Positions 1-63,105 of a stretch of DNA of 63,105 bases are shown here, piece by piece. Both the position numbers and the translations under genes were made by a program. The stretch comes from Patellaria atrata CBS 101060 (Eukaryota). Positions within the stretch are counted from its first letter, which is position 1. Each line of letters begins with the position of its first letter. Under the pieces are notes generated by a model, which was not told the DNA's origin, ran no database searches, and was given only the letters and a program-made list of their open reading frames with translations. The stretch covers positions 500,123 to 563,227 of the forward strand of contig MU006102.1 in the NCBI GenBank assembly GCA_010093705.1, in the 5' to 3' direction.

Positions 1-1493
1 AGCGCGCAGGCCTCTGGCCCATGCAATTCAACACCATTGGTGTCAGTGACGCCATCTCAATGGGGACAAAGGGTATGCGATACTCTCTTCAATCTCGCGA
101 CATCATTGCAGATTCCATAGAGTCAGTTATGGGCGGCCAATGGTATGATGCGAACATTTCCATTCCTGGTTGCGATAAAAACATGCCTGGTGTTGTGATA
201 GCGATGGGCAGACATAACCGCCCGTCAATAATGGTCTACGGCGGCTCCATTGCTCCTGGCTGCGCTAAATCGCTGGACAATCAAAAAATCGACATCGTCT
301 CCGCCTTCCAGGCGTACGGGCAATTCATATATGGCGATATCAACGAAGAGGCTCGCTTCGACATAATCCGGCACGCTTGTCCTGGAAGTGGTGCCTGTGG
401 TGGAATGTACACTGCTAACACCATGGCTACAGCTATCGAAACCATTGGATTATCTCTTCCCGGTTCATCTTCCAATCCCGCGGAGTCTCAAGCAAAACGA
501 CTTGAGTGTCTGGCCGCTGGTGGTGCTATTAAAAACCTTCTTAAGGAGGATATCCGACCCCGTGACATTATGACTAGACAAGCATTCGAAAACGCCATGG
601 TTGTTACCACTATTTTGGGTGGCTCCACCAATGCGGTATTGCATCTAATTGCCATGGCCGACAGTGTAGGATTGAAACTTACAATCGACGACTTCCAAGC
701 CGTGAGCGACCGGACACCCTTCCTTGCCGATCTTAAGCCATCTGGCAAATATGTCATGGCGGATCTCTTTAATATTGGCGGTACTCCAGCTCTCTTGAAG
801 CTCCTCGTCAGAGAAGGCGTCATTGATGGGTCCGGAATTACTGTCACTGGGAAAACCCTCAAAGAAAACGTCGAATCAGCCCCTGAGTTTCCCTCAGATC
901 AACAAGTCATCAAACCATTCTCATCTCCCATTAAATCTACAGGTCATATCCAGATTCTGCGCGGTTCCCTTGCCCCAGGTGGATGTGTTGGTAAAATCAC
1001 AGGCAAAGAGGGGTTGAAATTTGTGGGTAAAGCCAAAGTATATAATGACGAAGATGATTTTATTGCTGCACTTGAGCGAGAAGAGCTCAAAAAAGGTGAG
1101 AAGACTGTCGTGGTGATTAGGTACGAGGGACCCAAGGGCGGGCCAGGCATGCCAGAAATGCTTAAACCGAGTGCCGCAATCATGGGTGCTGGCCTAGGTC
1201 ACGATGTCGCTTTGATTACCGATGGAAGGTTCAGCGGAGGTAGCCACGGGTTCCTTATTGGTCACATTGTTCCGGAAGCGCAAGAAGGTGGCCCAATCGG
1301 ATTAGTCCAGGACGGGGACGAGATCACCATCGATGCTGAAACTAGGAGACTGGACGTAAATGTCAGTGAGGCAGATTTAGAGAAGAGGAGGAGTGAGTGG
1401 AAAGCCCCGCCCTTGAAGTACAACAAGGGCACACTCTATAAGTATGCCAAGAATGTAAAAGACGCCAGTCATGGGTGCATCACAGATGCATAA
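1..1493 (+). CDS. ILV3: Dihydroxy-acid dehydratase, 5' part outside the window
   Basis: ORF 21..1493 with IlvD/Edd motifs [41 protein letters not shown] and [11 protein letters not shown]; the frame is open to the window edge. Confidence 0.97.
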
Positions 1494-2373
1494 GCGATAG
1501 GAGTAACGCGCTGTACTACTGTACAAGTGTATATACTACCTTGGGAGCGTCCCTGGATCTTTGAGCATCAGGCGTTTGGGAATGGTTAGGTTCAAAAGGA
1601 CTTGGATGACACTATTTATTTGACGGTTAGCACAATGGCTTAATCCATCAGAAACTAATCAAGAATATATCTACATAGAGTAGAGGCTCGACTCTACCTT
1701 TCCCCTGATGCATTTACGAGACAACGTTGCTACCGCCCTTCTTCCCAGTCGAAACATCTGTACTCACTTCTGCTATTCGACTGATCGTCTTCGATACTGG
1801 AGTTGATTTGTCAGGGACGAGGAAATGAATGATCGCACCTATGGATTGTTTGCTGTTGCTCCCGTTCAGATTGTTTTGAATGAAATGGGAAGAGATATAA
1901 CCGGGGCTGATAGCAATTCTAATAAACAATTCGTAAAAGATTCAGTGACCCATTTTCAAAAGCGTATAGCTTCCAGGTGTGTATTCTAGTAATAATTCTA
2001 GCTCATCATGGAGCGAAGTCTAAGTACTTTAATGGCATGTATTGATGATACGGGTACCGGAAGCTCTTTAGAGGTATAAGCTGGGCAATAGGATCACTTT
2101 CCGTAGCTTAGTGTAGTGTTGCCTCCCTAGATTAGGGTATGAAAATATTTGTAGTTTTGAGCATTCTTTAGCACAAGCTGAACTTTGAAGGTTTTAAGCC
2201 AGAGCTTAACTTACTTTGAAGTAAAGTATAAAACTGTGATGTCACCTCCGTCAAATGGCCAAAAGTCCTACCTCGGCTAGCGCGGTGAGCTTCTATCGAC
2301 GACATTCTTTGTCTCAGAAATCCATTCCAATGCTCAACACCTGCATCATCACGCTTTCCTAAGGCTATCGACC

Positions 2374-3756
2374 ATGTCGCAGCTGCAGAAGCCGCCAGAG
2401 ACGATTCGTATTAAGCGAAAGATTATCGATGAACCTGTTGATTCTCTTTGTTAGTCTTACAACACCCGAACTACGCTCATTTGTCACTTACTTCCTCTTA
2501 GACATAGAATCGAAAACCAAACGTCATGCTAGTAACTACCAGTATTTTTTCCGCCGAGTGGAGGATGCAAAGTTCAGTCCGGATCTCTCCGCTGAACCGA
2601 CACCTAGCCCACCCAGGCGTGGATATGATGCCAATGGAGTTCCTTTGCTACAGACAACATTACCAGGAGAAGAGAAGTCCCACGAGAAAAGTGTAGATAA
2701 AATTACTACCAAACCTACACCACACAAGCCGTCTTCAGGTGCCGGTATGCCGTCCTTGATCCGAAGCGCATCCCCAGCGAGATCCACAGGACGAATCACT
2801 CGCCCTGTGCGCCGATTTCATCTGTCCAAACTACCATCACTACCATCGTTGGGAGGTCTCTCTGGACGCATTGAGAAGAAGCGGACCGCAACTTTTGTGG
2901 AAAAACGACGCGCAGTTAGTCCGTCTAATGCGGATGCAAGGGGACAGAGCACCACAACTGAAACTCAAGATGGAAACAGCGTCACGTCTACATCGCGTCC
3001 TCTCAAGAGACCAGTTGGTTCCGTTGCTGAGAAGAGATGGCGTGAGATACAGAAAGACCACGCGAGGACGAAGTCGAAGATGCAAACCGTTAATGACGAG
3101 ATTGAACCTTGGCGCTTAAGTAAATTTGAGGAATACGCGCATGAATTGGAGCAGGAGCAAACTGCTGGGAAGAAGCAACAAGCTGTTGGTAACGATGCAA
3201 TTCTTCAGCCAACTTCACCCAAGTTACGATATAAGCCCAAGAGTTCTATTATGAGATATCAAGACCGAAATGTCCAAACTCATATCGTGGACCAGGATCA
3301 AGATGGCATGGAAGTAGATACGGATGACGAGAGCGCATACACGTACGATACTTTTGTTCGTTGTCAAACTGGGACACTCGTGCCTGTCGATACAAATATA
3401 ATGCACGGTAATGTAGGTGTCCTTGTTATTGGCGAAGAGGACGAACCATTATGGGACAAGTACGCGGAAGATGAAAGTGATAAGGATTGGAATAGTGAGG
3501 AGGAAGATGAGAACGGTATGTTGAAGCTGAAACTCTTTAGACCTACAATCTAACAGAAATAGCTGAAAATTATCATGCTGCGGATTACCCAGAGGATGAG
3601 GTCGACTCTGACGACGATGTCGATCGGATCGTCCGTGGCGGTCATGCCTCTGATGATGATGAATTCGTCTACGAAGATAATGAATATGATTCCGATGATG
3701 CAAGAAGTGATACCGAAGACTTGCAGTACCCTTGGAAGCGTCATCCTTGGGAATAA
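2374..3756 (+). CDS. IWR1: Iwr1-family RNA polymerase II nuclear import factor (3 exons)
   Basis: ATG at 2374 (MSQLQKPPETIRIKRK); introns ~2450-2501 and ~3516-3562; the spliced product gives the Iwr1-type acidic motif EEEDENAENYHAADYPEDE; stop at 3754-3756. Confidence 0.85.
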
Positions 3757-4034
3757 AAATAATTGGCGAAGACCCAGATAGCACTAGTTGAATCCTAACC
3801 TTAGAGAAGATTATCTTCAAATCCAAAGCTCTACCTTAGACCATCACAGATCTTTCTTCAGATAACCTCCAACCCTTGGCTCCACGGAACCATTGTGCCA
3901 TATCTTTGGATGAATTATCCTCATTCATTGAACACCACCTGCACCTCAAGCCCGAGAATAACATTGGTTCGACAAACCTTTCCCTCCCGTTCATACACTC
4001 CCTCAATTTCTGTGCAAAATCTCGCTATAAAAAC

Positions 4035-4989
4035 TCAAGCACGATTCTTCAAGAACCAGAAATCCCTTCGTTGCACACGGATACGGCCCCATTCCTCCCT
4101 CCATCCGTCAGATGAAACTGGGAGAGGAAGTGCCCAGGAGCTGACATCCTCCTCATTGTCATTGAGCCATAGCAACATGCTGCGCTTATCTTTCGAATCG
4201 CTCCCTCTTACCCCACTTTTTACACCTGCTTCCTTCAAGATTCTTAAATGAATACTTTGAAGTCCCTCTTTAGTTCGATACAAGTATGTGTTCTCGTTTC
4301 CGCCTTGGTAGCGCCTTTGTTCACCAGGCGGGAAATGTATACGGAATGCCATGGTAATGTCTTTCCACCTAGGTTGTTTGGACCCATAGAACCATCGCAT
4401 CCAGAGAATAAATCGCTTCTCCTCAAGGTCATACTCTGGTCGATGTTGCTTTCCTCTGGTTTGCTCAACGGGCACTGAATTCGAGATTTCACAATCCCGG
4501 CGCGGTGAAGACGGTGGAGTTGGATACTCATTCTGGGAGTGTAGGCTGCGCCGTATTTCGGTCTTGGCTCGTTGACGATATTTCCAAGCAGTCGGCCTCT
4601 CTTTCAAGTGATATCTGGGGTCCGGGGTCAAGCCGTCATCTGACCAGTGACCCCGCCGAGATGGAGTGGACATCTCAGAGTGAGATAGCATTCTATGTTT
4701 ACTGAGATGGTTTTGACTCTCAGAGAGCGTCAACAAGTGTATGCTGGGAAGTGTATCTCCGGAGTCGTGACCTTCAACTCTGAGATTAGCATTTCATGCT
4801 AGATTGCTTCATTAGGAGCTGTATTTCCCTAGAGAAATCTGCATTCTTACCTAGATTGTAGTTCTGTGCGGGCTCTACGTCGATCAGATTTCTAATGCTC
4901 ATCTTGTCCCGATCGGTTACGGACTCGTTCGGGCCCCGTGAGACAATAATGGGGGCGGTAGCATTGGCGGCGGACATGTTTGCAGACAT
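4035..4989 (-). CDS. Hypothetical protein with a fungal Myb/HTH-like domain (2 exons)
   Basis: ORFs 4786..4989 and 4035..4736 join in frame through intron 4850..4772 (GTAAG donor, GCTAAT branch, AAG acceptor). C-terminal motif RPEYDLEEKRFILWMR...WKDITMAFRIHFP...RTKEGLQ resembles fungal Myb-like regulators. Confidence 0.6.
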
Positions 4990-5659
4990 GAAGTCGACCT
5001 AGATTTCACAGTAATTCGAGTCACTTAGCAACAATAGTCAGGATCTTGCTTCGATATTTCAGAATGAAGAGGCGAAAGTAGGACACTGTCGTTCCTCATA
5101 CCGGACCGCAGACTTTATGTATTCTGGCAGGCCACCTTAATTGTCGTTCAACATCCTATTTACAAAGTATCAATCCTCCCCTTCCTCAGTCTTTTGTGAT
5201 ACATTCGAGTTACATGGTACAGGGGCCTGCGCCCGGGAGACAATCCGCAGATCCTATACGTCCAAAATAAATTCACGTTTATTGTGGTAGGTTCCGTTCT
5301 CTTGAGTGAATCTCTTTGTCGTGTTCAAATTCGAATGGATTCTGCTGAACGAAAACCCAGTACCCAATTCAAGGGTAAGTGCTTTCTCATTGGATCCAGT
5401 TCTGTCTCTGCATCTAGAACTCTACACATCCCGTAGATCTGCTCCTTCTTTAACATGTTTCCAGTCCCTCGGGATATCAATCAAGTCATTGCAACCTCCA
5501 GAGTGCAAATTCGTTCTTGCAAGTTTAAAATTTGGTATACATTTTTAGCGGCATTCGGCAGTGGTGCCAGCGATATATCATCAATAGTGACTCTAACTTT
5601 GAGTCAGAAATGAATACATTAATACAGCTCTCATGCTTGATATTAGAATGGAGTTCATT

Positions 5660-6220
5660 CTAGCGAGCTCCAAGGCGGAACGGGCGGTTAGTGTCGAAAC
5701 ACGGTACCCTTGAAGAACGGCAATAGGCGCGATTGAATCTGATCGCTGACATGTCAATCACCCACGAACCGGACCGATCATGAGCCAGGCCCATTCGGGA
5801 TACCGACATCCGGGACGAAGAATAATCAAAGTTACAGACGCTGCTCTGCGTTAGCACAAACTCTGGAATATGCCACGCCTTCCTCGCGTATGCAGCTCTA
5901 TGCTGGCGCCATTGGGAAGGGGAAGGGCCAATCTCTCGTTGCTTTTGTGAACGCTTTAGCGGAACCCATTGGCCTTTTAACGGCAAGCCAAAGCTTGGAG
6001 ACCGACGATTAAGAATTACGACTGTCCCATACACTAAATTCTTTTCTTCTCTAACCATCTGATTATACCGGTTCATGTCTATGTGATGTATCGGATTTTG
6101 CCCTGTTAGGTGAAACGGTGTCTCGCATGAACGCCACGTTCCCAGACAATCGGTTTCGTACACAGATTCGAACCAAAAATAATACTCCAGAGGCCGGGAA
6201 TCAGGTTTGACAGTTGACAT
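5660..6220 (-). CDS. Orphan hypothetical protein (186 aa)
   Basis: ATG-started ORF with no recognisable motif, in a gene-poor region. Confidence 0.3.
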   Translation of the reverse strand: MSTVKPDSRPLEYYFWFESVYETDCLGTWRSCETPFHLTGQNPIHHIDMNRYNQMVREEKNLVYGTVVILNRRSPSFGLPLKGQWVPLKRSQKQREIGPSPSQWRQHRAAYARKAWHIPEFVLTQSSVCNFDYSSSRMSVSRMGLAHDRSGSWVIDMSAIRFNRAYCRSSRVPCFDTNRPFRLGAR

Positions 6221-8570
6221 ATGTCCGCTTTAAGCGCGCGATGAGCAAGCCATTGATGCCTCGTTTTTCACCCTCAACAGGTGTTCAGCTAGCTTTGGGA
6301 CATGTGTTCTTCATCGCCAGGGTCATCTTCCACGAGCAGCATGCTGAATGGTAGATATACACTCCGTCATATTAACTTCTACATTACATGTGCTTTGCAT
6401 ATCGCCTCACGAGTTTTATCCCTTAACAACAACCAATAATTTTGAAGACAGATGCACCATTACTTTGCGGTACAAAACCGATAATCAACCTAAACAATCA
6501 GTGGATTCCCTTCACTTTACACCTGTAGTAGCACTGAACCTGCGACTATTATCGTTGCTAATTGTACCATTAAGAGCATACGGCAGCAGAGTAACCTATC
6601 TACTACCGGGAGATGGATCTCCAATTGCTTGCACGTTTTCAGCCCGAAGGCGCCCTGTTTTATGACCGAGTCATGTCCAGGATCGCAGCTCACAGGGTCA
6701 GGTACTCCTGTCTCGAATCTCACAATCTGATTTTGACATCCTTGTTCCATTTCCGTAACATTATCCTCGATCAACGAAAGATCCGCAAAACCTTACCTTT
6801 AAAGTATGTCGACCTCAACAGGACCTTGCTACATATCCTTCGAGCAAACAATCCACCTCCCTTACGGCCCCCATGCAGTTGCACCGGCTTTCATTTTCTC
6901 TTCTTCTACTCTGTAGCTAGAGTCCTCAATGCTGCTCCTGCGCTCGAATTACCCAACTCCTTTTACCTCAGTCCGCCAGTGTGCAATATAGCTTGTCCTT
7001 TCTACATAGACAACCGTGTCATGGCTATCAAAAAGCGGTTTCCCGTTACTTACGATCGAGCAGTGTCATCAGATTTAGGACATCACCGTATCAACTTCCG
7101 GATCTTTGCGTCCTTTGTTTCGGGTACCAGTCTATTTGTCGTTGTCGTTAATTAGCTACTTACCAATTTGTGCAGACATCAGGTCATACGCAAAGCTATC
7201 ACATTCAAGATACCAGTCGTCCACTTCCAATGGCTTGAAAGAAACCGGATTCCAGAGCTATCACATAGACGGTTGGTACTGGACCATCGTGCGCTATCTC
7301 CCGTGGCAACCTTGCGTTACACGGCATTGACAACATCTGTTCACCATGCATCCATATGTTTCTTCAACCCAAGACCTGGCTGCAGCTGTTCTTCACCGAC
7401 AGTCCTTACGTGAACGAGCCAGCTATCGTAACACTTTGAGCTCATCCCTGCCGCAACCACCCTTGCTACGATCATTATTAACTGCCGCACCCGCTGCATA
7501 CCCTTTTCTCTAATGGACACAGTGATCTGAATCTCACTCTAAAACCTTTGCTGTGATCCTGCCTTAACCGCTCTGTCTATTACGCAAGCGTTAACTGCAG
7601 ATTTATAGATTTATGCAACAACGCATTATTTCCCCCGCGTGACGTTAATTCCGGAGCCATCCCACATGCTTCCCGAATCCGTGTTGCATCCGGACCATAC
7701 CGAGACTGCAGATATGTCGCGGTGATGTCCATTTGTGAGGGCTTCATTGGCAATGCCGTACCTTGTCGCACAGCGATGGCATTGCTAGATGCTGTCTGCG
7801 CCAACCGGATACTGACAAACGCTTCCGTCTGCGGAGCTAAGCATGGAGATCAAAGCGAAGGGATCGGCAAAGATATAAAGAGATGGGTGGGAGGACGAGA
7901 TCGGCTACGATTAGATGTGACGAGATGTGATTGAGATGGGATAACCGGGATACGTTCTTGACCGCTTTGTCACTGTATATGCTCTGGGTCATTCTACGCT
8001 TTGCTGTACATACGATGACATGGTGACAAGGCTGGCTTCCTTTGCAGTTGCTTGACGCCGTACACTTCCTCGAGAGTGCGTATTGTTAGGCATACAGTAA
8101 CCGCAGAGAAGCCCAACAACGCAATGGATGGGGAGGATATGACATGGCACTTTACGCGGAGTACGATTCTAAGGTCAGCTTGTTCTGTACAGTCCTATCG
8201 AAATTATGCCGGAGCGCAAAGTATTTTTTTACCGTCATCCCAATCCTCTCCGTGTACTCGTTAGAGTAGAGATATCCTATCGCTTCTCCTTGGCCACTGT
8301 ACATCTCCTGTACAGAAAAGAACATGCTACCGAATCTAACCCCTTACGCTTGTACTGGTCCCTAAAACTGAGCGAGAAACTTTCACGTGGAAGACTACAG
8401 TAGGTAAGCGTATAACCTTTCTAATATCGATGGGCAGTTAGTGTATTACGATCTAAATACTAGATCATGATTCTATTGCCGCATACGATAATTCATACGT
8501 ACAGTACAGATGCAGCAACCTAAACCCACATAGGGGCTATTCTACTAGGTCCTTATACTTTGCTAACTGT

Positions 8571-9004
8571 TTATGCTGGACTTTTCTTTCTTACCCCTTT
8601 TCGTATTTTAAGAGACTTGCCGATAGCTAGTTCCTCTTTTCTAACCTTATTTCTACTTTTCTAATTTTCCTTCTTCCTCTTCTTATCCTTCTCTTACCCT
8701 TCTTCTTTTTCCTCACTTCCTTCTTTTTCTTTGCCTTCTACTTTCCTCTTTCCTCTCTCCTTACCCTCCCTTTCTTCTTCTTCCTCCCTTCTCCATCTCA
8801 TTTCCAGGAATTTGGTCAGTATGAAGTGATAACTTTTCCTAGCAAAAGACAAGATACACCTTGGGTTCCACCAGTGTAATATTTCTTTGTCTATGGTATG
8901 GTCACTATGCTATACACACTGGATAATTAGGAAATTTTACTTCCAGTGGTAGATTGTTTCGGTATATAGCTATTCTGAGGGTATTTTTAACCACTGCTCA
9001 GATC
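8571..9004 (-). pseudogene. Decayed gene fragment with a Lys/Glu-rich tail, interrupted by TAA/TAG stops
   Basis: One minus-strand frame reads QWLKIPSE*LYTETIYHWK*NFLIIQCV*HSDHTIDKEILHWWNPRC...LEMRWRREEEEEREGKERGK...EG*EKDKKRKKEN*KSRNK...SPA*. All internal stops are TAA/TAG. An intron-like GTAAGT...CTAG lies just upstream. Confidence 0.45.
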
Positions 9005-10951
9005 CTAGGAGAGATCCATTATACGCGTCTCGTATTCTATCAATCACTTACTTCTTCGTTTTCTATTTTATTTTTGACCATATTGTACTTACAACCACAA
9101 CATCTCGGTTATTCAGTCCAGCATTAATACTCAAGCGAAACTCTAGCAGTGGATAAAGATACACCCACGTGGGTATGTGTATAAGTGTATGGGAGTTAAA
9201 GAAGTGGGTGGATTGAGGGCGAGGGAGGGCACTCTGATCGTGTTTTGGTCTTACAAGGTACTCTGGTGTATTCGTGCAAAGGTAAAGTGTTCTAATACGT
9301 TATGGTATTGGGTGACGAAATAGGAAGGTCGCTTATGTAGCGTAGTTCTAAGCTCTTTCGGGATACACGAGGTAGATTTCGATAGAAACCAACTTTCATA
9401 AACTGTTGCCTACGCCATCAGACCAAAAATGAGAGATCAAGTGTTCGATTTATGGTAGAGAATACTTATCAAGTGTACTTTAGATATCTTACTATATCCA
9501 TTCAACCGGTAACAAGGGAGGTCGTTTACGAAAAGGACTTAGCTCAGTGCACTAATGAGCTCCGAGAGATCACGTCCCATCCCCAAAACCTTACACCAAC
9601 GATCACGAGGAACCAAAGATTCAATTAAAAATCCTCCTACCTATCTCCATTCTCGAAGAAGCAAAAGGATAAGATGGCAGCTTTAGCCGTCAAGGCGCCA
9701 CACTGTCTGGCATGTGAGCCGAGGAGAGCCAGGGGTTGGATAGTACTGTAAGGGTCTGGAGCTAGAACGAAATATCTACGTCGATTGCGCACCATGGTGG
9801 ACTACCCTCCTCTTTCTTTCTTTTCCAATTCCTCTTCAATTCCTTCCATTCTGCTGGAGACCTTGAGGTCGGACGTTCGTTATTTTCCAATTCCATTCTG
9901 AGTTGCGAGGAAGAATTCTTCTTATCCGCGCAATAATCAGAAATAGTTGAGTCGTTTGGAACCCCGCTAGTGTTGGTTATCTGGAAGTGGAGAGCGAAGA
10001 TCACAGAGTCATAGTAAGTAAGCTTTTTTTCGCCTCTACAACCTGTTGATCTCTTTCCTATTAGCGTAATTCTAGAGCAGAATGATCTACCTCTCGGGCC
10101 TGCCCGGACTGGAAAATTTGCTGAAAAGATCTAGATCTCAGACCGTTGAATCCTAATGATCGACAGGGCGGAAATCTGATAATAAGGGTGCTCACTCAAC
10201 CGGCTTTTCGTATTTTCGCGACTTGGAACTTTCAGCACCCTTTCGTTCGGACGTCTGCACGGTCTTCTTGAATGATATTGTCTCCCTCCTCGTCAGTGGT
10301 AAAAGTTGTACTCGGAGCGGCTAATTGGACGGCTTTTTGAACTGCAATCTCTGAAGAAAACACGCTCTTATATCGGATTGGTAGTCATTTTCCTTTGATC
10401 CGGAATAGATCCTATAGGATGAAAGATTAATCTCGACGTGGAAGAATTTCATCGCAAGATATAGTCTATCAGCAGTTCTTGTTTGAGACATCCAGAGGCT
10501 TTCCTGTTGAAAAATCACCACCCGGAACTCGTATACTGAGCTTTAGAGTTGCTCTTCCCTACTTTTATCCACGGACCTTACTAGAAGATCGACCACGGTA
10601 GCCAGTTTCGCAGTAAATGTTAAGGGACTTTTATCCTTCCTGTCCACTGATTCCAAGCTCTTACATATACTCCGGAACGCTGCAATCAGAATTATACTCG
10701 GTTCTCTCGTTACCTCTTATCTTTAAATCTGAGGCATATTGAATAGATTTTCCAACTGGAACGTAACAGATAGTAATGAGTCTTTATCTAGACATAATCC
10801 ACCGTTTCCTAATGTACAAGGCGACAAGTAAACTAAAGCTTGATCTGGCTTCATTTCGTTAGGTTGGAGAATACTGGGTCTTTCTAGTAGTCCAAAGTAG
10901 TTGCATTTCCACATTCTAGTATTTAGGACATCTATTCGTACATAACAAGTA

Positions 10952-12433
10952 GTGTACTTCTTGGCCAGGATGCTCCAAGACGTTGCTCCAGCGGTTGACG
11001 TCCGGAACGGAACAGTCGATTTCATCCCCCAGGCGAACTCTGAAAGATGGGCTGGCGCCAAACTCAAGGAGCTGGAGTTGGAAACAATACTCCACTCCCT
11101 CGAAGAGAGACGTGAGCATCTAGAGGAGCAGATACAAAAATATATAGCAAAGAAGAGGATGCAGTTCAAAGAGTACGAGGACCATATTTGGGCTAGGAAG
11201 GTTGAAGGGCAAAAGAAGGAGGATATGCACAAAAGTCACGCATCTCAGGCGCGAGAAAGGAGTAGCTTGCCCCCATCAAGCAGTGACAGCAGTCTTACGA
11301 GTCTGGAAAGCGTCAGGCGTCACCATAAACATACGTCAAAAGAGAAGGAACGTCCTGACCTTCATCATGACTCTGATAGTCACAATACCTTGATGTCATC
11401 TACTTCCAAACCCGATTCCAAGCGTCACCCCTGGCACGTGGATAGCCGTAACCCAATCGGAGAACGAGAAATGGAGCTCGCCGGTCTCTTCATGCCCGGC
11501 TTCCTCCCGCTCCTCGACGGTAAAGATCACCACCGCCGGAGCATTTCCGATCCGGCGATATCCGTATCAGCAGATACAAAAGCGTCTTTGCCATCGGTGC
11601 CCAGTCCGACCAAACGCGCCTCAGAACCAAACATAAAAACCGCACCCGCAAAGAAATCTGCGCTGAAACATTCTCCTCAGCGTAGAACATCGCAAGACCC
11701 AAGTAGAAAAAAAAGCGTCTCTTTCGCCCTCAGCGAAGGCGATAAACCTCCATCAATCACATCATCAAAACATACAATGCCGCGTAGGATCGGCGGCCGC
11801 AGCGCTAATTTTCCACGTGGCAGCGCAGGCGACGTCATGGGCGACGAGATTTTCACAGGCACCGAAAACCCTACCACCTTCACCTCACCTTCCCCAACCA
11901 CACACACCTTCCCCGAAGCCACACCATCCGTCTCACCAGCACCCATCGACACCTTCCTGAGCGTTATCAACCGCTCGTCCAACCTCTCTTCCTCTCTCCC
12001 GGCCGACGAGCCCCTTCCGTCCCGGGATCTCGTACTCAGCCCATCCACTTCACCAATGACGACAGCATCCAAGACCGCCGCGGGACAGAAGGCGGTGAAG
12101 ATCCCGAAGGATATGGGTACCGCTCCTGATCCGTGGAGCGAGGACCCGACGAGCTTCGTCGGGAGCGTCACCGGCGCCTCTGGCCCCGATCATGTCGACA
12201 GCAGCAGCTGGGGCTATCCCGAGCCGAGCACCAGCTTGGGCGAGAGTTACATGAAGAGCAACGCGAAGGAATTGGCTAAGCATACCAGTCACGGTGGTTA
12301 TGTTGCGGAGGGAAGTAGCAAGAAGTCCGATGAGGAGAAAGGAGGTCAGGAGGATGAAGACGAGGGATCGGAGTCGCAAGAGATAGCTGAAGCGGACGAT
12401 GAGGTCGTGGGAAAACTCGATGAGGACATGTAA
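10952..12433 (+). CDS. Uncharacterised protein, large last exon (coiled coil followed by a Ser/Pro-rich disordered region); 5' exons unresolved
   Basis: 493-codon ORF preceded by an acceptor-like CATAAC...TAG; coiled-coil segment LKELELETILHSLEERREHLEEQIQ; motif LAGLFMPGFLPLLD; acidic C-terminus. Confidence 0.75.
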   Translation: MYFLARMLQDVAPAVDVRNGTVDFIPQANSERWAGAKLKELELETILHSLEERREHLEEQIQKYIAKKRMQFKEYEDHIWARKVEGQKKEDMHKSHASQARERSSLPPSSSDSSLTSLESVRRHHKHTSKEKERPDLHHDSDSHNTLMSSTSKPDSKRHPWHVDSRNPIGEREMELAGLFMPGFLPLLDGKDHHRRSISDPAISVSADTKASLPSVPSPTKRASEPNIKTAPAKKSALKHSPQRRTSQDPSRKKSVSFALSEGDKPPSITSSKHTMPRRIGGRSANFPRGSAGDVMGDEIFTGTENPTTFTSPSPTTHTFPEATPSVSPAPIDTFLSVINRSSNLSSSLPADEPLPSRDLVLSPSTSPMTTASKTAAGQKAVKIPKDMGTAPDPWSEDPTSFVGSVTGASGPDHVDSSSWGYPEPSTSLGESYMKSNAKELAKHTSHGGYVAEGSSKKSDEEKGGQEDEDEGSESQEIAEADDEVVGKLDEDM

Positions 12434-14847
12434 TTCCCCCTTTTTGTCTTGGCGCTGAGGAGGTGTTTTGGCTGCTGATTCAGGCGTACGGGATTTGTTT
12501 GGACACGAAGCACTGGTATATCCGAGACTTGGGTTGGGCTTTTGTTTACATCCCCACTTTCATCTGGTAGCATGGAGTGGTACGTGTGCTTCATTTCCAT
12601 ATGGTATGGACAGGGAAATACGTAGGCGTAGACGCATGGAAAGGTGCAGATTTCATATATGGGTTCTTCGTAATGTGCCTCTGTGAATCAAATTCAATTT
12701 CAACTAAGTTAGAATCCAGGTGCGGTTACCTTCCCTTTATCCCACACATCTCTCCACCCTGAACGATGAGAGAAATGAAGGGATGAGAGAGATGATGAAA
12801 GTGATCATTATGAAGCTGATGATGGAGACAAAAGGGGAGAAGGAATGGAAGAGAGCAATCAAATCATTAACAAGTCGGTTACATTATCCCCAGAAACGTT
12901 TGTTTTATCCCTATCACGCGGTAAGCACATCAATCTGCTCGAAATATTCGAAATTCATTGCTTCTGGATGAAACTGAGAATTTATTTCTCAATAGTGGAG
13001 GTGCACGTGGGGCTGTATAGCGTGTATCTAACCAGATTTCATGTTTCTAAAGCTTGGTGTCAACTTTGTAGGGAAAGGATTTAGAATCAAGCAGGGCTGC
13101 CTCTTCTTGAGATTCTTCCTTTCAATGCTTCGTAGCTTGAGTTGAATTTACGGGACTTCAGATCATCCCGATAGGATTCAATAAAAGAAAAAACGTGCCT
13201 ATGGTTGCCAAGTTATTTAGTGATCATATTACTTGGCTAGCCTAGTCTGAACAGTTAGTTATGTAGCCAGAACATGTTCGAAGTGGTGGCTGAGATTGAT
13301 GAGGTTAAGGCTGAATATCACACAGACAACTGGAACCAACTCCGCCATGACGGTGAATTCTTTGTAGAGAATTGTAAATCTTCTGGTCTAAATATGTGAA
13401 ATTAAGGAGTTTGATATATCACTACCGCTGTACTCTTAGACGCACCACCAAGTACACCTAGGATATCAATTTTAAGGAATCTTCAAGAATGAAGCCGCTG
13501 TTGGCTCCCATTGCCCTGGCTTTTGGACTCAGATATGTATCCTTATCGTTGCTCTAGCCGGTAAGAGCGGAGACTGCAGAGTTACTGGTCGGCTTGATAT
13601 TTTGAGTTTTCGCAATCGTAAGTAACCATCTGCATGTACTCGAATATTGAAAACAAATTAGGATAAAGGCCAACACGTCGAAAGTCAGAGTCCAAATCAG
13701 TGGAGATAGTTTCAAAGGTCTCCCTAATATGTATGACTACTCCAAGCTCAAAGATGTCTTTTTCGCTATATCTTTATAATTACTGCAGTGGAAAGACTCG
13801 TGATGGAGTGTTGCATGACGACTTTTACTCCAAGCCTGGCCATCCCTTGTTTGACTTTCTATCCTTCCGGAAGAGTTGGGTTGTGAGCGTCAACAAAGGG
13901 AACGTACATTTCTCTTGATTTGATAATGGGCCGAAGATGATGTACGTTTCATATTTTATCGCTATCAGCGTGAAACTTGTAGAGTTTTCTACAACCGTCT
14001 TCCTAAAATTTTGCAGTATGCCGAAATTAGTAGTGGTTTCAGGCTCTTTGGTAAGTAATAAGACATTTAACATGGTCGAAGCATTAAAACATAGAGAAAC
14101 AGAAAGGAGAATTGCACTAACGTGTTCATTCAGCTCTCAGCTGTCAGTATCATAGGGACATCCATTGTAGCTCAAGTCACGTATGGTACTCTAACACGAC
14201 CAGCAGATGACGAGGATATTTTCATTACAGCAAAGAGTGGTAAATTTACTTACCCTCTACTGGTCTGCTTCTCTCTCCTCAGTCCTTGCCACGATTATTC
14301 TACTTCTAGATACGTCGTCAATCGATGACCGAGAGCAAAAGTGCCAAATCCCACTATCGCAGAGAAGACTTCCTATATGTATCAAAGCTTGGAAAGAAGC
14401 GACGCCGAGGAGATTCAGAACCGGGACGGCAATCCATTTGATCTAGAAACACCATGGCGTTGCCCAAGACGAGCGACCATCAGCCTATGAACCATATATA
14501 TAACAACCTGCCACGGACGGTTTGGAGGATTTACAGCCCTACCGGCGATAAAGCGGATCGGATAGCCTTGGACCGTTGTCAGCGACACACTCAAGGGAAA
14601 CTTCTCCTCGCCGAGCTTCGTGGCCAATTGAGACATAAAGGTGTCCATTAAGGAAGAAATGTGATACTATCAAGCTGGCTTTTGTATACGGTAATTCAAA
14701 CGTCACTTTTTAGGAGATAGACTTGTAGCCAGTGTAATAAGTGCTTCCGTAGGCTTAAACATTTGGAGCCGAATAGTGCACTCCTTGGAGATATCCATCA
14801 TTAGGGCACCTCCAAGCGGTAGCTATATTTGTAGTACAATCATAATA

Positions 14848-15786
14848 TCACAAACGTCCTTCGTTCCGCAACGCATTATACAATGCTAACGCTGAGAGCG
14901 CTTTTGCATCTCGACCACCCTCCTTCCAAAGATTTTTTAGGGGTACAAGCTTCAAGGTGATTTTTTCCTTTTCGTCCCTCAATCCGGTCAGCTTGCCTTG
15001 GAATTCCTGCATCTGATCTCTTGGAAGCCTCTTTTCATGTAGGAATAAAGGAATATATTCGTCTGAGCCGCCGCAGCTCGGAAAGACAGCTTCCTGCAAA
15101 TGTTCCCCCGCTGGTTGAATCCCTGAGAGTGACAATTTGGTCAGATCAATTAGTTCGTGTTCTTCGACTTTTAGCCCAGTTTCCTCTTCAATCTCCTTCG
15201 CGGCACCTCCGGCAAAAGTACCAGAGTCATCCAGCATGCCAGCTGGGAGCTCTGCCATAGAAAGTGATCCGGCTGCAATTCGGGGTTGAAGAGTCAGTAT
15301 CACGTACTTCTCATCGTCTGATTCCGCCGGGACATCGTCCGGTTGTAAGATTAGCAGCATCCCGACACTGCCGCCTCGGAGAAAGACAGCTCCTGGAAGC
15401 TGTTCGCCATCATCATTAGATACCTTTGCTCTCAACTTGATGAAGCCAATTCTTTGATCACCGAAGAAGTCGACCGCTTGTATATCAATCTGACGCAACT
15501 TGTAAGGAGCGACATGGAATGGATGATCCTGGGATTCCTGGGACTTTAGAGATTGCGATAGGGTCTTTATCCACTCCTTGAACGGGTGAAATGCGAGAAG
15601 CTGATCCTTGGAAAGATCAGGTGTCAGATTTACTGGACAAGGGGGTGATGTGTTCGGTAATTGAAAAGTAGACATTGCTCTGTAGTGGGCGGATAATGGT
15701 GTAGTATTTCGGTATAGAACTAGTTGTGAAGCTACAGCGTCTGCTCTTCGAATTATAGCAGCGCCTCCGCGAAACATATAATGCAA
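14848..15786 (-). CDS. Nudix hydrolase (ADP-sugar/ADP-ribose pyrophosphatase-like)
   Basis: Nudix box ELPAGMLDDSGTFAGGAAKEIEEETGL, plus PGAVFLRGGSV, PSCGGSDE and DAKALSALALY; intronless ORF. Confidence 0.9.
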   Translation of the reverse strand: MHYMFRGGAAIIRRADAVASQLVLYRNTTPLSAHYRAMSTFQLPNTSPPCPVNLTPDLSKDQLLAFHPFKEWIKTLSQSLKSQESQDHPFHVAPYKLRQIDIQAVDFFGDQRIGFIKLRAKVSNDDGEQLPGAVFLRGGSVGMLLILQPDDVPAESDDEKYVILTLQPRIAAGSLSMAELPAGMLDDSGTFAGGAAKEIEEETGLKVEEHELIDLTKLSLSGIQPAGEHLQEAVFPSCGGSDEYIPLFLHEKRLPRDQMQEFQGKLTGLRDEKEKITLKLVPLKNLWKEGGRDAKALSALALYNALRNEGRL

Positions 15787-16306
15787 AAGCGACTATATCT
15801 TCTTTCCTCGGATATCTCAGATCTCTACTCGGATCCGAGTTTGCGTCATAGACGATAGCTTTACAGAAAGTGGAGTAATCTTACCAGACCGTTTCTTCCC
15901 TACACAAGTTGGAGCCGTTGGATGGAGGTTGTAGGGAGAAAATAGAACTAATGGATGTCTGTGGCCAGTGTCTATCCGCGGAAAGAAGTTTGATATGTGA
16001 AAAATCTTGAGAGATCAGGATCCAAGAAACAACCAAAGGGAGGTTGGAGAAGAGCTTGCTGCAAGTCATACTGCACCCCTTGCACGGTAAGCTAGCAACT
16101 ATTCGGGTGTGGGACCCCACCAGACCCTTACCTTTAAGAACACCTCTCCCCGCCTTTATTGCTTCAACACCAGACATCAGACAGTTCAACCTTCTTCATT
16201 CTCTAATCCAGCGCGACAATTGCAGAAGGCCTTTGGCCAATTGGCCTTATCCAGCTAGGAAACTCTTCAGTGATTCAGGCACACCAAACTTGTCAGATCC
16301 AGCAGT

Positions 16307-18052
16307 ATGGGTACCCTAACTGCCAACCTACCGCGTCTGGAGGATCATTGCCCGCACAAGCTTCCCACATCTTGTCGCTTGACAGCTACTCCACGATGCT
16401 GTGCTTGTGATGATAAACGACCACATTCATCTTCATACCGCATCTATATCGACGGTGTTGGTTTCGTCCCTCGTGGAACCAGGTGGCAAAACTATTGTTG
16501 GTTCTGCAGTGGTACGTCCTTCTGCTCTCATTCTATATCTGCACCCATATTAACATAGCTTTCAAGAGTTCTGGAGCAACCGTTTAGCTGCATGCAATCC
16601 TCCCTTACTAGCATCGGACACAAGGATACCTGAGGTACCAGACCAGACCGCGTTTCTGGAAAGGTGGTTCGAGTTTCACCAAGGATTCCACATCGTCACC
16701 CGACAAGATGGAACGGAGGAGAGGATTGCAGTACTGGGGGAATCTTTCAAAGACGTATCACCCGGATATCTCCCTAGAACTCTAGAAGAACTTAGGGGGG
16801 GGGCTATTGTTTCAGCTTCGCATCGTGATGGGAACGCTGGAGCCACGCGTGCCGTAAGCGAGGAAAACGCTGTCGAAACTTCTACCACGCTGGACGAAAC
16901 TTTGGATAGTCTTCTAGCCGAAGCAAATTCTGAGGTTGAGAATAGATCCGGTATCAATCGTTCGGCTGGAGAACAAACCACTCAAACTCAATCCGTGCCT
17001 GAAAATGCTCCCGGGAGAGATATCATGAGTAATGATATATCCCAACTGCTTATCGAGATCCAAATACTTAGTGATAGGATTCAGAGATTAGCAAACGATG
17101 TTAACACTGGAGGTCAGGAAATCTATAGAGAGATGCTCGAAGGTTTAGCAGGCATAATTGAACGATTCTCTCCTTCCCAACAAACACCATCCCTCTCTGA
17201 ACAGACGAGCGACAGATTGCAAGAGACGGGCCGTCGAGTGATCCCATCTCCGCCGCAAACCCTGATTGGAAGGCGTTGGGTCAATCGAATGCGTATACAG
17301 TATCCAATTGATGCTCATAGACCTCTCCAGGAAGTAGAAAGACAGACAAGGAGTACGCAGAATGCAGCTCTCGTGTATGGGACCCGGGAGGAAGTAGAAA
17401 GACAGGGGGAAAGTTACGAAAGTCCAATCACCGGTTTGTTCAATAGGGCCTGGGGTAGGTATCGTGAAGCTGAAGAGCAACGGGCACAGCCCGGTGGTTC
17501 AACAACGCATACTCCCAGACGCGTTTCAGCGTCACTCCAACGGACATACGGGTTTATCCCTGGACAATTTGGAGGGCCACGTATACCTGTATCCCGCGAT
17601 AGTAACTTCGCAGAATATTTAGGGTTCATCGGGCAGAATCCTCGAAGCACGGTAGCTCAACCCACGAATGAAGATCTTGTCTCTACCTACGAGCCCAGGA
17701 TTCCCGTTGTTCGATCCGTAGCCCCCACTGAACCTCGACCCAGTGGTCTTGATGACGATAACAATCGCCCAGAAGGCAAGACCGAGGAGGAGATGACGTT
17801 GAAGCTAGAGTGCAAGGTCTGTTACACCCAGATTGCTAACATTGCTGTACTTCCGTGCGGACACATGGCTATGTGTCAATGGTGTGCTGACATCCATATT
17901 CCGGTCCGAGAGCACGATAAGACTGTTCCGCGCAATAAACAAGCCAAGTGCCCTATTTGCCGCGCGAAGGTGTCTAAGCGGGTATGTCAGCAATTGAACT
18001 AATTCGTAAATCTATACTGATACTGACCATTTAGGTTAAAATCCACGTCTGA
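16307..18052 (+). CDS. C3HC4-type RING finger protein (3 exons)
   Basis: Exon 1 is Cys-rich (CCACDD...YCWFC); introns 16512-16566 and 17982-18034; C-terminal CKVC...LPCGH..MCQWC...CPICR; ends VKIHV*. Confidence 0.88.
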
Positions 18053-18305
18053 TCCATATTAGCACTCACTTCATGGGTACGTACGGCAGCATGGATTAAA
18101 TGAACTATATTATACCACCTAGAATAAAGGGACAAGATAGAAGGGTTTGCATGGAAATGAAATATGAGTAATGAACATCACCAATGTGTACAATACCCGT
18201 TCTGTCGTATCCAACCTTGCTGCTTTTTAGTGAGCCTGACTAACGCGATCCGTATCATTGAGAACGACACAGATAACCGGAAGGTGGGTTCTATATTGAG
18301 ATCTA

Positions 18306-19942
18306 CTAGGGTAAGGGCACGTCTGTCCAATCCTATATCCGTATATTAATCTTCCCATTCCGTTCAAATGTCATAGGAACCGGTACTCACCCACGTTAGA
18401 TTATTTGCAGTACTAGCATCTTCGTTCCACTCCTACTTATGTGTTAACACCGTATACAAAATGGAAGATTGTATAGGTACTTACTGGATTTAGGAATGGC
18501 GGCAAAGGAGGACTCGGCGGCAGATCTTCTAGCATAGAAAAGTTGTACTCCCTTCTGCAGAGCGGGCAATACTCTCTGCTCTCGAGCTCCACCTTCATAC
18601 ATTCGAAGTCGTAGGCATGTTGGCAGTCCGGCATCACGACCTCCATCCCTTCTTCCCAAGGGGTCCAGCACCGTAAACATTTATTCTCCCTCATTTGTGG
18701 AATATCCTTTTCTTTAAGCTTCACGCTGTACGCGCGTACAATATCAGATGTTGTCAACTCTAAGGGCTCTGATCTCTTCTCTGGCCGTTGGACATAAGGA
18801 CCAAGTTTATCGTCTACCAAATTACATATCTCCTCGATTATCGGTACCGTATCCACGAATTTCCAATCGTCTGAGGCCTCTGGCCTAATCTCGGTTGCTT
18901 CTTCGTCAACGATATCATGGCCACCTTCTTCCCCGTGAGTGGGAAGCGCTTCAGCTTTTACGCTTTCCGAACTTTCAATGAAGAGGCCCTCAAATTGCCC
19001 AAGGATCTCGTCTTCGGATAGAGCTACCTCGTGCTCGGATACTTGCTGCGGATCGACCGTCCATAGAGCTGGTAGTCCGTTTTCCTTTTCCTCAGCCTCT
19101 AGAAGGATGGAAAGGATTGACTTCGTCTGCTGGTAAGGATTCACGATCTGCCTCCGCCGTACTGAGTCCGTTACTCCCGTTGTCGGATCCACCACCTCCA
19201 GTCTAGAAGCACGTTCACCTCCAGTCTCATTGGGTTCGTTGGTGGCTGTCATAGCCATCAGTTCTTACTCACGTAAAGATGTTAGGCAGTAGGTGGACGT
19301 ACCGTGAGCTCTAATAGCCCGATCCCACCAAATGTCTTTCATCACGTCCATACAGTATGCGGAGGTGCGCTTATTAGATTTAGAGGAGCCCGTCGGATCT
19401 GGTACTAAACCGTCGTCTTTCAGAACCCGACGCATGAGCCATACCATTTGGTCCCGTATCAGGGAAATATCTTGTTGTGACAGGCCGACCTTATGGGCAT
19501 CTTGATCTTTACCATTACAATGTGGTCGAGCCGCCCATGCTGATACTCGTATCTTCTTTTCACTGAGAAGTTTCGCTCCAAAGACGAAATCATCAACCCA
19601 GTTAATTATGGGGGCCGGCCCCTCCCTTGGGATGAATGGACGGGGCTCGTAACCCTTCTCTTTGAGGTACGCGTTCATAATGGAGAAACGCCATTCCAAA
19701 ATCTCGATATTACGCCCACCGCGGAACCATTGCTGAAGTTGTTCCCAGTCGGACCTTGCTATATCCTCGCCGAAACAATAAGGACAGAGAATGCCCTCCA
19801 TTGTGATTGGATGTAAAATTTCTCTGTGTGCCGAGAAGAAGAACGACTCCCCAAAGCGCGTGTAATGTGTGTCACAGTGAGGGCAAAGCAGGCCATCGAG
19901 GCAGAAATGACAATCTAGCGGCTCTAGTGTTGACGCGGCCAT
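18306..19942 (-). CDS. RING finger protein with N-terminal CxxC clusters (4 exons)
   Basis: ORFs 19265..20086 and 18437..19258 join in frame through intron 19302..19246 (GTACGT...ACAG). RING-like CLRC...PDCQHAYDFEC...CPLCR. Two further short 3' introns lead to a stop at 18306-18308. Confidence 0.75.
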
Positions 19943-22489
19943 CGTAATGATATTGACATGTGTGTCAAGATAATCGTACTGGTTTGCTGCTGACGGAACA
20001 AAACAAAAGAAGGAAGCTCTAGTCAGAAAAGATATTTGTAAATGTGGGGTGGGGAGAGGTGGTAGGTGTAGGCGTTGCTCTCCCAACCCAGATGTCGGTC
20101 AAAAACACGATCACGATCCGTTATGTCGGTTTGCCAAGAGGAAAGAGCTACGTCCCAGGGTCCAGCCAGTAGGGGCGGGTTGTGAAAGGCAGGAGTCAGG
20201 TACTTTAGAACTACTGCGGCTGCAAGAGGACCTCTAGGAATAGTAGGGGCAGCTGCAGCGCTATACACAATACAACAGTCGAGTCCATGGAGAACCTCTG
20301 TGCGCGCGGATATTGTACGATTCCCCGTAATGGAGAGGATAATGCTTTCTCAAGTAAGGCCTCTTCTTGAGCTGTCTACGTACCTACCAACTCAGAGAAC
20401 CAAGTCATCATACATACAGCATACAAGCTGAATCTGCGGACGTTTCCTGCCTTCTAATGCACTCACAATGTTCAAAGCTCTTTGCATTGTAAAGAACCGC
20501 GCTCCACCTTTCGGAGGCGCTCCTATGCACGAATGTCTCTTCTGTTCCTGGAGACTGGCCAGTTCTGCTCCATCACGACCATACACGCAATCACCGCATC
20601 ATATCCTCATCCTAAGTCTATCACACTCCAGGCTTCTTCATACAAGGCCAACACTTCCTTCTGTCATGCTATTAACCTCATTTAGCCCTGAGGTCAACCT
20701 AGATAGAAGAGATATCCTGATTATAACCGTCATAGCAGCACAGACATTTGGATAATCTAGGTTGTTTCTCGCTCCAAAGCGCTGACGATAGCACAGCATA
20801 TGGTGAGTGATAGATAGACCAAGGATGCACACAACAAAGGCCTATGGGATTCCTTGTTCGCTGACTCATATACTAGAATGTGACTGTAGTAGAACAATGC
20901 ATACGAATAGACAATGAGATCCTTGAATGTTGAAGAGATGGTTGGACTCTAACGAAATTAGGGGGAGATCCGCTGGAGTAGCTACCCACTCCGAAGTCTC
21001 AGAGCCTCGAGTAAATCGTAGATACTGGTCAACCTGCTTTGGAAACTAGCTGGGATGTAGCTTCTATCACCAACGTAGGAATCATTTCTAGCAGATTTGT
21101 ATCCTGTAGGGCCGTGGGAAAAGACTACTCCTCCCCCCTATTACCCGATATCTTAGCGACGAAAATACGCCGTGGGATGTCAAGTAAGAAATAAGATTAC
21201 ACCGATTTATTGATCAACCTGCCGTCCCCAGTGGCCTACGGAATAGGGATTCGTCCAGTTGTTAGATCGGCCTGGAATCACTAGGGTAGTATACATGAAT
21301 GCAACCCGAGAAACGAGTATCAAGCATGGGAAATTGAGAAGCAGGATGCTCGAGGTACTTCTCAGTCACTTCTAAGTTTGTGGGATTCGAAACTCCAAGG
21401 GAACATCCATCTTCTGACTTGGAAGCGTTATAGAGGGATAGAGTAAATTTTGAGAGAGACGGGTGTGTAGGACATCATACTCATAGATATCTGATCTTGA
21501 TCCAGCAGTCCTAAAAATTTCTCAATTTCAAATAACACTTCCATATCCCCTCGCATCCTCTCCGCACTTTACGTTCTGCATACCTTTTCAATCAACTTAA
21601 GTACACAAACTCTCCAACATCTCTCTCACAGTCAAACCATAACTCTTCTATCGCCCTAAACCACGCCATTAGCATCATTCCACGCAGCTCCACCCTTCCG
21701 CCTTCCCCACCCGGCTACCACCAACCCCTTCAAATCTCAGGCATCCAAAACCTCTAATACACTTTCTACCCACCCATCGCATTCCCTACAATCATATACC
21801 ACGCTAGCCCTAATCCCAACCTCTCTACCATAAATTTAGCACCCCAATACCGAAAATACCAAATTCGATAGTATCATAGCAATCCCGCAGTTAGAAAATT
21901 AACTCCTGTGATTTTGACCCTGGAATACCTGATATGAGAGAGTGCTGGTAAAGAATGGTAGGGCTCCTGTTACCGTCTCTTGGTGCTCATGTGGCTCTTG
22001 ATATACCTCGCACAAGACTCGAAATGTATGTAGTGCTGAATACCGATTGGGAAATTGGATTTCATCTTGAGCATCTATGGGCTATTGATGCCAGACTCGA
22101 CCGATCTGATACCGAGGTTGACTGTTACAGTTGGTTGCCCAGGCAACAGATAGGATGGGTGGAGGGAAGCAAGTAGGAACGTTTAGGGGGGAATGAACTG
22201 GGGTGTTTGAAGATTTGGACAGAGGTGTGGGTTGGTACTATCGTATATATACGCGAAGGTTATGTGAGACCGAGCAATATGATGGGCTATTCAGTAGATG
22301 TAGATATCTACTGATCATACCAGTAATGCCATTACCAGTCCTGCTTCGATATAGATCAAGTTCGCCTTCCCATCTCAGCTTGATAATCCAAAAATAAAAA
22401 ATAAAAAGAATTAAGAACTAAATAATAATGGGCAGATAGCGTAGTTAGGAAAAATTTAAAAAAAAAAAAGGGAAAATTGACACAGCAAT

Positions 22490-22585
22490 AAAAAGAGTCG
22501 AACCCAGGTGACGTTTAAGTCAACTGTGACGGCACTGCAGGTAGACGAAGTACTTGCCTACTCAGTCACATGCCCGAGTTCGATG
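22490..22585 (-). ncRNA. Candidate Pol III structured small RNA, copy 1
   Basis: Minus strand reads CATCGAACTCGGGCATGTGACTGAGTAGGCAAGTACTTCGTCTACCTGCAGTGCCGTCACAGTTGACTTAAACGTCACCTGGGTTCGACTCTTTTT. It is 58/62 identical to copy 2 over the 5' part, with a B box (GGTTCGACTC) and a T5 terminator-like run. Confidence 0.7.
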
Positions 22586-23100
22586 GAAGAAGAAGTGGTT
22601 GAGAGTGCTTGTGAATTGCAAGCTGGGAGGGCAGTCACTCGTGGTTTTGCTTCCTTCCCTTTTTAGTCCCCCCCTATTTTTTGCTAACTTTTCACACTTT
22701 TGGCACCGCGAATTCTTACTACTGTATCTCGCCTTTTTCTTCTTTTCATGTTTGAACAATAGAATAAGCGAGGCCGCGATCAAAACGCCCGGAAGACCTC
22801 CTTTTCATTTGATTTTGGGGGGGGGGGGATTCCTTTTCCGGTTATGGTATTTGAGGATTTGAGGGAGAAGAGGACGCAACGCTATTTGCGTCGGAGGATT
22901 ATCTGGATAGGTTATTTACCGGGTTACCTTAGATATAATGGTATCTTTGTTTCATCTGGTATATGTGAGATATTATCTACACAAAACTATGAAAGAGGTA
23001 CATTGAGGTGACAGGAAACTCAGTGAAACGGTTATTTCAGAAAGGAGATATGTACATATGATATCTTCACCACTTTCCAGCCGATCCCCTCGCTTTCCCA

Positions 23101-24053
23101 TTATATCGCCCCTAATTCTTTCAGCTTCCTGATCATACCATCCACATCCTCCACCTTCCCACCCCCCTGCCGTGGCGGCGGCTCCCTCACCTCCACAGTC
23201 TTCAACCTCCTCTTTACATCCCCCTCGCCGATATAATCCCCGACATTCTTCTTCTCGAGCGGTTTCTTCTTCGCCTTCATGATATTCGGCAGACTCGCAT
23301 ACCTCGGCTCATTCAATCTCAAATCCGTCGTAACAACCGCTGGTAACTTCAACTTCAACGTCTCAACACCGCCATCGACCTCACGAGTCACCATAATCTC
23401 GTCCGCAGAGCCAACCTTAACAGTCGCCGCTTGCGTCGCCTGCGTCCACCCTAACAGACCCGCAAGCATGGGCCCCGTCTGCGCAGCATCATCATCAATA
23501 CTCTGTTTTCCCAAAAATACGAGATTCACCTTCTCGGCCTCGACGACCTTCGCGAGAATCTTCGCCACCGTCAGCGGTTCTAAGCTTTCCATGCCTTCGC
23601 CATCGTGTTGGATGTGGACGCCTTTGTCCGCGCCCATAGCCAATGCGGTCCGTAGGACGTCTTGGGACTTGGCGGGGCCGACGGAGACGCTGGTGATGGT
23701 TTCGACGGGAATCGGGGATTGTTTCTTCGCATGACGTTCACGGAGGCGTACTGCCTCTTCGACGGAGAGCTCGTCGAAAGGGTTCATACTGTGTTTTACG
23801 CCCGTGGTCTCGATGCCGGTGTTGGATTTAGAGACGCGGGGTTTGACCTGGAGAAAGGGGTTAGCTTTGAGTCGTCTAGAGAGTGTATAAGGACCAAACT
23901 AAGATCATTGAAAAGAGGAATGATTTTTCAGTTTCATTCTTAGACTTTGCAATACTGTAATCCATTCCTGGCTGGGATTGCGGGATTGCGGAGGGAGCTT
24001 ACAGCATAGTCTATGACTCGTTTCACGGGTACGAGGATACGGAGCGCTGACAT
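23101..24053 (-). CDS. CIR1: Electron transfer flavoprotein beta subunit (2 exons)
   Basis: Exon 1 MSALRILVPVKRVIDYA; intron 24002..23848; motifs SMNPFDE, LGKQSIDDD and DLRLNEPRYASLPNIMKAKKKP. Confidence 0.96.
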
Positions 24054-24748
24054 TGTGATCGGATTTCAATTATTATTCAGCTTTTAAGGGATTCGTTCTC
24101 TCTAGAGGAAACAATGGCAGCGTACAGTTGAGAAATCGGAGGTGATGCTCTGTCATCGGCTAGAGCAGAGGTTGAAGAAAAGCTCGGGATTCGGTTGATA
24201 AGATCCCCACTCTAGTAAGGTCCGGTAACTTGGAGACGGAAGAGCCGCAATTTCGATAAGGAGACGATTAAAAGCAACAAGGATGGGTTTAATATCAATT
24301 TTAAGTCTCAAGTTCGAATTCAAATACTGCCATCACGTTGTGTATCATTACAATTCTAACATCCATTTTAGACGCCCCGCCCGTCTAAGCAATAAAAGTA
24401 CATATATCCATTCATTGTTCAGAAAAGGGGATCGAGTCATAAAAGCCTCAGTATAGGCGGGAATCAAAATAAAAGATTGGAAGCCATAGGTAGTAAAACA
24501 AAATCAGCTCCGTCCTGCGGCGCATAGACGAAAAAAGGAGATCTTAATCGCCCATGCTTTGCAAGAAATCAGAGCCATTCCACCCGCCCATTTTTTTTTG
24601 TTTTCGCTACAACTCCATGAAAAAGAAGAGAACGTGATGTGTTAAGGGCATTATTGAATGCTTCTGGATTGGTTACTGCAAGCTGCTAACTTGATACGAT
24701 TGCCACCTCCTTCCATCAACTGAACATCAATGAAGTAGGACGTGTGGC

Positions 24749-26074
24749 TTAGGCATTGGAGCCAGCAGGGAGGCTACCAGAACCCTCCGCAGTGGATGGA
24801 GCACCATCAGTGGTCTCAGGGGCACCTTCAATAGGAGCATTGGGGTCATGGTCCTCCTTACCAGGGCTATCGATGGCTACCTTGACGGCGATCTCACGGC
24901 CCTCAATTTCCTTACCGTTCATCTCATCGCAAGCCTTCTTCTGCATTTCCTCAGAAGCCAAAGTGACGAAACCGAAACCACGCCCCTTGCGGGGCTCATT
25001 GCGGGCTTGAAGCTTCTTGACCATGAAACGAGGGATAGGACGAAGGGCGATCTTGGCTGAAGTTGCCTGGTAGCCCTTGAAGAGTTCCAACAGCTACGAC
25101 AGTTAGCTAATTTCACAACTGAACAAGGAACCATTCATTTACCTTTTCCTCAGTGAGATCATAGGGGAGGTTAGCGACCATAACCTTGGTTGTAGATGGA
25201 ACACCATCCTCGGGAGGTCCACGTTGCTTGCGCTCCCTAAGAGCAGGGGACTTGCCGGTCTTGGATGGATCGGCCGTCATAATTCCAACAGTGCCCTTTT
25301 CAGCCGTGAGTGCTTGATTCGTAGTCTCAGTAAGAGGGAGAACTTGGCCAGGTACATTTGTAGGGGCATCAGCTGCGGGAGCTTCCTCAGTAGCGGGAGC
25401 TTCTCCGCCTTCAGCATTTTCCTTGCGACCCTATATTCTTGTCAGAATTTCCATGCAAACTTCTAATGTAGATAATACTTACACGGCCTCCACGGTTAGA
25501 ACGGCCACCGCGGCCGCGACCACGTCCACCACGACCCCGGGTGGATTTGGTCCTCTTGGGTTCCCCGTTGGTACCCTCAGCGCCGGCTTCATGTGCCTCG
25601 GGTTTACGAGCAAGTTGAATGGAAACCTTGCGGTCAAGGATGGACTTGCCATTCAACTCAGTGATCGCACGGTCGGCCTCAGATGGGGTAGAGAGATCAA
25701 CGAAGGCATAGCCGACGGGACGGGTGGTGCGTGGGTTTGTAGGAATAGAGGTAGACTCACTGCAAAACGATGAATCAGTAAATGTCCAGTCATGCCACCT
25801 CCTGAGTCATAAGGATGCAATGTTGGGTGCAAACTTACACCAAGTAGTCCTTGAAAAATTCCTTCAACTCCCCCTCGGTGGTCGCATACGCGAGATTCCC
25901 AATGTAAAGTCTCCTACCCTCGGCGGCACTGGCAATGACAGCTGGATTCTCAGCTGCATTGATAGGAGTGTCGCCTCCAGCACCAACGTTGGCACCTTCT
26001 GCGGTACCAGTGGGCTCATTGAGGGTAGTGTTTGCCAACTGGGCGGTAGCACTGTCGACAGCAGCGGCGGACAT
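24749..26074 (-). CDS. Two-RRM, RGG-containing RNA-binding protein (Sbp1-like), 4 exons
   Basis: RNP2 RRLYIGNLAY, RNP1 GYAFVD and GRGFGFVT, RGG linker RGRGGRGRGRGGR; ORF pieces are separated by GT-AG introns. Confidence 0.9.
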
Positions 26075-26879
26075 GATGATTGTAGTTTTTTGTTTGTTGA
26101 TGACACGAGATGTGTTTTTTTAAAAAGATGTACTTCGGAGAATGAAGTACTTTGATACACGTGCTAAGATTGAGGAAACTGTGATTGTCCTGGGTAGAGC
26201 CTTGAGGTCTGCCTGCGAACGATGTTTGTACTTGGGGTTTTATGGTATTGTCGAGTACCGCCTGGATTGGTGGGATCTAGTTGACAAGAGGGAGGGAGTG
26301 GGTAGCTAAGAGCCCGAAAGTTGAGTGTTTTGGATGTGTTGATCAAAGGGTGATTCTCAAATTTGACGATGTGTTGTTGATGAAGAAGAAGAAAAGGAAG
26401 AGGAGGGCTACCTCCTTTAAAGGGCAGTAATAATTTTCGAAGAGGACAGCACGAAGCGAAGCGGAACTAAACCGGAAAGGGCAACTTAGGGGACCGTGCG
26501 GGCAGCAGCGACCCAGATGAGGCTCTTCCGCGCATGATGCACGTCAACCTGCTGCAAACCCCTTGACATGACTCGACATCAAAATTATATTACCGTATTA
26601 AGGTAAGGAGCATGTGATATTCATGAGGAAAATAATAATCACTTTTATTTTCAATCTCTGTATTAAGGACAAGATATGTTGAATCATTTGTGAACGTCTG
26701 ACTAAGAATTCGAGATAGAACTACTACTTTTGATAGGACTTCCTCCAGGCAGCATATGATACCGATAGCGATACCGGAGGCTTAGGATAAGATCCAGAAG
26801 TATTTTATTGCTGTATATCCCGTAGATATTACTTGCAGCATCATTTCTTCCAACTGTTCAAGTACATCTTTCGTCTAAC

Positions 26880-29165
26880 ATGTCTTTGGTGGATCGTACA
26901 GCGTTGGTACTCTATGGGTCAGAGACTGGCAACGCTCAAGATGTGGCTGAAGAGCTAGGACGCCTCACGGAACGACTGCGCTTCTCGACGGAGGTGAAAG
27001 ATCTTAATTCTGTCGAACTTGTATGTCAAGAGAGTAACTATTGAGGCAACTAGATAGTCAATCTACCGGAAGGCTGATCAAAGACCCCTCAGAACCAATT
27101 ATTGCGTGCCACGGTGGTGATCATTGCCATCTCAACCACAGGCCAAGGTAACCTCCCAGCGAATTCTCGAAAGTTCTGGAGGACTTTAAGAAGTGTACGT
27201 CTCCCTCCTGGTTGTCTGAACAAGGTCCGCATGACCGTTTTTGGGCTTGGGGACAGCTCATACTCTCAGTATGCTACTACACCAAGCCCCTGATTTTGCC
27301 CGATTGACTGACCGGTCAGATTCAATTGGGCTGCTCGTAAACTACATAAACGCTTGATACAGCTGGGCGCCCAATCGATATGTGACCGGGGAGAGGCGGA
27401 CGAGCAAGATTCGGAAGGGTGAGGCTCATCTATTCTTTAAGTCCTTCTGTGACTCACAGCGTAAACTTGTAGCACTGATGGCCAACTTATCCCCTGGTCA
27501 TTAAAACTCCGAGAAACTCTCTTGGAGCAATATCCTCTGCCTGACGGTATCGATCCAATACCCGATAACATTCTGCTACGGCCCAAATTATTACTGGAAT
27601 TCTTGCCTGATTCAAGTGACCCCTTAGGCACTGCTCCTATCCAAAGAGAAGTGCATAGTAATAAGCACACTGAGAGTAAACCTTCCATTATCAGTGATAT
27701 CCCGAGCTCACTAAGCTCAGCCTTTCCGTACGGTCTACCCGCTGATGGTCTACCGAATGGCGGTTCACCAGAGGATAGCCCACCAGAGGATAGCCCACCA
27801 GATGATCTTCTCCCAGTACTTGGATCACATACCGCAACTCTTTACAGCAACAAGCGCATAACTCCAGTTACACACTGGCAGGATGTCCGTCACCTCACCT
27901 TTTCCCTTCCGGGAACCATACCCTACGCTCCAGGGGATGCGATGACCATCTACCCCAAAAACTTCCCTTCCGACGTCTCCCAATTCATCTCCCTCTTCGA
28001 CTGGACCTCCATCGCCGACCGGCCCCTTCACTTCGTCCGTATGGTAACTCACGACTTCACGGGCGCCTCGCCTTTACCACCCCCTCCAATTAATCATGGC
28101 TTCCTCGCGTCCCCCCTCACAATCCGCACCCTACTCACCAATCACCTCGACATAATGTCTATTCCACGTCGCTCTTTCTTTTCCCTCGTCGCTCACTTCA
28201 CCACCGACGAGTTCCAGCGGAACCGCCTTCTAGAATTTACGAATCCCGAATTTATTGACGAGCTTTTCGACTACACGACACGTCCCCGTCGAAGCATTCT
28301 CGAAGTCCTGCAGGAGTTCGAAACAGTCAAGATACCGTGGCAATGGCTCTGTACCATCATCCCCTTCATGCGGGGTCGACAATTCAGCATCGCGAGCGGT
28401 GGAATCCACAACCTCATTTCACTTCCGAACGGGGAGCTCAGGACGAAAGTTGAACTGCTGGTCGCAATAGTAAAGTATAAGACTGTGATCAAGAGAATCA
28501 GACAGGGCGTCTGTACTCGATACATAGCCTCGCTTCGACCAGACCAGGATATCACAGTCACATTCCACAAAGGCGATCTTCACGTCTCCCGCGCAGAAGC
28601 AGACAAATCAGCCATCATGATAGCCACAGGGACCGGTGTCGCGCCCATGCGCTCGCTCATATGGGAAAGGGTAAAATGGGCCGGCGAACCGATCATAAAA
28701 CAAAACGCAAACGGGGAACAGGAATCCAATACTGGTATCGACTCTCCAGTCTCCCCAGGCCCCAACCTCCTCTTCTTCGGCAACCGCAACCGCGCTGCGG
28801 ATTTCTTCTTTCAAGACGAGTGGACATACCTAGCCGATCAATGGACCCGATGGCCCACTTCCATCACCCCAGAAATTCAATCGAAACTTCCCGCGCTTGC
28901 GGTCTTCACCGCCTTCTCCCGCGATCAGCGGCACAAGATATACGTCCAGGACCTCCTCGTGGAGCAGTCGGCACTCGTGTACGACCATCTAGTTAACAGA
29001 CAGGGCATCGTGTTTATCTGTGGAAGCTCGGGTAAGATGCCGACGAGTGTAAAGGATGCGCTGGTGAAGGTTTTGGAGAAGGAAGGTGAAATGGAGAGAA
29101 TGGCAGCGGAAGGGTATTTGGCGGGATTGGAGAAAGGGGGCAGGATCAGGCAGGACACGTGGTAG
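26880..29165 (+). CDS. TAH18: NADPH-dependent diflavin oxidoreductase (NDOR1/Tah18)
   Basis: ATG at 26880, flavodoxin motifs LYGSETGNAQDVAE, STTGQG and FGLGDSSY; FAD/NADPH motifs RQFSIAS, GVCTRY, ATGTGVAPMRS and CGSSGKMP; C-terminal QDTW. Confidence 0.95.
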
Positions 29166-29700
29166 ATGGGAAATTGGCAGATGAGTTGTGAGGGTTGGAA
29201 GTGTTCTTGGTGTAGGACTTGAGAGTTTGGGGATATATTTGGAAATTGGAGTGATATAGAATTCGGCGGTGTTTTGTAGGTGCAGTGAAATTTCCGTCAT
29301 TGATGTGTATCACCCACTCACTATGCCATTCTTTTCTACCTCCCATATCCCTATCATTTTACCACTCATCCGTGAGTAAAACCCGTCAAAAAAAAAAGGA
29401 AACCTCAAGCTACCAATATCTTCACAACATAGTGTGAAATGAAAAAATAAAAAATAAAGACCATATAATTCAAGAAACAAAGAAGAAAAACACTACAAAA
29501 TAAAATAAACAGTTCTCCGTTAAAATTGTGATTGATGATTGCAGTTTGTATCCTTGAATCCCGTTATTTTATGGTTGCTTAAGAAACCCACTTTGTCTTA
29601 AACTCTGTTATTCCCTCTCATAGTACCAGAACGTTTGCAAGTCATGAGTACTAAACCCTTTGCAAAAGAGGTTATAAGCAACCCCAACTTCTTCTTCCTG

Positions 29701-29800
29701 CATCGAACTCGGGCATGTGGCCGAGTAGGCAGGTACCTCGTCTACCTGCAGTGCCGTCACAGATCGACTTCTTAACCAAAGTCACTCGGGTTCGATTTTT
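29701..29800 (+). ncRNA. Candidate Pol III structured small RNA, copy 2
   Basis: CATCGAACTCGGGCATGTGGCCGAGTAGGCAGGTACCTCGTCTACCTGCAGTGCCGTCACAGATCGACTTCTTAACCAAAGTCACTCGGGTTCGATTTTT. A box TGGCCGAGTAGG (29718-29729), B box GGTTCGA, T5 run followed by a longer T tract, 12-bp terminal stem. Confidence 0.72.
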
Positions 29801-30320
29801 GCCTCTCTTAACTTTTTTTTTTTTCTAATTTTCTCCTGAGTATCCTCCTATTCTTTTTCTTTTTCTTTTTTGAGGAATGGAGGAGGTTGTCTGCCTGGCT
29901 AAGATTGCAATAGAGTGGTGATTGCGTTCCAGTATTCGTGGTTGCTATGGAAACCCACTGTCTTAGATCCTTTGTTTTCCGTCCCTTTTGCGCTGACCAC
30001 AAAAGTCGGTGAGTCTGATAGATCGCCTCGGGTTTGATTTAAAGGTTGTACACCGCTCAGGTCTCAACTTCTAGTTCTGATTGATATTGATCTTTTCCTA
30101 AAGACTAGAGACTGGAGACTGAAGACTAAGACACCCTCTCCACAACCTTGATAGAAGATGAGGTCTACGCTCGAAACCATCCGTAGACGTAATCAACTCG
30201 ACTCCAATCGCCGCACAAGCACCAAGCTAAAACAGAAATGTATAATACATCCTATAATCCCTGTCCCCCTAACCGCATACCTCCAATCCTCTTCTCCATC
30301 TCTTCTCCTCCACTCCACCC

Positions 30321-31753
30321 CTACCACTCCTCCCAATCCTCCTTCTTCCCCGACGTCTCTTGTCCCGGCCTCCTCATCGCCGCAGTCCCAATACTACTCT
30401 TCGGCTTCTCCTTCTCGACCCTCGCCTTACCCGCAGCAGCAAACTCATCCCAAAACCCACGTTTGTCCGGCGCGGGCCCATTAGCCGGGGCGCCGAAGGA
30501 GTCCCAAAAGTCCTGTTTCTCCGGCGCTCTTCTGTTCGCTTGATGATCGCCCTCGACGAAGCGGTTGAAGGACTCGCCTACCGTTCTCGTGCTGCTTGTT
30601 ACCGTGGTCGAGAGGTTGGTTGTCAGGGCTGTGGCTTTGGACGGGAGGTCTGCTTCTTGTAGCTGTTTCGTAAGGCGTGGGTTAGCGTGGGTGTGCTTTA
30701 CGCTGTAGCCCTTGTGTCTATTCTGCTTGGAGGGATACTTACTGTCTTTACCCCCGTCTGAACCCCCTTGCTCACTGTACTGCTCAACCACCCAAACCCC
30801 TTCGTCAGCGCGGCCACCGGATCTTGCGCGAAATCATCGACACCGGGGATTCCAGCCTGCTGCTGTCGTTGGGGTGCCGGATCGCTCCCGAACCCCGAGT
30901 ACTTCCCACCCTGGCTGGGGGGCACATCATCGGGACGGGAAGCGTTATCGGCGCCCATGCGCGCGAAGTAGGCTTCATTCTGCGTCTTGCGGGCTATACT
31001 CGCGGTACCGAGGGACGGGGAACCTGAGCGGGCCGTGGTGGGTTGTTGATCAGCCGTGCGGACTCTACCCAGCGGCGTCCCCGATCTGCTTCCAGCACTC
31101 GAATTTCCATTCCCCATCGATGCATGTGGCGCTCTCTTCTGCACTGGTTTCTTCTCTACCGGGACATACTCTCGTCCCTCGACCTTGGCCGTCAAGCGCT
31201 CCTTCCACTCCTCGCCCACCGCCGAGTCGTACCTGTCGTTTATGGTCGAGGCGTCGAAGGTGCGGCCCTCGATCTTATTGTCGGCGTGCGAGTTGAAAAA
31301 GTCCTTCCAGGGCTTGTTGCCGCCGTTTTTCATGCGCACGAGTTCCGCGCCCTTGAAGGCGTCCATGGTTATGCTGCGGATGAAGGAGATGTGCACGCCG
31401 AGGCCGCGGTGTACGCCGGAGCAGGTGAGGCACATGAAAATGCCAAATTTGGGAGAGGCCTGGGTTGACAAAGGGCGTTAGCTGCGGTATGGTATGAGGA
31501 GATATGGGGGAAGTAGACAGTGAATAAGGCAAAGATGAAGGGAACTGTACCCATTGTGGACTCGGCGCACTGCAGTCGACGCAGCGATTATTCTCGTTCT
31601 CCTTCTGGATCTCCATTAACTGTAAACACACGTCAGTCATCATTCAGCTGAACGAAGGCTTTGACAAAGAAAGTCGCATAGTAGTTGGACGATACGAGAG
31701 AAAATACTGACTTTACTCCTGGTCTCAGGATCGACCTCCCACATCTTACTCAT
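30321..31753 (-). CDS. GCS1: ADP-ribosylation factor GTPase-activating protein (4 exons)
   Basis: MSKMWEVDPETRSK start; ArfGAP zinc finger CVDC...[32 protein letters not shown]; ALPS-like DPVAALTKGFGWLSS; C-terminal DWEEW. Confidence 0.95.
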
Positions 31754-32578
31754 CTTGGATATATGCGCGACTTAAGCCCGTCGCGGGCGTTATTCGTTCT
31801 TATGTGGTGATAGGGAGTTGGGAGTAAATTTCGAGGGGTGGAAGTGGGACACTTGTTTAGAATTCCCCAATCGAGCATCCTTCAAGCCACTCTCCCACTC
31901 TCGCCATGAAAATAATCGACTATCAGATATCCATAAGGAAAACCGCAATATTAAGAGTGATACGTCCTACAATTCTCAAGATTTGGCGGTTCATCATCAA
32001 AAGTCTAGTAATGAGACACAAGCAAGTGTCATTCAATTCTCTACCTGCCAATAGTTGTTACCACTAATTAAGGGCATCCCAACAACCATTGTTATTTATC
32101 TTCCTCTGCTTAATGCATCCCCTTTGGCGCTTTGAGCGCTGATGAATCTACCTGTCCGCCAATATGGACGTCTAAAAATGGGCTCCGATGATGACGAGCC
32201 CATGTGTTGCCAAAGCCGAAAAACCACCACCATTTTTCAAATCGTATACGTTACAAGAAGGTTCATGCCGAAAAAAGTAAAAAGCCAAGGAAAGCAGCTG
32301 ATAGCAAAGCTGCATTATGTTGCCTCCAGAACATGCAAATCAAGCAGATGTAGAGTGGCATGAGGTACAAAAAAATCCGAGTGCTACGCGGTGTGAAATG
32401 TAGAATTGGACAATAGGCCTTCCACAAAACCGCGCCAGAAAAACACATTATCTGTGTGACGTTGCTTCGTTAACTAGATCTGCGATTAAAGACGTCAGAT
32501 CTCAAAATTTCCGTTGGTGCGCCGGTGCCATGCATAATGTCGTGAAGACAGTAAATGGGGGTAATAGAAGTGAAGTAT

Positions 32579-34262
32579 TTATCGATCTCCAGCGTTAGAT
32601 TCTGGAGGATCAGGGTTGACAACCTGTAATCCAGGGCTTGCAACCTGTAGTTAATTAGCTCTTGATCATTTTATAGAAAGGGTACAGAACATACATTCAG
32701 GGGGCGGGTTACAATCAGGGAACGGCCATAATCCTGATTATCGGGCAAACTGAGAAAGGACGTGCGGCTCCCGTTTTCATGCAACATCGTCGTGTTCAAG
32801 CGATCATCTGTGAACAGCGGTTGGCTAATACGACGTTGAGCCATCGGGCTGATGGAATTCTGTTCGAGACCATTTACGTTCGTTTGGGTGATAATTGGAG
32901 GGAGTTTATTGTTCCCCCTTCCTAGGAGACCAGTCCTGCTCATCGTACTGGTAGTACGACGGACAGCTGGGCCTTCCGGATCTTGCCGGTTATCCGCATA
33001 TATGCTCCGCTTCCTCCAAGAAAGCCAGCAGATCCCACCAACAACCAGAGCAGCGACACCGATGAGAGCACCAAAAACAGCACCGACGATTGTTCCCGTC
33101 GAAGGGCTAGACTTGGAGGCACCTGAGCTTGAGCCTGCTGTACCCGTAGGCGTACTTGTGACCGTTTGGGTGACAACCTCACCACTGACTGTGATGATTT
33201 GGACGGACGTAACAGGAGAGGGGGTGAATTCGGGGGTTGAGCTACTCTCAGAACTGACACTTGTACTTGAAGTTCTCCTTGTTGAGGTTGGCGTAGCTGA
33301 AGTCTTCGTCGTCTAAATGGATATGTTAGCATTCGTTAATGCAGTCTGTCAGATGATAATATACAAGGAGAGTGCTGAATACAGGGATATTCCATACAAA
33401 AGAGGGAGTCACCGTAGAGAATATGACCGAAGGTCGCACCGTGACCGTAATTGGGACGGTCACGGAGTTGACGACGGTTTCAGGCTTTTGCGAGAGCTGT
33501 ACAAATGTCGTATGAAAAGTAGGTGTCTGTAGAGATGTCAATATCGATATATTGACAGACGAAGACACTATAAATCCAGAAGAGCGTACGGAAGAACCGG
33601 TGGAAAACAAGGACTTGCGAGACGAGACAAAAGGACTCGAAACAGGCTTTGAAACATGAGATGAAGCCGTATAATGCCACGATGATTGTCGGTGAGAAGA
33701 AGTAGACTTTATTCGAACAGAAGAAGGAAAAGGAACTGAAGCAAGAGGTACTGTAGAAGAAGTAATTATGTAAACTGTTGAAAACAGCGTACTAACCCTT
33801 ACTTCAGTTGTTGTTGGGACAGGTTGAGCTAAGACTAATGGATCGCGGTTGAGAGGGATATAGCCATATAGCTTTCTTGATGTTGATCCACAAAGCTCAT
33901 CGCCGTATCCTGGGCAGATCTCGCTACATTTGGAGATGTCTTCTTGATCGGCCGGAACGTAGTTCGAGCACCAGCAATTGTACCCTTGGACGACGGCAAA
34001 GGCGTATCCAACTTTGCAATTTTCGAAACACCAGCCGTTGGACTGGTAAGGCCATTGAGCTGCACATGAACATTAGCAACCTGAATAGACCACCCGGTAT
34101 CAGTAATATATTTGACAGCTTACCTGCCACGAGGTTATTTGCGGTGTTGTCGCTTGCGCAATATTTTTGCGTCAAAGCTGCCGCCGCAGTGCCTGCAAAA
34201 CAGGCAAGCGAGAGAGCGAATCCGAGAGCCATTGTGATTGGGTTAGAGCTGTGACGAGCCAT
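32579..34262 (-). CDS. WSC-domain cell-wall stress sensor (Wsc1/Slg1-like), multi-exon
   Basis: Signal peptide, Cys-rich WSC domain (YCASDNT...CPGYGDELCG), Ser/Thr-rich stalk, TM segment GTIVGAVFGALIGVAALVVGGICWL, and a cytoplasmic tail with FTDDRL, SLPDNQDY and VVNPD. Confidence 0.9.
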
Positions 34263-36851
34263 GATGGAGAGAGTGGACGTTCAAAGGTCCGCCAGGATGA
34301 GTGATTGAAGTTTGCGTAGTCGAAGATTGAGCGTGGAGTTGGGAGAAGTGAGAGCGGAGGAGGAATGGATGAGTTCGAGGTAAAGGAGAGACAGTGTGAC
34401 TCGAGACGTTGTTGACGTGAATGAATTGTGAATGCTGCTCCGAGCTCGGATCAATCGGATGCGAAGATATGTCGAAGCAGGTGACGATAGCGATTGTGGT
34501 GCCCTTGGTCCTACACTGACAACCAGTCGAGAGTCAGCATGACTGGAGGGACGAAGAGTCAATTGCTCCAATTGACGCAGCGGGTAGAGTCAGAGAGATG
34601 GGAGATGAGGTTAGAAAGAAGGAGAATGGGGCAAGGAGAGTGGTGAATGAGAACAATGGAGGTTGGTGAAGAAAAGGGAATGCGTGCAGTAAGTTTTTGG
34701 TGAATATGGTGAGGAGCTCTCGGAAGAGTCGATAGCTCGGTGGTGCTCGGCGCTGGCTAGGGGCAAAGTACAGCAAGGTATAAGGAGCTTAAGAAGCGTA
34801 GGCTTACCTAAAGTAGAAGCATACTGCACCAACCCAGTCAAGTATCGAAAGCCACACAGGAACACGGCTTAGTACGGAGATTAGGATATGCAATTCTCTG
34901 AACAACTTGCAACTTTGCAAAAGATGTAACAAGAAAAGTGACCTTTTGCCACCTTTTCCGTCGAGGAAGGGCTCGAAGATCCGATGATACTGTAGTGAAT
35001 AACTTCTTGAACTGCACTTCTCGATATCCAGAAAAGTTGGAGGAATGAAATTCGCTGGTTGCGGCAGTCCTAAGTAAAACTGAAGCTCCAACTAACCACT
35101 CATGACGTGTAGAAAGGCAGCCGTACAACCGAAAGAATTGTCGTCAGTTTCCGGTAATCAATTAGTTGTAAATTGTCAAGATGGAACTACGGCGCAGTTG
35201 CGGCAGTGCATACAAGACAAATATGCGTCGCTAGAAAAAAAGTGGTGTGTTCCGCCGGAATGTTTGAAAAACGAAGGTAGAGCACTCTTAAGTTGCTGAT
35301 CCCGAGCACTTCCAGGAGTAAGTGGAGTATGATTCTCTGGCCAAAAAGCGAGTGTCGGGTGTGACAAACAGGGTCGATCTCGGAAGGAGAGAAGACCGCG
35401 AATGTACAACTTGTACAAAGGGAAAAAGGGGAGAAATGAAGGTATGAGAGAAACGAAGGTAAGGGAAACGAAGTTCCGAGAGATGCCAAAAGATAGGAAG
35501 AGAGTATGGGGATGGGAGGAGGGAACGATGGCTACAAAAGGATTTCGATTTTGGAGCCGGTTGGGCGAGGATTCTTGCTAACGCTCAGGCGATTTTTAGA
35601 ATCCTACCAGCTATAACGTTGTTTTAATAATGACCGGGTGGTCTTCATGCAGGACTGCGGGGGAACACCATGATAGTTGAATTTCAGAAGATTGCACAGG
35701 ACGGTATCAGGAGTCCAGGACACTGGCATCGAGAGCACCAGAATCCGGAGGACAACATTGATGGATTATATCTCTCTATCGATAGATCTACCAGAAGCTT
35801 GGAGTTGATCGTATGCAGCTTTCATGCAACAATCGTTTCTCCATCGCAGTTTATCAATCGCCAGATGTAACGGAGCTGCGATGCTAACGGTACCAATGGG
35901 TACATTTTGCACGCGCGTACAGAGCTCCGCGGTCGCAAAAAACTTGACCGCTTTCCTCTTGCTCCCAACATGTGGATAGGGAGACAGAAAGGTTCCAAAA
36001 GGTTGACCATCAAGGCGCCAAAGTAGTTCGCTCGCAGCGAATACATGTACATGTTTGATGTACCGTGAAGATGGACGTCTCTTTCTCCTTACTCCTGCGT
36101 TAAACGTTAAACGCTGGACGTATGTAGGCGGCTGGTTCTCTCTCTAGCCACGTTCGTTCCCCCCCTTTCCCCCCCTTCCCTCTCCCGTCCCGTGGGTTTC
36201 ATACTTTTCAACATCGTGGCGCTCTTCGTTGTCATTCTCGAAAGCACACGACGGCCTCACCAACCCAAATTGGTGGTGATATTGAACGTTTTGTGCTTAA
36301 TCCGGATAGAATAACAACCGAAATGACTCGAATAGGGAACCCTTGGGTAACGAAAGACGCGTCTGATCCAATCAGCGAGCCAAGAAGTGAATGCTCTCCG
36401 GGCGGGTGGCTTTCGTCGCGCCCTAGGCTGAAATAACCTTGAAACTGTCAGTGCGGGAACAACAGATAAAGAGCGATAGAATGATTATGATCTCATCAGG
36501 AGTTCAGGAATGTTTCAAACCTATCTTCTGAGCTTCGACTGATTCGAGTTGTCGGGTGTTAAAATTTTCTGTTGTTGCAAAATAGATCGCCAGGGGAAAA
36601 GGCGGCGGAATTTCGATTTTTGAAATCCAACGACGTCGCTGTGGAGACCGGAGCGCGCATCACCATCTTGAATTGCGGACTTGTTTGCGCTAAATCAGCC
36701 TTCAAATCTTCACAACACTGATCAGCGAGCGGCCAAGGGAAAAATTAGGCACTTTAATAAGCTTGTCGATATTTGCAAGTATCGTCATATATCATTATAA
36801 ATAATTTTCTTATAGGTGATATCCATACTATATAAGTACAAGTATCCAGGT

Positions 36852-38098
36852 TCATAGCTTCGACTTCTTCCCACCTGATCCACCTGCATCAGTAACATCT
36901 TTACCAGATAGTAAGAACTCAGGATACTGCCATTGCGCTCCTGGTTGTGTTCCAGATACATGCCAAGCACCTCCATCAACTATCGAATTTGAGTCAGCAA
37001 TGTAATCATACTGAATCGGGTAGTGTAAGAGGCGTATCGATTAAGCTTCCAATGAAATAAAGACCTTATACTTGCCTACAAGTACTTCGCCATTGACGTA
37101 GCTTCCAGCATCGCTGAACAAATATACCGTCGCGTCGGCAATGTCTCTCACTGTTCCAACTCGCCCAAGAGGAATCCTAGGCGACTTCATCGGATCTGTC
37201 CCTTTCTTCGAAAGTCGAGCGAAACCTTCCGTCCCAGCGATGGCTCCGGGAGATATCACATTCGATGTGATACCAAATGGGCCTTGTTCGATGGCTACAG
37301 CAACAGATAGTGCATCTACACCCGCTTTCGCTGCGTTGACATGAGTCTGTAAAGCCTGGCCCATATAATGCATCGTCGCGCTTATAAAGATGATTCGACC
37401 TCCAGTTCCATTTGGGGAAGCTATAGCGTCGTTGTCAATGACGATGCTATAAGGGGGAAGTGGACCAGGTGTAACTCACGAGTCAATCCATCGGATTTAC
37501 ACTTTTCTGCAGATTTCAGCAAGTACGGGAGTGTTGCTTTCAGGGTGTTATATGATCCTATCACATCGATATCTATAACCGTTTTGAAAGCATTCGGCGA
37601 CAGTTGATTTATGCTTGCGAGGAAATTTCCTGCTGCACCTGCTCTGTTTCCGTCATTAGAAAGAGGTCTATTTAATAGGACCGTCTCCATATGCTCTCCT
37701 CAAGAGGATAGGAACTCACTTACATCACAAAATCTATTCCCCCAAGCTCTTTCACGCACTTCTCGGCCGCCTTCGCCAAATCCTCGTACTTTCTAACATC
37801 AACCTCTCCAATCCCTAGAACTTTCGCCCCAGCTCTTGCAGTCTCGAGGTCTTTTGCTGCTTGCTCCGTTTTCTCAACCTTGCGGCCCACTATACATGCA
37901 TTTGCGCCCAGATGAACGAACGCCCTCACCTGCATACTACAGATAGTGCCAGCGCCCCCGGTGCAGAAGATGACTTTGTTCGCTGGAAGCTGAAGTATTA
38001 ACCGAACTGTTCTTATTGCAGATATCGAGATCTAGTAACATACCGAATATTCCATCTTTCCAAACTTCACTAACGTATTCGTGCTTTGGGACGGGCAT
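36852..38098 (-). CDS. SPS19: Peroxisomal 2,4-dienoyl-CoA reductase (SDR family), 5 exons
   Basis: [18 protein letters not shown] start, [31 protein letters not shown]; last exon VDGGAWH...GKKSKL* ends in the PTS1 signal SKL. Confidence 0.93.
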
Positions 38099-38727
38099 CT
38101 TTGCGGATGTAGTACCTTACGGGTAGGTTCAGGTGCACATGAAGTCGATAGCAACGTCTAAGAGGTCTTTGCATATATCTTATCTTTACTACATTGCACG
38201 TTTATTATATATGATGCCCCTACGGCCGAAGCGACCTGATGTTATACCTATCGGCGCGGTCTGTCATGGGAACGGGATGACCTCGAAACGTCAAGCGCCG
38301 AAAACAACCTAGCCGAGGCTTCGTGATTACTTAACCCAAGCTCCCGTCCGAGGATGAGATGAGAAGGAGCCATCTATTTGACACAATTGAGAAGGAAACA
38401 AAGAATTAGACTCAGAATTCGATAGAAACATAAAATCATATTGATAAAAAACACTGACTTGACCATCAAGGACCCAATTGACCTTCTCATCACCAAAGTA
38501 CCCATATCCCCTCCAAGCGCCCAATCGTCTCAACTCCGCAAACACCCTCATCCTGATTGGTCACCCAACTATCCCAGCGCCGCTCAAAGCAAGCTTCGGA
38601 TCATCGCCGCAACAAAAGCTGGCATCACCGCATCGCAACCGTAAACCGCAACCTCACACAACATCTCGCACAAAGAGCCCATCCTACGCAACTCGATTAC
38701 GCACTCGAAGCTCCACAGGCGTCCAAG

Positions 38728-39402
38728 ATGCCCAAACCCGCCGTCACAGTCCTCAAGTTCGTAGGGACGGTGAGTCTGGGCCTATTAACCGTACGTACTC
38801 CCAACCTCATCCCCTCCACCCATCTCCCCATCTCTCCATCTCCCACCGAATGAATCCACCACACCTTCTACACAACCCAATCTGACACCACACAGGGCCT
38901 CACCTACACGCTCAGCACCACCCTCCCAGCTACCCTCCTCTCCCTCCCCACATCCCCCACCTGCCACACCGCCCTCTGCACCCTCCAACGCACCAGCTCC
39001 CTGCACCGCACAATCCTAACCTCCCTAACCCTCCTGACCCTCCCTCTTTCCTTCCTCCTCTCCCCCCGTCGGATTCGGCATCCGTATCTCCTCTGGGTCT
39101 CGCTCTTAACGGTTGCGGGGCACAATACCGGGACTTTGTACAACTTCTACAACAGCGTCACGGCTAAGGGATCTGGAGGCGGTGGATCTCGGGCGGTGAG
39201 TCCGAGTCAGGGGAGTGGCAGTGAGGATGGCAGGGGCGAGGGGAGTTATGTTGACGTGAGGGGTGTCGAGGAGGGCGATGTTAATGGGGAGGAAGTGAGG
39301 AGGGGTGTCGAGGAGATGAGGGTCGTGGAGGGGATTAGGACTGCGGTTATCGGTACCGGGTTTCTGTTGGGGGTTATTGGGATATGGGGGGATGCCTATT
39401 AA
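38728..39402 (+). CDS. ATG33: Atg33/Scm4-family mitochondrial outer membrane protein (2 exons)
   Basis: MPKPAVTVLKFVGTVSLGLLT, intron 38791-38895, GLTYTLS; RIRHPYLLW; VNGEEVR; C-terminal GVIGIWGD. Confidence 0.85.
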
Positions 39403-40189
39403 ATCCCTGATCGCTGTGACATGGTATGGGACTCGGGTGAAGAGGGGAGGATATGAGACATGGAAGGTGGTGATTATGGCGGTCTACTATTAGAGATAAG
39501 GTATCCTTTGTGTTAAAGAGATGGCGCACGCTGAGTGTTGGATGGGGGGTAGATGGAGGTTCCGGCATGGTGGTTATGGTCGAAGACTTTTGGATGTATT
39601 ATGGCAATAGAACGTGAAGGACGGGTCGAGTTGTTATCTCTATCATTACCATACTCAATTTCAAAGAAATTCTGCTCTCAACTCTCATTGCCTTTTGTCG
39701 CTGACTTCTTCCTACTGATAGATTTCATTGGCTTTGGGAAATAGGAAAGCAGAGTCTGCAGGTGTAGTATCATCTGCTGAATAAAGCGTCCAACCTGGGA
39801 AATTCACAAAAGCAGACTCTAGCACCGAAAAGCCCAAGTGGTAAGCTTTTGATTCATGCAAACATTAAGAACAGGCAAAAACACAACAATCGAGCTCCAA
39901 CAAAGGCGCCATTGAAGATACCAGAATCCCAACACCAGGCATCGTTCTCAACGTTCCGTGCGCCGGGTTAACGCTCGTGGCCAAAAGACAAGACAGGATC
40001 CGAGCAGAGGATATACCATCAAGTACATCGCGAGAATCATAGCCTGGGTCTGTCAACATCGAAGACAGTACCAACGGTGTAGTGATTTTGGAAGGAGGGG
40101 CACTATCAACATGTTAGATGATGCAGTATGCTGTTTCAAAAAGCAAGGGGACTTACTGATAATCAGGCCCTATTTTACCGTCGACAGGT

Positions 40190-41036
40190 CTAGTTGCCGT
40201 TGCCTCCATTCTCGTTCTCCAAGATATCAACCACCCATTGAGGCAATTGCTCATCATCGCTGTCTGTGTCGTCATCACTGCTAGTATAATCGTCCATATT
40301 CCCATGAGCAGATGTAGGTCCTGCGGGTTTGGCAGAAGCTGCTGAAACGGACCTTGAGAAGAGTGAGCAAGAGAAAAAGATGCTGGGTGGATGAAAACTC
40401 ACATTGAAGCTTTGGTTGCAGTAGCAGAACGAGCTACCATATCAATATCCGAATAATCGACATCAGAAGGGGCAAAAGACCGAACGGCAACAAAATCCTG
40501 AGTTGAGACGGATGTGATGACCTCCGTCGTTGGGTAAACACTCGTTCCCTCTGTGACGACAGTACGAAAAGTGGTACTCAACGTCTTGGGACAGGTGACC
40601 ATGAAGGATACTGCAGACACACCACGTCCCGTGCCAGGTACCTTGAGATTGGTCGGTTGGCAGGCACCACTTTCTTTGCTCAATTCCGGACCCTGGAACG
40701 ATACTCCTCCTTCGCAGTTTGAGGAACTCCAAACCTTGATATAGCACTTCTGACCGTGCTTGGGCTCATTTCCCTTGTGGAAGCGGGCCTGAAAGGCGTT
40801 GAAATCATGTTTGGCCCTGTGACAATGGCCTTCTTGGCGAGTTTCAGCATCTACCTCGATGGCGCTAACACAATCAGCATTGGCGAAGTATGCGATGTCA
40901 GCTTTGACGGAGTGGGCAGATGCAAGATTGATAAAAGGGGCCACAGAGGCAAGTAGCTATCAAATTAAACCAGTCAGCAGGAGCAGGACACATAAAGTAG
41001 GAAGAGAATATGACTAACCAACAAAGAGTTAACCAT
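40190..41036 (-). CDS. Small secreted Cys-containing protein with a Ser/Thr-rich and acidic tail (3 exons)
   Basis: Microexon MVNSLL, intron, hydrophobic signal region, ~110-aa domain with 6 Cys, Thr-rich linker, intron, acidic tail ending at 40190. Confidence 0.65.
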
Positions 41037-42571
41037 GATGCTTGATGAAGAGGTTCCGTAATAGTTGCGAAGTTGACCTATGTCTCAAGAGGACTAGGTT
41101 GGCTGTACTTGTGGTGAAAGGGCCAACTGAGTTTTCTACGGCGGTGCGAAGCTGATTGATACTGTGATATAGGTCAGCATGTTTGAATTGGAATGGTGGT
41201 CTGAATGGATGAGACTGACGAAAATGTTTGGATGAAAATGCTGATGGATGAATTGTAGAGAAGAAAAGAGAATGAGAGCAGACGGGAAGAAAGAAAGACT
41301 TTTATGAAGACGCCAAGTAAAAGAATTCGAGATGAGGAAGGAGAGAGCATCTTTCCATTGCTGCGTTGAGCCATATCGTTGTTTCCATTCTCGGTAATGT
41401 GTTGAGACCGCACCAACGTAAACCTAACTGCTGAGAAGGTGCGGCGAATGGCCGGCCTCATAGACATTAACATATATTGAGAAGGGGGTCTCTAATATGC
41501 TATGGATTCAGTATGCTGCTTTCTGCAGTCCAAAAATCAACAGCATTGATAGCATGTAAATGTTCAGTCATGGAATAAATCTTCTTCATTGGTAAGGTTC
41601 ACCTCAACGACGTGATATGGCCCTTCCGAATAGAGCTGAATCGAACCAAATATTGTATCAAGTCCTCCAGGCGACTCCTGGTATATTGGCAGTATGGAAG
41701 GAAGGGGAACACTCGACTGATGCAAGTGACATTACATAGTAAGATCAAGAGGAAGGCGATGATTAACATTGCTGCCTCAAATCAGAACGCTACGGCCTTG
41801 AATATTGAAACCTGAACTATAGCCTTAGTATTGCTTTACTTCTAGTGTGGTCTCTTCGAGAGTAACTCTTGATTAATTCACAGCTTCCAGAAGGTATGGT
41901 CGGGAGGAGCTTTTGATGGCGCTTACCATCATCCACCTCGCATTCTTTCCAGGGAGTCGCAGGTTTGAGTGTCGGTTCATAAGGTAGGGTGCTACATGAA
42001 GTCATATCTTTAGCGTTGATATAAGAACCAAATTGCATTATTGTCTCACATATTTGCCGGCCTTAAACTGGCTAGCAGACGTGCAACTGCATCTACGAGA
42101 AATATAAAGATCTCGCGAGGTGGGACTGACATAAAGCTCCATAACATGCGATCTTTCATGGACCGATGGGTGAATAGTAACCAAGGTAACGGACTCCATA
42201 GCATTGGATGCTGTATACCGAGTATCCCTTTCACTATCGTGATGCTTCTCACCTTCTACGCTTAGGTGGTGGTTACTCCAGAATTTTCAAACTACACTAT
42301 TTCGTTAGACCATAAAACGTCATAACTGCTGTTGATTAGTGATTCTTTGGAGAGATCGACCTAATTGATGGTGTGAACATCCCTTTACGCTGACATCTTG
42401 ACATCGGGGAGTCGAAACTGGCGTGACTGGTTAGGCGGAGTAGGAATGTTAATCAACGGATAAAAGATCCTGCGAACCCGCAACATTAGAAGTTGACCAC
42501 AATTTGCTTACTTTGACGGGAAGTTAGCATAGCTCCATGCCAGAGAGGAATTGGAAATTAATCATTCCAGT

Positions 42572-44094
42572 ATGGGTAGTCATGAAAATTCTCATGACGT
42601 GGAAAATAGTTTTGCAGCGTCCCAAGATCTCACTCGCGAGGAAAGTGTAGAACCAGGAACCACATCTGCATGCCAGTCATTAGCCGATCTTGAAACTCTC
42701 CTAAGAAACTACATTGAGAACGCATCTAATGGTTTAATACCAGAACTGGTATCATGTCACTTGGTGCTTGATGATGAAACGATTTTGGGTCCGGCTTTGG
42801 TCATACAACCAGCCAACAACGCCAACTCTACACCTGACGAAGAATCTGGATCCCCAGAAGCTCCAGCCACTGTCTCTCAGACTTTAGGTTACTTTGAGGA
42901 CTCGGATCAGAAATTAAAAGTCCAGCGTGCAGCTTCGAAGGCTATCTTGGGAGCAATTTCCGCCTCTGATGGGTTTGATTATGTAGCTCGAGGGTCGAGA
43001 ATGCAGAAGAAGAACGAGGGGAGACGGTATAGGTATATCTGTAAGAGCTCGGTTCAGAATAAAGGGAGACCTTCGATAAAGTCTGAGAAGTCAAAATTGA
43101 AGCCTGATGCCATCCAAGCAGGTATGTACTAGTGTATTTATTGTGTTCAAGACCTAACACTAGAAAGAGTCAATGAAAGCTACATATGAGTGTGAGGGAT
43201 ACATCAATATAACATTTTCGGACGCATCAATGTGTATTGAAGTTGATTACAACCACCTACCAATTCATCGGGATGTAGCTAGTAAAGAAGAATCTGAACC
43301 AGAACCAGTCGCGGAGCCAATCCCAGCTCCATTGTTGTAAGTATCTGAACCCATCAACTACGACTTATTGGAGTCGCTTATCATTCTATTAGGGATGACG
43401 CTTCCGCTGTTGGTATGGGCGTGCCTGAAACCAATGGGAAGGTCACAGGAAAAGGGGCAAAAGCAAAGACGACCCCTAGAAAACGTAAAAGGAAGTCCGA
43501 TACAAATGACACTAATGGTAATACTATGAACGGTATGACTTCAAATGGTCACGATTTAAATACCCTGGTTGAACTTCTGGATGCAGACATCAATGGCCCG
43601 CACATTCAATTTAATGATGTCGTCTCGGCTGGTCCGGTAACCAAAAAAAAGAAAACAGTCCAAACGGTTGCATCACCAAGGACGAAAGCGAAGGTAACAT
43701 CAAACACTAAAGCAACTTCTCCGGTCAATGTTAAGTCCAAATCCCAAGCTAAGAGTCCTCACAAAGTGGAATCATTACCCCAAGCAAGATCCAAGGGGAA
43801 ATCAAAGAGTACCCCTCAAATCAAAACAACTGTTCAGAGTAAATCGTCGAAATCAGCGCATACCCCGAACTCTGAATCTATAGGAAATACGAGACAGAAA
43901 ATAAGTTGCTTATCGTGTCGTGTTCGTAAGAACAAGGTTTGGTTACACCCCTTTCATATGTAATACAATCATTCTGACGGTTTATATAGTGTGATGAGAG
44001 TCGGCCAAGCTGTTCAGCATGCGATAAAAAGGAGGTAGCCTGTATCAATCCTTCAACAAAGCCAGCAACTCCGGCATCAAAATCCAAACGATGA
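42572..44094 (+). CDS. Putative transcription factor: FAR1/WRKY-GCM1-like domain plus C-terminal Zn(II)2Cys6 cluster (4 exons)
   Basis: Spliced C-terminus SCLSCRVRKNK|CDESRPSCSACDKKEVAC matches Zn2Cys6 spacing; NLS PRKRKRK; N-terminal half has RYRYIC...YECEGYINITF...IEVDYNHLPIH. Confidence 0.8.
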
Positions 44095-45289
44095 ACCCGG
44101 ATTCAAATCACCAAAGGCTGGATCTACCCGCGTTCTGTAGACGCGGATTCTTTTCACGTCCTTCCGTGGTTGGAAATGTGATAGTCAACGCAATACCTAG
44201 GGGATAAACAGCACTCCTCGATGCAAGCGAGAATCGAACAAGGAAACTGGAGTGGATCTTACATCTCAGATCCCAACGAATCGCTCCCACGTCCTTCCGG
44301 TAGCTCCATGTTTGTTTGATGAAGAAGATATTCTAACCTAACTGTCATGCCCTGCATGCTACTCTGCGGATTACAATTTCACCTTGAAGGTAATACTTCC
44401 AGCACGTCTCCCACTAATATTCATGATGGACAATAGCTAATTGTTCCTCTACATGTAGTACGATTCCATAACTCTAAAGTGAGTAAGAAACAAGACAATG
44501 TCACATATCAGTAAAGATCTCTGGTCAACGAGACTCAAATCCCTGAGCTGCCTTCTATATCACGCAGTATGAAGGGAGGAAATTGTCTAAACTGTGCATG
44601 GGAACGATGAGCATGATGTCAGGAGTACAGCCTTTCAAGCGAAACCGTCTCCAATTGGGCCTTGTCGGTCTTCAGTGAATGTGGAGTACCTCGTTCCTCG
44701 GTTGCAGAGGGGTTTGTTCGTCAAAGCAGGCCATCAAAGAGCAATATCTCGATGCTTTGCGTTAGCATCCTCCTTGTCTGTAGAACTATCTGGGCTCAAT
44801 TAAAGTCCATGAAGGTCCCTTTACGTAGATCGTGTTTTTGTACAAGTGATTTTTAGTTGATGCTCTCTACTACAATCTACCCTCTTTTAATACATGAACG
44901 GAGAAACAAATCTTGCGATTCTGTATAACTCTCTCGTCCCACCCAACTGTCCTTTAAGGTATTATTTTACAATCTGGATTGAACTATGCTTAGATAAGCT
45001 ATAGAACTAGTGGCGTTCTTCGATCGTCATCAGGGAAGATAAGGTAATTGCTGAACACAACCAATTATAAGCTAGTATGTCCGTCACATATTCAGTTTTA
45101 ATTCAACGACTTTTGAAAAGGGGAAATGCGGGTTGGAAATATTCTGAAAAGCTAATACCTGGAATGCGACCGTTCATTACCAAATCATAGGGACAAAAAT
45201 TACATCAGCTTCTTAACTTTTCAAAAACATGCCTACCTTCTGCTACACACCCTCCTAACCTCCTTCTCTCGCGAACTTCCGCTGGCAGG

Positions 45290-47214
45290 ATGCTCATCTC
45301 CCGCCGACTCGGCTCCATCCTCTTCATTCTCGTCCTCCTCTCCCTCTTACTCTTAGCTTTTGACCGCATACGCCAGCCCGCCCGCTTCGACCCTAATAAC
45401 AACCATGTGCCTACATGGACTCGCGGAAAGCGCATTGCGTGTAGAGGGCCTCGAGGACGGTTTCTAGATAAGAGTCGCGATGACCGGTTATGGGAGGAGA
45501 TACTTGATATACGTACGTTCTACGATGCTGTTATACTACAAGTGCATCGACCGTGGGGTGACTGAAAGAAGTGCTAACGGATGGATATATAGCGTACCCA
45601 GAACCAGCAGCTGGCTCACATGAAGCGCTGAAACTTAGGAAAACATGGATGACGGCTGACGGACGGTATGGCGCATATGGCTATAACGAGGGGAAAGAGA
45701 GCTATAGCCGCAAAAGAGTGAATTGGGAAAAGGTTGAATGGGCTAAGCTGCAAAATGAGTGTTTGCAGCGGAATAGACATCGGTTCTTTGACGTTGCACC
45801 CGTTAGCAGTGATAGGAGGTTCGAGCTGAGACCCTCAATGTGGAAGGAGAAGATTCCGTTACTGAAACAGCCGGCGGAGAGACCGAGAGTTACCGGTAGG
45901 ACGGCCGTGGTGTTGAGGGGCTGGGACAGCTTCGACTTTACGGAGGAGGATTATATCAATCTCAGGAGTATGATTGTCGAGGCAGCATTGGTCTCAGGAG
46001 GGGAGTACTCAGTATATCTTCTCGTACACGTGAGGAACAAATCGAGGGATATTTTTGCGAATGATGTCAATTACGATGAGGCGTTGCAAGACATTGTACC
46101 TGCCGAATTGAGAGACATTGCGGTATTATTCGACGACAGATTGCTGGAGAGTTGGTATCCTGACGTCGAGAGTCACCAGTAAGTCCCTCAACACCAATTC
46201 TCCCCTTTTCATCCCTTACCTGAAGAGTAGCTTACAAATCTCCTTCGTAGCCCCAACCTTCAAATCTACCAAGCCCTCCAACTCTTCTCCCACTTCTACC
46301 CCGAATACGACCACGTCTGGAACCTCGAACTCGACACGCGCTTCACCGGTCACTTTGGGCACTACCTCGACGCCCTCTCCAACTTCGCCGCCTCCGAACC
46401 CCGTAAACAAGCTAAAGAGCGCGCAAGCTTCTTCTTAATTCCGCCCATCCACGGGACCTACGCCGACCTAACCCGCAGCATCAACACCTCCCTCTCCGGC
46501 GGCGGCCAATGGGGGCCCCTCCTTATCCCCGACATCCCGCACCCACTCGGTCCTGAACCTCCCGTCCCCACCCCCGAAGAAGACGACTTCGTCTGGGGCG
46601 TAGGCGACCCCGCCGACCTCATCGCCATGAACGCCTGTGCAAACGTCACCAGAACCGAAGACTGGGTATACCGAGACTGGGTCTTCCGCTTCCGCAACGG
46701 CCTCGCCACCCCCCGCATGTTCTGTCCCCCCGCCATGTCGCGCTCCTCGCGGCTGCTGCTCTCCGCCGTCCACGACGCCCAGGCCCGGCTGGGTCTGAGC
46801 GTCCCCAGCGAAGCGACACTCCCCAGCTTCGCCCTCTGGCACGGTCTCAAGCTCTCGTTTCCCCCGTATCCGTGGTACCAGTCCCCGGCTTCCTCGCCGG
46901 CGGATCTCAATAACCTGTTCAATGGTGGGCTGCCGGGAAGTATTGCGAATGCATCTGAGGGCATGGCGTACGGAGAGGGCATGTATAATGCGCGACCGCA
47001 CTATAAGCAGACGAATACCGCGACGTGGTGGTGGAGTAGTCCGTTTCCGCAGCGCATTATAGATGCGTGGTGGGGAAAGGGGAAGTGGGAAGATGTGCGG
47101 GATGGGGATGGGAGGGAGTTGCCGAGTGTGCTTAGATGGCATGTGGGGAGGGTGTGGGCGCCGAATTTGGCGTTGCATCCGGTTAAGACTAATAGGGCGC
47201 CGACGAATAGTTAG
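45290..47214 (+). CDS. DUF3405-family type II membrane protein (3 exons)
   Basis: N-terminal TM helix; motifs RYGAYG, GRTAVVLRGW, NLRSMIVEAALVSGGEYSVYLLVHV, WNLELDTRFTGH, SEATLPSFALWHGLK and LHPVK. Confidence 0.85.
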
Positions 47215-47586
47215 GGGGAAGGGGAGTCTTGCATTGTGGGCGTTTTTATGGAGTCTGGGGAAGGGGAGTTTGGAGGGAGTATTTTATCCCGGTGTTGCGT
47301 GTTCAGACTATATGGAGACGTCGGAGGGAAATCATTGAATCTGCGCGTACAGTTGTATACCTGAAGTAATGGTTATATGGGTTGTCTATCCCTCAATTTC
47401 ACGCAAAAGACACGTGGGACATGGATGCGATGGAGCGTACAGTACATATAGTCTTCTCGTTTCATACAAGAGTTCCAGATATTTCTGGCCTGCTTCATTT
47501 GAAAAGGTATCATTAAATTCCAACTCCTTCGAGCGCGGGCGCATGCTGGTATGACAAGATGGGTTGAAGGTATAACTAAAGACAAG

Positions 47587-48536
47587 CTACAGGATGAAGG
47601 GGATCCAAACCCTCGTTTGCTTCTTATAGTCGACGTACTCCTGGCCGAAGAACTGGATGAGATATCTTTCTTCATCTATACGGTAGTTAGCACGCCATTC
47701 AACCCATCAACCGACTCCACACTCCGCGGGTGAGAACGGGAAGACATACGTCTAATCCTCTTATTGAAGAAACTCCACAGGACGACCAGATTCATGATCA
47801 AGCACACCGTGTTCCCAAGCACAATCTGCATCCCGACTCCCAACCAAAAGAACCCAAAATAGCTCGGGTGCCTACACCACGCGTACACGCCGCCGGTAAC
47901 GAGGACGTGGCCTTCGCTCCGACGCGTTTGAATCGTGTGGTTGAAATTCGTACCCGCCTGCGCCATCGCTAGACTCCTCGTCCCCTGTCCCAGTGCCCAC
48001 AATCCCGCTCCGAGGGCTGTGAGCCACGATCGCGTTAACACTCTATGCGCAGAGGGGAACCAGATCGACGTGACGAGGATCTCAAGGAAGGCGGCTACGT
48101 GCGCGGCCTCGTACGCGCGTCCGTTGGTGGTGAGAAGGAAGGAGGACACGGTCGCGGCGCGCGTGTTGTATGCGGCTGTGGTCCAGAATTCGAGGAAGTG
48201 GAAGAGGGAGAGGAAGGCGAGGAGGAGGGGGGCGCGCCAGAGGGGGTTGGGAGAGAGGAGGAGGAGGATTAGAGTTAGGGAGATTGAGAGACCGAGGGAG
48301 ATTCCGAGGCTGAACGCTCGGAGGGAGATTCCGGCGAGGGACCGCTGGCCGTTGTGCAGGAGCTCTCGTGAGATTGTGGGAGCAGTAGGGAGGCGTATAG
48401 GGGAGGAACGGCGAGGAGGGACGGTAGTTTCGGGGGAAGTGTGAGAGAAGGGACGGTTCAAAGGCCATGAGATGGTGGGTCTGGTGTTGTCGGGGGAGGA
48501 GGCGCCATTCGGCTTGTCGTGTGGTGGTCTTACCAT
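47587..48536 (-). CDS. STE14: Protein-S-isoprenylcysteine O-methyltransferase (2 exons)
   Basis: FHFLEFW, AGTNFNHTIQ, LVTGGVYAWCRHPSYFGFFW; last exon EERYLIQFFGQEYVDYKKQTRVWIPFIL*. Confidence 0.95.
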
Positions 48537-49051
48537 ATTGATATGATCAAGCGGTTGTCTAAGAAACGTTCTGAAAAGAGTGCGCGTTTAAAAGCGAGTG
48601 AAATAGAATGAGCGACATGGAGAGAGCTTAGAGAGCATCCAGAGAGACAAAGGACGATGTGTGATATTGTTTGGCTTGTGAAACTGCTAAAACAGATGCT
48701 CTGATGACGTTTTGGTAACATGCCGAGGATTTTGCGAAGATAACGATAAGAGACTCGACCGTTTTCATGTGAAGCTCCAAATCTCCGCCATCTGAATGAT
48801 ATTTCGAAATTTCATGGTGTTTAGTTGGAAGGAATCTAAGAAGCACCATTGCAATGATAGACTTCCGTATATAGAATTACATCCGTAGCTCAATGCTAGC
48901 TCTTAGGTATCTCTTATACCTTGCGCGTCATCATAGCCCCTCGAGAAGTCGAGCCGTCCCTAGTCCCTTGGCTTGTCATCCCGCGTGTTTGCTATATATC
49001 CCCTTCATCCCATATACAAATTCCCTCTATATAACCCTCCTGATCCCAATC

Positions 49052-49853
49052 ATGGAGAATATGTCAGAAAACAAACAAAAGATGCTCCGCGGCGATCTCT
49101 ACCACGCCTTCACCCCCGAACTAATCGCCGCCCGCGCCCGCTGCTCTCACGCCGCCGACCGCTTCAATAAAGCTGGTGAGGTATCTCGTCGACGTATGGT
49201 AGAGTTATGGAGGGAGTAAGTACGTGTTCCCCTCCATTATACTCCCCAATTGCACCAGTCCTCTATCCCAACCCACCATATCCCCTATCCTATCCTTAAC
49301 TAACAAATTCGCCAGCGTTATCGACGACAAAACTCCCCTCCCCCCACCAGCGGTAACAGAAGCCGAAGACGACGCCCTCTTCGAAACCGAACCCTGGATC
49401 CAACCCCCGATCCAAATCGACTACGGCACCAACGTCCGTGTCGGCCCCGGCGTCTTCCTCAACTTCAACACCACCATCCTAGACACCTGTCTCGTGTCCA
49501 TTGGCGCACGCACGCTCGTCGGGCCAAACGTCAGTTTCTTCTCCGGCACGCATCCGCTCGATCCCGAGCTCAGGAATGGGACTAAAGGGCCTGAGTTGGG
49601 TAAGGAAATCCATATCGGTGAGGACTGTTGGATTGGAGGGAACGTGATTATTTTGCCTGGTGTGAGGCTCGGGAGAGGCGTCGTGGTGGGCGCTGGGAGC
49701 GTGGTGACGAAGAGTGTGGAGGATCTTTGTGTTGTCGCGGGGAATCCGGCGAGGGTTATTAGGAGGATTGAGGCCGGGAAGGAGAAGGAGAAGTATGAGG
49801 GCGCAGAGGTGGCTATGAAAGAGGACGCGGAGAAAACGGGCAGAGAGACATAG
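49052..49853 (+). CDS. Maltose/galactoside O-acetyltransferase (hexapeptide-repeat, Mac domain), 2 exons
   Basis: NKQKMLRGDLYHAFTPELIAAR; DYGTNVRVG, HPLDPELR, IGEDCWIGGNVIILPGV, GAGSVVTK and VAGNPARVIR. Confidence 0.93.
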
Positions 49854-50215
49854 GATTTGGAGGAGGTGTATCCAAAGGTTTTTGGCTCAACGGTCGTAAG
49901 GAAAAAGAAATTGTAGAGGTCTGGTAAAAGGTTTTCTAGCTGGAGAATATTGAACAGTTTCTCAATCCTCGTGTGCACTCCTTTCCTGATTCTGCTTTAC
50001 TCTACTCAGTTGACACTCAAGCTCGGTACATCAAAACTGCAAGCTCCATACCCATTCTAACGTACGTATAGAGCAGACCTTGTACAGCCTATCCGTTCTG
50101 TCCAATCCGACACAGTACACACAGCGAGCCAACAAAGTCCGATCTCCTTTTACAAATCAAATACACTATCCAGCAACCTCACACACAACTCGAATTGAAA
50201 CATACAAGTTACAAC

Positions 50216-51700
50216 CTACAACCTGGGCCCCTTCCTCTCCCCATCCACCTCCATCCCCTCCAACACCCTCACAACCTCACTCGCACACCCAACCGAATTC
50301 TGAAACCCCGCTCCCGCATGCCCATACGAATGCACCACCACCCATTCCCCTTTCCCATCCCCCATCCTCACCCTCTCCCCCTCAACCCTCACACCCCCCC
50401 TCCGTCCCGGCCTAAGTCCAACCCTCACATCCAGCACCTCAAACCCCCCCTCATCCAGCAGCTCCGGCGCATACGCCCCACACCTCTCTAATATCTCCCT
50501 CGTCACGCCCGGCTCCGGAACTGTACTCCAATTCCCCTCCTCCTTCGTCCCGCCAAGAACAGTAAGCTCCTCCGACGGCTGCGGGATCAGATACGTAACG
50601 CCCCCATTCCCAGCCTTGGGTCCTGCGTCGTTCACACCAGGTCCACCTCCCTCGACGGTCGTCAGAGCCCCAGCGACACCGCGCACGCGCACCGTCTGTC
50701 CCGCAATCGGGTATACGGTCTCGTCTGGCACGAGGCTCCGCGCGGCGAGGCCGGTGCAGTTCACGAACCCTGACGTGGTGGGGACGAGGAGGGAGGCGGT
50801 GGCGAGGGCAAGGGGAAGGGGGGAGGGGAGGGTGTGTTTGAGGATGCGTCCACCGAGGGAAAGGAAGAGGGTGGTGAGGTGGGAGAGGTAGAGGGGGGGC
50901 CAGATGGTGAGGGAGGTGTAGGTTGCGCCTGCTGTTGTGTTGGATGGGAGGGAGGAAGGGGGGATGGGGATGTAGGACTGGACGTGGGGGGCGAACCAGG
51001 GGGGTCTTTGGGGGGAGGTGGAAGGGGTGCATCGGTATAGGGTTGAGGGGATGAGCTGGAGGTGTAAGCTGGGTGGGCGTGCGGTTGCGAGAGAGAGAGG
51101 TGAAGGTTCTGGGGGGATGGGTGGGAAGAGTGGGAAGAGTGGGGAGAGTGGCTTACGGTTAGTCCGGAGCTGGTAGGCTCGCCTGACTTCTTGTTTTCGC
51201 GGGCTATCAGGTCCATCCAGTGGTCGTAGGTTTCGATGTCCCATTTCTGCTGACGGAGGTCATCTTCGGAGGCGTGGGTGCGCCATTGAGCTCCTGCCCT
51301 GTAAGGAACCGAGAAGATTAGAATGTTTTCATGTAAGGTTTCTTTCTTGTTTCTTCGAAGTGAAAGGGAGGATTTTGAAGTGAACGAGTCTGATTTGGTT
51401 GGATAACATTGAGGAATATAGGATACAAGAAATGATAAGCGTGTAGATAGACGCAATGAGGGATTTTTTCCCTCAGAAGGAACTATTTAGTAAGAAAGAT
51501 TATTACCACAGTGAAGTATAATAGGGATCATTATCCTCATATGTGCTTTTGGTTATAATAGTAACATCGTATTTTTTAGCTTCAAGAAGCGTCACACCTG
51601 TTTGGAGCCCCGTAACTCCAGCTCTACTTCAATTTAGTAAATCAGGTAATAGTTTAGTTCGAGAAACTTACCCGATGACAACTATATGTCTCTTAGTCAT
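50216..51700 (-). CDS. D-amino acid oxidase (FAD-dependent), multi-exon
   Basis: MTKRHIVVIG|AGVTGLQT dinucleotide fold, TSLW|AGAQW, VNCTGLAA, VGLRPGR and VVHSYGHAGAGFQNSVGCA; C-terminal PRL is PTS1-like. Confidence 0.93.
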
Positions 51701-52449
51701 TTTCAAACGGGTTGTGAAAGGAACACGGTATTAGATGTTATTTTATGATGAGAGTGCATTTACTGTGTTGTTCTGAAGCAGCAAGGTGAAATTGGAAGGT
51801 ATCCTATGCTGAGTCATAACTACCTTGTTTATAGCTAAGGGTATGGGGTACGATGGATTGAGGTGATTGTTAATCACAACCAAATATCACTAGAGTCACT
51901 AAAGGAGGCGCGAATTATAGCAACGTAGTGTATTCAGGCAGACATGCTACTCTGAAGAATAAAGCCCAAATGATGATTTATGCTTAACAGCAATTGAAGA
52001 CAATCTGCCAGATCCATTCCGACCCATACTCCAACGCCAACCGGACCTATGCGATACGAAATCGAAAGCAGTCCCCTCCACAGCAAAAGCAGTCTCCTCC
52101 ACAGAGAAAGTCCTCATAGTCGTAAAGTTCGTGGAGATACGCTGACGTCGTTTTAGTAATGTACACAAGGAAGAAGATTCGTCGAATGTGTGACATGCTA
52201 TTAGGAATTTAGAGACGGGGGACTTCGTCGGACGTCTCGGTTTCGCTGTTGGTGCCATCATCTAATCATAAACATGTCAATATTGTACAAATATAATAAA
52301 CCGTAGACCAGCCTCTATTTGAAAAGAGGTAATCCACAGGTTTGAAAGTACAATCAAGATGATGACGTTCTCAACGTAGACAAAGCAACAACCAAACATA
52401 GAGAATTAGAAAGTCCTCGAGTTTGAAATTGCAAGTCGTCCGAATAAGG

Positions 52450-53308
52450 TCACAAATCGTCGATTGGACCCAAGTAAGAGAGCCAAGTGGTGTAAACCTC
52501 ATCTGGGACGACAACCGGACTGACGGGATTGATGGGATCGCTTTCGGGATCGAACTTACCAGCCAAAATGCTGAAATCATCGTCCCCGAGGTTCCCGCGG
52601 CGAGCAGACGCATCGAGTGAATCCCGGAGCAGAATAGCGTTCTCGGCGCTCAGGGCTACATCGTGCATGGTGTCCATAATGGCTCGATTAAGTCTGCCGT
52701 CTTCGACCGTAGTAGCTGGATTGCGTGGACGGACAGCCATGTGCTCGACGTAAGATTGCACCAAGCTATTATGCGCACTGAGGATAGCTGTAACCAAGTC
52801 CTGGGCAAGCTGGTGTGGATTAGAACCGATTTACAACGTAACAAAAAGATTGAGAAAGAAAACTAGAACATACCTGTGAAAGATGCACCGCATCGTCCTG
52901 ATCATTCTGTTCAATAGCCGCGAGTCGGGCTTCGCGCTCGTCTAAATCGCGCTCCCTAACACGGAGCAATTCTCTAGCTTCTTCAAGTTCTGCACCGTGT
53001 CGCGCGACAGAGGCAAGGTATTCATGCAGTCGACGGCCAGCAATGACCTCTATACTGACGTTAGCCGAGAGTTTTCGAAGCTCATGGACAGTAAAGGGGC
53101 TGTTTTTATGAACTAGAGACTTACGCTGTCCGTCACTGAAAGGTGCACTGGCGTGCAAGCCGGTATCACGATGGGCATAATAGCACTCATCATCGGTCTT
53201 GATGCAACCACCAGCGTACATCCAGTAGAAGCACGTTATAGGAATCGGAAAATCCTTTGGGAGCTGTGGGTGTGCCCCCGTATTGGCTGATACGACGTTA
53301 ATACTCAT
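52450..53308 (-). CDS. CCCH zinc-finger and coiled-coil protein (3 exons)
   Basis: TCFYWMYAGGCIKTDDECYYAH CCCH finger; coiled coil ELEEARELLRVRERDLDEREARL; GT-AG introns near 53124 and 52873. Confidence 0.7.
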
Positions 53309-54740
53309 GTTCTTTGAAAAGGAGGGCCAAAGTTAGATATACATCCAGCAGTATGGCTGTCAACAGTAGGGTTGTCAACAACCGGCTCAGCGCGTTCACG
53401 CCAGTTGGCTTGGACGCGGGAAGGATGGTTGAAATTGACGCGTGGATGCATGTCTACGGTAGTTCAATTGAAAAAAAAGTCCCTCGTTGAGAAAGGAGGT
53501 TTTAGTAAATGATGTGAGCTTGACAAAGGAAATTGTAGAAAGGAGCAATGTGATTTGACACCACGCGTTCTCAAGTGCGATTTTCGTTGTGTCGTCGTCT
53601 CTAAAAGATTGTTGAGAAAGGAGGGTGTGAGGAAGAAAATCTCAAAAAAGGAAGCGAGGGGGAGGGCCTCTTTATAGCAAGAGTTCAGCGGCGGGGCGTT
53701 TGTGACTCCTAATTAGAAAGTTTCGGCTCGAAAGGGAAGTGAAGACGAAGTTTTTGAGGTCATGAGGTGCGTTGCTAGCTTGTGAAGAGAGTTGTAAGAT
53801 ACAAAAGTCAAGAAAAGCAAACGAGACCCCTGTCAAAGGTACTGTCTGTGGACTAGCTTGAGGTAAAGGAGATTGGACTATCAGGTTGGGAAGCTTGATT
53901 TGAAATTGATATAGGTGTGTGAGAAGGAATTATGCTCTCGAATATGAACTTTTCAAAATGAAGCCAACGCATTTGCACGAAATATCTGTATTTGAGCAAA
54001 TTTGCGCGTTTGACATACTAATTTAGAAATTTATGACTGCACCCACAAAGTGGAGACAGCTCTGTGGTCTTCGAAGATTTGTGGCATTGGAGGTTAGAGT
54101 TGCCCTCGGTGGAGAATAAGTGGATGATTTACAACTGCTGGGTCGTAGAGTCACAGACTTGCAACCTAAAAAGAGATGAGCATAAGATTCTTATGATAGA
54201 GGCTTGAAAAAGTCCCTGAACTCTTAAAGACTTACATTTATTTTCTCCTGTCATGGCATTCCATATTTACTTAACGCTCACTCTTAGGCGACGTCTCTAG
54301 GAGAACGTAAACAATGGAACCTCCGTACCTCGGATTAGGTCATACAGACAGCAGACATAAGCATGTAGTTCGGATTGACGGCTAGGGGTAGCAGTCTATC
54401 AAAAAGCTTACGGAACTAAAGGGGTTCATCGTCATATAAGGGGCAAGGTCCGGAGGAAAGGTCGTCGTCGCCACGGAAATAGGTAGATTATATCATATCC
54501 TTACGAGTCGGTAACAACGACTGAATTAAAGAAACATCTAGTACTATATAAAAGTGAGTATTAAGATCAATTTAGAGAAGTACCTCTAAATTATTTCTTA
54601 AGCTCTGCGCCAGGTCGAATTGAGGCTTAAATCAGTCCTTTTTGGAACTTCCGATGATTATGGAAAGGACTTTTCGGCCAGGCCTTGGAGTCCCTTATAG
54701 ATTAGTTTTCTATCTGTGAGCATTATATACCATCGTCTTC

Positions 54741-55745
54741 TTATTCTGCTTCTTCTTCGTCGTCAGTAACCTCAAGTCCCTCCTCCTTTGCCCTTTCCCT
54801 GCGTTTTCGTGCGCGCTCTTTCTTCTTTTCGAGTAACTTCTTCAAATGTTTCGCAGAATTAAAAACACCATGGGTATCAGCACCACAGGCCGCACAGGCA
54901 GGATTTTTCCGGTATCGTTGAAGAGCACAATCTTCGCAAAAGTAATGGCCGCACTTTGTGGTGACCGGGAACTTGTAAGATTCCTTGCAAATGATACATG
55001 CAAAGGGGATATTTTCCAGTAAGGTATTGTCCTCATCATTTTCGGCATCATCTAATCTTGCTGCTCTATTCGCTGACGCTACTGTCTGACCAGCAACCTT
55101 CTTCCCTTTCGTTCCTACCTCCCAATCTCGATCTAGCTCCCAACCCTGCTTATAGTCTTCACGCGCATGCAGGAACTTGCAGTTGTCACCAAAACCACAG
55201 AATCCGGTCTGCTTATAATCCTTGCATACATCCGGTGCATAATCGGTCACGGTGATGGTGCGAATGTTCGTTGGTACCTTTATAGGACCCATCTGACGAT
55301 TTGGGGCGTCAGGATTCTTTTGAATGAAGGTCGCATAGCTTTTTGTGCCCTTGTATGTGTTGCTAGGAGTTGATGCGGGTTCGCTGGGCTTGTTTCGGGT
55401 CTTTCTGAGCAAGTCGGCAGCACTCAGAGGATCTTTGCTACTTTCTTCATACCAGTTTGACTGCCGGGTGGCATCATTCGTCTGGGTTATGGTGGCAGAT
55501 TTATCGGCTTCATGTTTAGGAGCATCGATGGTATCGACGTTCGACTTAGATTTAACAGTACTCGCAGTCAGAATGCCGGCTTTCCTTCTTCTCTTGATCT
55601 TGCGACCGGTTTCATCTTCAGAGGAGAAATCTGATCCAGAATCAGAAGCTGGAGGTGGCGTTACTGGTCGCTTTCTGATGCTGCTTTTGGTTTTACCAGA
55701 ACGCTTCTTGAACACGGTGACGGATTGTTCTGTTTCTATTTCCAT
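54741..55745 (-). CDS. CWC24: Pre-mRNA splicing factor Cwc24 (CCCH plus RING)
   Basis: DYAPDVCKDYKQTGFCGFGDNCKFLHAREDYKQGW and PFACIIC...TKCGHYFCEDCA...CAACG. Confidence 0.97.
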   Translation of the reverse strand: MEIETEQSVTVFKKRSGKTKSSIRKRPVTPPPASDSGSDFSSEDETGRKIKRRRKAGILTASTVKSKSNVDTIDAPKHEADKSATITQTNDATRQSNWYEESSKDPLSAADLLRKTRNKPSEPASTPSNTYKGTKSYATFIQKNPDAPNRQMGPIKVPTNIRTITVTDYAPDVCKDYKQTGFCGFGDNCKFLHAREDYKQGWELDRDWEVGTKGKKVAGQTVASANRAARLDDAENDEDNTLLENIPFACIICKESYKFPVTTKCGHYFCEDCALQRYRKNPACAACGADTHGVFNSAKHLKKLLEKKKERARKRRERAKEEGLEVTDDEEEAE

Positions 55746-56902
55746 GCTTGCAAGGTTATGGATAGCTTGAAGGGTGTAGGTATTCTTTGAGACCAGTTCA
55801 AGGTCTATCTATTCAAGAAGAGGGTTGAAATCTATCCTAGGAAGATTTCTGAGATGAAGTGAAGTGGAATGAAGCTTGGGATGACGAATGGCACTAGAAC
55901 TAATAATACCGAAGCTTCTGCGGAGCTCTATCTTTTTCTTCCCTTGTCACCACCCGATATAAAGAGGTTATAAGTTAATTTATTAATCAGACAGTAGAGG
56001 TTATGCCTTTCTACTTGAGACATGACCTCTTTATAATGTTGGAGCTGGTTGAAGTTGTGCGTTGACTCCAAACGATGCAGTATAGTCATGCCCGCTGTGC
56101 CTCCTGATACCGTAATCCACACTTCATACTGTTTGATACATACCAACATTAATAACCATCAACGCCGTGATTCAATGCAAAACACCAGTGCAACCCCAGA
56201 TTTGCGGCGTCATTTATTACTCATTACCTTATTAGCCATCATTTCGTTATTTTAGTCAATTTAGGGGCCAATGAAAATTGATCCTAGTATTCGTGGTGGA
56301 TGATTATTTGGTCCTCCCGTCTTTGCTAGGATCTTTGCCCCGATCAAGGAAACACAACACCAAAACACAACATTCCATTTTCTTTCACCTTGCTCACCAC
56401 TTTCTCCCTCTTACGCTCTCTTAATATTTGCCCCTAGGCCTTCTCATCTTACTGTCTTGATTCCTTTGTTCGACTTTTCTTACGTTTGCCTCGGCTTGTC
56501 TAAGGATACATCCTCTGTAGCTCTCCGCAACGCGTCTTGCACTATTAACACAAGGGCTTAGCGCTACGCCCGCGTCCCCTCCTATCATTCTATAATCACA
56601 ACAAAGCGCAGCATCTCTGTTCTTTTCCGCGCGCAGAAGCAACGAGTAGACTACACTCAATACGACATTGCTGTTATTTTCGCGTGCCAACATTGTGATT
56701 AGCAATATACCCCTCCACGATCAACCTTCGACGACTTGCTTTAGGAGTACGGACGGTTCCGCCAAGGCCTACGGCTCTTCATACCTATTAGACCGCCTTC
56801 TACAGCAATTGTTGACCTGCTGTCCCTCTGAAACGTAGTGTACGGATGAACAAATAAGATATTCAGGCAAAAAGGCGGGTCAAGTACAACGGGAAGGGTA
56901 GA

Positions 56903-59900
56903 ATGGCAACAATGGGAAATCCTCCTCCTGGTGCCGTACCAGTCGGAGATCGTGAAGTGGATCCGTTCAGTTCTAACTCATCTCAAGACGGACACCGTCA
57001 ACGCTATGCTGGCTACGATGATTTATCATTTGCATCCTTTGGCTCAACTTCACAGACAAAACGAGCCCTTGAAGCACATCTGGCGGAAACAGAACGACGA
57101 CTTCAGGAAGCTTCGCAACTGGGCACGGTGCTGGTTCAGCAAAGAGCCCAATTGGCAGACAGGTTGAGTGAGATTGAGGCACAACAAGGTGATAGTGAGA
57201 TAGGACCCGAGCTGCAAAAAAAGTTGGCGGAGTTGGAAAAAGAATTTAATGAAGTGGGTAGAGAAACAGCTCGTGCATTTATTCCGAAATCACGCGTACC
57301 CAGTGGTGGAGAGCCGAATGACAACCTAGGGGCACCATCAGTGTTGTCAAGCGAAGCCGCACATTCTCCTTCAAAAGTTAGCGTACCCTCTCGTAAACAG
57401 CGAAACCAGCAACCCAGCCGCGTACATGACATCAAGCTCGCTACAGAAATCAGCAGCTCGCTATTATCTCAATTAAGGGAACTGCAAGCCGTACTATCTG
57501 AGAAAGATGAAGCCCTCAAATCTGTGGATTTGGAAAAATCACGCTTAGAGATTGAGGTTCAGGGCTTGAATCAGAGATTACGTGCTCTCGACGAGAGTGA
57601 GCAGAGATATAAAGACGAGAACTGGACCCTAGAAACGCAGGTTCGTGAGCTGACAGATGCGAATCGAGCATTGTCCGAACGGGAACAACGTCTAGCCCTG
57701 GGTCTTGAGGTTACTAGAAGTCAAAAATCGACGCTAGAAAGTAAATTTGAGGAGCTCAAACAGCTTCATGGGAAATTGACCGAAGATCATGCCGTTACTA
57801 CAAAACAGCATGAAACGGAGCTGAGCACCTTGCGTCGGAATGTTGGTGCTAGCGAGACAGAGAAGGGTTCTCTCCAGCGGAAAATTGAGGAGCTCACTTC
57901 CCAAAATCAAGAGCTGGCGAAGGCTATCTCCTATCGTATGCGAGCCGATGAGCAAGCTGCCGCACGAGATACTGCCTCCGAGTCCGAAGATATCGATGCT
58001 GATCGTGTTACCCCCGAGCATTCTCCGCCACCTTCTCCAAGCAAGGCGACACCGAGACATGGTCATCTAGAAACGGAGACTTTGAAGAGTTCTCTCCATC
58101 ACGCCCACCGTATGATTCAGAACCTCAAAAACAACATTCACCGAGAGAAGACTGAAAAACTCGAATTAAAGCGAATGTTACAGGATGCAAGAGACGAACT
58201 TGAAGCAAAGAGAGGTGATGGTGTCTTGAACAGCGCTAGTAAGAGGCGTAAAGCAAACTCATCTCAGCAAGATCTCTTCAAAAAACCAGCTAAACCAGAC
58301 AGGCTTGGAGCTGCGAGAGGAAGTAGGGAGGAGATATTGCTCGATGAAGAGTGGGAAGAGCATGATGCAGAGGAATCACCTAGTAGGAAAGCCAGATCAA
58401 ATATTGCGTATACAAGCTCGGGTGTAGATACTTCTACCGATGCTTTTGAGACTGCTACCGAACATTCGGATGCGTTTGAGACTGCCAATGAACGGGAAGT
58501 CATCGAAACGGAAACGGATGCATTTCAGACTGGCGCTGAAACGCTTGACGGCAACAGTAGCGATGATCTGACGGAAACCGAAGCTGGGCCATCGGTAGAA
58601 GGTGTTTCTCGGGGTCGCAGACCGGCTCCACTTAATAGGACATCGTACATGAGCACTGCGTCAACATCCGCGGATGAGTTTGATGATGATGTACGGACAC
58701 CTGTTCAGAACCAGACGCCTCGCTATAGGCTCAAGATTAATCGCGGAGGTTATCGTAAAAGCAGTCACTCCAACGGAGACACTCCCGCAAGTTCTAGAGA
58801 TTCTCCTGCTAGCTTTGCCAGTACCGCAAGTCCTGCACCAGGTCAAAGTTTGTATGCTGAACTGGGAGATCTCAGCGATGGTGAAAGCGATGAGGGTAGC
58901 TATGCTGAGGGTACGCCAAGTCGATCACGTATGGTTTCAAGGGAGCAATCTCCCGAATTATTACGACAATCTGCAATAAATCGAACCATTGCTGAACATG
59001 CAGCCCAACCAAAGGTACAGATGGCCGATTCGGGTATGATGACGGAACCGTGGGAACCTGGACCTAATAAGAGCGTATTGACCAACGCATCCAATGCTGT
59101 TAGAACTGCACTTGCTGGCGGTCTTGTTTTAGGAAGAGATGATAAAGATGTAAAAGGGACTGATCAGGAAATCTCCTCTAGTACTCCACCAACTATCACT
59201 CCAGAACTCCCGAGAGAACAGCCTCTGCCGAAGACTACATCTACCTCAGTCTCTATTCCTTTAACCCTATCAGAGATTGTTGTTCAGTCAACCGAGCCAG
59301 TCGAGGCTATCACTAAGGAAACTCCACCCACGCGATTACACCTTTCAGCTATATCCTCGCAGCACACAGTCCCTCTCAACCCAATAACAGAAGAAGTGCA
59401 ACCAAAGCTGCTGGGGGTGTCCACTATTGTGTTTCAGCACACGGAACCGTCCACTACTACTGTCAAAGAGTCACCGCCGATACCCTTCATTCTATCAAAT
59501 ATTGCATCTCAGCATACAGACCCTATCGATTCTACGGCAACAAGGCCGAAATCGTTTGACATATCGAAGATTATTTCCCAGCAAACAGAGCCAATTAATT
59601 CGAAAATCAAAGAATCACAACCGATATCATTGGCCGTCCCGACGAAATCCCAACCAACACCGTTACATCTGTCGGCCATTACATATCAGCAGACTGAACC
59701 TATTGAACCTATTGTCAAGAAAGTAGTGCCGAAACCCCTGGGCTTCTCTGGCGTCTCCTCTCAGCATACTGAACCAGTAGATGCTGTGCGGCGAACACAA
59801 TTCGTTTTCTCAACAGGAAACACACTACAATCCGAACCAGAGTCTCCAGTTATCCAGAAAGATAGGGACTATGCCTCAGCAGGTGGGGTTTCAGAGATCC

Positions 59901-61960
59901 CTACAATTAAACATAATTTCCCGTCAACGGTTGTTGCTAAGCCAGCGTCGTCTATTTCGGAGATCTACAGTCAGCACATCGCACCTTCCGATCCATCACG
60001 TCCATCCACTGCTCATCGAATGGTTGTGCCCACTCGCGCTGCAGAGGGTCAAGATAGTCCCAGTGATGAGACGAGGGCAAAGTTTGAACAACGTACTTCA
60101 CGGGACGCGGACGGTGGAAAAGGCGGATTTTTGTCTTCAGTATTCGGATGGCGAGAACCTTCGTCCATGACTGAGAATGATGTGGTAGAAGAGAAGCCTC
60201 GCTATCATACTGATCAGAATGAGTCTCAAACAGAGAAGAGAAGCACATATCCTTCCTCAACGAAAGAAGGCCGTGTACCATTTGCACCGATAGCAGCAAA
60301 TATCGCTCAAGGTACTGCTATCCCTCGCGATGCATCTCCTACACGTAAACCGCGCGCAAAATTAGTTGATGGTGGTACTCAGACAATGATGTCTGCAGAC
60401 GAACTTGATAAGCTTCTAAAAAAGAGGAGATCATCTTCTGGATCAGTGATCGCTGCTCCAGTGCCGATTAAAGTACCTGTTTCTCCTTCAAAAACTACAT
60501 TTTCTCCTCCTAGCCCTAGGAAAACTCAATATCCCACTGGAGAAAAACCCCCCCGTCGACCTGGTAGTGCGAATAGCATGCGGAGTCGAACAGCATCACC
60601 GCCTCCCTTGCCCGCAGATCACAAAGAAGTCATTGCAGCAGCAGCACAAAGGAGTACGACTCCTACGATTGGCTCGATGGGCCCTCCCATCTTACCAGCC
60701 TCTGCATACCGTACAAGCGGAAACATGGGTTCTCGTGGTTCCAGCGGTTTAGCATCACCGGGGAGACCAGATTCCAGAGCAAGTGCTACGCCTCGGCCTA
60801 TAAAGGTTGGTGTACCTCGAAGTGAAGCTTCTGCAAGTCGTCGTGGATCAGTATCGTCTTTTGCTTCTGAGATTGATCATCGATTCAACATTAAACAAAA
60901 TGGGGGAATGCCAGATCCATTTGGTCCTGGATTCAATACTGACCCTAGAATGATTCAAGCAATTACTCAGACGATGATTGGTGAATACCTTTGGAAATAT
61001 ACTCGTAAAGCTGGGAGATCTGAAATGTCAGAGACTCGACATCGACGCTTCTTCTGGGTACATCCCTATACACGTACATTGTATTGGAGTGCAACGGATC
61101 CTGCAACTGCTGGAAAGGCCCAATTGAAGGCAAAGAGTGTTCAAATAGAGGCTGTAAGAGTGATTACCGATGATAACCCAATGCCACCAGGTCTTCATAG
61201 AAAGAGCTTGATAATTATCACGCCAGGACGAAACGTTAAGTTCACTGCAACTACCGGTCAACGCCATGAAACCTGGTTCAATGCCCTTTCGTATCTTCTT
61301 CTTCGAACAAGCGCAGAGCGAGAGGATGAGGGAGCACTAACAGCCGAAGATGTCGAAGAATTCAATCCCGGGGGTTATCGAAGCAGTTCAAGGATGACAG
61401 GTAGATCGAGGGCGTCTCTTTCATCGTACCATAGCCGTACTACTCGTGATGCATCGCCAAATCGCATCCAGCAACCGAGTCTGACGTCTCGAAATCCTTC
61501 TACTGCGCAACGAGCTTCTAGCGTTCAACCGTCCGGGTCATTATCTGGTCGATTAAGTAGTCTCAGTGGGATGTTTCGCCCTCAATCCACGATAAGGAGC
61601 TCACTCTCTGGTCGAAGGAGTAGACAGAGCACTGGTCATGGCGAAATCTATGACGCCTCTGTGGTTCACGACTCTGCGGAGGATCTCAGACAAGTCATTC
61701 AGTCTCAAGAGAGGGAAGCAGATCGGTTAGAGAATGTTCGTGCTTGCTGCGATGGTGAGTTTTATATCTCCTCTTCAGGCTCTGGTCCTGTATCATTGAC
61801 ATGGTTTCTAGGTAAACATGACGTGGGCTCTTTGACGCATAAAGCTCGTCACGGTAGTAAAACAAGCCGCCACTCGCACTCCCACAATCACAATCATACT
61901 AGTTCCAAGGGACATCATCATCATGAAGCTGAGATGGACCCTGCAAACTATACCAATTGA
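56903..61960 (+). CDS. apsA: ApsA/Num1 cortical dynein/mitochondria anchor (coiled coil plus C-terminal PH domain)
   Basis: 1685-codon ORF; N-terminal coiled coils (RVHDIKLATEIS, NNIHREKTEK); Num1-type PH domain IQAITQTMIGEYLWKYTRK...RRFFWVHPY...WFNALSYL; LENVRACCDG|KHDVG with an intron at 61755-61811. Confidence 0.93.
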   Translation: MATMGNPPPGAVPVGDREVDPFSSNSSQDGHRQRYAGYDDLSFASFGSTSQTKRALEAHLAETERRLQEASQLGTVLVQQRAQLADRLSEIEAQQGDSEIGPELQKKLAELEKEFNEVGRETARAFIPKSRVPSGGEPNDNLGAPSVLSSEAAHSPSKVSVPSRKQRNQQPSRVHDIKLATEISSSLLSQLRELQAVLSEKDEALKSVDLEKSRLEIEVQGLNQRLRALDESEQRYKDENWTLETQVRELTDANRALSEREQRLALGLEVTRSQKSTLESKFEELKQLHGKLTEDHAVTTKQHETELSTLRRNVGASETEKGSLQRKIEELTSQNQELAKAISYRMRADEQAAARDTASESEDIDADRVTPEHSPPPSPSKATPRHGHLETETLKSSLHHAHRMIQNLKNNIHREKTEKLELKRMLQDARDELEAKRGDGVLNSASKRRKANSSQQDLFKKPAKPDRLGAARGSREEILLDEEWEEHDAEESPSRKARSNIAYTSSGVDTSTDAFETATEHSDAFETANEREVIETETDAFQTGAETLDGNSSDDLTETEAGPSVEGVSRGRRPAPLNRTSYMSTASTSADEFDDDVRTPVQNQTPRYRLKINRGGYRKSSHSNGDTPASSRDSPASFASTASPAPGQSLYAELGDLSDGESDEGSYAEGTPSRSRMVSREQSPELLRQSAINRTIAEHAAQPKVQMADSGMMTEPWEPGPNKSVLTNASNAVRTALAGGLVLGRDDKDVKGTDQEISSSTPPTITPELPREQPLPKTTSTSVSIPLTLSEIVVQSTEPVEAITKETPPTRLHLSAISSQHTVPLNPITEEVQPKLLGVSTIVFQHTEPSTTTVKESPPIPFILSNIASQHTDPIDSTATRPKSFDISKIISQQTEPINSKIKESQPISLAVPTKSQPTPLHLSAITYQQTEPIEPIVKKVVPKPLGFSGVSSQHTEPVDAVRRTQFVFSTGNTLQSEPESPVIQKDRDYASAGGVSEIPTIKHNFPSTVVAKPASSISEIYSQHIAPSDPSRPSTAHRMVVPTRAAEGQDSPSDETRAKFEQRTSRDADGGKGGFLSSVFGWREPSSMTENDVVEEKPRYHTDQNESQTEKRSTYPSSTKEGRVPFAPIAANIAQGTAIPRDASPTRKPRAKLVDGGTQTMMSADELDKLLKKRRSSSGSVIAAPVPIKVPVSPSKTTFSPPSPRKTQYPTGEKPPRRPGSANSMRSRTASPPPLPADHKEVIAAAAQRSTTPTIGSMGPPILPASAYRTSGNMGSRGSSGLASPGRPDSRASATPRPIKVGVPRSEASASRRGSVSSFASEIDHRFNIKQNGGMPDPFGPGFNTDPRMIQAITQTMIGEYLWKYTRKAGRSEMSETRHRRFFWVHPYTRTLYWSATDPATAGKAQLKAKSVQIEAVRVITDDNPMPPGLHRKSLIIITPGRNVKFTATTGQRHETWFNALSYLLLRTSAEREDEGALTAEDVEEFNPGGYRSSSRMTGRSRASLSSYHSRTTRDASPNRIQQPSLTSRNPSTAQRASSVQPSGSLSGRLSSLSGMFRPQSTIRSSLSGRRSRQSTGHGEIYDASVVHDSAEDLRQVIQSQEREADRLENVRACCDGEFYISSSGSGPVSLTWFLGKHDVGSLTHKARHGSKTSRHSHSHNHNHTSSKGHHHHEAEMDPANYTN
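59260..59990 (+). repeat. Degenerate intragenic tandem peptide repeats in apsA
   Basis: About 9 imperfect units with the core (L/F)SxIxxQ(H/Q)TEP, e.g. LSEIVVQSTEP, LSAISSQHTVP, VSTIVFQHTEP, LSNIASQHTDP, ISKIISQQTEP, LSAITYQQTEP, FSGVSSQHTEP. Confidence 0.85.
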
Positions 61961-62681
61961 TCTTCTGATTTCACCCTTTATTCCCTTTGCTTTATATTAT
62001 CTACCACCTCGACTTACGTCTGACGAATTTCCTTGCTGTTAATATCCATTCCCTCTGTTTCCTTTATGTTCTATTCCATCACTTTGTAGGGATATGAGCG
62101 GTTCTACTGCATCGTTTGTTAACGCTACAGCCTTGCTCTCGAATCGGGTGATTCTAATGATGGCTGGGACGACGGAATATCGGGTTCGTTGGCTGGCGAT
62201 TTTATTTTATTTTTATTTTTTTTAGGGGGGGCGCATTGAGCACTCTGTCATTCTTATTGTTTAATGTCGTGGTGTACGTGAGGTGAATGCTCTTCAAAAC
62301 TGCACCGTTGGCGAGGTTTGCCGTTGTATGACATCAGACTGGTAGTCATTCAAATAGAGACGAAATTAAATTGGTATTATCATACTATACGAACGTGACT
62401 TATTCATAATTTTGTGCTACAATCACAAGCACGCAAGATAGTATAAGACTATAAATTTGGGATACCCCTGAATATACCCAGTCCTGTTTTGCGGTGAACC
62501 CTCGGCGAACACGCCAAGATTTCGAGCATCCCTCAACTTTGCGAACGCAAGTTTCACGACCTTGTCTCCTAAACAACGAACAATCTTCCATAACACCTCC
62601 AAACCCAACCTCAATCCGAGGATACCGCATCCCATACAAATCTCCCACGATCCCAAAAACGCGTCCACATCACCCGCAATC

Positions 62682-63105
62682 ATGGTACCCATCTCCCCTC
62701 CCTCCCCAACCCAACCCTCAACCTCCAATGTACATCCACACTAACCCTCCCCTCTAGGCCCGCAACTCCGAAAAAGCGCAAAGCATGCTCTTCCGTTTCC
62801 GCGCCGCGCAAGCCGCCGACCTCGGCATCCTCGACATATCGCGGACGCGCCGGCCCAAACTCATCACCTCCATCAGCTCGATCCCAGTGTGCGAGAAGTG
62901 GCGGGGCCAGGTGCTCAAGGAGATCAGTCGCAAGGTGTCGCGGATCCAGGAGGAGAGTCTCAGCGACTTCCAGGTCAGGGATCTGAATGACGAGATCAAC
63001 AAACTCATGCGCGAGAAGTGGATGTGGGAGAAGCGGATTAGGGATCTGGGGGGCCCGAATTATATGAGGGGGGGACGGGTGGTGGATGAAGGGGGTAGGG
63101 AGGTC
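62682..63105 (+). CDS. ISY1: Pre-mRNA splicing factor Isy1, 3' end outside the window
   Basis: ATG at 62682, intron 62685-62757 (CTAAC branch), then [15 protein letters not shown]...[20 protein letters not shown]...[20 protein letters not shown]...LGGPNY. Confidence 0.96.

Follow-up and report, generated by a model that had tools for sequence, protein, structure and literature searches.

The element at 29702-29800 on the forward strand belongs to a real, uncatalogued, multi-copy unit of the RNA polymerase III (Pol III) type, of which a second full copy lies at 22490-22584 on the reverse strand of the same window (the whole stretch of 63,105 nt analysed here). Its sequence, its fold, its copy number, the positions of its motifs and the lack of a match to known families are all observed. 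Chances are about even that the unit is an uncatalogued, lineage-specific, multi-copy small-RNA gene of type 2 that can be likened to the class of rodent 4.5S, vault or Y RNAs; parts of a tRNA gene probably gave rise to the family at an early date. The two copies in the window, and the block that they share unchanged, are located as follows.

29702-29800, forward strand: copy A, predicted transcript of 99 nt, from A29702 (after C29701) through the end of the T5 run; fold, and R1 covariance model at 158 bits
22490-22584, reverse strand: copy B, predicted transcript of 95 nt; fold z of -2.41, and R1 covariance model at 153 bits
29738-29762, forward strand: 25-nt block of copy A, identical in A and B
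22548-22524, reverse strand: the invariant 25-nt block of copy B

Both copies were found in the sequence at the coordinates given by the first-pass annotation, and the identity of 58 out of 62 nucleotides that it counted in the 5' part equals the 57 out of 61 counted here, with one extra flanking base. The span assigned to the copies needs extending, by about 29 nt on the upstream side and about 45 nt on the downstream side, to take in all of the similarity between them. A repeat finder links the copies as an 87-nt inverted repeat that is 87% complementary (22524-22610 with 29676-29762). Conservation inside the repeated unit is uneven, with 57 of 61 positions kept in the 5' core, 20 of 29 in the spacer and 33 of 58 in the trailer (Fisher p 0.0037 and 6e-6, respectively, versus the core). 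The invariant 25-nt block is situated in the interval from the A box to the B box, and no other part of the element is shared so well with the remaining genomic copies. A 21-mer taken from it occurs twice in the 63-kb window, in both cases within a copy, while 0.00 occurrences are expected. As this block between the promoter boxes is the best kept of all, promoter function alone does not account for its conservation. The two elements also stand out as GC islands (GC 0.54 and 0.51, compared to 0.25-0.40 in the surrounding spacers). No further copies were identified within the 63-kb window, either by motif scans or by the R1 model run with filters off, which places the next best site at 16 bits.

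The features resembling those of a type-2 Pol III promoter and its terminator are distributed over the two copies as given below.

29673-29688, forward strand: copy A, upstream promoter-like motif TATAAGCA-N4-CAAC, with ATAAGCA at -28 to -22 from the predicted start; recognized by its position and its recurrence in other copies
22598-22612, reverse strand: copy B, ACAAGCA-N4-CAAC as upstream motif, at a distance of 28 nt from the stem
29718-29729, forward strand: copy A, A-box-like TGGCCGAGTAGG, beginning at +17 and resembling what we take to be the A-box consensus
22568-22557, reverse strand: copy B, A-box-like motif, from the sequence
29789-29795, forward strand: copy A, B-box-like GGTTCGA, within the 3' strand of the terminal helix P1
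22504-22498, reverse strand: copy B, GGTTCGA, from the sequence
29796-29800, forward strand: copy A, T5 run, putative Pol III terminator, from the sequence and a motif scan
22494-22490, reverse strand: copy B, T5 run, from the sequence
29813-29824, forward strand: copy A, T12 run, putative back-up terminator, conserved in copy B
22458-22469, reverse strand: copy B, T12 run, putative back-up terminator, from the repeat comparison

The A-box-like motif reported in the first-pass annotation is thus present in both copies, and GGTTCGA starts 71 nt after the start of the A-box-like dodecamer. Both blocks are imperfect. The B-box-like block is only half a box, as the two Cs that we presume to follow GGTTCGANN in the consensus are replaced by T in copy A, and the A-box-like block of copy B carries an A at what we take to be a conserved G. 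The combination of GGTTCGA with a T4 run within 4 nt is found in the window only in the two copies, with 0.18 occurrences expected. The T5 run described earlier as immediate to GGTTCGA is so in copy A but is found 3 nt later in copy B; measured from the end of GGGTTCGA, its offset is 0 nt in copy A, 3 nt in copy B and 1 nt in a further copy on a contig of 1,168 nt, and the run has been retained in all three although its offset differs. A T5 run alone may terminate Pol III weakly in fungi. Behind it, the same three copies carry a second, longer T run (T12, T12, and T8 or more). Two separate lines of positioning, one from the AT-rich motif (about 28 nt) and one from the A-box-like block (about 16 nt), lead to the same C/A step at 29701/29702, a placement that follows rules which we take to hold for type-2 promoters. 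The terminal helix has its first nucleotide at exactly this step. Judged from where the A box and the TATA-like motif lie, the RNA is predicted to start at A29702.

The predicted fold is alike in both copies. In each, the two ends pair in a terminal helix of 11-12 bp, and the interior holds a long arm with bulges as well as a small hairpin.

29702-29713, forward strand: P1, 5' strand, pairing with 29785-29796; two G-C/G-U swaps between the copies retain the pairing
29785-29796, forward strand: P1, 3' strand, which holds the B-box-like GGTTCGA
22583-22573 with 22508-22498, reverse strand: P1 of copy B
29716-29761, forward strand: long arm, with P2 formed by 29716-29721 and 29756-29761 and two mutually exclusive hairpins inside
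29725-29732 with 29737-29745, forward strand: P3 of the first-pass annotation, an alternative hairpin in the long arm
29729-29735 with 29743-29749, forward strand: minimum-energy hairpin of 7 bp with a 7-nt loop, from the minimum-energy fold and RNAalifold
29766-29783, forward strand: P4, a small hairpin with a loop of variable length

The structure drawn by eye in the first-pass annotation holds for P1, P2 and P4, which pair as proposed, and 51 out of 52 cells are paired in it compared to 23-44% when the partners are slid. Copy A folds at -38.4 kcal/mol, a value reached by none of 200 shuffled sequences (z -4.25), and copy B at a z of -2.41, while the opposite strands fold worse (z -2.11 and -1.90 for copies A and B, respectively). 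Pairing is retained through three one-sided changes, two G-C/G-U swaps in P1 and one G-U/A-U swap in P2, and one terminal pair is lost in copy B. The four substitutions in the core and the three in the 3' strand of P1 are all transitions. As the three to four G.U pairs of each copy would become A.C mismatches on the other strand, the pattern supports an RNA read from the strand given above. A shuffle control for covariation is non-discriminating with two full sequences, as 253 of 500 shuffles reach the observed values.

The interior of the long arm can be drawn in two ways. The change from a G-C to an A-U pair, earlier called truly compensatory, is so if P3 forms, but it disappears in the minimum-energy and RNAalifold folds, where a competing 7-bp hairpin takes its place. 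Forcing P3 costs 5.1 kcal/mol in copy A and 2.6 kcal/mol in copy B. In the minimum-energy hairpin, the G/A difference between the copies leads to an A.C mismatch in copy B and the C/T difference falls in the loop. The same nucleotides, at 29725-29749 (22561-22537 on the reverse strand), take part in both of these exclusive hairpins, and the G/A and C/T differences leave one of them intact while destabilizing the other. The 7-nt loop of the energetically preferred hairpin is like that of an anticodon arm. Depending on the fold, the invariant block lies either in an asymmetric internal loop (the first-pass structure) or forms the 3' strand of the 7-bp hairpin (the energy minimum).

The family is not restricted to the two copies that the first-pass annotation described, as additional copies are dispersed over other contigs of the same genome. 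Two public DNA runs of the same strain (X1 and X2, obtained from one sample in one study) were compared to the region 22000-30500. Both cover it at an even depth (about 306 in X1 and 410 in X2) with zero differing letters and zero joints. In the two bins that carry the copies, the summed depth is 1081 and 1632 in X1 and 1601 and 2113 in X2, and 14 of the 37 aligned records of X1 are only 90-99% alike. Contigs of 43,080, 40,941 and 33,856 nt match 29696-29757 with six, five and four differences, respectively, and a fourth, the one of 1,168 nt, matches the 3' part of copy B. At 29733-29745, within the element, the Logan contigs that represent the locus itself come to an end, and a repeat containing exact words of at least 31 nt would be expected to cause such breaks. 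The distinct upstream loose ends in X1 (one at 29696, two at 29701 and two at 29716) indicate at least five more loci and hence at least seven in total; these extra copies are known from loose ends of 30 letters, some being a consensus of two records with an agreement of 0.77-0.8, while two copies have been read at full length.

Even these short ends carry a recurrent promoter-like arrangement. ATAAGCA followed by N4-CAAY is situated exactly 28 nt before the stem in all three loose ends that reach that far (the one at 29696 and the two at 29701), so that the motif occupies a fixed distance of 28 nt in five copies (A, B in the form ACAAGCA, and the three loose ends) while the spacer between motif and stem varies. 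All upstream ends seen here begin the stem with a C/A step (CATCGAA or CATCCAA). At the other end of the element, the copy on the 1,168-nt contig reads GGGTTCGA, G and T5, followed about 20 nt further on by at least eight Ts. One other loose end, represented by two records, reads GGGTTCGATACA and shows no T run within its visible 30 letters. The P4 region is strongly divergent among the copies and forms different hairpins, while the 3' GGNTTCGAT is retained. The Pol III gene layout proposed by the first-pass annotation is extended by the upstream motif at 28 nt in five copies, the conserved C/A start dinucleotide and the second long T run.

In order to relate the element to known RNA classes, the window was compared to Rfam and searched for tRNA genes. 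No Rfam family matches at its gathering score in the whole 63-kb window (cmscan), and at E values up to 10 the stretches of 301 nt and 105 nt around either copy return only noise, with no member of the tRNA clan and no known family. Specifically, 5S rRNA, U6, SRP RNA, RNase P/MRP and known ribozymes have no Rfam match in the window (gathering score) or in the copies (E up to 10). ARAGORN likewise identifies no tRNA gene in the whole window, nor in either copy at relaxed thresholds (ps70-90). The earlier statement that the element is not a tRNA, 5S, U6, SRP RNA or known ribozyme is borne out by these searches. As neither search returned a gene in the window, no bona fide Pol III gene is at hand for comparison of the upstream motif and the terminator.

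More contrived identities were also considered. An intron-split tRNA was rejected, as ARAGORN detects no tRNA when one segment of 8-129 nt is removed (12,351 variants per copy), and so was a circularly permuted tRNA, with one reverse-strand match in copy A and none in copy B among 3,025 permutations per copy. The 12-nt arms of the element pair only via G.U wobbles, giving two DNA mismatches per copy at different places, no duplication is seen, and the similarity continues beyond the arms on both sides, all of which speaks against a miniature transposable element of the MITE type. A hammerhead or other ribozyme was dismissed because Rfam gives no match and a CUGA-type core is not kept between the copies. 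An mRNA-type intron within the element (GT...AG and branch site, by eye) would be possible in copy A, where it would measure 56 nt and leave a mere hairpin as spliced product, but a 3' site to match is missing from copy B, and this reading was dropped. An exact search with a 20-mer from the invariant block, which reaches close relatives only, gave one match among metagenome contigs (L001), one among prokaryote genome contigs (L002) and none among viral contigs. The two matches were rejected as homologues and attributed to chance, with R1 scores of 9.5 and 10.5 bits compared to 153-158 bits for true copies. A 21-mer of the block is absent from open-access literature text, and no description of such a family was found in open-access main text on fungal Pol III non-coding RNAs, SINEs and 5S genes.

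The genes of the window are eukaryote-type split ORFs with domains that include WSC, ETF and ArfGAP. Copy A lies between two convergent genes, one encoding an FAD/NAD-binding reductase (forward strand, ORF ending at 29165) and the other an ArfGAP protein (reverse strand, 3' end facing the element), a location for which the promoter of a protein gene was rejected as identity of this copy. Copy B lies 517 nt past the stop codon of an ETF-domain gene on the reverse strand. Both copies hence trail the stop codon of a co-oriented gene, at 537 nt (29165-29702) and 517 nt (23101-22584), and both upstream genes specify flavoprotein-type products (the FAD/NAD-binding reductase and the ETF-domain protein), which in two cases may be a coincidence. 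A-rich stretches are located at 29440-29460, between the upstream stop codon and copy A.

Some additional sequence features were noted around the copies. Copy A is bracketed by a diverged direct repeat (29572-29609 and 29939-29976, or more loosely about 29560-29620 and 29927-29990), positioned 130 nt upstream and 140 nt downstream, with the core TGGTTGCT-N3-GAAACCCAC exact in both repeat copies and 0.12 occurrences expected at three or fewer mismatches. This repeat is too long and too far off for an ordinary target-site duplication, and could have been left by a tandem duplication that took in part of the upstream region; nothing similar to it is found at copy B. A 14-nt stretch at 30027-30040, CTCGGGTTTGATTT, agrees at 13 positions with copy A's P1 3' strand and the first Ts of its T run. 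It lies 242 nt downstream, has nothing else of the element beside it, and may represent chance or a remnant. Between copy B and a RING-finger gene (18437-20349, reverse strand), about 1.7 kb (20756-22490) lack an ORF of 80 or more codons in any frame. Upstream of the copy B region, a run of at least ten Gs after a T-rich stretch, picked up by the terminator scan as a hairpin-like site of 11 pairs (22797-22826), is probably low-complexity spacer.

The main rival to a stand-alone gene, in our judgement an unlikely one, is that the family is a SINE-like or other short tRNA-derived repeat, once mobile and now a relic, with Pol III signals inherited from a tRNA head and an RNA that, if made, has no cellular role. 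Such an origin would suit the occurrence of several dispersed copies of 90-99% identity, the tRNA-type A-box-like block combined with an incomplete half B box, the deviating A box of copy B, and a similarity among copies that seems to begin near ATAAGCA, a possible element boundary. A low-copy, tRNA-related element, AfuSINE2, does exist in a filamentous ascomycete (PMC5063351). The first-pass annotation had named many copies with 3' tails and target-site duplications as the mark of a SINE; several copies there are, but the two full ones show neither target-site duplications nor a SINE tail. Over 12 boundary pairs the best shared word was 5-6 nt, and words of at least 5 nt are shared by about 45% of 5,000 random pairs. 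The copies have neither a body unrelated to tRNA nor a tail that is A-rich or made of simple repeats, sharing only a T-rich trailer of about 45 nt, and the predicted transcribed unit of about 99 nt is short compared to the 140-493 bp given for AfuSINE2 (PMC5063351). With the terminator directly behind the B-box-like block, the transcript could not hold a 3' part for recognition by a LINE. Furthermore, the conserved motif lies upstream of the start predicted from the A box and would be untranscribed, so that retroposition would not copy it; yet the 5' flanks are related among the copies, with ATAAGCA-N4-CAAY at the fixed 28 nt in A, B and three of three loose ends. A core that is better conserved than the spacer and the trailer of the same repeated unit also argues against this rival. 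In mammals, SINE copies have no TATA-like box of their own and rely on the site of insertion, while each of the stand-alone type-2 genes for 7SL, vault, BC200, 4.5SH and 4.5SI RNA is equipped with one at -31/-24, frequently containing two or three G or C (PMC7279448).

Other readings place the function in the DNA, in another polymerase or nowhere at all. It is improbable that the copies act as TFIIIC/Pol III binding sites for a chromatin boundary or for Pol II termination, as do extra-TFIIIC sites of yeast and relics of tRNA genes, with any RNA as a by-product. The A- and B-like boxes and the position of both copies behind a co-oriented gene, 517-537 nt past its stop codon, with copy A between convergent genes, would agree with such a role, but the best-conserved 25 nt lie outside both boxes, the substitutions keep an RNA pairing with G.U on one strand only, and the terminators are retained at variable offsets. 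An RNA made by Pol II, either from an independent TATA-driven small RNA gene or as a structured 3' UTR or read-through piece of the upstream gene, is quite improbable. A TATA-like motif at about -28 would suit Pol II equally, and both copies are oriented as the upstream gene. Against this, the C-box UGAUGA required by box C/D snoRNAs is absent from both copies (by eye), an Sm-site-like AU5G is found in copy A only, the T5 run and the longer T run are retained in three copies, and the element is located more than 500 nt beyond the stop codons, behind the A-rich stretches at 29440-29460. Barely credible, finally, is a disguised tRNA gene, intron-split or circularly permuted, or a plain neutral duplicate without meaning. 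The tRNA-like A-box block would be in favour of the former, but ARAGORN finds no tRNA in the copies as they are, at relaxed settings or with single deletions, the permutations yield nothing but the one reverse-strand match in A, and no match to the Rfam tRNA model is obtained at E values up to 10. The latter would leave five or more extra copies and the uneven conservation unexplained.

Transcription, RNA ends, La binding and function of the element are here read from its anatomy. According to the stand-alone gene reading, each copy would be a member of a dispersed low-copy family (at least seven loci) of independent type-2, that is tRNA-style, Pol III genes. TFIIIC would bind the internal A-box-like and B-box-like blocks, the starts of which are 71 nt apart, and TFIIIB the conserved upstream ATAAGCA at -28/-22. 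Pol III would then start at the conserved C/A step (A29702 in copy A and 22584 in copy B) and stop in the T5 run, the T8-T12 run 12-25 nt further on providing a putative back-up. In the resulting product of 95-99 nt, the ends would form a blunt terminal helix of 11-12 bp that leaves a 3' oligo-U tail, and the molecule would also bear a long bulged arm and a small variable hairpin. A 3' oligo-U tail is the usual site of the La protein, and Pol III RNAs bound by La and laid out with paired ends include the Y, vault, 4.5S, EBER and VA RNAs. The invariant 25-nt block, being outside both promoter boxes, would be the likely working part of the RNA, either as a protein-binding loop or as a switch between alternative hairpins. 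A broader and more tentative proposal, which we consider possible but on the doubtful side, is that filamentous ascomycetes contain an undescribed class of stable, structured Pol III RNAs with an upstream element of their own, a fungal counterpart of the Y, vault and 4.5S RNAs, a class with no member known from fungi, in which the 25-nt block would serve as protein site or conformational switch.

To our knowledge, very few Pol III products are known in fungi beyond tRNA, 5S, U6, SRP RNA and RNase P RNA. If the gene reading is true, a multi-copy, structured Pol III RNA of about 97 nt with its own upstream motif would be a new player in fungal RNA biology, and the element would bring a native Pol III promoter and terminator together in a compact unit, with practical applications such as the expression of guide RNAs. 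Repeat-induced point mutation acts above a minimum repeat size. If the family is a SINE-like relic, it would show that tRNA-derived units below the size attacked by this process can persist as families in genomes of this kind.

Among known systems, the tRNA genes of the fission-yeast type, which carry an upstream TATA element near -30, are similar to the element in an A box or A-box-like block at about +17 from the predicted start, a GGTTCGA block, a T-run terminator and an AT-rich motif near -30. Unlike these, the element has no cloverleaf, lacks the 3' half of the T arm and the 3' strand of the acceptor, and is negative with ARAGORN and the Rfam tRNA model. The AfuSINE2 element of Aspergillus fumigatus is likewise low in copy number, dispersed and equipped with tRNA-type Pol III signals, but PMC5063351 describes a tRNA-unrelated extension and target-site duplications of 4-14 bp in a unit of 140-493 bp, whereas the present element measures about 99 nt, ends right after the B-box-like block, is without duplications and has kept its upstream motif. 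With the Y RNAs and the nematode stem-bulge RNAs (sbRNAs) it shares a Pol III product of about 100 nt, predicted in the present case, that pairs its two ends into a terminal stem and finishes 3' in oligo-U. The GUG/CAC step in P2 (29717-29719 with 29758-29760) resembles the upper-stem motif of Y RNAs and sbRNAs (PMC4726728), a likeness of 3 bp that may easily be due to chance. However, P1 is an unbroken helix of 11-12 bp while in Y RNAs and sbRNAs the lower stem has a bulged C and a 3-nt bulge that form the Ro60 site (PMC4726728), and the topology of the element is a three-way junction without a match in Rfam, unlike that of Y RNAs and sbRNAs. No Y RNAs were known in fungi as of 2015 (PMC4726728). 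The likeness to vault RNAs pointed out in the first-pass annotation is one of layout: about 100 nt, a type-2 A/B promoter, paired 5' and 3' ends and an oligo-U end, as given in part by a review (PMC11012908). It does not extend to the Rfam vault model RF00006, which has no match at E values up to 10, and the same review states that vault RNAs are absent from fungi (PMC11012908). The rodent 4.5SI and 4.5SH genes are mammalian, have no sequence relation to this fungal element and are transcribed as demonstrated by experiment, whereas transcription of the element is predicted from its anatomy. Nevertheless, like the predicted gene here, they specify RNAs of about 95-100 nt, carry internal A and B boxes (A- and B-like blocks in the element), are present in several copies and are restricted to one lineage (PMC7279448). 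They also possess a gene-specific, weakly TATA-like box at about -31/-24, kept from one gene copy to the next as is the upstream motif here, and have originated from a Pol III-transcribed ancestor (PMC7279448), as the element probably has.
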